DNA of 63,937 nt, filler included, from Vicugna vicugna (Eukaryota): NCBI GenBank assembly GCA_013265495.1. It is 76 parts of 74 records of this genome, joined end to end, with 100 filler letters (N's around TTAATTAATTAA, not from the genome) between each part and the next. Parts side by side here need not be neighbours in the genome. Positions count along the whole stretch, not along the records: positions 59,922 to 60,765 come from MU062257.1; 75 more parts are not named here. One strand, given 5' to 3'. Both the position numbers and the translations under genes were made by a program. The notes under the pieces were generated by a model. It was not told the origin of the DNA, did no database searches, and saw nothing but the letters and a program-made list of their open reading frames with translations. Positions within the stretch are counted from its first letter, which is position 1. Each line of letters opens with the position of its first letter. Positions 1 to 63,937 of this stretch are shown piece after piece.

Positions 1-569
1 AGTATTAGCGAGTGCTTCTCCATGGGATTTGGAGTTTATTAACCATAAACCCACAACATTGGAATACCTGTGCTCCTTGAAAAAAGCGTAGACTCTGTAT
101 CCCCACCACCACAACACACATGAAGAAGTTTTCTGCTATCCTGAGTGTGGGCTGGCAATTTCAGATTACAGAAGATGCTGGGTTCTAATAGAATCCCTTA
201 GCTTGTAATCCCTGAGTGTTTCCCTAGGACTGATTCTGAGAGAAACCTGGGGGTTGGGCATTGAGGCCAAATAGTAGCGAGTGTCCCCGATGGACTAAGG
301 AAGTATTTAGATGAATTCTCCATAAAGGGAAACACTTGAGCTTCAAATCTCCTGCATGGAGTGGGGCTTCAAATCTCCCCACCACACAAGGTTGTGTTCC
401 AGTATCCTGAGGGTGGGGTAGTTCCTCCAACTGACATCAGCGTCTTGGTTTTAATAGAATCCCTTTGCTTGCCTTCCCTGATGTTTTGCCAGGCCAGTGT
501 GTGCTTGACGATCTAAAACTAAGTATTAGCGTGTGCTTCTCCATGTGTATTGGAGATGTTTAAACTACA
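1..569. repeat. Satellite family D (diverged ~263-266-bp monomers)
   Basis: Recurrent motifs tattagcgagtg and aatagaatcccttagcttg at about 260-bp spacing; positions 221-500 are colinear with 32131-32415. Confidence 0.9.
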
Positions 570-2279
570 NNNNNNNNNNNNNNNNNNNNNNNNNNNNNNN
601 NNNNNNNNNNNNNTTAATTAATTAANNNNNNNNNNNNNNNNNNNNNNNNNNNNNNNNNNNNNNNNNNNNAGCTGACTCCGTGTCTGTTGCAGCTGACGTC
701 CACCACTGTCGGCCGTGTCGTTAATTTGTGGTAGTGAGTCTCCAACACCCCAGTCAGCCGTGAAGGAAAATGCTTTGGCCGATCTAGGACCTTGGATTCT
801 CACCCCTACCCTGGTTCATCTCACCTGGGGGAAGGGTTTGGCCACCACCAACATGCTGTCCATGAGGCCTTNNNNNNNNNNNNNNNNNNNNNNNNNNNNN
901 NNNNNNNNNNNNNNNNNNNNNNNNNNNNNNNNNNNNNNNNNNNNNNNNNNNNNNNNNNNNNNNNNNNNNNNNNNNNNNNNNNNNNNNNNNNNNNNNNNNN
1001 NNNNNNNNNNNNNNNNNNNNNNNNNNNNNNNNNNNNNNNNNNNNNNNNNNNNNNNNNNNNNNNNNNNNNNNNNNNNNNNNNNNNNNNNNNNNNNNNNNNN
1101 NNNNNNNNNNNNNNNNNNNNNNNNNNNNNNNNNNNNNNNNNNNNNNNNNNNNNNNNNNNNNNNNNNNNNNNNNNNNNNNNNNNNNNNNNNNNNNNNNNNN
1201 NNNNNNNNNNNNNNNNNNNNNNNNNNNNNNNNNNNNNNNNNNNNNNNNNNNNCAGTGCCTTCTGAGGTGACCCGTGCCAGGAGATGCCTCCCCCTCCAGG
1301 GAGCACCCTATGGAGGACTGTGACTCAATGCACCAAGCTGTGATCTTGTGGGGTTCCGGCCATGGTCCCTGCAGAACCAGACCTGAGATGGGCTTAGCGA
1401 GGGAAAAAATAGGACTGATTCCAGGGCAGGGGTTGGGGGAGGGAACAGTGGAAATTGAATATGACCTCAAACACCTAAGTGGGTGCTGGGGCTGTTACTA
1501 AAATGGNNNNNNNNNNNNNNNNNNNNNNNNNNNNNNNNNNNNNNNNNNNNTTAATTAATTAANNNNNNNNNNNNNNNNNNNNNNNNNNNNNNNNNNNNNN
1601 NNNNNNTGACCCTGATTACTTTAAAGACTATTTTTGGAAATGGAATAAATTTTCTAGAAGACAGAATTAGAATTAGGAAGTTAACTGCTTTCAACAAAGC
1701 AGATTTCTACCTATTATTAGGTAACCCCTCCTCAACCCACTGAGCTGTCCAAAGCTGCAGTTAATTTCCAACTTTGAGCAGGTCTGAGCACTGGCTAGAG
1801 AAATGCTTGGAGGGAGTGGTGTGGTAAGCTATCTCCAGCTCCCAGGCATGAGAAGACTTAGTAGGTACAATGACTAGCTAGTTATTGAACTTGTTCTAAA
1901 CCCTAAAGAAGAAAAGTAAATCAAACTCTTTCTTAGTAATGGTCCATTTTCTGTTCTTTCACTGGTAGTGAGAATCAGTGGCATCAGTTTTGTTAACTGT
2001 ATGGCAATGGCTGCAGGCAAATTAATCCGGCATTTATGAGGTCTTTGTAGATGCACCAAAGTGGAGGACCTTGGGATTCAATTACTTTCCCACTGCAAAG
2101 AAACCTCNNNNNNNNNNNNNNNNNNNNNNNNNNNNNNNNNNNNNNNNNNNNTTAATTAATTAANNNNNNNNNNNNNNNNNNNNNNNNNNNNNNNNNNNNN
2201 NNNNNNNGCGCCATGGAACTGAGCCAAAGGGAGGCGGGTTTTGGAGCAGGGAGGCTGAGCAGTGCCGTGTTGTTCGTAA

Positions 2280-2520
2280 GAAAATCCTGGGCTCTGGATC
2301 CACGAAGTCATTGGCTTGATACCTGACCCCAACCCTCATCTTGGGCAAATGTTTGAAGCTTTCTGTGCCTCTGTTTCTTGGTGTCCCAAATGGGGACAAT
2401 AGTAGCAATTACCTCTGAGAGTCAGGAGGGCCTTTATAGATGTCATTTCATTACGCTCACAGCAGCCCACGAGCATGGTGCTAGGTCCCCCAGTTTACAC
2501 GTGGCAGACAGGTAACCTTT
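2280..2520. mobile_element. MIR SINE fragments (one +, one probably -)
   Basis: ttgggcaaatgtttgaagctttctgtgcctctgtttcttggtgtcccaaatggggacaatagtag resembles the MIR core. Confidence 0.6.
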
Positions 2521-2776
2521 AAGAATGGACAGAACCACCATTTGTATATGATCCCTGTGTCCAGATAACTTCTATTCTCACTCAGTATCACTGGAAAACT
2601 AGTAACATCAGAACAAACACTGCTGGGAAGTGGCAGCTTGAAACATGTTTGTCGTCTTCGCCATTGGGGAGTGTTGNNNNNNNNNNNNNNNNNNNNNNNN
2701 NNNNNNNNNNNNNNNNNNNNTTAATTAATTAANNNNNNNNNNNNNNNNNNNNNNNNNNNNNNNNNNNNNNNNNNNN

Positions 2777-3186
2777 CAGGTTCTAAAATCGGACATTTGG
2801 CACCAAAAAACAATCTTTCAGTGAATTCTCACATATACAATTGTAATTTACATTGTTTACATAACCATGGCATTCCGTATTACGAACATGATTCATACAT
2901 CACAGATTCCTCAAACATGCATTTCTGAGCTGTGAACATGCGCCTGACTGAAGTTTCAAACACCAAACTAGTTACCTATGCACTTTGATAAATTTATTTT
3001 GAATGACTTCGTAGATTCTGCCTATCACCAGTTTCAAGAATCACACTTTGATCCCAAAAAAACCCTCTTGGTGCGTATTCTACCCTAGAGATATGTAATT
3101 TGAATACATTCCTTCTACAATATATTCCGTGTTCCTTAAAGGCTACATACATGAAGGATTTGACAAACATGCATTTTGAGTTGAGA
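2777..3186. repeat. Satellite family E (~247-bp diverged monomers)
   Basis: Colinear with 51901-52190 and with 56620-57790. Confidence 0.9.
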
Positions 3187-4863
3187 NNNNNNNNNNNNNN
3201 NNNNNNNNNNNNNNNNNNNNNNNNNNNNNNTTAATTAATTAANNNNNNNNNNNNNNNNNNNNNNNNNNNNNNNNNNNNNNNNNNNNAATGTCATATATCA
3301 GGGCCTGCTGAAATAATCCGGCAGACCGACCTTTCTTTCCTAGTTGCCGTACCGTGCCGGTGCCATCCAATATGCAGCAACGGCTTTTGGGAGATAATGC
3401 TGAAGGAAATGCTTCCTCATCTCACGCTGTGGACTTGGATCACACTTCACTGTCCTCTCATCCTTTTTGCATGGGTGCACGAAGGCAACCACAGAGCTAT
3501 TGCGCATCCTGTGCCTCAAACCAAACAATAATCCCAGCCCAGGTTATGAATGTAGCAGATCCTAAGGCTTTTCATTCTGATTTCAAACCCAATGACCCCA
3601 GGTTCCCTGAGACAAAATGCATGATATATCTGATTCAGCTCCAAACGTGCCCTATTGACAAAATGCCAAACTGGTCCCTGGTCCTGCAGATGCACTGGGT
3701 GTCGCTATGTTACATNNNNNNNNNNNNNNNNNNNNNNNNNNNNNNNNNNNNNNNNNNNNNNNNNNNNNNNNNNNNNNNNNNNNNNNNNNNNNNNNNNNNN
3801 NNNNNNNNNNNNNNNNNNNNNNNNNNNNNNNNNNNNNNNNNNNNNNNNNNNNNNNNNNNNNNNNNNNNNNNNNNNNNNNNNNNNNNNNNNNNNNNNNNNN
3901 NNNNNNNNNNNNNNNNNNNNNNNNNNNNNNNNNNNNNNNNNNNNNNNNNNNNNNNNNNNNNNNNNNNNNNNNNNNNNNNNNNNNNNNNNNNNNNNNNNNN
4001 NNNNNNNNNNNNNNNNNNNNNNNNNNNNNNNNNNNNNNNNNNNNNNNNNNNNNNNNNNNNNNNNNNNNNNNNNNNNNNNNNNNNNNNNNNNNNNNNNNNN
4101 NNNNNNNNNNNNNNNNNNNNNNNNNNNNNNNNNNNNNNNNNNNNNNNNNNNNNNNNNNNNNNNNNNNNNNNNNNNNNNNNNNNNNNNNNNNNNNNNNNNN
4201 NNNNNNNNNNNNNNNNNNNNNNNNNNNNNNNNNNNNNNNNNNNNNNNNNNNNNNNNNNNNNNNNNNNNNNNNNNNNNNNNNNNNNNNNNNNNNNNNNNNN
4301 NNNNNNNNNNNNNNNNNNNNNNNNNNNNNNTAGCTCTTTGTTTCTATACAACCGTGGTGGGAGGGATTTTCCGAAGACTCCAGTTTTGACATTGTGTTGA
4401 TATCTCATTTGTAGATTTTAAGAAGTTTAACAGAACTCATTTACATGTTTTGGGAGTTATACGAAAATGAAGTTAGATTTTGAAACATACTAAATCGACC
4501 TAGAAACCAGACTTGACAATTATGTTAACAATTTGTCATCTCTAAGGATAAATAGAAGATAGAATGCAAACAAGCAGTCCGAACTTTTAAAGGGGTCATG
4601 TCAACTCTTTACTGTTGAAGCCTCCGAAACCAACATTAACCATGAAATACCTATTGGAAACATGAAATAACCCCCAACCTTGGATTAACTTGTGCATGAG
4701 GTGCCCTTTACTCCCAAAGACACCTACTGGCCAATGTAGGCATTTCAAGGGGAAACATCCCTCNNNNNNNNNNNNNNNNNNNNNNNNNNNNNNNNNNNNN
4801 NNNNNNNTTAATTAATTAANNNNNNNNNNNNNNNNNNNNNNNNNNNNNNNNNNNNNNNNNNNN

Positions 4864-5410
4864 ATATTCTAAATTCTGTGTTCTACATTGTATATTCATA
4901 TTCTATACTCATTATTCGGTATTGAATATTCTAAATTCTGTGTTGTCCATTCCATGTTCTAAATTTTGTGTTCTATATTCTGTATTCTATACTCTATATT
5001 CTGTGTTCTACATTCTATATTCTAACTTCTATATTCAGTATTCTGTACTCTATATTCTAATTTCTGTNNNNNNNNNNNNNNNNNNNNNNNNNNNNNNNNN
5101 NNNNNNNNNNNNNNNNNNNNNNNNNNNNNNNNNNNNNNNNNNNNNNNNNNNNNNNNNNNNNNNNNNNNNNNNNNNNNNNNNNNNNNNNNNNNNNNNNNNN
5201 NNNNNNNNNNNNNNNNNNNNNNNNNNNNNNNNNNNNNNNNNNNNNNNNNNNNNNNNNNTATTCTGTGTATTCTAAATTCTAATTTCGAAATTCTGTATTA
5301 TGTATTCTATATACTATATTTTGTGTTCTAAATTCCATGATTTTATTTCTGGGTTCTATATTCTTTATTCTATATTCTATAATTTGTGTACATCATTCTA
5401 TACTCTATAT
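4864..5410. repeat. Satellite family C (AT-rich, 7-mer based: ATTCTAT/ATTCTAA/ATTCTGT/GTTCTAC)
   Basis: Continuous heptamer variants around TTCT; same motifs as 9197-10278 (opposite orientation) and 13490-14225. Confidence 0.9.
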
Positions 5411-7360
5411 NNNNNNNNNNNNNNNNNNNNNNNNNNNNNNNNNNNNNNNNNNNNTTAATTAATTAANNNNNNNNNNNNNNNNNNNNNNNNNNNNNNNNNN
5501 NNNNNNNNNNGGCCTTGACGTCTGCCTGGTTCTCTGTGTTTCTCTGTTGTGCTGAGTCCCCAGCCAGACAGCAAAATCCTAGGCCTGTCCCCACAAAACC
5601 CTTCTCTCCAAAATACAAGCACATCATGTCACAATCCTCTTGTTCAACCAGGGAATGTTCTGCCCAATTTTTTCCTCCCCAATAAACTACCCAATTGTCC
5701 TCCCTCCCATCACACCACTTCTTTCTTTGTGAGAACTCTGCACTCGCCAAACTCCATCCTGAACGCAGGTGCCTTGCTGGCTGGGACCGAGATGTTTCTT
5801 TCTCACACAGCCTGCGTCCTTTCACTTTCCCCTTGTTACCTTAAAAAAGCCTTTCCTGAGTCACCCACCCCTCTGATTCTGAACTTCACAAAATGCTGAG
5901 GTTGCAGTCACTATGTGCATACNNNNNNNNNNNNNNNNNNNNNNNNNNNNNNNNNNNNNNNNNNNNNNNNNNNNNNNNNNNNNNNNNNNNNNNNNNNNNN
6001 NNNNNNNNNNNNNNNNNNNNNNNNNNNNNNNNNNNNNNNNNNNNNNNNNNNNNNNNNNNNNNNNNNNNNNNNNNNNNNNNNNNNNNNNNNNNNNNNNNNN
6101 NNNNNNNNNNNNNNNNNNNNNNNNNNNNNNNNNNNNNNNNNNNNNNNNNNNNNNNNNNNNNNNNNNNNNNNNNNNNNNNNNNNNNNNNNNNNNNNNNNNN
6201 NNNNNNNNNNNNNNNNNNNNNNNNNNNNNNNNNNNNNNNNNNNNNNNNNNNNNNNNNNNNNNNNNNNNNNNNNNNNNNNNNNNNNNNNNNNNNNNNNNNN
6301 NNNNNNNNNNNNNNNNNNNNNNNNNNNNNNNNNNNNNNNNNNNNNNNNNNNNNNNNNNCTGGGGCATGACAGCCACACCAGTCTAGATTGAAAGAACAGT
6401 TGGGGTATTTGCAAGGTAATCACGGGCATGCAGCAAACTCCCCAGCTTCAATGACCTCATCTCAAAGCTGGGGCAAATAAAACTACCAAGCAAAGTGCGT
6501 GATGATTATGTTCGACATCTGTTTACTAGGTAAGTGCCCTTGAGAGCTACCGCTTAATGGGGAATGAGTACGATCAATGAGGCCCAGTCTACCTGNNNNN
6601 NNNNNNNNNNNNNNNNNNNNNNNNNNNNNNNNNNNNNNNTTAATTAATTAANNNNNNNNNNNNNNNNNNNNNNNNNNNNNNNNNNNNNNNNNNNNAGGGG
6701 TGTTCCTCAAATCTCGTATATCATGGCCACAGGAGGAATTTTCATGTTTATTTTTCACAATTCCATTCAACACAAATCGGCAGTTAGACAGTCCCTACTT
6801 TTGACCAACCTTATTTTTCCTACTGTCTTTTGGCCAGAAGTTAAAAGACAAGAAACAAACAAAACCTAACATTACAAACTAATCTATTTGCATTTTTATA
6901 ACATATTCACATGAGATAGTATGTTTTATAATTATGAAAAAACAGTTCAAGGACAGCCAAAGAGCAGTTAATCCATTCACATACTACAGGACATTATGAA
7001 TTTGGTGTCTGGTAGCAGGGCCAACCCCCCAAGTTATAGGCTTTTCCCATTTTTGAATATGAGTATTATGTCACCAAATACATGGGACTGGGGAACCATG
7101 AAAAACAAATGGAAAGTGGCTATGAACTTTAGACTTGAAGTAACTATGGACTTAAAAAATGTACACACACTATTAAAGTGGATGCCTTTTCAGCCTATAT
7201 AGAGGAGTTTATTAGAATTTTAAAAATTATCAATTAAAAAAGAATTAGCACACCATTCTTTGTAAGTGCTGCAGAGTCCCATAACAATATTAAATCTGGT
7301 TTATTTAGTCTCCCCCTATTGATGGACATTTAAAACATTTTTTTTATTACAGTGATTTTT

Positions 7361-7632
7361 CACATGCACCTCAATGTTCACAGCAGCACTATTTACAATA
7401 GCCAAGACATGGAAACAACCTAAATGCCCATCAGCATATGACTGGAAGTTGTTTTGTGTGTGTGAGTATATATATATAGTGTTTTATATATTTTTATATA
7501 TACATAGTGGAATACTACTCAGCCATAAAAAAGAGTAAATAATGCCACTTGCAAAACATGGATAGACGTGGAGATTGTCATTCTAAACCAGAAAGAGAAA
7601 GAAAAATGCCATCTGATATTGCTTATATGTGG
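7361..7632 (+). mobile_element. LINE-1 fragment, ORF2 C-terminal region
   Basis: aatgttcacagcagcactatttacaatagccaagacatggaaacaacctaaatgccc...gaatactactcagccataaaaaag is typical L1 3' ORF2 sequence. Confidence 0.92.
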
Positions 7633-7732
7633 NNNNNNNNNNNNNNNNNNNNNNNNNNNNNNNNNNNNNNNNNNNNTTAATTAATTAANNNNNNNNNNNN
7701 NNNNNNNNNNNNNNNNNNNNNNNNNNNNNNNN

Positions 7733-8462
7733 GTGAAGGACGGCTTTCACTGACACTTATCTCTCAGAACTTAGCATTTGGAGAGGCGTTCTTTAATTCA
7801 GCACAAAGGGAACGGGTTGCAGGAGAAACACTTACTCTGGTTTCTCAGTCTGTTTCCTAGTGCCGGTTTGAAGTGTCTACAGTTTTCACTGTAAAACCGA
7901 GTTGGAGCTTGTACCTCCCCATATATATGTATGGAGTGGAGTTGGCAACNNNNNNNNNNNNNNNNNNNNNNNNNNNNNNNNNNNNNNNNNNNNNNNNNNN
8001 NNNNNNNNNNNNNNNNNNNNNNNNNNNNNNNNNNNNNNNNNNNNNNNNNNNNNNNNNNNNNNNNNNNNNNNNNNNNNNCATTGCAGGAGAAACACTTACT
8101 CTGGATTCTCAGTCTGTTTCCTGGTGTTGTTTTGATGTGCCTGCCGTTTTCACTTTTAAACAGTGTTAGAGCTTGTACCTTCCCATATATATGTATGGAT
8201 TGGAGTTGGCAACTGTATAGAAACTTTGTGTTCCCTTCAAGCTAGGTGAAGGACGGCATTCACACACACTTATCTCTCAGAACTGAGAATGTGGAGAGAC
8301 GTTCGTTCATCCAGCACAATGGGAACGCATTGCAGGAGAAACACTTACTCTGGATTCTCAGTCTGTTTCCTGGTGTTGTTTTGATGTGCCTGCCGTTTTC
8401 ACTTTTAAACAGTGTTAGAGCTTGTACCTTCCCATATATATGTATGGATTGGAGTTGGCAAC
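7733..8462. repeat. Satellite family B (249-bp monomer)
   Basis: cattgcaggagaaacac at 8079 and 8328 gives period 249. Confidence 0.95.
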
Positions 8463-8680
8463 NNNNNNNNNNNNNNNNNNNNNNNNNNNNNNNNNNNNNN
8501 NNNNNNTTAATTAATTAANNNNNNNNNNNNNNNNNNNNNNNNNNNNNNNNNNNNNNNNNNNNAAAAAATAAGATGAAAATGTCCCAAAAGGGATGAGATG
8601 AAAGAAAGGCCCGTAAAATGTTAGAAAAATTATTAATACAGGATAAGATAAGCAGTTTTCTAAAATCAAAAATGACCCTT

Positions 8681-9096
8681 CATGTAAAGAAAAGGACACT
8701 GTCCTACACTGTTGGTGGGAATGTAAATTGTTGCAGCCACTATGGAGAACAGTGTGGAGGTTCCTTAAAAAACTAAAATTAGACTTACCCTGTGATCCAG
8801 CAATCCCACTCATGAGCATATATCTGGAAAAAATAAAAATCCTAATTTGAAAAGATACATGCATCCCAATATTCATAGCAGCATTATTTATAATAGCCAT
8901 GACATGGAAGCAACCTAAAAGCCCATCGACGGATGACTGGATAAAGAAGTTGTGGTATATTCATACAATGGAATGCTACTACTGTAAAAAAGGAATGACG
9001 TATTGCCATTTGCAGCAATATGGATGGACCTAGAGATTATCATACTAAAGGAAGTCAGACAAAGATAAATATCATATGTATCACTTACATGTGGAA
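8681..9096 (+). mobile_element. LINE-1 fragment, ORF2 3' end
   Basis: tacactgttggtgggaatgtaaattg...gatccagcaatcccactc...tggatggacctagagattatcatactaa. Confidence 0.95.
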
Positions 9097-9196
9097 NNNN
9101 NNNNNNNNNNNNNNNNNNNNNNNNNNNNNNNNNNNNNNNNTTAATTAATTAANNNNNNNNNNNNNNNNNNNNNNNNNNNNNNNNNNNNNNNNNNNN

Positions 9197-10278
9197 CACA
9201 GAATATAAAATATGGAAAACAGAAAATAGAAACCAGAATTTAGAACATGGAAAGCAGAACACATAATTTGGAATACAGATTACATAATACTGAATATAGA
9301 ATTTAGAATATAGAAAGTACAACACAGAATTATTAATATAGAATACAGAAAGTTGAATATAGTATTTAGAATATAGATTGTAGAACACAGAATATAGAAT
9401 ATATATTATAGATTATAGAACCCAGAATTTAGAAGAAGGAATGCAGAACACAGAATTTAGAATATAGCATACGGAATACTGAATATAGAATTTAGAATAT
9501 AGTATGTAGAACACAGAATATAGAATNNNNNNNNNNNNNNNNNNNNNNNNNNNNNNNNNNNNNNNNNNNNNNNNNNNNNNNNNNNNNNNNNNNNNNNNNN
9601 NNNNNNNNNNNNNNNNNNNNNNNNNNNNNNNNNNNNNNNNNNNNNNNNNNNNNNNNNNNNNNNNNNNNNNNNNNNNNNNNNNNNNNNNNNNNNNNNNNNN
9701 NNNNNNNNNNNNNNNNNNNNNNNNNNNNNNNNNNNNNNNNNNNNNNNNNNNNNNNNNNNNNNNNNNNNNNNNNNNNNNNNNNNNNNNNNNNNNNNNNNNN
9801 NNNNNNNNNNNNNNNNNNNNNNNNNNNNNNNNNNNNNNNNNNNNNNNNNNNNNNNNNNNNNNNNNNNNNNNNNNNNNNNNNNNNNNNNNNNNNNNNNNNN
9901 NNNNNNNNNNNNNNNNNNNNNNNNNNNNNNNNNNNNNNNNNNNNNNNNNNNNNNNNNNNNNNNNNNNNNNNNNNNNNNNNNNNNNNNNNNNNNNNNNNNN
10001 NNNNNNNNNNNNNNNNNNNNNNNNNNNNNNNNNNNNNNNNNNNNNNNNNNNNNNNNNNNNNNNNNNNNNNNNNNNNNNNNNNNNNNNNNNNNNNNNNNNN
10101 NNNNNNNNNNNNNNNNNNNNNNNNNNNNNNNNNNNNNNNNNNNNNNNNNNNNNNNNNNNNNNNNNAATATAAAATATACTCAATATATAATTTAGAATAT
10201 AGAATTAAGAAAACAGAATAAAAAATATACCTCAAAGAATATTGAAGCCAGATTTTGGAACATGGAAAGCAGAACTCA
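9197..10278. repeat. Satellite family C (reverse orientation)
   Basis: AGAAT/AGAAC heptamer variants; ccagaatttagaa landmarks at 9233 and 9422 are 189 bp (27x7) apart. Confidence 0.9.
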
Positions 10279-10378
10279 NNNNNNNNNNNNNNNNNNNNNN
10301 NNNNNNNNNNNNNNNNNNNNNNTTAATTAATTAANNNNNNNNNNNNNNNNNNNNNNNNNNNNNNNNNNNNNNNNNNNN

Positions 10379-11374
10379 GATTAAAGAAAATATTTAGAAG
10401 TGATACAACTGACAAAGTCTTAATTTTTAAAATATAAAAAATTCATAAAACCTAAAAAAAAAAGAAACCCAATCTGAAAATGGGCAGAAGCCCTAAACAA
10501 GCAATTCTCAAATAGAGACATAGAAATGCCACATAGCAATATGAAAAAAAATAATTTCTCACTATCATTATCAGAGAAGGGCAATTCAAAATTATAATGA
10601 AGTATCACCTCACAATAGTCACAATGGCCATCATTCAAAAGTCTACAGACAATAAATGCTGGGGAAGCTATGGAGAAAGGGAACCCTCCTACACTGTTGA
10701 AAGGAATGTAGTTTGGTGCAGTCATTGTGGAATACAGGGTGGGTATTCCTCAAAAGAATAAAAATTGACAATATACATTCCAGCAATCCCACTTCTGGGT
10801 ATATATCAAAGGGAACAGTAATTCAAAAAGACACCTGCACCCTGATGTTCTTAGCACTGCTGTATACAACAGCCATGACATGGAAGCAAGGTCATTTTCC
10901 AAAAACAGATGAGAGTATTCAGAAGTTATGTCGTATTTACACAGTGGAATAATATTTTGCAATAAAAAAAATGAGAAAACAATGACATTTGCAGCAAAAT
11001 GGATGTCCCCAAAAAGTGTCATTCTAATTGAAGTTAGCCAGAAAGAGAAAGAAAAATAATACATGACAAGACATATGCGGAGCATTAAAAAAAAGTTTGG
11101 ATGAGAACACTATGATTTCATCTTCAAAACTGAAACACACTCGCAGATATGCTAAACAATTTTATGATTACTGCGGAAAGGGGCTGTGAGAGGATATATT
11201 TGGGATCTGTATATTTATAAATGTTATCCACAATATATAAAAATAGTTTTTTCAAAATTTCTCTTCTATGACACAGGGCAGTAAGTTAAGTATCGTGAGG
11301 TAATCTTTAATAGGCAAAAAATATATGCATTTACGGGGACACTGTGCTCTACACCACAGATTGACACATTGTAA
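10379..11374 (+). mobile_element. LINE-1 fragment, degenerate ORF2 C-terminus plus 3' UTR
   Basis: aaaatgggcagaag...aataaatgctgggga...gaaccctcctacactgttg...ccagcaatcccacttctgggtatatatc, with multiple stops and frameshifts. Confidence 0.93.
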
Positions 11375-11474
11375 NNNNNNNNNNNNNNNNNNNNNNNNNN
11401 NNNNNNNNNNNNNNNNNNTTAATTAATTAANNNNNNNNNNNNNNNNNNNNNNNNNNNNNNNNNNNNNNNNNNNN

Positions 11475-12801
11475 TTTCAACTAGCTTGAAGGAAACACAA
11501 AGTTTCTTTTCAGTTGCGAGCGCCTCTGCATACATATATATGGGGAGGTACAAGCTCCACTCGGTTTTACAGTGAAAACTACAGGAACTTCAATCCGGCA
11601 ATAGGAAACAGTGTTAGAAACCAAAATAAGTGTTTCTCCTGACCATTGTGCTAGATGAAAGAACGTAACTCAACACGCTTAATTCTGAGAGATAAGCGTT
11701 TGTGAAAGCGGTCATTCACCTAGCTATTTGGGAACACTAATTTCTATTCAGGTACGAACTCCACTACGTACATGTATATGGGGAGGGACAAGCTCCAACT
11801 CGGTTTAACAGTAAAAACTGCAGGAAATTCAAGCCGGCACTAGGAAACAGACTGAGTAACCAGAGTAAGTGTTTCTCCTGCAACCCGTTACCTTGGTGCT
11901 GGATGAACGAACGTCTCTCCACATGCTCAGTTCTGAGAGATAAGTGTGTGTGAAAGCCATCCTTCAACTAGCTTGAAGGGAANNNNNNNNNNNNNNNNNN
12001 NNNNNNNNNNNNNNNNNNNNNNNNNNNNNNNNNNNNNNNNNNNNNNNNNNNNNNNNNNNNNNNNNNNNNNNNNNNNNNNNNNNNNNNNNNNNNNNNNNNN
12101 NNNNNNNNNNNNNNNNNNNNNNNNNNNNNNNNNNNNNNNNNNNNNNNNNNNNNNNNNNNNNNNNNNNNNNNNNNNNNNNNNNNNNNNNNNNNNNNNNNNN
12201 NNNNNNNNNNNNNNNNNNNNNNNNNNNNNNNNNNNNNNNNNNNNNNNNNNNNNNNNNNNNNNNNNNNNNNNNNNNNNNNNNNNNNNNNNNNNNNNNNNNN
12301 NNNNNNNNNNNNNNNNNNNNNNNNNNNNNNNNNNNNNNNNNNNNNNNNNNNNNNNNNNNNNNNNNNNNNNNNNNNNNNNNNNNNNNNNNNNNNNNNNNNN
12401 NNNNNNNNNNNACGAACCTCTCTAAACATGCTTTTTTCTGAGAGATATGTGTGTGTGAAATCCCTCCTTCACCTAGCTTGAAGGAAACACAAAGTTTCTT
12501 TTCAATTGCAAACTCCACTCCATACATATATATGGGGAGGTACAAGCTCCAACTCGGTTTTACAGTGAAAACTGCAGGAACTTCAAACCGGCACTAGGAA
12601 ACAGTGTTACAAACCAAAGTAAGTGTTTCTCCTGCAAACGGTTCCCCTTGTGCTAGATGAACGAACGTCTCTCAACACGCTTATTTCTGAGAGATAAGCG
12701 TTTGTGAAAGCTGTCCTTTACCTAGCTTTTTGGGAACACAAATTTCTATTCAGCTTCAAACTCCTCTACGTACATATATATGGGGAGGGACAAGCTCCAA
12801 C
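11475..12801. repeat. Satellite family B array with variant monomers
   Basis: ctagct landmarks at 11481, 11720, 11968, 12473 and 12722. Confidence 0.95.
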
Positions 12802-13013
12802 NNNNNNNNNNNNNNNNNNNNNNNNNNNNNNNNNNNNNNNNNNNNTTAATTAATTAANNNNNNNNNNNNNNNNNNNNNNNNNNNNNNNNNNNNNNNNNNN
12901 NCTTCTGAGAAATGGATGGTTTCTTCCCAATCTAAAATCTTAAATGAGTCTCTAAAAAATTCTATAATCCTCCATCTTTTTGCTTTAATTCTCCATTTCT
13001 TAAAAAACATAGT

Positions 13014-13097
13014 TTTTAAATGGAGTTAATGGGGACTGAACTGAGGGCCTCATGCATGCTAAGCACATACTCTCCAAAATGAGGTATAATCTCCCCC
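13014..13097 (-). mobile_element. tRNA-Ala-derived SINE (Vic-1-like), degenerate
   Basis: Minus strand reads gggggagattatacctcattttggagagtatgtgcttagcatgcatgaggccctcagttcagtcccca, followed by an A-rich tail. Confidence 0.8.
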
Positions 13098-13489
13098 GTA
13101 ATTNNNNNNNNNNNNNNNNNNNNNNNNNNNNNNNNNNNNNNNNNNNNNNNNNNNNNNNNNNNNNNNNNNNNNNNNNNNNNNNNNNNNNNNNNNNNNNNNN
13201 NNNNACAAAGACAGTTAGAAGGATCAACTCTGAATACTAAAGAGTTTCGCTTATTTCTGATGCATATTCAATATGTATATATGATATATTTGAATATGGT
13301 TTAAGGTAACAAGGATTCTTTTTTTTTAGTGTAGTATGAAGATGAATGAAATCTGTATCATTCTAGTGAGACAGGGACTAATTAAATTGNNNNNNNNNNN
13401 NNNNNNNNNNNNNNNNNNNNNNNNNNNNNNNNNTTAATTAATTAANNNNNNNNNNNNNNNNNNNNNNNNNNNNNNNNNNNNNNNNNNNN

Positions 13490-14225
13490 AAATTCTGTGT
13501 TCTGCATTCTATGTTCTAAGTTCTATCATCATTACACTGTATTATATATATTAATTTCTGTGTTATGCATTTCATGTTCTAAATTCTGGGTTCTATTATC
13601 TATATTCTATATTCTATATCTGTGTCCTACATTTGTATTCTAAATACTATATTCAGCTTTCTGTATTCTACATTCTATATTCTGTGTTCTACATTCTATA
13701 TTCAAAATTCGATATTCAGTATTCTGTATTATATATTCTAAATTCTGAGTTCTACATTCTATATTCTAAATTGTATATTCATTCTTATATATTCTATATT
13801 CTAAATACTGAGGTCTGATTTCCATGTTCCAAAATCTGGCTTCAATATTCTCTAAGCTATATTTTTTATTCTGTTTTCTACATTCTATTTTCNNNNNNNN
13901 NNNNNNNNNNNNNTATATTCTACATTCTGTGATCTACATTCAATTTTTTAATTGTATATTAAGTATTCTGTATTCTATAATCTAAATTCTGTGTTCTGCA
14001 TTCCATGTTCTAAATTCTGGGATCTATATTCTCTTTTCTATTTTCTATATTCTGTGTTCTACATTGTATATTCTAAATTCTATAATCAGCATTCTGTATT
14101 CTATATTCTAAATTCTGTGTTCTGGATTCCACGTTTTAAATTCTGGGTTCTGTATAGTCTATTATATATCCTGTTTTCTACATTCTATATTCAAAATCCT
14201 ACATTCAGTATTCCGTATTTATATT
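13490..14225. repeat. Satellite family C
   Basis: Heptamer variants; attccaYgtt landmarks at 14000 and 14126 are 126 bp (18x7) apart. Confidence 0.9.
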
Positions 14226-14325
14226 NNNNNNNNNNNNNNNNNNNNNNNNNNNNNNNNNNNNNNNNNNNNTTAATTAATTAANNNNNNNNNNNNNNNNNNN
14301 NNNNNNNNNNNNNNNNNNNNNNNNN

Positions 14326-15144
14326 CAACTGAAGAGAAACTTTGTGTTCCCAACAAGCTAAGTGAAGGACTGCTTTCACACTCGCAAAACTCTCAAAACT
14401 GAGCATGTGGCGAGAAGATTGTTCATCTAGCACAAAGGGAACAGGTTGCAGGAGAAACACTTACTCTGGTTTCTCAGACTGTTTCCTAGTGCCGGTTTGA
14501 AGTTCCTGCAGTTTTCACTGTAAAACCGAGTTGGAGCTTGTACCACCCCATACTTANNNNNNNNNNNNNNNNNNNNNNNNNNNNNNNNNNNNNNNNNNNN
14601 NNNNNNNNNNNNNNNNNNNNNNNNNNNNNNNNNNNNNNNNNNNNNNNNNNNNNNNNNNNNNNNNNNNNNNNNNNNNNNNNNNNNNNNNNNNNNNNNNNNN
14701 NNNNNNNNNNNNNNNNNNNNNNNNNNNNNNNNNNNNNNNNNNNNNNNNNNNNNNNNNNNNNNNNNNNNNNNNNNNNNNNNNNNNNNNNNNNNNNNNNNNN
14801 NNNNNNNNNNNNNNNNNNNNNNNNNNNNNNNNNNNNNNNNNNNNNNNNNNNNNNNNNNNNNNNNNNNNNNNNNNNNNNNNNNNNNNNNNNNNNNNNNNNN
14901 NNNNNNNNNNNNNNNNNNNNNNNNNNNNNNNNNNNNNNNNNNNNNNNNNNNNNNNNAACACTTACTTTCTCAGTCTGTTTCCTAGTGCAGGTTTGATGTT
15001 CCTGCCGTTTTCACTGTAAAACCGAGTTGGAGCTTGTACCTCTCAATACATAAGTATGGAGTGGTGTCAGAAACTGAAGAGAAACTTTGTGTTCCCAAAA
15101 AGCTAGGGGAAGGAAGGCTTTCACACACGCTTAACTCTCAAAAC
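14326..15144. repeat. Satellite family B
   Basis: ttgcaggagaaacacttactctggtttctcag...gttttcactgtaaaaccgagttggagcttgtacc. Confidence 0.95.
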
Positions 15145-15244
15145 NNNNNNNNNNNNNNNNNNNNNNNNNNNNNNNNNNNNNNNNNNNNTTAATTAATTAA
15201 NNNNNNNNNNNNNNNNNNNNNNNNNNNNNNNNNNNNNNNNNNNN

Positions 15245-16184
15245 TCTTCAGTCACAAGTGTTCCTTGTTAAGGGGAAGTTCGAGAAATATCTTCCCTGAA
15301 ATTATGGAGGCAGCGGCTGACCCTGGGATGTCCTGCAAACACCCCTAGGATTCCCTGGCAGCCAGACATTTGGAAAAGCCTTAGGGGAGAAGTGATTATT
15401 TATTCTGTTAGAACCCACACGGTGCCAACCGATGGTGGAACCTCCCCATGCTCAAGATTCCGGAACCATTCTCACTGCGTGGGGGAGCTCGAGAGACAAC
15501 TCCACGAGCTCTCTTCAGTCACAAGTGTTCCTTGTTAAGGGGAAGTTCGAGAAATATCTTCCCTGAAATTATGGAGGCAGCGGCTGACCCTGGGATGTCC
15601 TGCAAACACCCCTAGCATTCCCTGGCAGAGAGACATTAGGAAAACACTTAGGGTAGACCAGATTAGGTATTCCGTTACAACCCACGCACTGCCGACCGTT
15701 GATGGAACCTCCCCACCCTCAGGATACCGGAACCATTGTCAGTGCGTGGGGGAGCTCGAGAGACAACTCCACGAGCTCTCTTCAGTCACAGGTGTTCCCT
15801 GTTATGGGGAAGTCTGAGAAATATCTTCCCTGACCTTGGGGAGGTAGCTGCTGACAGTGGGCATTCCAGCGCAGATCCCTAGCATTTCTGGGAAGCCAGA
15901 TATTAGGAAAACCCTCAGGGGAGACGATCATAGGCATTCCGTTAACACACGGGCTGACGACAGTTGTTGGAACCTTCCCACGCTCAGGATTCCAGAAACA
16001 TTCTCAGTGCGTGGGGGAGCTCGAGAAGCCACAGGTGTTCCCTGTTAGGGGGAAATCCGAGAAATATCTTCCCTGACCTTGGTGTGTCAGCCGCTGACCC
16101 TGGGCATTCAGCGCAGATCCTTAGAATTTCCTGGAAGCCAGACATTAGGAAAACCCTCAGGGGACACGAGCTTATGCATTCCGT
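15245..16184. repeat. Satellite family A (267-bp monomer), divergent subtype
   Basis: tcttcagtcac at 15245 and 15512 gives period 267; there is an internal deletion near 16027. Confidence 0.95.
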
Positions 16185-16284
16185 NNNNNNNNNNNNNNNN
16201 NNNNNNNNNNNNNNNNNNNNNNNNNNNNTTAATTAATTAANNNNNNNNNNNNNNNNNNNNNNNNNNNNNNNNNNNNNNNNNNNN

Positions 16285-16560
16285 GCCTATTGGGATTCCA
16301 CCTCCTTTGGACGCTGTGTACTTCCTGAAATCGAATAGATGATTCTTCCTTGGCTTTCAGCATGTTTCTGTCTGATTTTTCTACAGATAAATTTTCAGAT
16401 ATTTTATGTTTCTTTATCTCTTGCTTTTCCATCTGGGACTATTTTGAATTCTAGTCTTTCATGCCCTGTCTTAACCCAGGATTCAACAGCAATGTTTTAA
16501 TTGGTTTGCACTTGCTTTCCTATGTCTGCTTCTGACCGAGGGATTTCTGTTCCCCTGTTT
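16285..16560 (-). mobile_element. Degenerate LINE-1 ORF1 fragment
   Basis: Minus-strand translation ...ENLS...FQEVHSVQRRWNPNR resembles the ORF1p ENFP...IQEAQRVP..INP.R region. Confidence 0.6.
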
Positions 16561-17309
16561 TCACAGTCATTCACGCTTCCCTCTGCATTATGTAGTCTGC
16601 TAAGTGCTGAATTTTAGCTCTGATATTATCACATCCATTGAGTTTTCTGATATTTTTTGGCTCGTCTTTAGACTTTCTCTTCCCCTTTTCTGGTATTCTG
16701 CCTTTGGTGATTCTGAGACACTGTTGTTCTTCAGTGTTTTCCTGACCACCATTTTCAACACTTGGTCTGGATAGCGTTTTGCAGTCTAGTTGTTTGAAAG
16801 CTTATCTTTTGGGCCTTCAATATCTTTGGAACTGAAAATGGTACTTCCTGTNNNNNNNNNNNNNNNNNNNNNNNNNNNNNNNNNNNNNNNNNNNNNNNNN
16901 NNNNNNNNNNNNNNNNNNNNNNNNNNNNNNNNNNNNNAAAATTTTAGTGGCTCTACGCAATTCCATGGGATTTCTGTGAGGACAATTTCTCCTAGACATT
17001 GATGCCATATCCTGTTTCTGTGTGTGTTATCCTGTATATCTCCAATTGCTGGTATTGCATTTGTTGTGATAAACAACCCATACTATTTCGAGTAGCATAN
17101 NNNNNNNNNNNNNNNNNNNNNNNNNNNNNNNNNNNNNNNNNNNTTAATTAATTAANNNNNNNNNNNNNNNNNNNNNNNNNNNNNNNNNNNNNNNNNNNNT
17201 ATTTTATTTAATTATGTCCTGTCCTTTCACCTGTCTTCCCTTTAGTAACAAGTTTGTTTAAAATTTTGTTACAACTTTTGTTTGTAAGAATATTTTATAA
17301 GATTGAGAT

Positions 17310-17782
17310 GTTTCTTATTTACATAAGAGGGATTATTTTGCTATAAACATCCCTATTAATACTGTTTTTGTTATACACCATGGATTTTGTTTCTGTTGTC
17401 ATTTGTCTTTATATATTTTTTCTTTGATTTATACAGCAATCCATTTTTTGCTAATATTTTATGATTTATTTTCCATACTTTAGTTTTTTTCTCAGGTTTT
17501 TCCCTTTAGTAAATTTCTATTCTCACAGAATCCATAAGTTTCTTCACAAAACAAAGAGAAAATAATAAAATTTATACATACATCTGAAACACCCAAATTT
17601 TCTAAAATTATTTATAAAATGAACAAAGATGTGGTTATTACCCTCCCTGATTTTATAACATACTACAAAGCTACAGTAATCAATACATTAAAATATGGCA
17701 CTTAAAAAAAAGAAACACATAGATCAATGGAACAAAGTAAAGAGTCCAAAAATTAACCCACACACATATGGTCAATTAGTCT
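17310..17782. mobile_element. LINE-1 ORF2 fragments in opposite orientations (- then +)
   Basis: 17310-17525 resembles antisense early ORF2 (gctataaacatccctattaatactg). 17538-17782 is sense late ORF2 (catactacaaagctacagtaatcaa...catagatcaatggaaca). Confidence 0.8.
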
Positions 17783-17882
17783 NNNNNNNNNNNNNNNNNN
17801 NNNNNNNNNNNNNNNNNNNNNNNNNNTTAATTAATTAANNNNNNNNNNNNNNNNNNNNNNNNNNNNNNNNNNNNNNNNNNNN

Positions 17883-18580
17883 AGGGTTTTCCTAATTTCA
17901 CTGTGCCAGGGAATGCTAGGGGTGATTTCAAGTTATCCAAGTGACCGAGGCTGCCTCCCAAAGTCAGGGAAGGTTTTTCTCGGACTTCCCCGAACAGGGA
18001 ACTCCTGTGACTGAAGAGAGCTGCGTGGAGGTGTCTCTCGAGCTCCCCCACGCACTGACAACGGTTCCGGAATCTTGAGAGAGGGGAGGTTGCACCAACG
18101 GTCGGCAGGGCGTGGGTTCTAACAGAATTCCTATGCTCGTCTCCCCTTTGGGTTTTCCTAATGTCTCTGTGCCAGGGAATGCTAGGGGTGATTGCAGGAT
18201 ATCCCAGTGCCCGAGGCTGCCTCCCCAAAGTCAGGGAAGTTATTTCTCGGACTTCCCCNNNNNNNNNNNNNNNNNNNNNNNNNNNNNNNNNNNNNNNNNN
18301 NNNNNNNNNNNNNNNNNNNNNNNNNNNNNNNNNNNNNNNNNNNNNNNNNNNNNNNNNNNNNNNNNNNNNNNNNNNNNNNNNNNNNNNNNNNNNNNNNNNN
18401 NNNNNNNNNNNNNNNNNNNNNNNNNNNCAGGGAATGCTAGGGGTGATTGCAGGATATCCCAGTGGCCGACGCTGCCTCCCCAAGTTCAGGGAAGTTATTT
18501 CTCGAACTTCCCCTGACAGGGAACTCCTGTGAATTAAGTGAGCTGCGTGGAGTTTTCTCTCGAGCTCCCCAACGCACTGA
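17883..18580. repeat. Satellite family A
   Basis: gccagggaatgctaggggtgattgcaggatatccc and ctcgagctcccc motifs. Confidence 0.95.
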
Positions 18581-18749
18581 NNNNNNNNNNNNNNNNNNNN
18601 NNNNNNNNNNNNNNNNNNNNNNNNTTAATTAATTAANNNNNNNNNNNNNNNNNNNNNNNNNNNNNNNNNNNNNNNNNNNNTGCTGATGCTCTGCCAGAGG
18701 GTGGGGCCGAGGGGAGACGGCGGGTACTGCCCTCCCTGAGCTGACAGTT

Positions 18750-19200
18750 TGATTGCAAAGACCTTCACCAAGTGAAGAAGTTGGGGTTTCTTCTAAGAAC
18801 AGTGGGTTTGAAAAGTGTCCAAAAAGGGTGTTAGTGACACAATCCCATTTGTCTCAAGTAGGGGAGAGCAGCTGAGGGGCTACTTGGGAGACTCGTGAGT
18901 CCAGGTGGGCAGTGTTGGTGGCTTCCTCTTGAGCAGTGGGACGGTCAGTGGGTAAAAGCGAACAGATTGAAGGCATGTTTTGATGGTAAAAAGGAAAGGA
19001 TGAATGCTGTCTGTGAAGGTAGGATGGAGTAAGGCCCAGGTTTCTGTGTGAATTAATGAGGTAAATGATGGTCCTGCTGTGCTCTGAGGAGGGAAAGCTG
19101 CAGCGGGAGCTCTGGGCTAAATCTGATTAGTTCAGCTGTGGGTAAAGTGAAAGGCTGTTAGTTGTCTGGTCTTGGAGCTCAGGTGAGAGCCCGTAGTGAG
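18750..19200 (-). mobile_element. L2 LINE fragment
   Basis: cccaggtttctgtgtgaattaatgaggtaaatgatggt...tggagctcaggtgagag resembles antisense L2. Confidence 0.6.
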
Positions 19201-19400
19201 TCGGGGGGAGGGAGGTGAGAGAGACTTTCAGATCATTTTGTCTTGTGAACATACAAATAAGTATGAGTAATGATACACTTACGACTCTATATTCTGGATT
19301 NNNNNNNNNNNNNNNNNNNNNNNNNNNNNNNNNNNNNNNNNNNNTTAATTAATTAANNNNNNNNNNNNNNNNNNNNNNNNNNNNNNNNNNNNNNNNNNNN

Positions 19401-20532
19401 GGGAAGTTTTTTCTCGGACTTCCCCGAACAGAGAACACCTGTGACCTAAGACAGCTGCGTGGAGTTGTCTCTCGAGCTCCCCGATGCACTGACAATGGTT
19501 CCGGAATCCTGAGCGTGGGGAGGTTCCACCAACGGTCGGCAGCGCGTGGGTTCTAATGGAATGCCTAAGCTCGTCTCCCCTGAGNNNNNNNNNNNNNNNN
19601 NNNNNNNNNNNNNNNNNNNNNNNNNNNNNNNNNNNNNNNNNNNNNNNNNNNNNNNNNNNNNNNNNNNNNNNNNNNNNNNNNNNNNNNNNNNNNNNNNNNN
19701 NNNNNNNNNNNNNNNNNNNNNNNNNNNNNNNNNNNNNNNNNNNNNNNNNNNNNNNNNNNNNNNNNNNNNNNNNNNNNNNNNNNNNNNNNNNNNNNNNNNN
19801 NNNNNNNNNNNNNNNNNNNNNNNNNNNNNNNNNNNNNNNNNNNNNNNNNNNNNNNNNNNNNNNNNNNNNNNNNNNNNNNNNNNNNNNNNNNNNNNNNNNN
19901 NNNNNNNNNNNNNNNNNNNNNNNNNNNNNNNNNNNNNNNNNNNNNNNNNNNNNNNNNNNNNNNNNNNNNNNNNNNNNNNNNNNNNNNNNNNNNNNNNNNN
20001 NNNNNNNNNNNNNNNNNNNNNNNNNNNNNNNNNNNNNNNNNNNNNNNNNNNNNNNNNNNNNNNNNNNNNNNNNNNNNNNNNNNNNNNNNNNNNNNNNNNN
20101 NNNNNNNNNNNNNNNNNNNNNNNNNNNNNNNNNNNNNNNNNNNNNNNNNNNNNNNNNNNNNNNNNNNNNNNNNNNNNNNNNNNNNNNNNNNNNNNNNNNN
20201 NNNNNNNNNNNNNNNNNNNNNNNNNNNNNNNNNNNNNNNNNNNNNNNNNNNNNNNNNNNNNNNNNNNNNNNNNNNNNNNNNNNNNNNNNNNNNNNNNNNN
20301 NNNNNNNNNNNNNNNNNNNNNNNNNNTCGGCAGTGCGTAGGTTCTATCGGAATGCCTAAGCTCGTCTCCCCTGAGGGTTTTCCTAATGTCTCTGTGCCAG
20401 GGAATGCTAGGGGTGATTGCAGGATATCCCAGTGACAGAGGCTGCCCCCCCAACGTCAGGGAATTTATTTCTCGTACTTCCCCGAATATGGAACACCTGT
20501 GACTGAAGGGAGCTGCGTGGAGTTGTCTCTCG
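19401..20532. repeat. Satellite family A
   Basis: Monomer motifs on both sides of the gap. Confidence 0.95.
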
Positions 20533-20659
20533 NNNNNNNNNNNNNNNNNNNNNNNNNNNNNNNNNNNNNNNNNNNNTTAATTAATTAANNNNNNNNNNNN
20601 NNNNNNNNNNNNNNNNNNNNNNNNNNNNNNNNGATGGATTCACCATCCTAAATTCAGCC

Positions 20660-21329
20660 ACCATGGATTGTTTTTTTGCTTTTGAAATTTTTAGTCCCGT
20701 ATATTCCACTCAACATTACGTAAGATTCATCCACTAGTGTTTTCTGTAAACTAGTATATTTATTTTTATTGCTTTAAAGTATACAACTTGTATGCATGTG
20801 CCACCACTTACGGTTNNNNNNNNNNNNNNNNNNNNNNNNNNNNNNNNNNNNNNNNNNNNNNNNNNNNNNNNNNNNNNNNNNNNNNNNNNNNNNNNNNNNN
20901 NNNNNNNNNNNNNNNNNNNNNNNNNNNNNNNNNNNNNNNNNNNNNNNNNNNNNNNNNNNNNNNNNNNNNNNNNNNNNNNNNNNNNNNNNNNNNNNNNNNN
21001 NNNNNNNNNNNNNNNNNNNNNNNNNNNNNNNNNNNNNNNNNNNNNNNNNNNNNNNNNNNNNNNNNNNNNNNNNNNNNNNNNNNNNNNNNNNNNNNNNNNN
21101 NNNNNNNNNNNNNNNNNNNNNNNNNNNTCTAGTGGATGTCTAATGGTGTTCCAAGTGTGGTTTTAGTACGTATTTTTATTATTACTAAAGAGCTCAGCCA
21201 CTTTTCATAGCTTATTTGGATTTTTCTTTTTGTGTGTGAAGCACCTGTTCAATTTCTTTGCACATTTTAATATTGAGGTTTTCTCTTTTTCTCCACTGGT
21301 TTTTGTTCTCTATATGCCCTAGATACAAG
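20660..21329 (-). mobile_element. Old L1M fragment
   Basis: gtggttttagtacgtatttttattattactaaagagctcagccacttttcatagcttatt...acctgttcaatttctttgcacatttt resembles antisense L1 3' ORF2. Confidence 0.55.
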
Positions 21330-23441
21330 NNNNNNNNNNNNNNNNNNNNNNNNNNNNNNNNNNNNNNNNNNNNTTAATTAATTAANNNNNNNNNNNNNNN
21401 NNNNNNNNNNNNNNNNNNNNNNNNNNNNNCAGACCACAATGGCCCTGTCTTGAGTCAGGCCCATGGGTGTGTGCCCAAGGGAGCCTTCCAGGCCCAGAGT
21501 AGCCCTGCCCTCAGGATGTGACCATGATCCATTACCAGCACCTGACACAGAGGCCCTGCCCCACCTACCCCGCCCCAAAGAGCTACCACAGCCTGGTTGG
21601 GGGGTGGGGCTGAGCCCTTTCACACAGGCCTCACACACCACCTCCTGAACTGGGAGGGGCCCACACCCACCCCTCTCCATCCAGGTGGAGCCTCCACTCC
21701 TATGGGGACCAGTGCCACGCCCTGTCACCGCCTCTGCTCAGGCAAGGGGCTCCCAGGAGGGGCCAGCCCCAGGGAAGCTTGAAGCTCGCCCACCCACCTC
21801 CCTGCACTTGGCTGTCACCACACAGAGAACACACAAGGCCAGGCCTTGCCCTGTGGCCCAGGGTGGCCACAAACAGGCTCCCTTTCCTACAGGCCCACCC
21901 CCTTGGGCTTCCTCCCTCCCCAAGGAAGCCAGCCTGAGTGCCTGAGGGGCGCACCTTGCAACCACCTGGTTTCANNNNNNNNNNNNNNNNNNNNNNNNNN
22001 NNNNNNNNNNNNNNNNNNNNNNNNNNNNNNNNNNNNNNNNNNNNNNNNNNNNNNNNNNNNNNNNNNNNNNNNNNNNNNNNNNNNNNNNNNNNNNNNNNNN
22101 NNNNNNNNNNNNNNNNNNNNNNNNNNNNNNNNNNNNNNNNNNNNNNNNNNNNNNNNNNNNNNNNNNNNNNNNNNNNNNNNNNNNNNNNNNNNNNNNNNNN
22201 NNNNNNNNNNNNNNNNNNNNNNNNNNNNNNNNNNNNNNNNNNNNNNNNNNNNNNNNNNNNNNNNNNNNNNNNNNNNNNNNNNNNNNNNNNNNNNNNNNNN
22301 NNNNNNNNNNNNNNNNNNNNNNNNNNNNNNNNNNNNNNNNNNNNNNNNNNNNNNNNNNNNNGCAGAATAAAATTCTGACCCTGTTGGGAGACATGTGACA
22401 AGCCTTGCGTCTCTAAGGCAACTTCTGGATTCTACATGCTAAATTCCAATACATGTGACACAAGTTAAAATTCTCAGATGGGCAGAAAAATAAGACTACA
22501 TCTCAAAGGGCGCTTTTTCACAAAAATAAGACAGAANNNNNNNNNNNNNNNNNNNNNNNNNNNNNNNNNNNNNNNNNNNNTTAATTAATTAANNNNNNNN
22601 NNNNNNNNNNNNNNNNNNNNNNNNNNNNNNNNNNNNTGCGGGTGTATAAACCTACATTAAATGTTTGCAATGGCACTGTCTATTCTGGACAAAGCTCTGA
22701 TTCTAAAAAATAAATTTATTAGAAGTCAGCATAGTTATTCATATGGGGAAGAGAATCAGCAATTTTGGTGTGGGTGGGTGATGAAGAGACAGGAAAAAAT
22801 GCAGCAAATGGAAATTTAGTGCTTTTCGCTTCTGGAGGTTTGAATTAAGAAGAAAATAATACTTTGTCTCCTGTACCTACATCCACTTACTGTCTTGAGT
22901 GACTAGTCCTTGGGCTATGAAAAGAGCTAGTTTGTGGTGAAGAGTAAAGACCATAACGAAATAGTTTGAAAACCATGAGAGTTTTGTTGTTTCAGGAAAG
23001 TAGATTTTGCTTAAAAAGTCAACATATATTTTTCATTCACTAAATAATAAAATGCATTCTGTGGCATGTGCTGTGCTATCTGTGCCGGTATCCAAGTTAG
23101 ACAAGGAAGGGGGGATAGACAGAAAACATCTGGAGAGGTGGTTTCTGTGCTGAGACTGGGAAAGTCTAAGTAGGTAAAATGAGAACACCCTAAGCACAAG
23201 GATGAGCTGAAGCAAAAGTGGTGAGTTTGCAGCTAATATAGTTGACAAGCATTTGCCTGGATGTATATACAGATACAGTGAAACATTAAGATATGCCAAG
23301 GTACTCAGATGCCGAATTTATAAAGAAATAACAAAACTAAGNNNNNNNNNNNNNNNNNNNNNNNNNNNNNNNNNNNNNNNNNNNNTTAATTAATTAANNN
23401 NNNNNNNNNNNNNNNNNNNNNNNNNNNNNNNNNNNNNNNNN

Positions 23442-23904
23442 TCCCTGAGCCAAAGATAGGACAATTATGCAGCACTTCTTGAGGACGGAGGAGTGGTTTT
23501 TATGGTTCTCAAAGAATGAATCCCAGGGAACCGGGATGGCCAGTTGTCAAACTGAGACTTTGCTCTTTGAACGGTGTACCCACCAAGGGTATTGGCCTTT
23601 TATATGTTTCCATTTCTCTTTAATACATGTCTGTTGATGAGGACATGGGCACAAGTGTTTGACACCTTGTCGAGGCGACTTTGGTTACCTGCCTAGAAGC
23701 ACGGGAACAGTTGTGGCTGCGTCATACATTTTGCAGCCCATCCGTTTCCCCGGCTCCGTGATCACGGCAGAATGGTTCCTTGTTGACCTGTCCATCTCCT
23801 CTGTGACAACATAAACCATGAAAATACCGGAGCATATTAACTTGGCTTTGTTAAAATCAAAGAACAGATCAAATATGGAGTAAGATTTGCCCTTTCCTAT
23901 TTCA
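23442..23904 (-). mobile_element. ERV LTR fragment (5' part of LTR)
   Basis: Minus strand starts TGAAATAGGAAAGGGCAAATCTTACTCCATATTTGATCTGTT (TG terminus plus a CTCCATATT motif typical of ERV1-class LTRs); TATA-like catataaaagg near 23600. Confidence 0.65.
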
Positions 23905-24159
23905 GTAGTGCCATGGAGAAGGCAGTTTGGGCAGCTTTTTGTAGTGTCCTGGAGGCTTTCTCTCTCAGCTTCTGGGTGCCTCTATTGAAAACCCTTCATT
24001 GCTGTCTGGCCTGCTGGTAATGCACACTGCCTGTTTTGCCCTGAAGATGTGTTCTGTTTATAAACTCATCTCTACTCCTTGGAAAACAACTCAAGAAAAA
24101 CTCAGTTGGTTTTCCACGAGCCATGGGCAGTGGTGAGGTATACCATGTTATTATTTCAT

Positions 24160-24216
24160 AAAATAAGAATAATAGTAATAATAATAATTATAATAATTAA
24201 TAATAATAATAATAAA
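24160..24216. repeat. Imperfect (AAT)n microsatellite
   Basis: ataagaataatagtaataataataattataataattaataataataataataaa. Confidence 0.9.
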
Positions 24217-24989
24217 AGAAGTCTTAAAACAGCACTGAGCACNNNNNNNNNNNNNNNNNNNNNNNNNNNNNNNNNNNNNNNNNNNNTTAATTAATTAANN
24301 NNNNNNNNNNNNNNNNNNNNNNNNNNNNNNNNNNNNNNNNNNTGCAGGTTCTAACTGGGGAGTGGAGATAACTTATTTGGAAACAGAATTAACAACCCAA
24401 GAAATAATGGAGGTGACCTTTTACGAGTCTGTTGATTGGAGGTTAGAAACCTGGAGAAGAAATTCGTCTTGGTGTAGACTGTTTCATACAACTTTATTTA
24501 AAGTAATGCAAAGGGATGTATTATACTTAAAACTCTAAAGTAAAATAAATGTTTTAATTGTGTAGAATTACAGGAAAATGCTAGGTAAATTCAGTAAAAN
24601 NNNNNNNNNNNNNNNNNNNNNNNNNACTCTAAAGTAAATGTTTTAATTGTGTAGAATTACAGGAAAATGCTAGGTAAATTCAGTAAAAATGAACCTTTAC
24701 CCTTAATTCAAAACAGTAAAGAAAATAGTCAAGATATATTTAAATAAAATGTAAAGAATGTTCCTAATAGAAAGATAGGATTCATTATAATAATCTCACC
24801 CAACAAATCTGAAACTGAAAGAAAAGACCAGCTAAANNNNNNNNNNNNNNNNNNNNNNNNNNNNNNNNNNNNNNNNNNNNTTAATTAATTAANNNNNNNN
24901 NNNNNNNNNNNNNNNNNNNNNNNNNNNNNNNNNNNNAGAGGTGGCACTTTAAGAGAATGTTAGCAAACCATCTAGATATTTAGAAAATT

Positions 24990-25240
24990 ATGAAGCCTTT
25001 ATCTTGGCGTTCATATTCATCATAATCATCTAAAGGCAATCATACAGTTGATGAGGAAAATTAACTCTTTATGTTACTATTCACAGCAATAAAAGTAAAG
25101 AATGGTAGAATTAGGAAATCACCATTTTGCAGCCTCTAAGGAATAAATGGATGGAGACAATAGTCATGAGTAGCTGAGGACAACATACAAATATGGAAGA
25201 CCATGGTGGAAGAACACACCACTATCTATGAAGTAGTTTT
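24990..25240 (+). mobile_element. L1MC-type 3' UTR fragment
   Basis: gaattaggaaatcaccattttgcagcc...gaacacaccactatctatgaagtag. Confidence 0.6.
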
Positions 25241-25731
25241 GTGGCTTGAGATACATAGATAAAGAGTCACTATAGATTAAGCATGGATATGGACAAAGAC
25301 ATAGAGACAGATACACAATTTTCCTGCATTTCTACAAGTTGGTGCTTAGATTCAGAGGCTTGAACAAACTTAACCTCTCTCACTCAAATGTACTTCTTAA
25401 ATAACCTAAGAATATTATCAATTATTTAATTATAGTGATTGAATTTATTTATTATATGCTCTTATGCTGACAAATACAAGTTTAAAATGTATTTTTTTAA
25501 GTTGTGTAATAATTGATTTTACCTCAACTGGACAGATCATATATGAACCTAAAATTGCAATTTTTTTATGATTAACTCTGTTCATTATCACATTCTGTCA
25601 TAATTTCAGTTGGCCATCTAGGGTAGACATGNNNNNNNNNNNNNNNNNNNNNNNNNNNNNNNNNNNNNNNNNNNNTTAATTAATTAANNNNNNNNNNNNN
25701 NNNNNNNNNNNNNNNNNNNNNNNNNNNNNNN

Positions 25732-26297
25732 GAGATCTGACCTAAAGGCTGTACAAAACAGGCTAGATAATGCAGAAGAACGAATAATTTACCTAGAAGA
25801 CAGGGCAACAGAAATCACCCAATCAGAACAGCTGAGAGAAAAGCAAATAAAAAACAATGAAAACAATATAAGGGACCTATGGGATAATAGAAAGCATGCC
25901 AATCTATGCATAATAGTGGTTCCAGAAGGGGAAGAAAGAACAAAAGGGATTGAAAAGGTATTGTATTNNNNNNNNNNNNNNNNNNNNNNNNNNNNNNNNN
26001 NNNNNNNNNNNNNNNNNNNNNNNNNNNNNNNNNNNNNNNNNNNGGCTCCCAAAAGAACTGAAACAGACCCACACCAAGACATATCCTAATCATGATGGCC
26101 AGGGTCCAGTATAAAGAAGTGATCCTAAAGGCAGCAAGAGGAAAACAAATAGTGAGTTACAAGGGAACCCCTCATAAGGCTCTCAGCTGATTTATGTACA
26201 CAAACACTACAGGCCAAAGGGAGTGGCAAGATATATTCAACGTCTTGAGTGCAAAAATAGCTGCAGCCTAGGATACTTTATCCAGCAAGGCTATCAT
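25732..26297 (+). mobile_element. LINE-1 ORF1 fragment (frameshifted)
   Basis: Translates RLDNAEERIIYLEDRATEITQSEQLREKQIKNNENNIRDLWDNRKHANLCIIVVPEGEE, then RPTPRHILI...ILKAARGKQIVSYKGTP / IRLSAD / LQPRILYPARLS, which are hallmark ORF1p motifs. Confidence 0.97.
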
Positions 26298-26397
26298 NNN
26301 NNNNNNNNNNNNNNNNNNNNNNNNNNNNNNNNNNNNNNNNNTTAATTAATTAANNNNNNNNNNNNNNNNNNNNNNNNNNNNNNNNNNNNNNNNNNNN

Positions 26398-26960
26398 TTG
26401 TTAGCTTAGTGGTCACCTAATAACTTCACACATTTTACTTAAGTGCTATGTTCCAATAAGTCTCCTGGATATTGCTGAGGAGTTTTATGTGCATGTTAGA
26501 CACATCTTTAATGCTCCTTCAGTTTACAGCTATGCTTCATCTCTCACTTTGGGGTTTCAATATCAGCCAGAAGTGAGATATTAAGACCTTCTCAGTTCCT
26601 CCTGGGCTTAAAAACTGCACAATACATCACCAACATGACCTTCCACATTCTCAGGAATATATCAGAGCTATTTAAAACCCCCATGGATGTCCTATTTTAC
26701 AATTTTTCCTTTTAAGTCTTTTGGTCTTCTTCCCATTTGCCCCAGTTGTTGTTATTGTCTCAAGCAGTTTTGGTACTAAACAATTATGGCTGATGATTTT
26801 TAACATGTGTCCTGGGGTAAAAATTTCCACTCTACATTCTGACTCATATCAAATAAAAAGCAGCTATTGAATTTGGGCTCACAGGGGGCTGCCATGCCAA
26901 ATAATAATAAAATATCTGTAGGAATGAGGCTCTATGGGGTAGTCCAAATCTATTCTACAC
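26398..26960 (-). mobile_element. Old L1M (L1MD/L1M4-like) 5' region fragment
   Basis: ttagcttagtggtcacctaat...ccaataagtctcc...tcagccagaagtgagatattaagaccttctcag...caggaatatatcagagct resembles antisense L1M 5' ends. Confidence 0.6.
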
Positions 26961-28189
26961 TATTGGGACACCAACTTCAGGACGTGCTTCATATTTGTTT
27001 ATATTTAAATAGATACAGAAAAGTACTTAAAGAATATTATCCTATTAATGCAGTGAACAGAGGGTAGCTATTTTAAGATTGTAAATCATATATAACTTTC
27101 TGCAAATGTTAAATGTGCTAGAAAATTTTATATGGGTTTTCTTGGTATTACTNNNNNNNNNNNNNNNNNNNNNNNNNNNNNNNNNNNNNNNNNNNNTTAA
27201 TTAATTAANNNNNNNNNNNNNNNNNNNNNNNNNNNNNNNNNNNNNNNNNNNNATGAGACTACAAAGTTCTAAAAGTCCTATAAATTTCTCCCAAAAGAAA
27301 AAATTTCTTCCTTTCAATGACCTTCATTTGACTTAATTAGAAAAATAATTTTTTCCAAGGCTTTTTTCGTGTGTGTTAAAATACCAAATGATATGCTGCC
27401 TTCAGAATGTTGTTGTTATTATTAATGCTGATAATAGCCCCAATAAGACATATTTACAAATATGACTCATTTTGGAATAACAGGTCATTGGCTTAAAGTC
27501 CTTTTGAAAATAAGCAGAATAAACGAATGTAATTTCTACACCAGGGACAGCAGCTGCACCCTTAATGGAACCTGGTCACTAAACACAATAAAATCAAAGA
27601 TGAAACTCAAATCAGACCCCAGGCCACAAACATAGCTGACTGAAGATGCCACAAGATGAGCTTTCATTCACCAAGGGAACCAGATGTGTTTCCATATACA
27701 ATATATATTTTTAAAACCAATTATTTTATATATAGAATGTAATTTAGGAGAAAGAAAACTCCCTCTATCTGTAGACTTATAAACAGGAAGCACAAAGGGT
27801 GCCTTTGCAGACATGAACCCGCATGCATAAATGCGAAGCCTATAATCCTTTCCTCTCAGCTTAAATATAAATAAATAAATAAAACTAATTCAAGGCAGTT
27901 ATGAGCTGAAATGGCTCAGATACAAAACATGCACATCATCAGCCTTCTAGTAGTTAAAAGTGTGCCATGCATAATAGAAAAGATGAAGTTTCCTATGGAN
28001 NNNNNNNNNNNNNNNNNNNNNNNNNNNNNNNNNNNNNNNNNNNTTAATTAATTAANNNNNNNNNNNNNNNNNNNNNNNNNNNNNNNNNNNNNNNNNNNNG
28101 CGGGGAGAGACCTTCGGAAAAAATTGTGGTCATCCAGGGAGACACTAAAAAGGCCTGGAGAGGCATTATCCCTTCTGGCATTTAGCATA

Positions 28190-28290
28190 CTCATTCATTC
28201 ATTCATTCATTCAAGAAGTATTTACCAAGTCCCTAACATGTCTCAGGCAATATCTTAAGCATTAGGAATTATTCCTGAGAACAAGAGGGG
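28190..28290 (-). mobile_element. L2 3' end with (TTCA)n tail
   Basis: cattcattcattcattcattcaagaagtatttaccaagtccctaacatgtctcaggca. Confidence 0.7.
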
Positions 28291-28374
28291 TATTTACAAT
28301 ATTGTTTTGTTATTTAACTGCTCTGATCAACTTGCTCCTTGGCCTTGCTTCTATACATTTTGCTCAATAAACAG

Positions 28375-28403
28375 GAATTGAATTGAATTGAATTGAATTG
28401 AAA
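28375..28403. repeat. (GAATT)n microsatellite
   Basis: gaattgaattgaattgaattgaattgaa. Confidence 0.9.
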
Positions 28404-28609
28404 TAATACAAGAATTGTGATAAACCCCACAGCTCTCCACATAAATTAAGACCTGGATCATAGAGATAGAGAAAATAGGTTATGAAAGGCAACAGAACAG
28501 TCAAATCTCNNNNNNNNNNNNNNNNNNNNNNNNNNNNNNNNNNNNNNNNNNNNTTAATTAATTAANNNNNNNNNNNNNNNNNNNNNNNNNNNNNNNNNNN
28601 NNNNNNNNN

Positions 28610-28690
28610 TGTGACGTGCGTGACGTGCGTGACGGAGCTTCCTGGCCGACGGTCCCTGGTGACAAAGTGGCCGGCTCGGGGGTGAGCAGA
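28610..28690 (+). promoter_or_regulatory. Putative promoter/first exon with tandem GTGACGTGC (CRE/ATF-like) motifs
   Basis: tgtgacgtgcgtgacgtgcgtgacg in a CpG-rich context, with a donor-like gg|gtgagc at 28682. Confidence 0.4.
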
Positions 28691-29679
28691 TGTAGGGGAC
28701 GCTGTTGGAGGAAGCAGTCATCATTTTGTTATTTAATTTTTTTTTTGCGTTCAACTTCCCCATGCCATTTACTTTACTTTGCCTTCATAAAGGGGCAGAA
28801 TTGGGTCTAAAATCCATGCCACTCTTTTGTTCCTTTTNNNNNNNNNNNNNNNNNNNNNNNNNNNNNNNNNNNNNNNNNNNNTTAATTAATTAANNNNNNN
28901 NNNNNNNNNNNNNNNNNNNNNNNNNNNNNNNNNNNNNGTGTTCACAGCCTTGCATGTGAATTAGATCATCTCGAGAGGTACAGACTTAGGCTGAGGGAGG
29001 GCAGGGCTGTGCCTGTGTTGGAGGAAAGCCCAAGCCATGCAGCTATGGTGTGTCAGTCAGCAGCGTTTGCGATTTTCAGACAAAAGCCATTTATCTTTAA
29101 GGGGCCAGGGGGAGGGCAGGGCCAGCCAGGAAGAAATCTGAAGGGAGGGTCGTGGCCACGTGTGTGTCTTGGGAAGCTGCAGAGGCTGCAGGGTCTGGGA
29201 GGGGAGAATCCTCAGAAGCTGGAGTCGGAGTGGGGTGAAGGTAGTCACACTCACCTGTGAGGGGGGGAGTCCTTGGGAGTCCCCACCCTACCGGACTCGC
29301 TTTCCCATGAACAGAAGCAATCATGCAGAGTTTCTGAGGTGAGAAAGGATGGGCGCTGGGAGGGGAGCCAACCTGGAGAATGGTGCTTGGAAATTTCTGG
29401 AATAGTCTCATTGAAAAATACAGTTAAAAATACCCAGACTTTTAAGAACATTGATAGTGACTGGGGACGAGGCAGTTTTTCTGGCCTCCTAAGCGTAAGG
29501 CATGTATCCGGGGATACATAGAAGATACGGGCAGTCTGTTCGGGGGCTTGATCCTTACTGGGGGAACAGTGCAACTTTAAAGGGGAAGAAGGTCAGCGGA
29601 GATAAACTAGCCAGGCCCTGTGTCAGGTACCAGTCGGCCGCCCTACTTGCGTGTTGTATTCACATCCATGCCTCCCAGG

Positions 29680-29789
29680 TGGGCGGTGGCAGCCCACTTT
29701 TGAGGATTGGGAAACCTTCTCAGAGGGGTTAAGTAATTGGTTCATTTAGAGGCTAGTAAATGCTGTAGCAGGATTCAAGCAGGGCCTTG
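29680..29789 (-). mobile_element. MIR fragment
   Basis: cccacttttgaggattgggaaaccttctcagaggggttaagtaattgg...gctagtaaatgctgtagcaggattcaag. Confidence 0.65.
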
Positions 29790-29889
29790 NNNNNNNNNNN
29801 NNNNNNNNNNNNNNNNNNNNNNNNNNNNNNNNNTTAATTAATTAANNNNNNNNNNNNNNNNNNNNNNNNNNNNNNNNNNNNNNNNNNNN

Positions 29890-31004
29890 GAAAACCCTCT
29901 AGGGAGACCAGCTTTGGCATTCCGTTAGAACACAGGCGCTGCTGACCGTTGTTTTAACCTCACAACGCTCAGGATTCCGGAACCATTGTCAGTGCGTGGG
30001 GGAGCTCGAGAGACAACTCCACGCAGCTCACTTCAGTCACAGGTGTTCCCTGTTCGGGGAAGTCCGAGAAATAACTTCCCTGACCTNNNNNNNNNNNNNN
30101 NNNNNNNNNNNNNNNNNNNNNNNNNNNNNNNNNNNNNNNNNNNNNNNNNNNNNNNNNNNNNNNNNNNNNNNNNNNNNNNNNNNNNNNNNNNNNNNNNNNN
30201 NNNNNNNNNNNNNNNNNNNNNNNNNNNNNNNNNNNNNNNNNNNNNNNNNNNNNNNNNNNNNNNNNNNNNNNNNNNNNNNNNNNNNNNNNNNNNNNNNNNN
30301 NNNNNNGGGGAAGTCCGAGAAATAACTTCCCTGACCTTGGGGAGGCAGCCTCTGTTACTGGGATATCCTGCAAACCCCCTAGCATTCCCTGCACAGAGAC
30401 ATTACGAAAACACTCAGGGGAGACGAGCTTAGACTTTCCGTTAGAACCCACGCGCTGCAGACGTTTGGTTTAACCTCCCCACGCTCAGGATTCCGGAACC
30501 ATTGTCAGTGTGTGTGGGAGCTCGAGAGACAACTCCACGCAGATCTCGTCAGTCACAGGTGTCCCTGTTCGGGGAAGTCCGTGAAAAAAGTTCCCTGATG
30601 TTGGGGAGGCAGAATATGACACTGGGATATTCTGCAAACCCCCCTAGCATTCCCTGCACAGAGACATTACGAAAACACTCAGGGTAGACGAGCTAAGGCA
30701 TTCCGTTAGAACACACGCGGTGCCGACCGTTGGAGGAACCTCCCCATGCTCAGGATTCCGGAACCATTGTCAGTGCGTGGGGGAGCTCGAGAGACAACTC
30801 CACGCAGATCTCGTCAGTCACAGGTGTCCCTGTTCGGGGAAATGCGAGAAATACCTTCCCTGACCTTGGGGGGGCAGCTTCTGTCACTGGGATATCCTGC
30901 AAACCCCCTAGCATTCCCTGCACAGAGACATTATGAAAACACTCAGGGTAGACGAGCTAAGGCATTCCGTTAGAACACACGCGGTGCCGACCGTTGGAGG
31001 AACC
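29890..31004. repeat. Satellite family A (264-265-bp variant monomers)
   Basis: Landmarks at 30311, 30575 and 30840. Confidence 0.95.
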
Positions 31005-31104
31005 NNNNNNNNNNNNNNNNNNNNNNNNNNNNNNNNNNNNNNNNNNNNTTAATTAATTAANNNNNNNNNNNNNNNNNNNNNNNNNNNNNNNNNNNNNNNN
31101 NNNN

Positions 31105-32030
31105 TGGAGGTGGGGAAACAGAGTCCACGCATTTTTGGGGGGGGCACAGATGTTCCAAATATGGGGATGTATTTTAAACACTTCCAATGCCCATAGAGAG
31201 GCACTCGCTATTACTAGTCTTTAGTGCCCAACACCCACCTTCGCTCACAGCCTGGCCAAAGGAAACACTGAGGGAAAGCAAGCCAAGTGATATTATATGA
31301 TCCCAGTTGCTGCTGTCATTTGGAAGTGCCTACCCACACTCAGTATACCAGAACTGTTCTTCGTGGGTGTGCTGGAGTTGGGGAAAGAGGGAGACCACTG
31401 TATGGGGGGCAGGTGTTTAAAGTTTAGGGATGTAGTTTTAAAATCTCCATGCCAATAGAGAATCACTCGCTAAAATCTAGCTATAGAGACCATACACCAC
31501 AATAGATCAAAGCCTGTCCTATGTAAATACTCAGGGATCACAAGCTAAGGGATTTTAATAGAACCCAGGTGCTGCTGTCATCTGGAGTAGTCTCCCCATG
31601 CTCAGGATTCCAGAAAGCTTCTTCGTGTATGTACTGTTGGTGGAGAAATAGTGTCCACGCATATTCAAGGGGGCAAAGGTTTTCCCTTGTTGGGGGTTGT
31701 TGGTTAATCATCTCCAATTCCCATGGAGAGGCACTCATTATTACTTGGATTTAGAGAACAAATCCCACTTTGAACCGCACTCCAGCTAATGCAATCCATC
31801 AGGGAAGAGAAGCTTAAGGATTCTACTAGAACACTGGCACTGATGTAAGCTGGAGGAACTTTCCCACTCTCATATTCCGGTAGCCAGATTTGTGGGGGGA
31901 GGAATTTGTGTATCCGCACTCCACGTAGATGGATTTGGGCGCAGGTGTACACCTTTAGGGAGAATTCATCTGAATACTTCCTCAGTCCATCGTGGGCACT
32001 CGCTACAATTTGGCCTCAAAGCCCAACCCC
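31105..32030. repeat. Satellite family D (reverse orientation)
   Basis: cactcgcta/cactcatta landmarks near 31202, 31464, 31732 and 31998. Confidence 0.9.
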
Positions 32031-32130
32031 NNNNNNNNNNNNNNNNNNNNNNNNNNNNNNNNNNNNNNNNNNNNTTAATTAATTAANNNNNNNNNNNNNN
32101 NNNNNNNNNNNNNNNNNNNNNNNNNNNNNN

Positions 32131-33280
32131 TCCCTAGGACTGACTCTGAGAGAAACCTGGGGGTTGGACTTTGAGCTCAAATTGTAGCGAGTACCCCCCG
32201 ATGGTCTGAGGAAGTATTTAGATGAATTCTCCATAAAGGGAAACACCTGAGCACCCATTCATCTGCGTGGAGTGGGGCTTCAATCCTCCCGACTACACAA
32301 GGTTCTTTTCCAGTATCCTGACGGTGGGGTAGTTCCTCCAACTGACATCAGCTTCTTGGTTTTAGTAGAATCCCTTTGCTTGTCTTCCCTGATGGTTTGC
32401 CTAGGCCAGTGTGTGGTTGAAAGTGGGATTTGGGNNNNNNNNNNNNNNNNNNNNNNNNNNNNNNNNNNNNNNNNNNNNNNNNNNNNNNNNNNNNNNNNNN
32501 NNNNNNNNNNNNNNNNNNNNNNNNNNNNNNNNNNNNNNNNNNNNNNNNNNNNNNNNNNNNNNNNNNNNNNNNNNNNNNNNNNNNNNNNNNNNNNNNNNNN
32601 NNNNNNNNNNNNNNNNNNNNNNNNNNNNNNNNNNNNNNNNNNNNNNNNNNNNNNNNNNNNNNNNNNNNNNNNNNNNNNNNNNNNNNNNNNNNNNNNNNNN
32701 NNNNNNNNNNNNNNNNNNNNNNNNNNNNNNNNNNNNNNNNNNNNNNNNNNNNNNNNNNNNNNNNNNNNNNNNNNNNNNNNNNNNNNNNNNNNNNNNNNNN
32801 NNNNNNNNNNNNNNNNNNNNNNNNNNNNNNNNNNNNNNNNNNNNNNNNNNNNNNNNNNNNNNNNNNNNNNNNNNNNNNNNNNNNNNNNNNNNNNNNNNNN
32901 NNNNNNNNNNNNNNNNNNNNNNNNNNNNNNNNNNNNNNNNNNNNNNNNNNNNNNNNNNNNNNNNNNNNNNNNNNNNNNNNNNNNNNNNNNNNNNNNNNNN
33001 NNNNNNNNNNNNNNNNNNNNNNNNNNNNNNNNNNNNNNNNNNACTCTGTTTCCCCACCTCCAGCACACACATGAAGAATTGTTCTGTTATCCTGAGTGTG
33101 GGGAGGCACCTCCCACTGACAGCAGCATCTGGGATCTAATAGGTTCCCTTAGGTTATCTTCCCTGAGTGTTTTCCAACGACGGGATGTGAGAGAAGATGG
33201 GGTTTGGGCTCTAAAGCCAAGTATCAGGGAGTGAATCTCAATGGGCAGTGGAGGTGTTTAAAGTACATTCCCTCCCTGGG
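32131..33280. repeat. Satellite family D
   Basis: 32131-32415 is near-colinear with 221-500. Confidence 0.9.
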
Positions 33281-33380
33281 NNNNNNNNNNNNNNNNNNNN
33301 NNNNNNNNNNNNNNNNNNNNNNNNTTAATTAATTAANNNNNNNNNNNNNNNNNNNNNNNNNNNNNNNNNNNNNNNNNNNN

Positions 33381-33909
33381 TGGTGTTAGAAAAATCTATG
33401 AAGTCAGAGTAAATAATTCTAAGTGAATATTCGCATTGTTTGGAGGGTGAAAGAACTGTAATCCACATGCTCACAAGTCAGAAATGCATGATTGCCAAGT
33501 CCGTCATACATGTAGCATGTACGGAACCCGGAATGCCACGTTGTTGGAATACATGTAAATTACATATCTGTTAGGTGGAAATAGTTCCAGAACATATTTT
33601 TTTGTGAAAAATACACGAATTCGAACCTGGTTTTAGGGAAAGCTTGTGAAAATGTGTACACGTGTCAAGATGATTATATTCCTTTTATAGAGGAGGAAAG
33701 ATTTGTAATCCAGATGACCTCAACTCAAGAACGTATATTTGTCGAATCCGTCATTTAAGTAGCATGTATGGAACACGGAATATCATGTTAATGGAATTTA
33801 TTCAAATTACATATCTTTAGGGAAGAATTCGCTTCAACAGGGTTTTTGTGGGATCAAAGTGTGTTTCTTGAAACTTGTGATAGGAAGAAGCTACGAAGAC
33901 AAAGTAAAT
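33381..33909. repeat. Satellite family E (reverse orientation)
   Basis: aatcca landmarks at 33460 and 33707 give period 247. Confidence 0.9.
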
Positions 33910-34009
33910 NNNNNNNNNNNNNNNNNNNNNNNNNNNNNNNNNNNNNNNNNNNNTTAATTAATTAANNNNNNNNNNNNNNNNNNNNNNNNNNNNNNNNNNN
34001 NNNNNNNNN

Positions 34010-34599
34010 CTGGGGCTCTTCAAAACCCGGGTAAGGCCCCGCTTCACCTAAGATGGGTTCTCCACCTGCCCTTCCCGGGGGGTTCTGGGAGGACACAGCC
34101 ACCAAGGGAGACCCAGACTCGCGGCTCCAGCCCCAGGGCCTAAGGGGGAGGAAAGCTTGAGGCTGTGCCCAAGCCCTGCCCCGCCCCCCCCCCAAATGCT
34201 CCCTGGCACCACAGCCCTCCCCGGCCACCACCCCAACCCCGATCCCACCGCGGTTCATGTAGACGGCGCGGACGTACTTTTACCTTCTGTGGGACGCCGC
34301 CCCAGACAGGATGTTGGCCGCCTACTGACCAGGTCAGAACTAGTCGCCCGGCCAAGCAAGCCGCCAACCCCAGCAGCAAGCACCGCCATGGTCCCTGGCA
34401 GCTACACACCTCCGGAGCCCGCTCCCCGCCCCAGAAGCGCACTGTGGCCCTTGCTGAGCACGGCGCCTGTAACCATGGCAACGCCGCGGGGCCCTCCCCT
34501 ATCGCTTGCGTCGTGCGTCCTCCCAAGTCTAGATGTGCGAGGGCAGAACTTGCAGAGCCAATGGGAGCCAGGGCGCGGCCAGAACTTCGGTGGGGGGAG
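34010..34599. promoter_or_regulatory. CpG-rich promoter fragment with RFX X-box (34469-34482) and CCAAT box (near 34558)
   Basis: GC/CpG-rich. GTAACCATGGCAAC fits the X-box consensus GTNRCC-N2-RGYAAC. Also gagccaatgg, and a candidate minus-strand first exon 34389-34284 ending gaag|gtaaaa. Confidence 0.65.
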
Positions 34600-34699
34600 N
34601 NNNNNNNNNNNNNNNNNNNNNNNNNNNNNNNNNNNNNNNNNNNTTAATTAATTAANNNNNNNNNNNNNNNNNNNNNNNNNNNNNNNNNNNNNNNNNNNN

Positions 34700-36771
34700 T
34701 GCCAGGGAATGCCAGGGGTGATTACAGGATATCCCAGGGACCGATGCTGCCTTCCCAAGCTCAGGGAAGTTTTTTCTCCGACTTCCCCGAACAGGGAACT
34801 CCTGTGACTGAAGAGAGCTTCGTGGAGTTGTCTCTCGAGCTCCCCCACGCACTGACAACGGTTCCGGAATCCTGAGCGTGGGGAGGTTCCACCAACGGTC
34901 GGCAGCGCGTGGGTTGTAANNNNNNNNNNNNNNNNNNNNNNNNNNNNNNNNNNNNNNNNNNNNNNNNNNNNNNNNNNNNNNNNNNNNNNNNNNNNNNNNN
35001 NNNNNNNNNNNNNNNNNNNNNNNNNNNNNNNNNNNNNNNNNNNNNNNNNNNNNNNNNNNNNNNNNNNNNNNNNNNNNNNNNNNNNNNNNNNNNNNNNNNN
35101 NNNNNNNNNNNNNNNNNNNNNNNNNNNNNNNNNNNNNNNNNNNNNNNNNNNNNNNNNNNNNNNNNNNNNNNNNNNNNNNNNNNNNNNNNNNNNNNNNNNN
35201 NNNNNNNNNNNNNNNNNNNNNNNNNNNNNNNNNNNNNNNNNNNNNNNNNNNNNNNNNNNNNNNNNNNNNNNNNNNNNNNGTCAGGGAAGGTATTTCTCGG
35301 ACTTCCCCGAAAAGGGAACTCCTGTGACTGAAGAGAGCTGCGTGGAGTTGTCTCTCGAGCTCCCCCATGCACGGAAAACGGTTCCGGAATCCTGAGCGAG
35401 GGGATGTTACACCAACGGTTGGCAGCACGTGGGTTCTAACGGAATGACTAAGCTCGTCTCCCATGATTGTTTTCCTAATGTCTCTGTGCCAGGGAATGCT
35501 AGGGGTGATTGCAGGATATCCCAGTGACCGAGGCTGCCTCCCCAAGGTCAGGGAAGGTATTTCTCGTAATTCCCAGAAAAGGGAACTCCTGTGACTGAAG
35601 GGAGATGCGTGGAGTTGTCTCTCGCGCTCCCCCACGCACTGACAACGGTTCCGTAATCCTGAGCGTGGGGAGGTTCCTCCAACTGTCGGCAGCGCGTGGG
35701 TCCTAACTGAATGCTTAATCTCGACTCCCCTGAGGGTTTTCCTAATGTCTCTTTGCCAGGGAATGCTAGGGGTGATTGCAGGATATCCCAGTGACCGAGG
35801 CTGCCTCCCCAAGGTCAGGGAAGTTATTTCTCGGACTTCCCCGAAAAGGGAACTCCTGTGACTGAAGAGAGCTGCGTGGAGTTGTCTCNNNNNNNNNNNN
35901 NNNNNNNNNNNNNNNNNNNNNNNNNNNNNNNNNNNNNNNNNNNNNNNNNNNNNNNNNNNNNNNNNNNNNNNNNNNNNNNNNNNNNNNNNNNNNNNNNNNN
36001 NNNNNNNNNNNNNNNNNNNNNNNNNNNNNNNNNNNNNNNNNNNNNNNNNNNNNNNNNNNNNNNNNNNNNNNNNNNNNNNNNNNNNNNNNNNNNNNNNNNN
36101 NNNNNNNNNNNNNNNNNNNNNNNNNNNNNNNNNNNNNNNNNNNNNNNNNNNNNNNNNNNNNNNNNNNNNNNNNNNNNNNNNNNNNNNNNNNNNNNNNNNN
36201 NNNNNNNNNNNNNNNNNNNNNNNNNNNNNNNNNNNNNNNNNNNNNNNNNNNNNNNNNNNNNNNNNNNNNNNNNNNNNNNNNNNNNNNNNNNNNNNNNNNN
36301 NNNNNNNNNNNNNNNNNNNNNNNNNNNNNNNNNNNNNNNNNNNNNNNNNNNNNNNNNNNNNNNNNNNNNNNNNNNNNNNNNNNNNNNNNNNNNNNNNNNN
36401 NNNNNNNNNNNNNNNNNNNNNNNNNNNNNNNNNNNNNNNNNNNNNNNNNNNNNNNNNNNNNNNNNNNNNNNNNNNNNNNNNNNNNNNNNNNNNNNNNNNN
36501 NNNNNNNNNNNNNNNNNNNNNNNNNNNNNNNNNNNNNNNNNNNNNNNNNNNNNNNNNNNNNNNNNNNNNNNNNNNNNNNNNNNNNNNNNNNNNNNNNNNN
36601 NNNNNNNNNNNNNNNNNNNNNNNNTTTTCTTAATGTCTCTGTGCCAGGGAATGCTAGGGGTGATTGCAGGATATCCCAGTGACCGAGGCTGCCTCCCCAA
36701 GGTCAGGGAAGGTATTTCTCGTAATTCCCAGAAAAGGGAACTCCTGTGACTGAAGGGAGATGCGTGGAGTT
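34700..36771. repeat. Satellite family A
   Basis: tcagggaag at 35281, 35548 and 35815 gives period 267. Confidence 0.97.
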
Positions 36772-37217
36772 NNNNNNNNNNNNNNNNNNNNNNNNNNNNN
36801 NNNNNNNNNNNNNNNTTAATTAATTAANNNNNNNNNNNNNNNNNNNNNNNNNNNNNNNNNNNNNNNNNNNNCAAATAAAAGTAGCCAAGTGTTTACCACC
36901 ACAACTTAATAAATGCGCAGATATTGCTGACAGTGATTCAGTGTATCTGTGATTTGAACATCATGTGGTAAGAAGCAAGAGTTCTTCCTTTGCTTGGTTT
37001 GATGACTGACAAACACAACTGGTTTTAAATGATATAAAAACGCAAAGTACTACATGGTCAACAAATGTAATTTGGAGCTTAAGTTTGATGTCGGATTATG
37101 TTCTGGCAGTAGAGCTGCAATGACAAAACCAGTCTTGAGGCAGTTACACAGATTAAAGAATTTATCCCAAAAGAAGATCAGCACACGGCTTCATCCAGAA
37201 AGCCAAGCCTTGCTAAC

Positions 37218-37259
37218 CAAAAACAAAAACCAAAACCAAACCAAAACAGAACAAAAACA
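37218..37259. repeat. Imperfect (CAAAA)n-like microsatellite
   Basis: caaaaacaaaaaccaaaaccaaaccaaaacagaacaaaaac. Confidence 0.8.
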
Positions 37260-39094
37260 TGCCAGGCGAACTGAACAGTGTGCTTAGTGGGGTGGTAAAG
37301 AGCTTTTGACTTTGTAAAGGTTCATGTGTTAAATTTTGGGTTATCCAGTTCATCATGTGATAATACAGAAACTGACAATTAGCAACTGTTACTGCATGCT
37401 GAAGATGGTTAGGGAGGAAAGTTCTGTCGAGAATGTTTCAGCTACAGACCAATCTCAGAGCTTTGGCAAGAGAAGAGCCAGTCTGTTCCCAATATTTTAA
37501 GGATTTTTAAGCAAGCTTGATAAAAATAAAAATGACTATAAAATAATAGCTAATAAAAAGAAATAAATGGTTAGCCACACGTGTATGCAGTCTGCAGCAC
37601 GTGAGACACCCTGTGTGAGTTCCACGACACGCAAACTGGTCTACACTCTGCTCAGCAGGGCCAACTCACTGTCATGCTCTCGGATGTCGCAGTGCAGTGN
37701 NNNNNNNNNNNNNNNNNNNNNNNNNNNNNNNNNNNNNNNNNNNNNNNNNNNNNNNNNNNNNNNNNNNNNNNNNNNNNNNNNNNNNNNNNNNNNNNNNNNN
37801 NNNNNNNNNNNNNNNNNNNNNNNNNNNNNNNNNNNNNNNNNNNNNNNNNNNNNNNNNNNNNNNNNNNNNNNNTTTCTGAACCTAAGCGTCCGTCATTGTA
37901 AAGTACATCACTAGCTTATGTCCCATAAGAGACATTGTTAATTAAGCTGACAGACGACTCCTTATAAAACACACTTTGAACTTAAAGAAGGTAAGGTANN
38001 NNNNNNNNNNNNNNNNNNNNNNNNNNNNNNNNNNNNNNNNNNTTAATTAATTAANNNNNNNNNNNNNNNNNNNNNNNNNNNNNNNNNNNNNNNNNNNNTT
38101 AGAGTTGGAAAGGCATTGAGTGCCACCCTGAGGACGTAAACTTGTCTTTGGCTGGAACATAAAAGCAACATAAATTATTGATTATAAAGTATAGTGTAGA
38201 CTCTTGAGGGCAGTAAATGAAAGCACCAATTTGAATGCTTTGAAAACAGCACAAAGAAGACCATAGATAAAATTACTTCTTAAATTCTACCACATGCTGA
38301 ATGTGCCATCTGAGAATATATCATGTGATCTTTTTGATTCCAGGGATGACATAATAGAGACCATGATCCCTGGGCAGGCTGGTTCCTGCATTTATCTCCT
38401 GTTCCAAACTATCCTAACTTAACACTTTTCGTACTTTCAAGGATGGACCAGAAACCATTAAGTTCTTTTCCCTCTCTCCATGTTTTAGTCTTTTTCCAAA
38501 TTCTTCCATTTTTTCTTTTTCCTTACAAGAAATTATTTAAATTTACTCCCATAATGTTCCATAAAAACATCATGTCAACCAGATATCTCTTTCTCTCTTT
38601 AAATGGCAAGTTAGTATCCTGTTTACCTCTTTACAATATTTAAAAAAAATAAGGAAAATACAGGTACACATCTATGTTTATAGTTCAAATAAGAAAATTG
38701 CAGATATTTGTCAACATTGGCCAACATCAATTTTAATATATGTTTTCCTGCATAATCTGGTAGTCCTCTAGTATATCAGTTGTAATTAGGATGACTTTCA
38801 TAAACTAAAGATGTCTGATGAGTTGGCCTTCAAAGAGAGGTAGCTGAAGTATCAGCTATCACTGGCACTGGAAATCGTGGGTTGATCCGTGGTTGAAGTT
38901 TAGAAAACGAACTTCATTGGCAGATATGTTGCTATATCTATTTGGAAAGGTAGAAGTCTCCACCATCAGTCCAAAATAATTGCTCTGTATGGGANNNNNN
39001 NNNNNNNNNNNNNNNNNNNNNNNNNNNNNNNNNNNNNNTTAATTAATTAANNNNNNNNNNNNNNNNNNNNNNNNNNNNNNNNNNNNNNNNNNNN

Positions 39095-39927
39095 TGTGAC
39101 TGAAGAGAGCTGCGTGGAGTTTTCTCTCGAGTTCCCCCGTGCGCTGATAGAGGTTCCGGAATCCTGAGCATGGAGAGGTTCCACCAACATTCGGCAGCGC
39201 GTGGGTTCTAACGGAATGCCTAAGCTCGTCTCCCCTGAGTGTTTTCCTAATGTCTCTGTGCCAGGGAATGCTGGGGGTGACTGCAGGATATCCCAGTAAG
39301 AGGCTGCCTCCCCATGGTCAGGGAAGTTATTTCTTGGGCTTCCCCGAACAGGAAACTCCTGTGACTGAAGAGAGCTGCGTGGAGTTGTCTCTCGAGCTCC
39401 CCCAAGCCCTGACATTGGCTCCGGAATACTGAGCATGGGGAGGTTCCACCAACGGTCGGCAGCGCGTGGGTTCTAACGGAATGCCTAAGCTCGTCTCCCC
39501 TGAGTTTTTTCCTAATACCTCTGTGCCAGGGAATGCTAGGTGTGATTGCATGATATTCCAGTGTCAGAGTCTGGCTCCCTAACTCAGGGAAGGTATTTCA
39601 CGGGCTTCCCCGAACAGGGAACACCTGTGACTGAAGAGAGCTGCGTGGAGATGTCTCTCGAGCTCCCCCACGCACTGACAATGGTTCCGGAATCCTGAGC
39701 GTGGGGAGGTACCACCAACGGTCGGCAGCGCGTGGGTTCTAACGGAATGCCTAAGCTCGTCTCCCCTGAGGGTTTTCCTAATGTCTCTGTGCCAGGGAAT
39801 GCTAGGGGTGTTTGCAGGATATCCCAGTGCCCGAGGCTGCCTCCCCAAGGTCACGGAAGTTATTTCTCGGACTTCCCCATATAGGTAACACCTGTGACTG
39901 AAGAGAGCTGCGTGGATTTGTCTCTCG
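39095..39927. repeat. Satellite family A
   Basis: About three tandem monomers. Confidence 0.97.
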
Positions 39928-40197
39928 NNNNNNNNNNNNNNNNNNNNNNNNNNNNNNNNNNNNNNNNNNNNTTAATTAATTAANNNNNNNNNNNNNNNNN
40001 NNNNNNNNNNNNNNNNNNNNNNNNNNNACAAAAATGCAAAACGGAGAGTGAAGAGAAAATGAAGATTCAATAATTAAATGAAACCAGGGGGAAGTAAACT
40101 CATAAAATTGGATTCCATGAAGTCAGGGCAAGTGTTAAGGCTGACTAGAAATTCAGCTGTAGGATTCTTGGCAGCGAAACCAAAAAGAAAAGATGAT

Positions 40198-40262
40198 GGG
40201 GCGGGTGGTAGAGCGTGTGCTTAGCGTGCACGGGGTCCTGGGTTGAAGCCCCAGGGCTTCCA
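40198..40262 (+). mobile_element. tRNA-Ala-derived SINE (Vic-1-like) with 5' internal deletion
   Basis: ggggcgggtggtagagcgtgtgcttagcgtgcacggggtcctgggttgaagccccag; the tatagctca A-box segment is missing. Confidence 0.8.
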
Positions 40263-41317
40263 CTAACAGGTNNNNNNNNNNNNNNNNNNNNNNNNNNNNN
40301 NNNNNNNNNNNNNNNNNNNNNNNNNNNNNNNNNNNNNNNNNNNNNNNNNNNNNNNNNNNNNNNNNNNNNNNNNNNNNNNNNNNNNNNNNNNNNNNNNNNN
40401 NNNNNNNNNNNNNNNNNNNNNNNNNNNNNNNNNNNNNNNNNNNNNNNNNNNNNNNNNNNNNNNNNNNNNNNNNNNNNNNNNNNNNNNNNNNNNNNNGGGC
40501 TAACAAGCTAAGTCACAAATCAAAGTGTGATAAGTGTCGGTTTCCTGATCTAAGTTTTGCTGGGCTACCTGGTAAATCTGAAGTTTAGTGTCAGTTTACT
40601 GGGCTAATAAGCTAACCCGAAAATCCAAGGTCAACAGTTGTCAGTAAGGTGATCTGTTCCAAATTGAAAAGCTTCAGTGTACTGATTCCTTGCTTTTTGT
40701 TGTTTGAGCCTTANNNNNNNNNNNNNNNNNNNNNNNNNNNNNNNNNNNNNNNNNNNNTTAATTAATTAANNNNNNNNNNNNNNNNNNNNNNNNNNNNNNN
40801 NNNNNNNNNNNNNGACAGACTTCTGAGAATTATACTTTTTAATATTCAGCTCCCTAATTGAAGCATGGAGAAACACCGGCTTGGACCTTGTCGGGGCTGT
40901 CTGGGATGCTAAGCCTTCCTGAACTCCACCGGCCCTGCATTTACATCTCCCTTACAGTTTTTATAGCAATTGCATGTCTTTTCATCAGTCTTTGACATTT
41001 GGAAAGTAAGAGCTGTGTATTAAAGCTCTGCAAGAATGTAAANNNNNNNNNNNNNNNNNNNNNNNNNNNNNNNNNNNNNNNCCTGTCCACACCAGAAGGC
41101 TGTTAAACAAGTGGAGAATGGATGTGGGGAGGAGGTCCTCTTTCTGGGGAGGAGATTGGTGTCTTGGCAGCTCTGTTCAAGGCTGCTGTGGACCTATGCC
41201 CTGCCCTAAGTAACACTNNNNNNNNNNNNNNNNNNNNNNNNNNNNNNNNNNNNNNNNNNNNTTAATTAATTAANNNNNNNNNNNNNNNNNNNNNNNNNNN
41301 NNNNNNNNNNNNNNNNN

Positions 41318-42205
41318 TGGCTTACTTCACTTAGAATGACATTCTCTATGCCCATTCATTTTGCTGCAAATAACATTATTTTATTATTATTTTATGGCTG
41401 AATAGTAGTCAATTGGACAAATATACTACAATCTCTTTATCCAGTTATCTGTCAGTGGACATTTAGTTTGTTTCCATGTCTTGCTATTGTAAATAGTGCT
41501 GCTGTGAACATTGTGGTGAATGTGTCTTTTTGAATTACAGATCCTTTTGGATATATGCCAAGGAGTGGGATTGCTGGGTCTTATGGGAGGTCAATTTTTT
41601 GTCTTTTGAGGAACCTCTATAGAGTTTTCCACAATGGCTCCACCAAACTGCATTCCCACCACAATCCCACCACAGGAGTGTTCCCAATTCTCTGCAGCCT
41701 CTCCAGCATTTATTGTCTGTGAACTTCTCAATGATGGCTATTCTGACTGGTGAGAGGTGATGCTTCATTGCAGTTTTGATTTGCATTTCTCTGATTATGA
41801 TATTGAGCATTTTCTCATTTGCCTATTGACCATTTGTATGTCTTCATTGGAGAAATGTTTCTTTGGGACTTCTGCCCATTTTTGAATTGAATTGTTTGCT
41901 TTTCTTTCTTATTAAGTGTAAAAGGTGTTTACATAGCTTGGGAATTAAGCCCTTGTCAGTTTCATTTATTGCAAGTATTTTCTCCCATTCCATAGGTTGG
42001 TTGTCTTTTTGTTTTGCTTACTGTTTCCTTTACTTTGCAAATCTTGTAAGTTTAATTACATCCCACTTGTATTGTAAATTTAATTACATCCCACTTGTAT
42101 ATTTTTGCTTGTATTACTATTGCTTTAGTAGACTGCTCTAGGAGAACATTGCTGAGATGCATGTCAGATGTTTTGCCTATCTTTTCTTCTAAGAGGTTTA
42201 TAGTG
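41318..42205 (-). mobile_element. LINE-1 fragment, ORF2 3' end
   Basis: Minus-strand translation [32 protein letters not shown] is the ORF2 C-terminal domain. Confidence 0.96.
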
Positions 42206-42305
42206 NNNNNNNNNNNNNNNNNNNNNNNNNNNNNNNNNNNNNNNNNNNNTTAATTAATTAANNNNNNNNNNNNNNNNNNNNNNNNNNNNNNNNNNNNNNN
42301 NNNNN

Positions 42306-42482
42306 TGTACATCTGAAATATGTGTAGTTTACTGTACAGGAATCATACCAGAATAAAGTTGTTTAAAAAAAAAGATGAGAGATTGGAATCCTCATACACT
42401 GCTGATGGGAATGTAAAATGGTGCAGCCTATTGGAAAACAGTTAGGCAGTTCTTAAAAAGTTGAACACAGAGTTGCCATATT
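42306..42482 (+). mobile_element. Old L1M fragments (3' end with A tail, then ORF2 C-terminal piece)
   Basis: aataaagttgtttaaaaaaaaa followed by ctcatacactgctgatgggaatgtaaaatggtgcagcc...ttggaaaacagt. Confidence 0.75.
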
Positions 42483-42955
42483 AAGGGATACAGCTCCGGG
42501 CCAAATCCTGTGTGTGATCTTTCGGGTCCAACCACAGGCTTTGCCTGGCAGATCTCCCGGGAGGGACCTGCCCTCTCCACACCAGACATGGCACTCTGCC
42601 AGTGTCCCACAGGTCCCAGAGGGAGTTGCAGTAACGAACTCGGCTTCCCTGTCAACCCCAGTCAGCCACGTGCACAGTCACAGCTGCGCTCCCAGACCAG
42701 GCACCTCCGATCGGTGCCCGGAGGCCTTGGCAGGGCCACCCGCCACAGCCTGGGCTGAGACCAACTTGTGAGGTTCTGGCTGAGGCAGACATTCTGGCTG
42801 AGGCAGACCATTCAACTGCTGGTGACACTTCTGCGTGCTGTTAATGAATGGTTACNNNNNNNNNNNNNNNNNNNNNNNNNNNNNNNNNNNNNNNNNNNNT
42901 TAATTAATTAANNNNNNNNNNNNNNNNNNNNNNNNNNNNNNNNNNNNNNNNNNNN

Positions 42956-42993
42956 TCAAGCAAATGCCCGTATTTGAAAGTGACTTTATCCAG
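42956..42993 (+). CDS. FAM71/GARIN family gene, 3' end of an exon (partial)
   Basis: Translates KQMPVFESDFIQ, followed by donor cag|gtgaat; matches the FAM71 motif P.FESDFIQ. Confidence 0.85.
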
Positions 42994-43229
42994 GTGAATG
43001 GTCTCATTCCTCCCCCTCTTCTGCATGATTCTTTTAGTTCCCCCTTCCTTCCATCCTTCCACGATTTTCCCCAAAATTAATTGAAGAACTAGTACATGCT
43101 GAGTGTGCAGAGATGTTTTGAGTGACATCTCCACCGGATAGCGGAAACGTTTTGTTTTGTGTTTCAGTAGATGTACACGCCCAGTTGTATCAAGTGGCTC
43201 CAGGCTGCTCCATGGCTTTCCATCTATCA

Positions 43230-43315
43230 CCGGCTCTCAGCCTTGGCTGCTCCTCTGAATTACCTGGAAAGTTTTGAAATCACTGATGCCTGGGGCCTAC
43301 CTCACAAAACCCTAG
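43230..43315. mobile_element. MER5-like DNA transposon fragment inside the FAM71 intron
   Basis: ctctcagccttggctgc...gaattacctggaaagttttgaaatcactgatgcctgggg. Confidence 0.6.
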
Positions 43316-43704
43316 TGTGATGACTCAGTCGAGGCAGCAGGGTGTTTCAGAGGTTCAGTTCCTTGTCATGTGTAGGCAGGATGGAGACGCAGTAAGCACA
43401 CAGGCACAAAGCATTATTCTTGATGAGTTGTTCACGTTATGCTATTCACCCCTTGAATCCTTCGTGCGTCTTCTAAGAACATGGACATCTGTTTATGTTA
43501 CCATGGCATATAGATGTGTTGAGGAAGATTCTGGCTTCTATAGGAGGTCACACTGGAGAGGGAGATGTTGAGTCAGGGCTAAGCTGTGGTACAGGGCTTG
43601 AATTACATGTGTGGGAAAACTAACAGCCCTCTGAATGTTTGCACACACCAAGAACTGTGCTGGACACTTTATTCGGGAGTGGAGCAGATAGGGGAGAAGA
43701 TAAG

Positions 43705-43810
43705 AAAATGCTCCTTTCCTCTTTCTTCCAACAACAGGTCAGCAAGAGAGGAGAAGTAAAATGCTCCTTTCCTCTTTCTTCCCACAACAGGTCAGCAAGA
43801 GAGGAGAAGT
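43705..43810. repeat. 53-bp tandem duplication spanning the splice acceptor
   Basis: aaaatgctcctttcctctttcttcc(a/c)acaacaggtcagcaagagaggagaagt occurs twice (43705 and 43758), with one mismatch. Confidence 0.95.
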
Positions 43811-43877
43811 GATTGATGTGCACAACAGTGTGCAAATGGTGACAGTGGGCATTACATTCAGCAGCCCCAACCTCACA
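43791..43877 (+). CDS. FAM71/GARIN family gene, next exon (partial)
   Basis: Polypyrimidine tract and cag| acceptor, then [29 protein letters not shown]; continues FESDFIQ in phase 0 as in FAM71A/B/C (..[17 protein letters not shown]). Confidence 0.88.
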
Positions 43878-43977
43878 NNNNNNNNNNNNNNNNNNNNNNN
43901 NNNNNNNNNNNNNNNNNNNNNTTAATTAATTAANNNNNNNNNNNNNNNNNNNNNNNNNNNNNNNNNNNNNNNNNNNN

Positions 43978-44480
43978 AAGCTCGTCTCCCCTGAGGGTTT
44001 TCCTAATGTCTCTCTGCCAGGGAATGCTAGGGGTGATTGCAGGATAACCCAGAGACCGAGGCTGCCTCCCAAGTTCAGGGGAGGTATTTCTCGGGCTTCC
44101 CCGAACATGGAACACCTTTAAATCTAGAGAGCTGCGTGAAATTGTCTCTCGAGCTCCCCCACGCACTGACAATGGTTCCGGAATCCTGAGCGTAGGAAGG
44201 TTCCACCAACGGTCGGCAGCGTGTGGATTCTAACGGAATGCATAAGCTCGTCTCCCCTGAGGGTTTTCGTAATGTCTCTGTGCCAGGGAATGCTAGGGGT
44301 GATTGCAGGATATCCCAATGTCAGAGGCGGCCTCCCCAAGGTCAGCGAACGTATTTCTCGGACTTCCCCGAACATTGAACACCTGTGACTGAAGAGATCT
44401 GCGTGGAGTTGTCTCTCGGGCTCTCCCTCACACTAACAATGTTTCCGGAATCCTGAGCGTGGGGAGGTTCCAGCAACGGT
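43978..44480. repeat. Satellite family A
   Basis: About two monomers. Confidence 0.96.
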
Positions 44481-44580
44481 NNNNNNNNNNNNNNNNNNNN
44501 NNNNNNNNNNNNNNNNNNNNNNNNTTAATTAATTAANNNNNNNNNNNNNNNNNNNNNNNNNNNNNNNNNNNNNNNNNNNN

Positions 44581-45539
44581 AGATGATACATCATTGCAGT
44601 TTTGATTTGCATTTCTCTGATAATCTGTGATATTGGTCATTTTCTTATGTGCATTTTGATCATGTGTATGTCTTCCTTGGAGAATTGCTTGTTTAGGTTT
44701 TCTGCCCATTTTTGAATTGCATTGTTTATTTTTTCTTATTCAGGTGAATGAGCTGCTTATATACTCTGGAGATCAAGCCTTTGTCTTTTTCATATGCAAA
44801 TTTATTTCCCATTCCGTAGGTTGTCTTTTTATTTCACTTCCTGTTTCTTATTTTGCAGAACCTTGCAAGTTTCATTTTGTCTCATTTATTTACTCTCGCT
44901 TTTATTTCTTCTATGAGAAAATTTTAGAGACGTATGTCACATAATATTTTGCCTATATTTTCCTCTAAGAACTTTATTTTATATTGTCTTATGTTTAAGC
45001 CTTTGATCCATTCTGAGTTTATTTTTGTTTATGGTGTTCTAGCTTCATTGGGAGTGTTCTAGTTTCATTTACGTGCTGCTGTCCAGTTTTACCAACACCA
45101 TTTGCTGAATGGACTGTCTCAATTCCATTGTATTTTCTTGACTACTTTGTCTAAGTTTAATTGACTAAATGTTTGCGGGTTCATTTCTGGGCTGTCTATT
45201 CTGTTCCATTGGCCTATATGTCTGTTTTCCTACAAATATAGTGCTGTCATGTTGACTGCAGCTCTTTACTATTAAGCAAAGAAATGCCACTGATTTTTGA
45301 ACCTTAATCTTGTAACGTGCTGCATTGCTGAATTCTTCTATCAACTCTAGTAATTTTTGTCTGGATCTTGAAGGGTTTTCTATGTATAGTAACATATTAT
45401 CTGTATGTAGTGACTTTTACCTCTTCCTTTCCAATTTGCATCCATTTACTTCTCTCTCTTGTTTGATTGCTGTGGCTAGGATTTCCAAGATTAGATTGAG
45501 TTGGAGTAGTGATTGTGTGTATCCTTGTCTTGTCCCAGA
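44581..45539 (-). mobile_element. LINE-1 ORF2 fragment with internal deletions
   Basis: Minus-strand translation MLLYIENP..S.QKLLELIEEFS.AA.YKI.VQKSVAFL (RT region) joins abruptly to later ORF2 sequence near 45270. Confidence 0.95.
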
Positions 45540-46589
45540 NNNNNNNNNNNNNNNNNNNNNNNNNNNNNNNNNNNNNNNNNNNNTTAATTAATTAANNNNN
45601 NNNNNNNNNNNNNNNNNNNNNNNNNNNNNNNNNNNNNNNGACCCAGGAATTCCACTCCTGGGCTTGAATCCAGAAGGAAATCTAGGTTGGGCACAACATC
45701 GCTCACGAGGCCATTGCTGTGGCTACTCGGATGTTTACACAGAAACGCAGGTGGTAGCCCAGCTTTTTGCTATAGATGCTGCTGTCAGTGGAGGCAAAGA
45801 GCTCACAGTTGGTGGGGGAGGCCACTTNNNNNNNNNNNNNNNNNNNNNNNNNNNNNNNNNNNNNNNNNNNNNNNNNNNNNNNNNNNNNNNNNNNNNNNNN
45901 NNNNNNNNNNNNNNNNNNNNNNNNNNNNNNNNNNNNNNNNNNNNNNNNNNNNNNNNNNNNNNNNNNNNNNNNNNNNNNNNNNNNNNNNNNNNNNNNNNNN
46001 NNNNNNNNNNNNNNNNNNNNNNNNNNNNNNNNNNNNNNNNNNNNNNNNNNNNNNNNNNNNNNNNNNNNNNNNNNNNNNNNNNNNNNNNNNNNNNNNNNNN
46101 NNNNNNNNNNNNNNNNNNNNNNNNNNNNNNNNNNNNNNNNNNNNNNNNNNNNNNNNNNNNNNNNNNNNNNNNNNNNNNNNNNNNNNNNNNNNNNNNNNNN
46201 NNNNNNNNNNNNNNNNNNGGATGATCCGTTCTCCTTCTGTGTGCCCTTCCCCGAGTGAAAGGGACTGTTCTTTGTTTATGGGCTAGGGAGTATTTGTGGC
46301 TGTCTGACCAGAACCTTCAAAAGTAGATCTCTTGGTGAGAATCGAAGTATGGCACCCACGTCTCATGAGCTCAGCTACCCAACAGCCTAATCTAGCCAAG
46401 ACTGTGGCCAACACCAGGGGTCCATGCTGTTGAGNNNNNNNNNNNNNNNNNNNNNNNNNNNNNNNNNNNNNNNNNNNNTTAATTAATTAANNNNNNNNNN
46501 NNNNNNNNNNNNNNNNNNNNNNNNNNNNNNNNNNTCACAAAGAAACATAAAGAATATTAGGAGAGAAAATGTTTGAATACAAAATCTGT

Positions 46590-46990
46590 GAGTGCTATTT
46601 TAAATAATCTGGTCAGATAAGTTCTCTCTGAGGGTAAATAATTTGAACAAAATCTTGAATAAAGCAAAAGAATAAGCCACGTAGGTAACAGACAAGAAAA
46701 GCCTCCCAGGCTGGGAGAAGTATAAGTACGAGACTTGGAGTTATAAACACAGCCCTCCTGGTGGGGACCATCTGGGCGGTGAAGATGGGCTGGAGCAGAA
46801 CGGTGAGAGCTGAGGCTGCAGAGAATGAGGGTCCGGATCACACAGGGCCTTGGTAGGGACTCCGGATATCCTTCTGAATACAATGGAAAATCTCGTGAGT
46901 ATTTTGCAAAGCGGAACAACTTAATTTCATTCATACTTTAATAAGACCATTGTTGGTAACGTATGGGGAATAAGCAATGGAAGCAGGGCA
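46590..46990 (-). mobile_element. L2 LINE fragment
   Basis: ggtcagataagttctctctgagg...ggctggagcagaacggtgag...gatcacacagggccttg...tacaatggaaaatc. Confidence 0.65.
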
Positions 46991-47099
46991 AGGTAAGCTN
47001 NNNNNNNNNNNNNNNNNNNNNNNNNNNNNNNNNNNNNNNNNNNTTAATTAATTAANNNNNNNNNNNNNNNNNNNNNNNNNNNNNNNNNNNNNNNNNNNN

Positions 47100-47581
47100 C
47101 TCAGGGGAGATGAGCTTAGTCATTCCGTTAGAACCTACGAGCTGCCCACCGTTGTTGGAACCTCCCCACACTCATGATTCCGGAACCATTGTCAGTGCGT
47201 GGGGGAGCTCGTGAAACAACGCCACGCAGCTCTCTTTATCCTCAGGTGTTCCCTGTTCGGGGAAGTCCGAGAAATACCTTCCCTGAACTTGGGGAGGCAG
47301 CCTCTGACACTGGGATATCCTACAATCACCCCTAGCATTCCCTGGAAAAGAGACATTATGAAAATACTCAGGGAAGACGAGCTTAGGCATTCCGTTAGAA
47401 CCCACGAGCTGCCGACCGTTGGTGGAACCAACCCACGCTCAGGATTCCGGAACAGGGGAGATCGAGAGACAAATCCACGCAGCTCTCTTCTGTCACAGGT
47501 GTTCTCTGTTGGTGGATATCTGAGAAATAATTTCCATGATCTTGGGGAGGCAGTCTCTGACACTGGGATATCCTGCAATCA
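47100..47581. repeat. Satellite family A
   Basis: About two monomers; the second lacks the cattgtcagtgcgtg segment near 47452. Confidence 0.95.
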
Positions 47582-47681
47582 NNNNNNNNNNNNNNNNNNN
47601 NNNNNNNNNNNNNNNNNNNNNNNNNTTAATTAATTAANNNNNNNNNNNNNNNNNNNNNNNNNNNNNNNNNNNNNNNNNNNN

Positions 47682-47852
47682 TTAGGAAAACCCTCAGGGG
47701 AGACGAGCTTAAGCATTCAGTTAGAATCCACGCGCTGCGACAGTTGGTGGAACCTCCCCACGCACAGGATTCCGGAACCATTGTCAGTGCGTGGGGGAGC
47801 TCGAGAGACAACTCCACGCAGCTCTCTTCAGTCACAGGTGTTCCCTGTTCGG
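47682..47852. repeat. Satellite family A (partial monomer)
   Basis: ggattccggaaccattgtcagtgcgtgggggagctcgagag. Confidence 0.95.
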
Positions 47853-47952
47853 NNNNNNNNNNNNNNNNNNNNNNNNNNNNNNNNNNNNNNNNNNNNTTAA
47901 TTAATTAANNNNNNNNNNNNNNNNNNNNNNNNNNNNNNNNNNNNNNNNNNNN

Positions 47953-48395
47953 TGGAAACAGACTGAGAAATCAGAGTAATTGTTTCTCCTGCAACCCATT
48001 CCCTTTGTGTTGCATGAATGAAAGTCTCTCCACATGCTCAGTTCTGAGAGATATGTGTGTGTGAAAGCCGACCTTCACCTAGCTTGAAGGGAACACAAAG
48101 TTTCTTTTCATTTGCAAACCCCACACCATACATATATATGGGGAGGTACAAGCTCCAACTCGGTTTTACAGTGCAAACCGCAGNNNNNNNNNNNNNNNNN
48201 NNNNNNNNNNNNNNNNNNNNNNNNNNNTTAATTAATTAANNNNNNNNNNNNNNNNNNNNNNNNNNNNNNNNNNNNNNNNNNNNGCTTGAAGGGAACACAA
48301 AGTTTCTTGTCACTTGCAAACTCCATTCCATACATGTATATGGGGAGGATCTAAGTTCAACTTGGTTTTACAGTGCAAACCGCAGTAACTTCCAC
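47953..48395. repeat. Satellite family B (two separate small scaffolds, 47953-48183 and 48284-48395)
   Basis: gcttgaagggaacacaaagtttc and ggttttacagtg motifs. Confidence 0.93.
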
Positions 48396-48495
48396 NNNNN
48401 NNNNNNNNNNNNNNNNNNNNNNNNNNNNNNNNNNNNNNNTTAATTAATTAANNNNNNNNNNNNNNNNNNNNNNNNNNNNNNNNNNNNNNNNNNNN

Positions 48496-49257
48496 TGGTG
48501 GGGGATGGGCTCTAAAGCCATGTATTAGCGAGTGCATCTCAGTGGGTAGTGGGGGGTTTTAAAATACTTCCCCAACCTTGGAACACCTGTGCCCCATAAA
48601 GATGCGTGGAATCTGTTTCCCCACCTCCAGCACACACACGGAGACGGGCTCAGGTATCCTGATTGTGGGGAGGCTCCTCCAAATGTCAGCAGAGCCTGGG
48701 TTCTAATAGAATCCCTTAGCTTGACTTCCCTGATGGCATGCCTAGGCTGGAGAGTGGGGGAAAGGCTCTAAACCATGTATTAGCGAGAGCCTATCCATGG
48801 GATGTGGGTTTTTAACGTACAACCCACAACCGTGGAATAAATGTGCCCCCTGACTTATGTTTGACTGTTTCCCTACATCCAGCACACACGCGAAGAAGTG
48901 TCCTGGTATTCTGAGTGTGCGGAGTTTCCTCAAACTGACAGCAGCACCTGGGTTCTATTAGTACCCCTTAGCTTCTGTTCCCTGAGTGTTCCTTTAGGCC
49001 AGGACATGAGGGAAAGCTGGGGGTTGGGCTTGGAGGCCAATTAGCAGGGAGTGACCCCTGATACACTGAGGAAGTACTTAGAGGACTTCTCCCTAAACGG
49101 AACACCTTTTCCTCCATTCATCTGGGTGGAGAGTGGCTGCACATCTCTCCCACACCTAAGAAAGTGTTCTGGAATTCTGAGTGCAGGGAAGTTCCTACAA
49201 CAGACATCAGCTCCTGGGTTCTTATTGAATCCCTTTGCTTGTCTTCCCTGATGGAAA
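48496..49257. repeat. Satellite family D
   Basis: Colinear with 51080-51622; landmarks at 48711, 48963 and 49229. Confidence 0.92.
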
Positions 49258-49357
49258 NNNNNNNNNNNNNNNNNNNNNNNNNNNNNNNNNNNNNNNNNNN
49301 NTTAATTAATTAANNNNNNNNNNNNNNNNNNNNNNNNNNNNNNNNNNNNNNNNNNNN

Positions 49358-49402
49358 ACACATGAAACTAACATTGTAAATCGACTACACTTCAATAAAA
49401 AA
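49358..49402 (+). mobile_element. LINE-1 extreme 3' end with poly(A) signal
   Basis: aacattgtaaatcgactacacttcaataaaaaa. Confidence 0.75.
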
Positions 49403-49698
49403 CTTTTTTTTAATATCTATACCGTTAATCTGTTTTATTTTATCCTGAGTTTACAACATTTTTCATAGATTTGAGAATACTTTAAGACATTCAAAATATT
49501 ACTTGNNNNNNNNNNNNNNNNNNNNNNNNNNNNNNNNNNNNNNNNNNNNNNNNNNNNNNNNNNNNNNNNNNNNNNNNNNNNNNNNNNNNNNNNNNNNNNN
49601 NNNNNNNNNNNNNNNNNNNNNNNNNNNNNNNNNNNNNNNNNNNNNNNNNNNNNNNNNNNNNNNNNNNNNNNNNNNNNNNNNNNNNNNNNNNNNNNNNN

Positions 49699-49897
49699 CT
49701 TGTTTATCTACATTTTGAAATCCCAGTCTATCCCTTCCCACCCCGTGCCCCCTTTGGGAACCACAAGTTTGTATTCTACGTCTATGAGTCTGTTTCTATT
49801 TTGTATTTACGGTTTTTTTTTTTTTAGATTCCACATATGAGCGATCTTATACGGTATTTTTCTTACTCTTTCTGGCTTACTTCACTTAGAATGACAT
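49699..49897 (-). mobile_element. LINE-1 3' UTR fragment
   Basis: aaccacaagtttgtattctac...ttagattccacatatgagcgatc...tggcttacttcacttagaatgacat; overlaps in sequence with the start of the 41318 fragment. Confidence 0.9.
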
Positions 49898-49997
49898 NNN
49901 NNNNNNNNNNNNNNNNNNNNNNNNNNNNNNNNNNNNNNNNNTTAATTAATTAANNNNNNNNNNNNNNNNNNNNNNNNNNNNNNNNNNNNNNNNNNNN

Positions 49998-50723
49998 TAT
50001 GAAGTCAGAGTAAATACTACTAAGTCTATATATGCCTTGCTTTTTGGATGAAAGGTTTGTAATCCAGGTGCTCACAACTCAGAAACGCATGTTTGCCGAA
50101 TCCGTCATGCATGTGGCATGTACGGAACCCGGAATGCCATGTTGATGACATTCATGTTAATTACATATCTGTTAGGTTGAAATCGCTCCAGAAATATTTT
50201 TCTGTGAAAAAAGCAAGAATTCGAAACTGTTGTTAGGGAAAGCTTGTGAAAATGAGTACACGTGTCTAGATGAAAACATTCCTTTTATAGAGGATGAAAG
50301 ATCAGTAATCCACATGCTCTCATCTCAGGAATGCATGTTTGTNNNNNNNNNNNNNNNNNNNNNNNNNNNNNNNNNNNNNNNNNNNNNNNNNNNNNNNNNN
50401 NNNNNNNNNNNNNNNNNNNNNNNNNNNNNNNNNNNNNNNNNNNNNNNNNNNNNNNNNNNNNNNNNNNNNNNNNNNNNNNNNNNNNNNNNNNNNNNNNNNN
50501 NNNNNNNNNNNNNNNNNNNNNNNNNNNNNNNNNNNNNNNNNNNNNNNNNNNNNNNNNNNNNNNNNNNNNNNNNNNNNNNNNNNNNNNNNNNNNNNNNNNN
50601 NNNNNNNNNNNNNNNNNNNNNNNNNNNNNNNNNNNNNNNNNNNNGCCATGGTTAACAATGTAATTTACATATGTATTTTTGAGAATTCGCTCAAAGAGAG
50701 TTTTCTGGTGCCTTATGTCCTAT
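49998..50723. repeat. Satellite family E
   Basis: aatcca landmarks at 50061 and 50307; colinear with 33397-33745. Confidence 0.9.
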
Positions 50724-50823
50724 NNNNNNNNNNNNNNNNNNNNNNNNNNNNNNNNNNNNNNNNNNNNTTAATTAATTAANNNNNNNNNNNNNNNNNNNNN
50801 NNNNNNNNNNNNNNNNNNNNNNN

Positions 50824-51622
50824 ACTCACAACTTGGGAATTACTGTGACCCCTGAAAAATGCGTGTGCATTTTTCCCCACGTCCAGCACACACAGGAAGA
50901 AATTTTCTGCGGTTCTGAGTGTGGGGAGGTTCCTCCAACAGACAGCAGCACCTGGGTTGTAATAGAATCCCTTAGCTTGACTTCCCTAAGTGTATTCCTA
51001 GGCNNNNNNNNNNNNNNNNNNNNNNNNNNNNNNNNNNNNNNNNNNNNNNNNNNNNNNNNNNNNNNNNNNNNNNNNNNNNTGGAGGGTTTTAAACTACTTC
51101 ACCAACCTTGGAACACCTGTGCCCCATAAAGATGCGAGGAATCTGTTTCCCAACCTCCAGCACACACACGGAGACGTGCTCAGGTATCCTGATTGTGGGG
51201 AGGCTCCTCCAAATGACAGCAGTCCCTGGGATCTAAAAGAATCCCTTAGCATGTCTTCCCTGATGGCATGCCTAGGCTGGAGAGTGGGGGAAAGTGGGGG
51301 TTGGTCTCTAAATTATGTATTAGCGAGAGCCTATCCATCGGATGTGGGTTTTTAACCTATAACCCACAACCATGGAATAAATGTGCTGCCTGAAACATGC
51401 TTTGAATATTTCCCTACATCCAGCACACACACGAAGATGTGTTCTGGTATTCTGAGTGTGGGGAAGTTCCTCAAACTGACAGCAACACCTGGATTCTATT
51501 AGTATCCCTTAGCTTCTGTTCTCTGAGTGTTCTATTAGGCCAGGCCATTTGGGAAAGCTGGGGGTTGGGCTTGGAGTCCACTTAGCAGTGAGTGCCCCCT
51601 GATCCATTGAGGAAGTACTTAG
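50824..51622. repeat. Satellite family D
   Basis: atcccttagc at 50967, 51241 and 51504. Confidence 0.92.
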
Positions 51623-51722
51623 NNNNNNNNNNNNNNNNNNNNNNNNNNNNNNNNNNNNNNNNNNNNTTAATTAATTAANNNNNNNNNNNNNNNNNNNNNN
51701 NNNNNNNNNNNNNNNNNNNNNN

Positions 51723-52220
51723 ATTTACATGAATTCCTTCAACATGGCATTCCGGGCTCCGTACATGCTATATGTATGATGGATTCGGCATTCATAAGTT
51801 TCTGACATGTGAGCATGTGGATTACTGACCTTTAATCCACCAAACAAGGCGTATATACAGTTAGAAACATTTACTCTGACTTCATAGATTTTTCTATCAC
51901 CAGGTTCTAAAATCGGACATTTGGCACCAGAATAAACTCTTTGAGCGAATTCACACCAATACACATGNNNNNNNNNNNNNNNNNNCATGGAATTCCGTAC
52001 TACGAGCATGTTTCATGCATCACGGATTCCTCAAACATGCATTTCTGAGTTGTGAACATGCACATGACTGATGTTTCCCAAACCAAACAAGTTACCTACA
52101 CACTCTGAATTATTAACTTTGACTTCGTAGCTTCTTACTTTGACCAGTTTTAAGAATCACACTCAGATCCCAGAAAAACACTCTTTGAGCGAATTCTCAT
52201 CAATACACATGTAGTTTACN
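51723..52220. repeat. Satellite family E
   Basis: Colinear with 2777-3070 and with 56534-56766. Confidence 0.9.
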
Positions 52221-52319
52221 NNNNNNNNNNNNNNNNNNNNNNNNNNNNNNNNNNNNNNNNNNNTTAATTAATTAANNNNNNNNNNNNNNNNNNNNNNNNN
52301 NNNNNNNNNNNNNNNNNNN

Positions 52320-52996
52320 AAAAAAAGACAGTATTAATGTGGTGTGGTAAAATTTTAAGTAAATCAAATGCAAATGAAATGAGAGCTTTGGGTAAATATT
52401 TAATATATATTTTTAAAATGTATGCTTAAGATAATCTCTAAACGTTTGGTATCTTTAAATTCTAGAGTTGTGCTAAATTAAGTTAAATGATGGGATTTAT
52501 TAAATAGCTATGCCATTTTGAGATAAAATAAGATTGAAATATGAATTACTTAATATTTAACTTCCTCTTACAGTGAAACTAAAGGTGTTTAGAAATATTA
52601 ATAAATGGTTGGTGCCACACCGAAAAAGTCTCTATTATTAAGGGAATGATCTCAGTATCCAAGGAAAGTAATATAAATGTGTAAAGGAAGATATAAGAAT
52701 GGAATTATATTTTGTTAATGAAAAATAGTGACTTTCTCCTGAAGCTGGTTACTTCTGAATGGAAGAGAAAATAAGGGACACACTAATATGAGTATAGAAA
52801 NNNNNNNNNNNNNNNNNNNNNNNNNNNNNNNNNNNNNNNNNNNNNNNNNNNNNNNNNNNNNNNNNNNNNNNNNNNNNNNNNNNNNNNNNNNNNNNNNNNN
52901 NNNNNNNNNNNNNNNNNNNNNNNNNNNNNNNNNNNNNNAGGAAAAAATTTCCTTAAAATGTTAATCCACATTCAGTAACAGATTGTAAAACTTCTT
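52320..52996. mobile_element. Possible ERV1-group internal non-coding segment
   Basis: AT-rich, with motifs such as atgagagctttgggtaaat and gtgctaaattaagttaaatg reminiscent of MER4-group internal sequence; weak support. Confidence 0.35.
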
Positions 52997-54013
52997 NNNN
53001 NNNNNNNNNNNNNNNNNNNNNNNNNNNNNNNNNNNNNNNNTTAATTAATTAANNNNNNNNNNNNNNNNNNNNNNNNNNNNNNNNNNNNNNNNNNNNGGGC
53101 AACAGAGCCAAGAAGCCTTTGGGCCGATCCCAGGCTCGGAGTTGGAGCTTCCAAACAGTGGTCCAGCTGGCACCGACTGTGCATGCGCAGGAGGGCCAGC
53201 GATCCTCTCTGGGTTCTGTGAGGGAAGGTGGGGCAGCAAGGGAGGGAGAAGATGGGAGCGGGTGGAGAGAAGGGGTAAAGTGGAGGGAGACAGATGGACA
53301 GGAGGAGCAGAGAGATGGGAGGGATCTGGAGAGGGAAGGGTCGTAGAGGAGATGGAGAGAAAAAGCTTTACCTCTGGGGCACCCCGAAGGAGGCTNNNNN
53401 NNNNNNNNNNNNNNNNNNNNNNNNNNNNNNNNNNNNNNNNNNNNNNNNNNNNNNNNNNNNNNNNNNNNNNNNNNNNNNNNNNNNNNNNNNNNNNNNNNNN
53501 NNNNNNNNNNNNNNNNNNNNNNNNNNNNNNNNNNNNNNNNNNNNNNNNNNNNNNNNNNNNNNNNNNNNNNNNNNNNNNNNNNNNNNNNNNNNNNNNNNNN
53601 NNNNNNNNNNNNNNNNNNNNNNNNNNNNNNNNNNNNNNNNNNNNNNNNNNNNNNNNNNNNNNNNNNNNNNNNNNNNNNNNNNNNNNNNNNNNNNNNNNNN
53701 NNNNNNNNNNNNNNNNNNNNNNNNNNNNNNNNNNNNNNNNNNNNNNNNNNNNNNNNNNNNNNNNNNNNNNNNNNNNNNNNNNNNNNNNNNNNNNNNNNNN
53801 NNNNNNNNNNNNNNNNNNNNNNNNNNNNNNNNNNNNNNNNNNNNNNNNNNNNNNNNNNNNNNNNNNNNNNNNNNNNNNNNNNNNNNNNNNNNNNNNNNNN
53901 NNNNNNNNNNNNNNNNNNNNNNNNNNNNNNNNNNNNNNNNNNNNNNNNNNNNNNNNNNNNNNNNNNNNNNNNNNNNNNNNNNNNNNNNNNNNNNNNNNNN
54001 NNNNNNNNNNNNN

Positions 54014-54226
54014 AGTTCCAATGTACTGATTCCTTGTGTTTTGTTCTTTAAGCCTTATTGGCTAATACCCCCTTACTTGTAATTAAGCCTTTAAAACCTC
54101 ATGTGCATGTCTTGCAGGTGTTCAGAACTTCGGAGCAGAAGCCCCTCTGAGCCCACTGGCATAAAAAATCCGAGAACTCCAACATTCGAGTGGTGCTTGT
54201 TTCTTGGTTGGGCTGTTTCCATAACC
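54014..54226 (+). mobile_element. ERV LTR 3' portion
   Basis: cctttaaaacc (TATA-like), then cccctctgagccc, cataaaaaa (poly(A)-like), then gagtggtgcttgtttcttgg...tttccataac: a U3/R/U5-like layout. Confidence 0.6.
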
Positions 54227-54328
54227 CTNNNNNNNNNNNNNNNNNNNNNNNNNNNNNNNNNNNNNNNNNNNNTTAATTAATTAANNNNNNNNNNNNNNNN
54301 NNNNNNNNNNNNNNNNNNNNNNNNNNNN

Positions 54329-54371
54329 TTCAGTGGCAAACTCCACTCCATACATATATATGGGGAGGAAC
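54329..54371. repeat. Satellite B end joined directly to non-satellite DNA
   Basis: ttcagtggcaaactccactccatacatatatatggggagg, then unrelated AT-rich sequence with no gap. Confidence 0.8.
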
Positions 54372-55679
54372 ATAATAAATGTTTTAAAATTGTTTTTTTA
54401 TCATTTGCTTGTTAAAAGTAGGATATTAATTGCACAATATGTATTTTCCTTCAAGTTCATACGTTTTTCCCTATACTATCTTGACTTGTTTAGATAAGTT
54501 AACCCGTAGACTGATTTATTTTAAACACTCATTATGTGCTTCTGTCTGTTGCTTTATTAGAGAGCAAGAATTCTTTATTATTTTTAATAAAATATACTTG
54601 CAGGACACTGTACTGGGGTTCTTTCATTCACAGAGTCAAGCAATGATACCTGTTTTGTTAGATCAAGTGTCTAAGCCTCTCAAGTGATTACATGGACAAA
54701 GTTAAAAACGTCATAAATGATCAACTAACAAACTTTATTGTGTTCACTTTATTGTGTTCTTTGATTAAAGGTATAAATATGGGTCAGTCTTAAATTCGGA
54801 TGTAAAGCTCTTNNNNNNNNNNNNNNNNNNNNNNNNNNNNNNNNNNNNNNNNNNNNTTAATTAATTAANNNNNNNNNNNNNNNNNNNNNNNNNNNNNNNN
54901 NNNNNNNNNNNNGGTTACCTAGGATCCACCAGCCACAACAAGACTCGCGGTACACACGAACATTCCACCTGGAATCGAACCGCTAACTGCCATCCCCAGT
55001 GGTTGCTGCATCTTGTCAGTGTTGGGGAGGGGCTGCATCTGAAGAGAGGTTCCTAAGGTAAATATGATTCTACCCACTAGCATCCCATGGGCCTTTGTTC
55101 TTCCCTCTTTCCTTTGGTTCAGTTCTGTATGCACAGTACCAACGGAGGGAAGTGTGCCCATTTGCAGTTTATGTTTTACACGTCTTTAAACTTTCTAACA
55201 GTTCACAGTACACAGAGACCCACTACAGGAATCTTATGTTCCTGTAATATCCGTACATCCAGAATACATAACCGTCGGTTGATTTCTGCTGAAATACCCG
55301 CACTCTCAAGACATGAGACATGNNNNNNNNNNNNNNNNNNNNNNNNNNNNNNNNNNNNNNNNNNNACCCAACCCCTGTGCACTTTACTGTCTGTTTCCTT
55401 TGCTCTTAGTACACTTTTGCAGAGCGCCTTATCTTTGTTATTGGCTTTTGCCATTTCTCGTCTACGTAGTGTAGAGTATGGCATTCATTCAACCTGTTGG
55501 AAGACTTGCAAGTCTTTATCACGGACTATGAAACCATNNNNNNNNNNNNNNNNNNNNNNNNNNNNNNNNNNNNNNNNNNNNTTAATTAATTAANNNNNNN
55601 NNNNNNNNNNNNNNNNNNNNNNNNNNNNNNNNNNNNNTGATGTATATATGCAATGGAATCAACACTTTGCATTCCTATC

Positions 55680-56433
55680 AACTGTTTCCACGGCGATCCC
55701 TTTTCTCCTCAATCTCACCAAAATATATTTCTTTTCTTTTTGATGAGAGCCTTCTGAGAAGTGTGAGGTCTTGTCTCATTTTTGGCTTATGACTTTCCTA
55801 ATAATTTATAACTCTGAACACATTATCATGTGTCATATAGCCAAGTGTATGCTTTCTACAGAAAATTGATTCAGATCAATCTATTCAGTTCCTATGGACA
55901 TTTTTTTTAATTGTATTGTTTGGTCTTTTTTGTTGTGGTTGTGTATGACTTTGCCATATATTTTGGATATTAACACTTGATTGTAAAATATCACTTGCAA
56001 ATATATTCTCCCATTGTGTTGGTTGACTTTTTATTTTATTGATCATTTCTTCTGCAGTGTAAATCTGTTTAGACTGATACAATCATCTTTTGTTAGTTTT
56101 GCTTCTGCTTCCCTTGCCAGTGAGAAGAATCAAATGAAGTCAAGTGTACTTCTTATGTTTTACCCTAGTATTCTTTGTTTTCAGGTTTTATTTTTTATAT
56201 GCCCAGGAGTGGGTTTGCTGGGTCAAATGATAGATCTATCTTTATTATTTAAAGGAAATTCCATACTGTAAAAGTGGTTGCACCAATTTTCATTCCCATC
56301 AACAGCGTTGGAGAGTCCCTTTTTCTCTACAACCTCCACAGTCTTTATTATTTCTAGACATTTTGATGAAAACTCTTCTCAATAGTGTAGATAAAACATT
56401 TTATTTTTGTCTTGCCTTTCTATAATGATTAGC
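55680..56433 (-). mobile_element. Degenerate LINE-1 ORF2 3' fragments (two pieces)
   Basis: Minus-strand translation TAEEMINKIKSQPTQWENIFA; second piece gcccaggagtgggtttgctgggtc...cattcccatcaacag. Confidence 0.85.
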
Positions 56434-56533
56434 NNNNNNNNNNNNNNNNNNNNNNNNNNNNNNNNNNNNNNNNNNNNTTAATTAATTAANNNNNNNNNNN
56501 NNNNNNNNNNNNNNNNNNNNNNNNNNNNNNNNN

Positions 56534-57914
56534 GGATTACTGATCTTTCATCCACGAAACAAGGCATATATAAACTTATAAATATTTACTTTTACTTCAT
56601 ATGTTTTTTTCTATCACCATGTTTTAAATCAGAGGTTTGGCACCAGAATACACTCTTTGAGTGAATTCTCACCAACACACATGAATTTACATTTTTTACA
56701 TAACCATGGCATTCCGTATTCCGAACATGTTTCATGCATCACGGATTCCTCAAACATGCATTTCTGNNNNNNNNNNNNNNNNNNNNNNNNNNNNNNNNNN
56801 NNNNNNNNNNNNNNNNNNNNNNNNNNNNNNNNNNNNNNNNNNNNNNNNNNNNNNNNNNNNNNNNNNNNNNNNNNNNNNNNNNNNNNNNNNNNNNNNNNNN
56901 NNNNNNNNNNNNNNNNNNNNNNNNNNNNNNNNNNNNNNNNNNNNNNNNNNNNNNNNNNNNNNNNNNNNNNNNNNNNNNNNNNNNNNNNNNNNNNNNNNNN
57001 NNNNNNNNNNNNNNNNNNNNNNNNNNNNNNNNNNNNNNNNNNNNNNNNNNNNNNNNNNNNNNNNNNNNNNNNNNNNNNNNNNNNNNNNNNNNNNNNNNNN
57101 NNNNNNNNNNNNNNNNNNNNNNNNNNNNNNNNNNNNNNNNNNNNNNNNNNNNNNNNNNNNNNNNNNNNNNNNNNNNNNNNNNNNNNNNNNNNNNNNNNNN
57201 NNNNNNNNNNNNNNNNNNNNNNNNNNNNNNNNNNNNNNNNNNNNNNNNNNNNNNNNNNNNNNNNNNNNNNNNNNNNNNNNNNNNNNNNNNNNNNNNNNNN
57301 NNNNNNNNNNNNNNNNNNNNNNNNNNNNNNNNNNNNNNNNNNNNNNNNNNNNNNNNNNNNNNNNNNNNNNNNNNNNNNNNNNNNNNNNNNNNNNNNNNNN
57401 NNNNNNNNNNNNNNNNNNNNNNNNNNNNNNNNNNNNNNNNNNNNNNNNNNNNNNNNNNNNNNNNNNNNNNNNNNNNNNNNNNNNNNNNNNNNNNNNNNNN
57501 NNNNNNNNNNNNNNNNNNNNNNNNNNNNNNNNNNNNNNNNNNNNNNNNNCTGATGTTTCAACCACCAAACATGTTACCTGTGCACTTTGAAATATTTACT
57601 TTCACTTGGATGCTTCTTCCTATCACCAGTGTCAAGAATCACACTTTGATCCCAGAAAATCTCTCTTGGAGCGAATTCTACCCTAGAGATATGTAATTTG
57701 AATAGATTTTATCTTCATGATATTCCGTGTTCCGTACATGCTACATACATGACGGATTCGACAAACATGCATTCCTGAGTTGAGGGCATCTGGATTAAAA
57801 ATCTTTCATCCTCTATAAAAGGAATATTTTCATCTAGACACGGGAACACATTTTCACAAACTTTCCCTGGCACAAGTTTGGAATTCGTGCTTTTTTCACA
57901 GAAAAATAATTCTG
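56534..57914. repeat. Satellite family E
   Basis: Both flanks of the gap match 2777-3186 and 51818-52190. Confidence 0.92.
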
Positions 57915-58014
57915 NNNNNNNNNNNNNNNNNNNNNNNNNNNNNNNNNNNNNNNNNNNNTTAATTAATTAANNNNNNNNNNNNNNNNNNNNNNNNNNNNNN
58001 NNNNNNNNNNNNNN

Positions 58015-58239
58015 CCTAACAGGGAACACCTGTGACTGAAAAGAGCTGCGTGGAGTTTTTTGTCGAGCTCCCATACGCACTGACAATGGTTGCGGAATCC
58101 TGAGCTTGGGGAGGTTCCACCAACGGTCGGCAGCGTGTTGGTTCTAACGGAATGCCTAAGCTGGTCTCCCCTGAGGCATTTCCTAATATCACTCTGCTAG
58201 GGATTGCTAGGGGTGATTGCAGGATATCCCAGTGTCAGA
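58015..58239. repeat. Satellite family A (partial)
   Basis: gggaacacctgtgactgaa...ggaatgcctaagct...gggtgattgcaggatatccc. Confidence 0.95.
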
Positions 58240-58339
58240 NNNNNNNNNNNNNNNNNNNNNNNNNNNNNNNNNNNNNNNNNNNNTTAATTAATTAANNNNN
58301 NNNNNNNNNNNNNNNNNNNNNNNNNNNNNNNNNNNNNNN

Positions 58340-58421
58340 CTTTTCAAAGGAGGTACTGGGTCTTGAACCCAGGACCTTGTACATACTAAGCACGTGCTCT
58401 ACCACTGAGATATACCCACCC
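58340..58421 (-). mobile_element. tRNA-Ala-derived SINE (Vic-1-like)
   Basis: Minus strand reads gggtgggtatatctcagtggtagagcacgtgcttagtatgtacaaggtcctgggttcaagacccagtacctcc, with A-box and B-box (GGTTCAAGACC). Confidence 0.88.
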
Positions 58422-58906
58422 TTCCACCCGATATTTGTGTTTTTAGTGGGCATAATATGATGGTAGCAGGTACTTTAGCGTCAGACACATTCACCTGTCT
58501 CTGACCATCACATTAATACATTTCCCCTGAGCTAGAGGGCTAGATAGTCTGTTTTCACAAGTTCAATAAATTGTCTACATTTTCTTTTTTCTAAAAAAAA
58601 AGGCATTAACTCATGTTTCTCTTTGTTATCGCCTATAAATAAAATGTGAGTTTATTAACCATTTACCATAAGGGTAATAAATATTAAGTACAGATTTCTG
58701 AAGCATCAGTCATCAGTGAAGACCAACTTTCTGCTCTTCTCTCTCTCTGTTAGTCACCTTGCTTCTGGAGTTCTGGAAGCAGCGCCAGGCAGAACTTGAG
58801 TACAAANNNNNNNNNNNNNNNNNNNNNNNNNNNNNNNNNNNNNNNNNNNNTTAATTAATTAANNNNNNNNNNNNNNNNNNNNNNNNNNNNNNNNNNNNNN
58901 NNNNNN

Positions 58907-59821
58907 CCTAGCTTGAAGGGAACACAAAGTTACTTTTCAGGTGCCAACTCCCCTCCAAACATACATATGGGGAGGTGCAATCTCCAACTCAGTTTTACAC
59001 TGAAAACGGCAGGCACTTCAAACCGGCACTAGGAAACAGACTGAGAAACCAGAGTAAGTGTCTCTCCTGCAACCCGTTCCCTTTGTGCTGGATGAACGAA
59101 CGTCTCTCCACATGCTCAGTTNNNNNNNNNNNNNNNNNNNNNNNNNNNNNNNNNNNNNNNNNNNNNNNNNNNNNNNNNNNNNNNNNAGCTCCAACTCGGT
59201 TTTACAGTGAAAACGGCAGGCACATCAAACCGGCTCTAGGAAACAGACTGAGAAAGCATGGTAAGTGTCTCTCCTGGAACCCGTTCCTTTTGTGCTGGAT
59301 GAACGAACGTCTATCCACATGCTCAGTGCTCAAAGATAAATGTGTGTGAAAGCCGTCCTTCACCAAGCTTGAAGGTAACACAAAGTTTCTTTACAATTGC
59401 AAACTTTCCTCCATACATATATATGGGGAGGTACAAGCTCGAAATCGGTCTTACAGTGTAAACGGCAGGCACTTCAAACCGGCACTAGGAAACAGACTGA
59501 GAAACCAGGGTAAGTGTCTCTCCTGCAACCGGTTCCCTTTGTGCTGCATGAACGAACGTCTCTCCACATGCTCAGTTCTGAGAGATAAGTGTGTGTGAAA
59601 GCCGTCCTTCAGCTAGGTTGAAGGGACACAAGTTTCATTTCAGTTGCCAACTACCCTCGATACATATATACGGGAAAGTACAAGCTCCAACTCGGTTTTA
59701 CAGTGAAAAAGGTAGGCAACTCAAGCCGGCACTAGGAAACAGACTGGAAACCAGAATAGGTGTATCTCCGTCAAAGCGTTCCACTTGTGCTGGATGAACG
59801 AACGTCTCTCCACATGCACAG
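58907..59821. repeat. Satellite family B
   Basis: aaccggc at 59228 and 59477 gives period 249. Confidence 0.96.
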
Positions 59822-59957
59822 NNNNNNNNNNNNNNNNNNNNNNNNNNNNNNNNNNNNNNNNNNNNTTAATTAATTAANNNNNNNNNNNNNNNNNNNNNNN
59901 NNNNNNNNNNNNNNNNNNNNNGAGTGCGGTGCGGTCGCGGGGCCTCGGATGGAATGG

Positions 59958-60326
59958 GGACTGCCCAAGAGAGCTCCTGGATTTGCTCCCATCTTACCCG
60001 TGGCCTGACCTTGGGGCAGCATCTAAAGACCCAGGATCGTGGGACTCAGGTTACAGGTCAGTCTGCTCCTGGGAGGTGGGCTCGGTGTGATCAGTGTGCT
60101 GGGATGGCTGCAGCAGCAGCGGGAAATGGTCGCAACACCCGCGCTCTCACAGGGCAGCCCCTATCCCGCCATCGCAGCTGCTGCCTTTCCCTGAGAGCAC
60201 AGCACCCGCCTTCCAGGAGCAGGCTGACCTGTAACCTGAGTTCCACGAACCTGAGGCAGCAGAGGCCAAGCTCAGGCCATGTGCTGGGGAGTTTGAAGCA
60301 AATCCACGGGCTCCCATGGGCAGACC
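59958..60326 (+). other. Long imperfect inverted repeat / predicted rod-like RNA hairpin
   Basis: 60037-60080 pairs with 60205-60248 (44 bp: 40 Watson-Crick, 4 G-U); 60001-60014 pairs with 60266-60279; 59961-59987 pairs with 60297-60323. Confidence 0.85.
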
Positions 60327-60865
60327 NNNNNNNNNNNNNNNNNNNNNNNNNNNNNNNNNNNNNNNNNNNNNNNNNNNNNNNNNNNNNNNNNNNNNNNNGT
60401 GGGGAAGATGGGGGCAAGTCGACCAGCTTGCCAGGTCGCTGCCCATCTCCCTGCCGCTACCCCAGGTTCGTGGATCACTTGTTTTCAATCAGTGGTTTCC
60501 TGAGAGGCAGGCGTGTTGCAGTCAGTTGGCGAGGGCTGCAGGGAAGGGTGCTGCCCCAAGGGGAGCAGGTGGACTTTCTCCCATCTCCCTCAGGGCCAGA
60601 CCTGGAGACAGTCTCTGCTGCCCCAGGTTTGCAGGACGCATGTCATGCCAGCCTGTCCCTGGGAGGAAAGCTCAGTGTACACGGGGCAGCCTCAGTGGCT
60701 GACAAGGATTTTAGAAGTGAGCTCTAGCCCAGCATAACTAACTCTCCTTTCTTCTCTTGCTTCCTNNNNNNNNNNNNNNNNNNNNNNNNNNNNNNNNNNN
60801 NNNNNNNNNTTAATTAATTAANNNNNNNNNNNNNNNNNNNNNNNNNNNNNNNNNNNNNNNNNNNN

Positions 60866-61932
60866 AAACGGCAGGCACTTCAAACGGGCACCAGGAAAAA
60901 GACTGAGAATACAGTGTAAGGGTTTCTCCTGCAACCCGTTCCTTTGGGCTGGATGAACGAACGTCTCTCCACATGCTCAGTTCTGAGAGATAAGTGTGTG
61001 TGAAAGCCGTCCTTCACCTAGCTTGAAGGGAACACAAAGTTTCTTTTCAGTTGCNNNNNNNNNNNNNNNNNNNNNNNNNNNNNNNNNNNNNNNNNNNNNN
61101 NNNNNNNNNNNNNNNNNNNNNNNNNNNNNNNNNNNNNNNNNNNNNNNNNNNNNNNNNNNNNNNNNNNNNNNNNNNNNNNNNNNNNNNNNNNNNNNNNNNN
61201 NNNNNNNNNNNNNNNNNNNNNNNNNNNNNNNNNNNNNNNNNNNNNNNNNNNNNNNNNNNNNNNNNNNNNNNNNNNNNNNNNNNNNNNNNNNNNNNNNNNN
61301 NNNNNNNNNNNNNNNNNNNNNNNNNNNNNNNNNNNNNNNNNNNNNNNNNNNNNNNNNNNNNNNNNNNNNNNNNNNNNNNNNNNNNNNNNNNNNNNNNNNN
61401 NNNNNNNNNNNNNNNNNNNNNNNNNNNNNNNNNNNNNNNNNNNNNNNNNNNNNNNNNNNNNNNNNNNNNNNNNNNNNNNNNNNNNNNNNNNNNNNNNNNN
61501 NNNNNNNNNNNNNNNNNNNNNNNNNNNNNNNNNNNNNNNNNNNNNNNNNNNNNNNNNNNNNTCCCTACATAGGGGTGGTACAAGCACTAACTCGGTTTTA
61601 CAGTGAAAACGGTAGGCACTTCTAACCGGCACTAGGAAACAGACTGAGAAACCAGAGTAAGGGTTTCTCCTGCAACCCGTTCCCTTTGTGCTGGATAAAC
61701 GAACGTCTCCCCACATGCTCAGTTCTGAGAGATAAGTGTGTGTGAAAGCCGTCCTTCACCTAGCTTGAAGGGAACACAAAGTTTCTTTTCAGTTGCCAAC
61801 CCCACTCCATACATATATATGGGGGTGTACAAGCTCCAACTCGATTTTACACTGAAAGCGGCAGGCACTTCAAACGGGCACCAGGATAAAGACTGAGAAT
61901 CCAGTGTAAGGGTTTCTCCTGCAACCCGTTCC
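60866..61932. repeat. Satellite family B
   Basis: Monomer motifs on both sides of the gap. Confidence 0.96.
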
Positions 61933-62793
61933 NNNNNNNNNNNNNNNNNNNNNNNNNNNNNNNNNNNNNNNNNNNNTTAATTAATTAANNNNNNNNNNNN
62001 NNNNNNNNNNNNNNNNNNNNNNNNNNNNNNNNTTTGGTAACCATAAGTTTGTTTCCTATGTCTGTGAGTCTCTTTCTATTTTTAATTCTTTAGTTTACAT
62101 TTTTATTTCCATTATTCTAATATAACCCCACCTGTCTCTCTTACGGTTCTCAAAGTTAAGAATAAATGGAAGAAATGCATCACTTGTGGAGATACTTAAA
62201 CCATACTGTACTTTGTCTTCTCCTGGTTAACATTTCTTCATGTTATCTTTACACTTTATTTAGTCCTTTCATTGTTGCTTTGTAGACAGCCTCACAGATG
62301 ACCATACCCATTGCTAAAACTCTGAAAGATAAAAGTCAGAACAGAGCATGGATGGAGGATTCTGACCAAAAAAAAGCAGTAGAATTGAGCTTGTTTGAGT
62401 AGCACACCTCTCATAGCTATAACCCACATCCTCTTCGGTTTTAATAATAGTTACTTGTTAACTNNNNNNNNNNNNNNNNNNNNNNNNNNNNNNNNNNNNN
62501 NNNNNNNTTAATTAATTAANNNNNNNNNNNNNNNNNNNNNNNNNNNNNNNNNNNNNNNNNNNNACACCTGAGTGAATAAAGCGAGCTGCAGAAAAACATA
62601 TATTATGGCCTTATTTTCAATAAAGCTTATATACACACAGGTATACATAGAATTCTCATATATGTGTAAATATGTATGTCATAGGCATAAAGGTCATGAA
62701 ATATATATACCAATTTTCAACAGCTTTTACTCTCAGGAAATAAGGGGAAGGGAGGTAGGGGCCTTCCTGTACCACCACAGTTCTCTTTTCTGT

Positions 62794-62840
62794 ATTTCAG
62801 TTAAGTATACTTGGAAAATTTCAGTTAAGTATACTTGGAA
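62794..62840. repeat. 24-bp tandem duplication
   Basis: atttcagttaagtatacttggaa occurs twice (62794 and 62818). Confidence 0.9.
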
Positions 62841-63558
62841 TTTAAAAGTTTATTTAAGTCTGAAGTAAAATGGACGATGCTTCCACAAGACAGATTGCTA
62901 TACTGGTCATCAAAAATCATGCCAGAGGAGATAGAATATTGTAGAATAAACATATAATAAGCCGAATGGAAACGAGGTGTCCACACAGAAAACAGGCACA
63001 GAGTGCTCTCTGGTTTTTTATGACAGAGGTGATGCTCAATGACGAAATGATAGAAAAAAGACGTTAACGTGTTAATTATTATCTTTGATTAGCGGGACCA
63101 GGATAGCCCCTTTTGCCCCCTTTTTCAGACATATTATTTTAAATGCACATTCATTTTCATCTGAAAAAAGCATTTTCAGGTGTGTAGTACCACGCATTGG
63201 AGAATAATACATGAATACTTAGAGAAACAAGTAACTAGGAGACAAGGCAGCAGCGTCACACAATGTACAACAGGCGATCCTGATTAACACCACTCAGTTA
63301 CATAAGTACCCACAAAGTGAGAGCACCAGCTGTAATAGGGCACGGCCCCCTTCTATTTGTCAGCAGTGTCTTCAGGGCTGANNNNNNNNNNNNNNNNNNN
63401 NNNNNNNNNNNNNNNNNNNNNNNNNTTAATTAATTAANNNNNNNNNNNNNNNNNNNNNNNNNNNNNNNNNNNNNNNNNNNNGAACTTGGAACCGAAGTCA
63501 CCAGGCACCCACTCTGTAGAGAAGCCACTACTCAGCTCACCTGGTTGGAGACAGAGAC

Positions 63559-63693
63559 ATTTTCTGCTGCATCCCAATGTCCCGAGGCCGCAGCCCCCGG
63601 AAAGCCCGCAGCGAGGGGCTGTACCAACGCTGCCGGCGCTGGGTCAGGTCTCACCCAAGGCGCTTCTGGCTTTTTGGCCAGAGAGACCCAAAG
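63559..63693 (+). CDS. Probable first coding exon of a RalGDS-like/RGL4-like multicopy gene family member (possibly a pseudogene)
   Basis: Translates IFCCIPMSRGRSPRKARSEGLYQRCRRWVRSHPRRFWLFGQRDPK, then donor aag|gtaaca. Resembles the M(F)SCC.P.SRG...RRW....RRLW.F N-terminus I recall for 'ral guanine nucleotide dissociation stimulator-like' proteins. Confidence 0.62.
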
Positions 63694-63937
63694 GTAACAC
63701 AGGGAGGCCCAGGGCAGGCCCGCCCCGGCTGGGCCACTGCTCAGATCCCACCCAGGTAGCCACACGGCCCCGTCCTGGCTGGTGGAGGTGGAGCAGTCAT
63801 GTTGGGGATCGGTAAAAGAGCAGGTCAGAGGCCTGGGTGGCCGGTCACATAGACAGCCCAAGTCAAAGCTGGCTGGCTGGTATGTGGAGAGTCGGGGAAG
63901 GGTCCTGCTGCCCGAGGTGGAGCCCATGCTCTCTGGG

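Follow-up and report, generated by a model that had tools for sequence, protein, structure and literature searches.

A multicopy scaffold of Vicugna vicugna with four subunit copies in both orientations forms two hairpins and is probably a complete intron

Inverted Alu pairs form intronic inverted-repeat duplexes that are edited by ADAR, C19MC is an intron-hosted miRNA cluster, and Drosophila hpRNA loci are long-hairpin sources of small RNAs. Drosha acts on a stem of about 35 bp with a short apical loop, and in mammals other than rodents long duplexes are a weak source of siRNA. To our knowledge, large lineage-specific sources of nuclear dsRNA or small RNAs are rare outside primates and rodents, and we know of no young DNA transposons in artiodactyls. 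In the cited portions of published work, SNHG14 is described as a heavily edited repeat host (PMC8594476), and Tribolium satellites are described whose monomers contain inversely oriented subunits (PMC13081366). GC-rich satellites of alpaca include VpaSat04-5242, VpaSat05-8550 and VpaSat13-2326, with 63-72% GC; VpaSat13-2326 (63% GC) is credited in the cited part of the catalogue with more than 200 predicted amplicons in alpaca and 23-33 in camels (PMC13751797).

The locus analyzed here resembles ADAR-edited inverted repeats in its long near-perfect duplex, its two inverted repeat copies and its probable location in an intron. However, its arms are copies of a camelid subunit of about 155 nt and not a SINE, and the whole putative intron appears to be amplified, in contrast to inverted Alu pairs and SNHG14. 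It was found in a window of 63,937 nt, the whole stretch of DNA that was analyzed, in which a constant separator links 76 small scaffolds. The scaffold concerned (59922-60765, 844 nt) is made of two contigs with an assembly gap between them (Table 1). BLAST of this scaffold against the other scaffolds of the window gave only chance matches of 12-30 nt (best E 0.47), and Tandem Repeats Finder reported no tandem repeat in it.

The window is rich in satellites, and about 31 of its 76 scaffolds were placed in four tandem-repeat clusters (15, 8, 5 and 3 scaffolds) by Tandem Repeats Finder and BLAST clustering. A GC-rich satellite with a period of 265-267 nt occurs at 15245-16026, 30307-31004, 35280-35888, 39095-39927, 43978-44480 and elsewhere; its BLAST cluster covers 15 of the 76 scaffolds, and a 252-nt variant at 48498-48985 belongs to it. 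The second satellite family, with a period of about 250 nt, was present in eight scaffolds (58907-59821, 60866-61932, 7733-8462, 11475-12801 and four more), two of which adjoin scaffold 59922-60765 in the window and are unrelated to it. An AT-rich 7-nt minisatellite with a 63-nt higher-order period was found in three scaffolds (4864-5410, 9197-10278 and 13490-14225). The window also contains a tRNA-like match at 58348-58419 on the - strand (40.8 bits), probably a tRNA-derived camelid SINE, for which we take Vic-1 to be the name, and a CpG-island-like scaffold at 34010-34599 with 67% GC, 38 CpG and several long open frames without a Pfam match.

A 44-bp stem without bulges, reported in a preliminary description of this DNA, was confirmed. 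Watson-Crick pairs occupy 40 of its 44 positions, and the other four (60043/60242, 60062/60223, 60073/60212 and 60077/60208) are G-U on the + strand. An inverted-repeat search also recovered the outer helices of that description, here I2 (59958-59994/60290-60326) and I5 (60001-60014/60266-60279), and the core stem encloses 124 nt. As a fold, the + strand of the 369-nt region reached -222.9 kcal/mol (z -11.8), and none of 100 shuffles was as good; the - strand folded equally well, at -224.1 kcal/mol (z -10.2). The core block exceeds chance: the longest paired run was 44, where permutation gave a mean of 14 (P 1e-4), and the best 44-column identity between the arms was 40 compared with 35 by permutation (P 0.003). 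The core duplex was 16 kcal/mol stronger on the + strand (-93.3 kcal/mol) than on the - strand (-77.3 kcal/mol), and the outer and inner parts of the hairpin folded better on the - strand. The bias towards G-U pairs on the + strand, which had been put forward as suggestive, held within the core but disappeared over the whole arm-to-arm alignment, where 9 G-U, 9 A-C and 22 other mismatches were counted.

The hairpin had been taken to fill nearly the whole contig. The stem was borne out, but the element runs past 60326, and on the far side of the gap there are two further arm copies. The scaffold contains four copies of the subunit of about 155 nt, in the order A+ B- C- D+, which fold into two hairpins (Table 1). 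The visible part of hairpin 2 folded weakly, with a z of -2.4 on the + strand and -2.1 on the - strand. The apex of hairpin 1 is worn by two changes of CG-to-CA type and is paired in the fold of the - strand. Both apices, with short stems and 4-nt loops, have the shape that fold-back inversions may leave behind. The segment 60441-60478 is similar, in forward orientation, to the central part of the subunit, yet it aligns to the subunit start in reverse, so the subunit itself seems to hold an older inversion.

Table 1. Features of scaffold 59922-60765 (positions along the window).
Feature	Position	Strand	Remarks
Tail of putative 5' splice site, GAGTG	59922..59926	+	One of 4 donor-like starts among 222 contig ends; GT outside scaffold
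Subunit copy A, hairpin 1 5' arm	59925..60131	+	Alignment to reverse-complemented B; direct alignment to D
Core stem, 5' strand	60037..60080	+	44 nt; pairs with 60205-60248
Apex of hairpin 1, short stem with 4-nt loop 60144-60147	60137..60154	.	Read from sequence
Subunit copy B, inverted, hairpin 1 3' arm	60157..60326	-	Alignment and inverted repeats I1, I2, I5
Core stem, 3' strand	60205..60248	+	44 nt; pairs with 60037-60080
Assembly gap, 72 N	60327..60398	.	Predicted content: 27-33-nt end of B and most of inverted copy C
Subunit copy C, visible end, inverted, hairpin 2 5' arm	60401..60479	-	Reverse alignment to 59923-60000
Apex of hairpin 2, short stem with 4-nt T loop 60482-60485	60476..60494	.	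Read from sequence
Subunit copy D, direct to A, hairpin 2 3' arm	60517..60710	+	69% identity to A over 126 columns, E 5e-7
Putative branch point CTAAC (60738-60742) and polypyrimidine tract	60738..60765	+	AG outside scaffold

The occurrence of the element in sequencing runs was also investigated. Words of the stretch were contained in 20 of 24 runs, and the best 14 (share 0.49-0.67) came from five organism labels. Contig evidence was taken from four of the 24 runs, namely DNA run X1 and three RNA-labelled runs; X16, X18 and X20, with small shares, were left out. In X1, 591 contigs matched the 844-nt scaffold, with a likeness of 99% or more in 143, 95-99% in 184, 90-95% in 144 and below 90% in 120. 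The mean depth per X1 contig was 14-113 times that of the longest low-depth pieces (28-41) at six places, and the bin 60212-60240 had the highest summed depth across the scaffold. The total depth was a median of 59 times the depth without the majority letter at 19 of 25 places, and at the other six the letter of the window occurred in no contig. The scaffold is multicopy, and the data suggest tens to hundreds of copies, a range to which the claim is restricted because summed depth does not equal copy number.

The centre of hairpin 1 was bridged by contigs of X1 (records 2 and 3), X15 (records 10 and 11) and X17 (records 17 and 18), and that of hairpin 2 by contigs of X1 (records 7 and 8) and X17 (record 23). 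Because diverged contigs bridge both inversion joints in several runs, the hairpins are a trait of the family and not of the window copy alone. A read fold-back or assembly artefact, which the preliminary description had already discounted, was rejected: the words occur in many runs, including DNA runs of the five organism labels, nearly identical contigs are numerous in X1, and contigs of three runs bridge the inversion centre. The same description had not recognized a repeat family, and this proved wrong, as the arms are two of the four copies of one subunit in a multicopy family. The counter-case it had raised, two inverted copies of a known repeat, applies in substance, although the repeat was not matched to a named family. 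Its frame of a single-locus editing inducer or splicing duplex is also wrong, given the multicopy state and the four subunit copies. Its interpretation as a whole is partly supported; the stem, the four subunits, the multicopy state and the inversion joints shared by other copies are established.

Contigs also gave information on the gap. X1 has a joint from 60325 to 60198 with 27 letters between, similar joints occur in X17 and X19 (27-33 letters), and a B-like loose end was found before 60399. Copy C would thus stand in tandem behind B at a period near 155 nt and occupy the gap, whose true length is probably nearer 110-115 nt than 72. Compared by eye with the reverse complement of 59928-59957, the loose end behind 60326 matched at 18 of 30 places, so hairpin 1 probably extends almost to the scaffold start. 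At the apices, the family letter at 60137 brings back one pair of hairpin 1, and a G inserted behind 60488 in three of the four runs gives one extra pair in hairpin 2.

We analyzed the variation among the copies. Only 2% of the X1 matches continue into unlike sequence. A-to-D joints in the contigs showed that the subunits also occur in switched combinations, and some copies have different loops, in which joints between the arms skip 92-115 nt. Certain letters are common to the three RNA-labelled runs but absent from X1, for example at 60535, 60652 and 60669, and these three runs therefore stem from other stock. When X1 was read against the window, 40 AT-to-GC and 11 GC-to-AT places were counted, and the window copy has drifted towards AT. 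The X1 majority differs from the window at 25 listed places, of which 16 have a pairing partner: nine become Watson-Crick, two lose a Watson-Crick pair, one gains and one loses a G-U pair, and three stay mismatched (40 of 186 rows of differences were listed, and contigs of one arm may align on the other). At 60516, 60526, 60532, 60648, 60681 and 60720 no X1 contig has the letter of the window, so contig 2 (60399-60765) may hold errors or may be a different or private copy in comparison with contig 1.

The scaffold start had been proposed as the tail of a GT-GAGT donor. A partner was found for it in the branch point and pyrimidine tract at the scaffold end, also on the + strand, but the GT itself would lie outside the scaffold. 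Pyrimidines make up 23 of the last 25 letters, and this is the sole contig end with at least 22 among the 222 in the window, a count made after the motif had been seen. As the donor-like start and the branch-point end are in the right order on the + strand, this is likely the transcribed strand. The scaffold is probably one whole + strand intron of a multicopy unit, as judged from these motifs, and a short-read assembly that breaks at exons near-identical among copies would yield such a scaffold. The two hairpins would span nearly the whole putative intron, starting at about +8 and ending 45-50 nt upstream of the branch point. The two contigs are linked by the assembly only, and none of the listed pieces spans the whole stretch.

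Both contigs contain a + strand frame without stops; the gap length is an estimate, so a frame shared across them means little. No homologue of this frame was found in a search restricted to longer proteins. A protein-coding repeat was rejected, as none of five frames had a Pfam match and the family commonly has 1-nt insertions at 59963, 60012 and 60488. A Pfam search for a host gene in 79 frames of 14 other, mostly GC-rich, scaffolds of the window gave no match.

The splice-like ends bear on two other origins. The scaffold could be the monomer of a complex satellite, or of a macrosatellite, whose subunits face in opposite directions; transcription would be absent or merely leaky, and the splice-like ends would be due to chance. 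The tandem-repeat clusters of the window, the tandem joint at the subunit level and the small share of X1 matches that leave the element agree with this, as does the existence of GC-rich alpaca satellites such as VpaSat13-2326 in the cited part of the catalogue (PMC13751797). We nevertheless consider it distinctly unlikely, because the donor-like start and the only branch-plus-pyrimidine end among 222 stand in the correct order on one strand; in addition, none of six scaffold ten-mers occurred in the first 400 letters of the VpaSat consensuses (PMC13751797), a weak test given consensus lengths of 1863-8550 letters. The palindromic shape, the many copies and the range of divergence would fit a MITE or non-autonomous fold-back DNA transposon, or a piece of an LTR element. 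This origin seems highly improbable, as the two ends of the scaffold do not form an inverted repeat, the subunits also occur in tandem and in switched combinations, the ends are splice-like, and young DNA transposons are, as far as we know, absent from artiodactyls.

The core differs from the rest of the subunit. Its identity was 40 of 44 (91%) between A and B, and 29 and 28 of 44 between these and D, while the outer parts were 65-67% alike in all three subunit pairs. Core arms 91% alike, against about 65% elsewhere, fit either gene conversion or selection on pairing. None of the 18 listed hairpin 1 differences fell within the 88 core letters (P 0.007; 40 of 186 rows listed). All four core mismatches are G-U on the strand indicated by the splice signals, which has a one-sided chance of 1 in 16 if transitions are random. 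Selection on pairing explains this core pattern as well as conversion does. The X1 differences beyond those listed include four T>C and four G>A, eight letters as in four G-U pairs, so the four core G-U pairs may differ from copy to copy. With the family letters at 60029, 60036 and 60254, the stem would reach about 52 bp.

The same multicopy intron could thus carry a core duplex that is selected as RNA, either as a platform for ADAR binding or editing or as a structure that brings the donor near the branch point. A long near-perfect duplex, as in ADAR substrates, was found on the sense strand indicated by the splice-like ends. The G-U mismatches on that strand, the greater strength of the core there, the restriction of its similarity to the A/B pair, the lack of listed family differences within it and the longer stem given by family letters all speak for this reading. 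Still, we hold it to be rather unlikely, since G-U and A-C mismatches are balanced overall, the - strand gives the better fold in the outer and inner parts, and pair-restoring family letters can come from contigs of the opposite arm aligned across. Editing was also not apparent: the share of A>G was 0.20-0.26 in the three RNA-labelled runs and 0.25 in the DNA run (Fisher P 0.44-1.0). The A>G to T>C counts were 22:16, 33:22 and 35:21 in the RNA-labelled runs compared with 15:13 in the DNA run (Fisher P 0.80, 0.64 and 0.48), in unmatched runs in which paralogues confound the comparison. X19 alone showed an excess of A>G over T>C (P 0.031, uncorrected), with the same confounding by paralogues and unmatched runs.

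Contigs covered 28 of 30 bins in all three RNA-labelled runs; they are strandless and may be DNA carry-over. If they do come from RNA, this coverage, together with the high copy number of an intron consisting of little else than hairpin and the copies with different loops, would accord with a camelid cluster of intron-hosted long hairpins that give siRNAs or miRNAs, by analogy with C19MC or Drosophila hpRNA loci. Such a cluster appears very doubtful. A stem of at least 44 bp topped by 124 nt differs from the Drosha geometry of about 35 bp, siRNA output from long duplexes is, as noted above, weak in non-rodent mammals, and the eight Rfam matches in the scaffold were all far below the gathering score (best 28.5 bits against 137). 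A broader proposal holds that an undescribed amplified camelid transcription unit, with tens to hundreds of copies, has an intron consisting almost wholly of two long hairpins with a selected duplex of 44-52 bp, and is a mammalian counterpart of hpRNA or C19MC-like clusters or a dedicated array of ADAR substrates, possibly active in reproductive tissue. We regard this proposal as unlikely.

The explanation that we prefer, to which we give about an even chance, is a fold-back by-product in an amplified intron, kept alike by conversion and at most passively edited. The scaffold would be one complete, GC-rich intron of roughly 890 nt, in a transcription unit repeated tens to hundreds of times in camelid genomes, as a tandem macrosatellite or an amplified gene. 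Fold-back inversions and a tandem duplication of the subunit would have built the intron before the unit was amplified; with the hairpins assembled before amplification, many copies would have inherited them. Gene conversion, from arm to arm and from copy to copy, would have kept the 44-bp core alike in A and B. The + strand RNA, if transcribed, would form a long duplex, and its editing by ADAR would be probable as a by-product. The intron status, the fold-back origin, the conversion and the editing are what we infer from the pattern as a whole. The equal folding of both strands, the 9:9 ratio and the absence of an A>G excess over DNA were counted against function, and the four G-U core mismatches, the core likeness confined to A and B and the lack of listed core differences were counted against the by-product reading.

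As a neutral element it would be a neat, so far undescribed repeat of camelids, and it would caution that an extreme fold z-score for a small unplaced scaffold can reflect inverted subunits within a repeat. Under selection of the core, the numerous diverged copies would serve as natural material for covariation analysis, and the array would supply nuclear dsRNA or small RNAs on a large, lineage-specific scale.

Published records were searched for the element. Six 15-16-nt pieces of the stem did not occur in the literature searched, and titles and abstract starts on alpaca satellites, DUXC arrays, inverted satellite subunits, SNORD115/SNHG14, camelid editing and camelid miRNA clusters contained nothing pointing to it. 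The cited portions of papers on DUX arrays (PMC13558733), SNHG14 editing (PMC8594476), SNORD115/116 evolution (PMC12429941) and Tribolium satellites (PMC13081366) do not name it, and the paper with the alpaca satellite catalogue (PMC13751797) uses neither 'inverted' nor 'palindrom' in its main text. Scanning by pattern for host DNA gave 24 loci in GTDB genomes, one in IMG/VR and four in JGI metagenomes, and the best 25 BLAST rows, of 20-29 nt, were chance matches. DUXC and SNHG14 were considered as hosts from their description only.

Compared with known systems, the putative intron differs from SNHG14 in that no snoRNA was found in it; Rfam gave no SNORD match in the scaffold or the window, and a snoRNA-free intron of an SNHG14-like unit is still compatible with the data. 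The element shares with C19MC and hpRNA loci a repeated unit with hairpins, and with C19MC a probable intron as host, but its stem geometry is unlike that of a pri-miRNA and it lacks an Rfam match. Like the VpaSat families it is camelid, GC-rich and present in many copies, in a window rich in satellite scaffolds, and the three GC-rich families could be hosts of the unit. Tribolium satellites, in the portion cited, likewise have subunits in both orientations and conserved inversion joints able to form long hairpins, but these are pericentromeric insect arrays of kilobase scale without intron signals, whereas here four subunits lie within less than 1 kb in a mammal (PMC13081366). By analogy, the scaffold would work like an inverted-repeat intronic duplex, with ADAR substrates, miRNA clusters, VpaSat satellites and MITEs as candidate classes.
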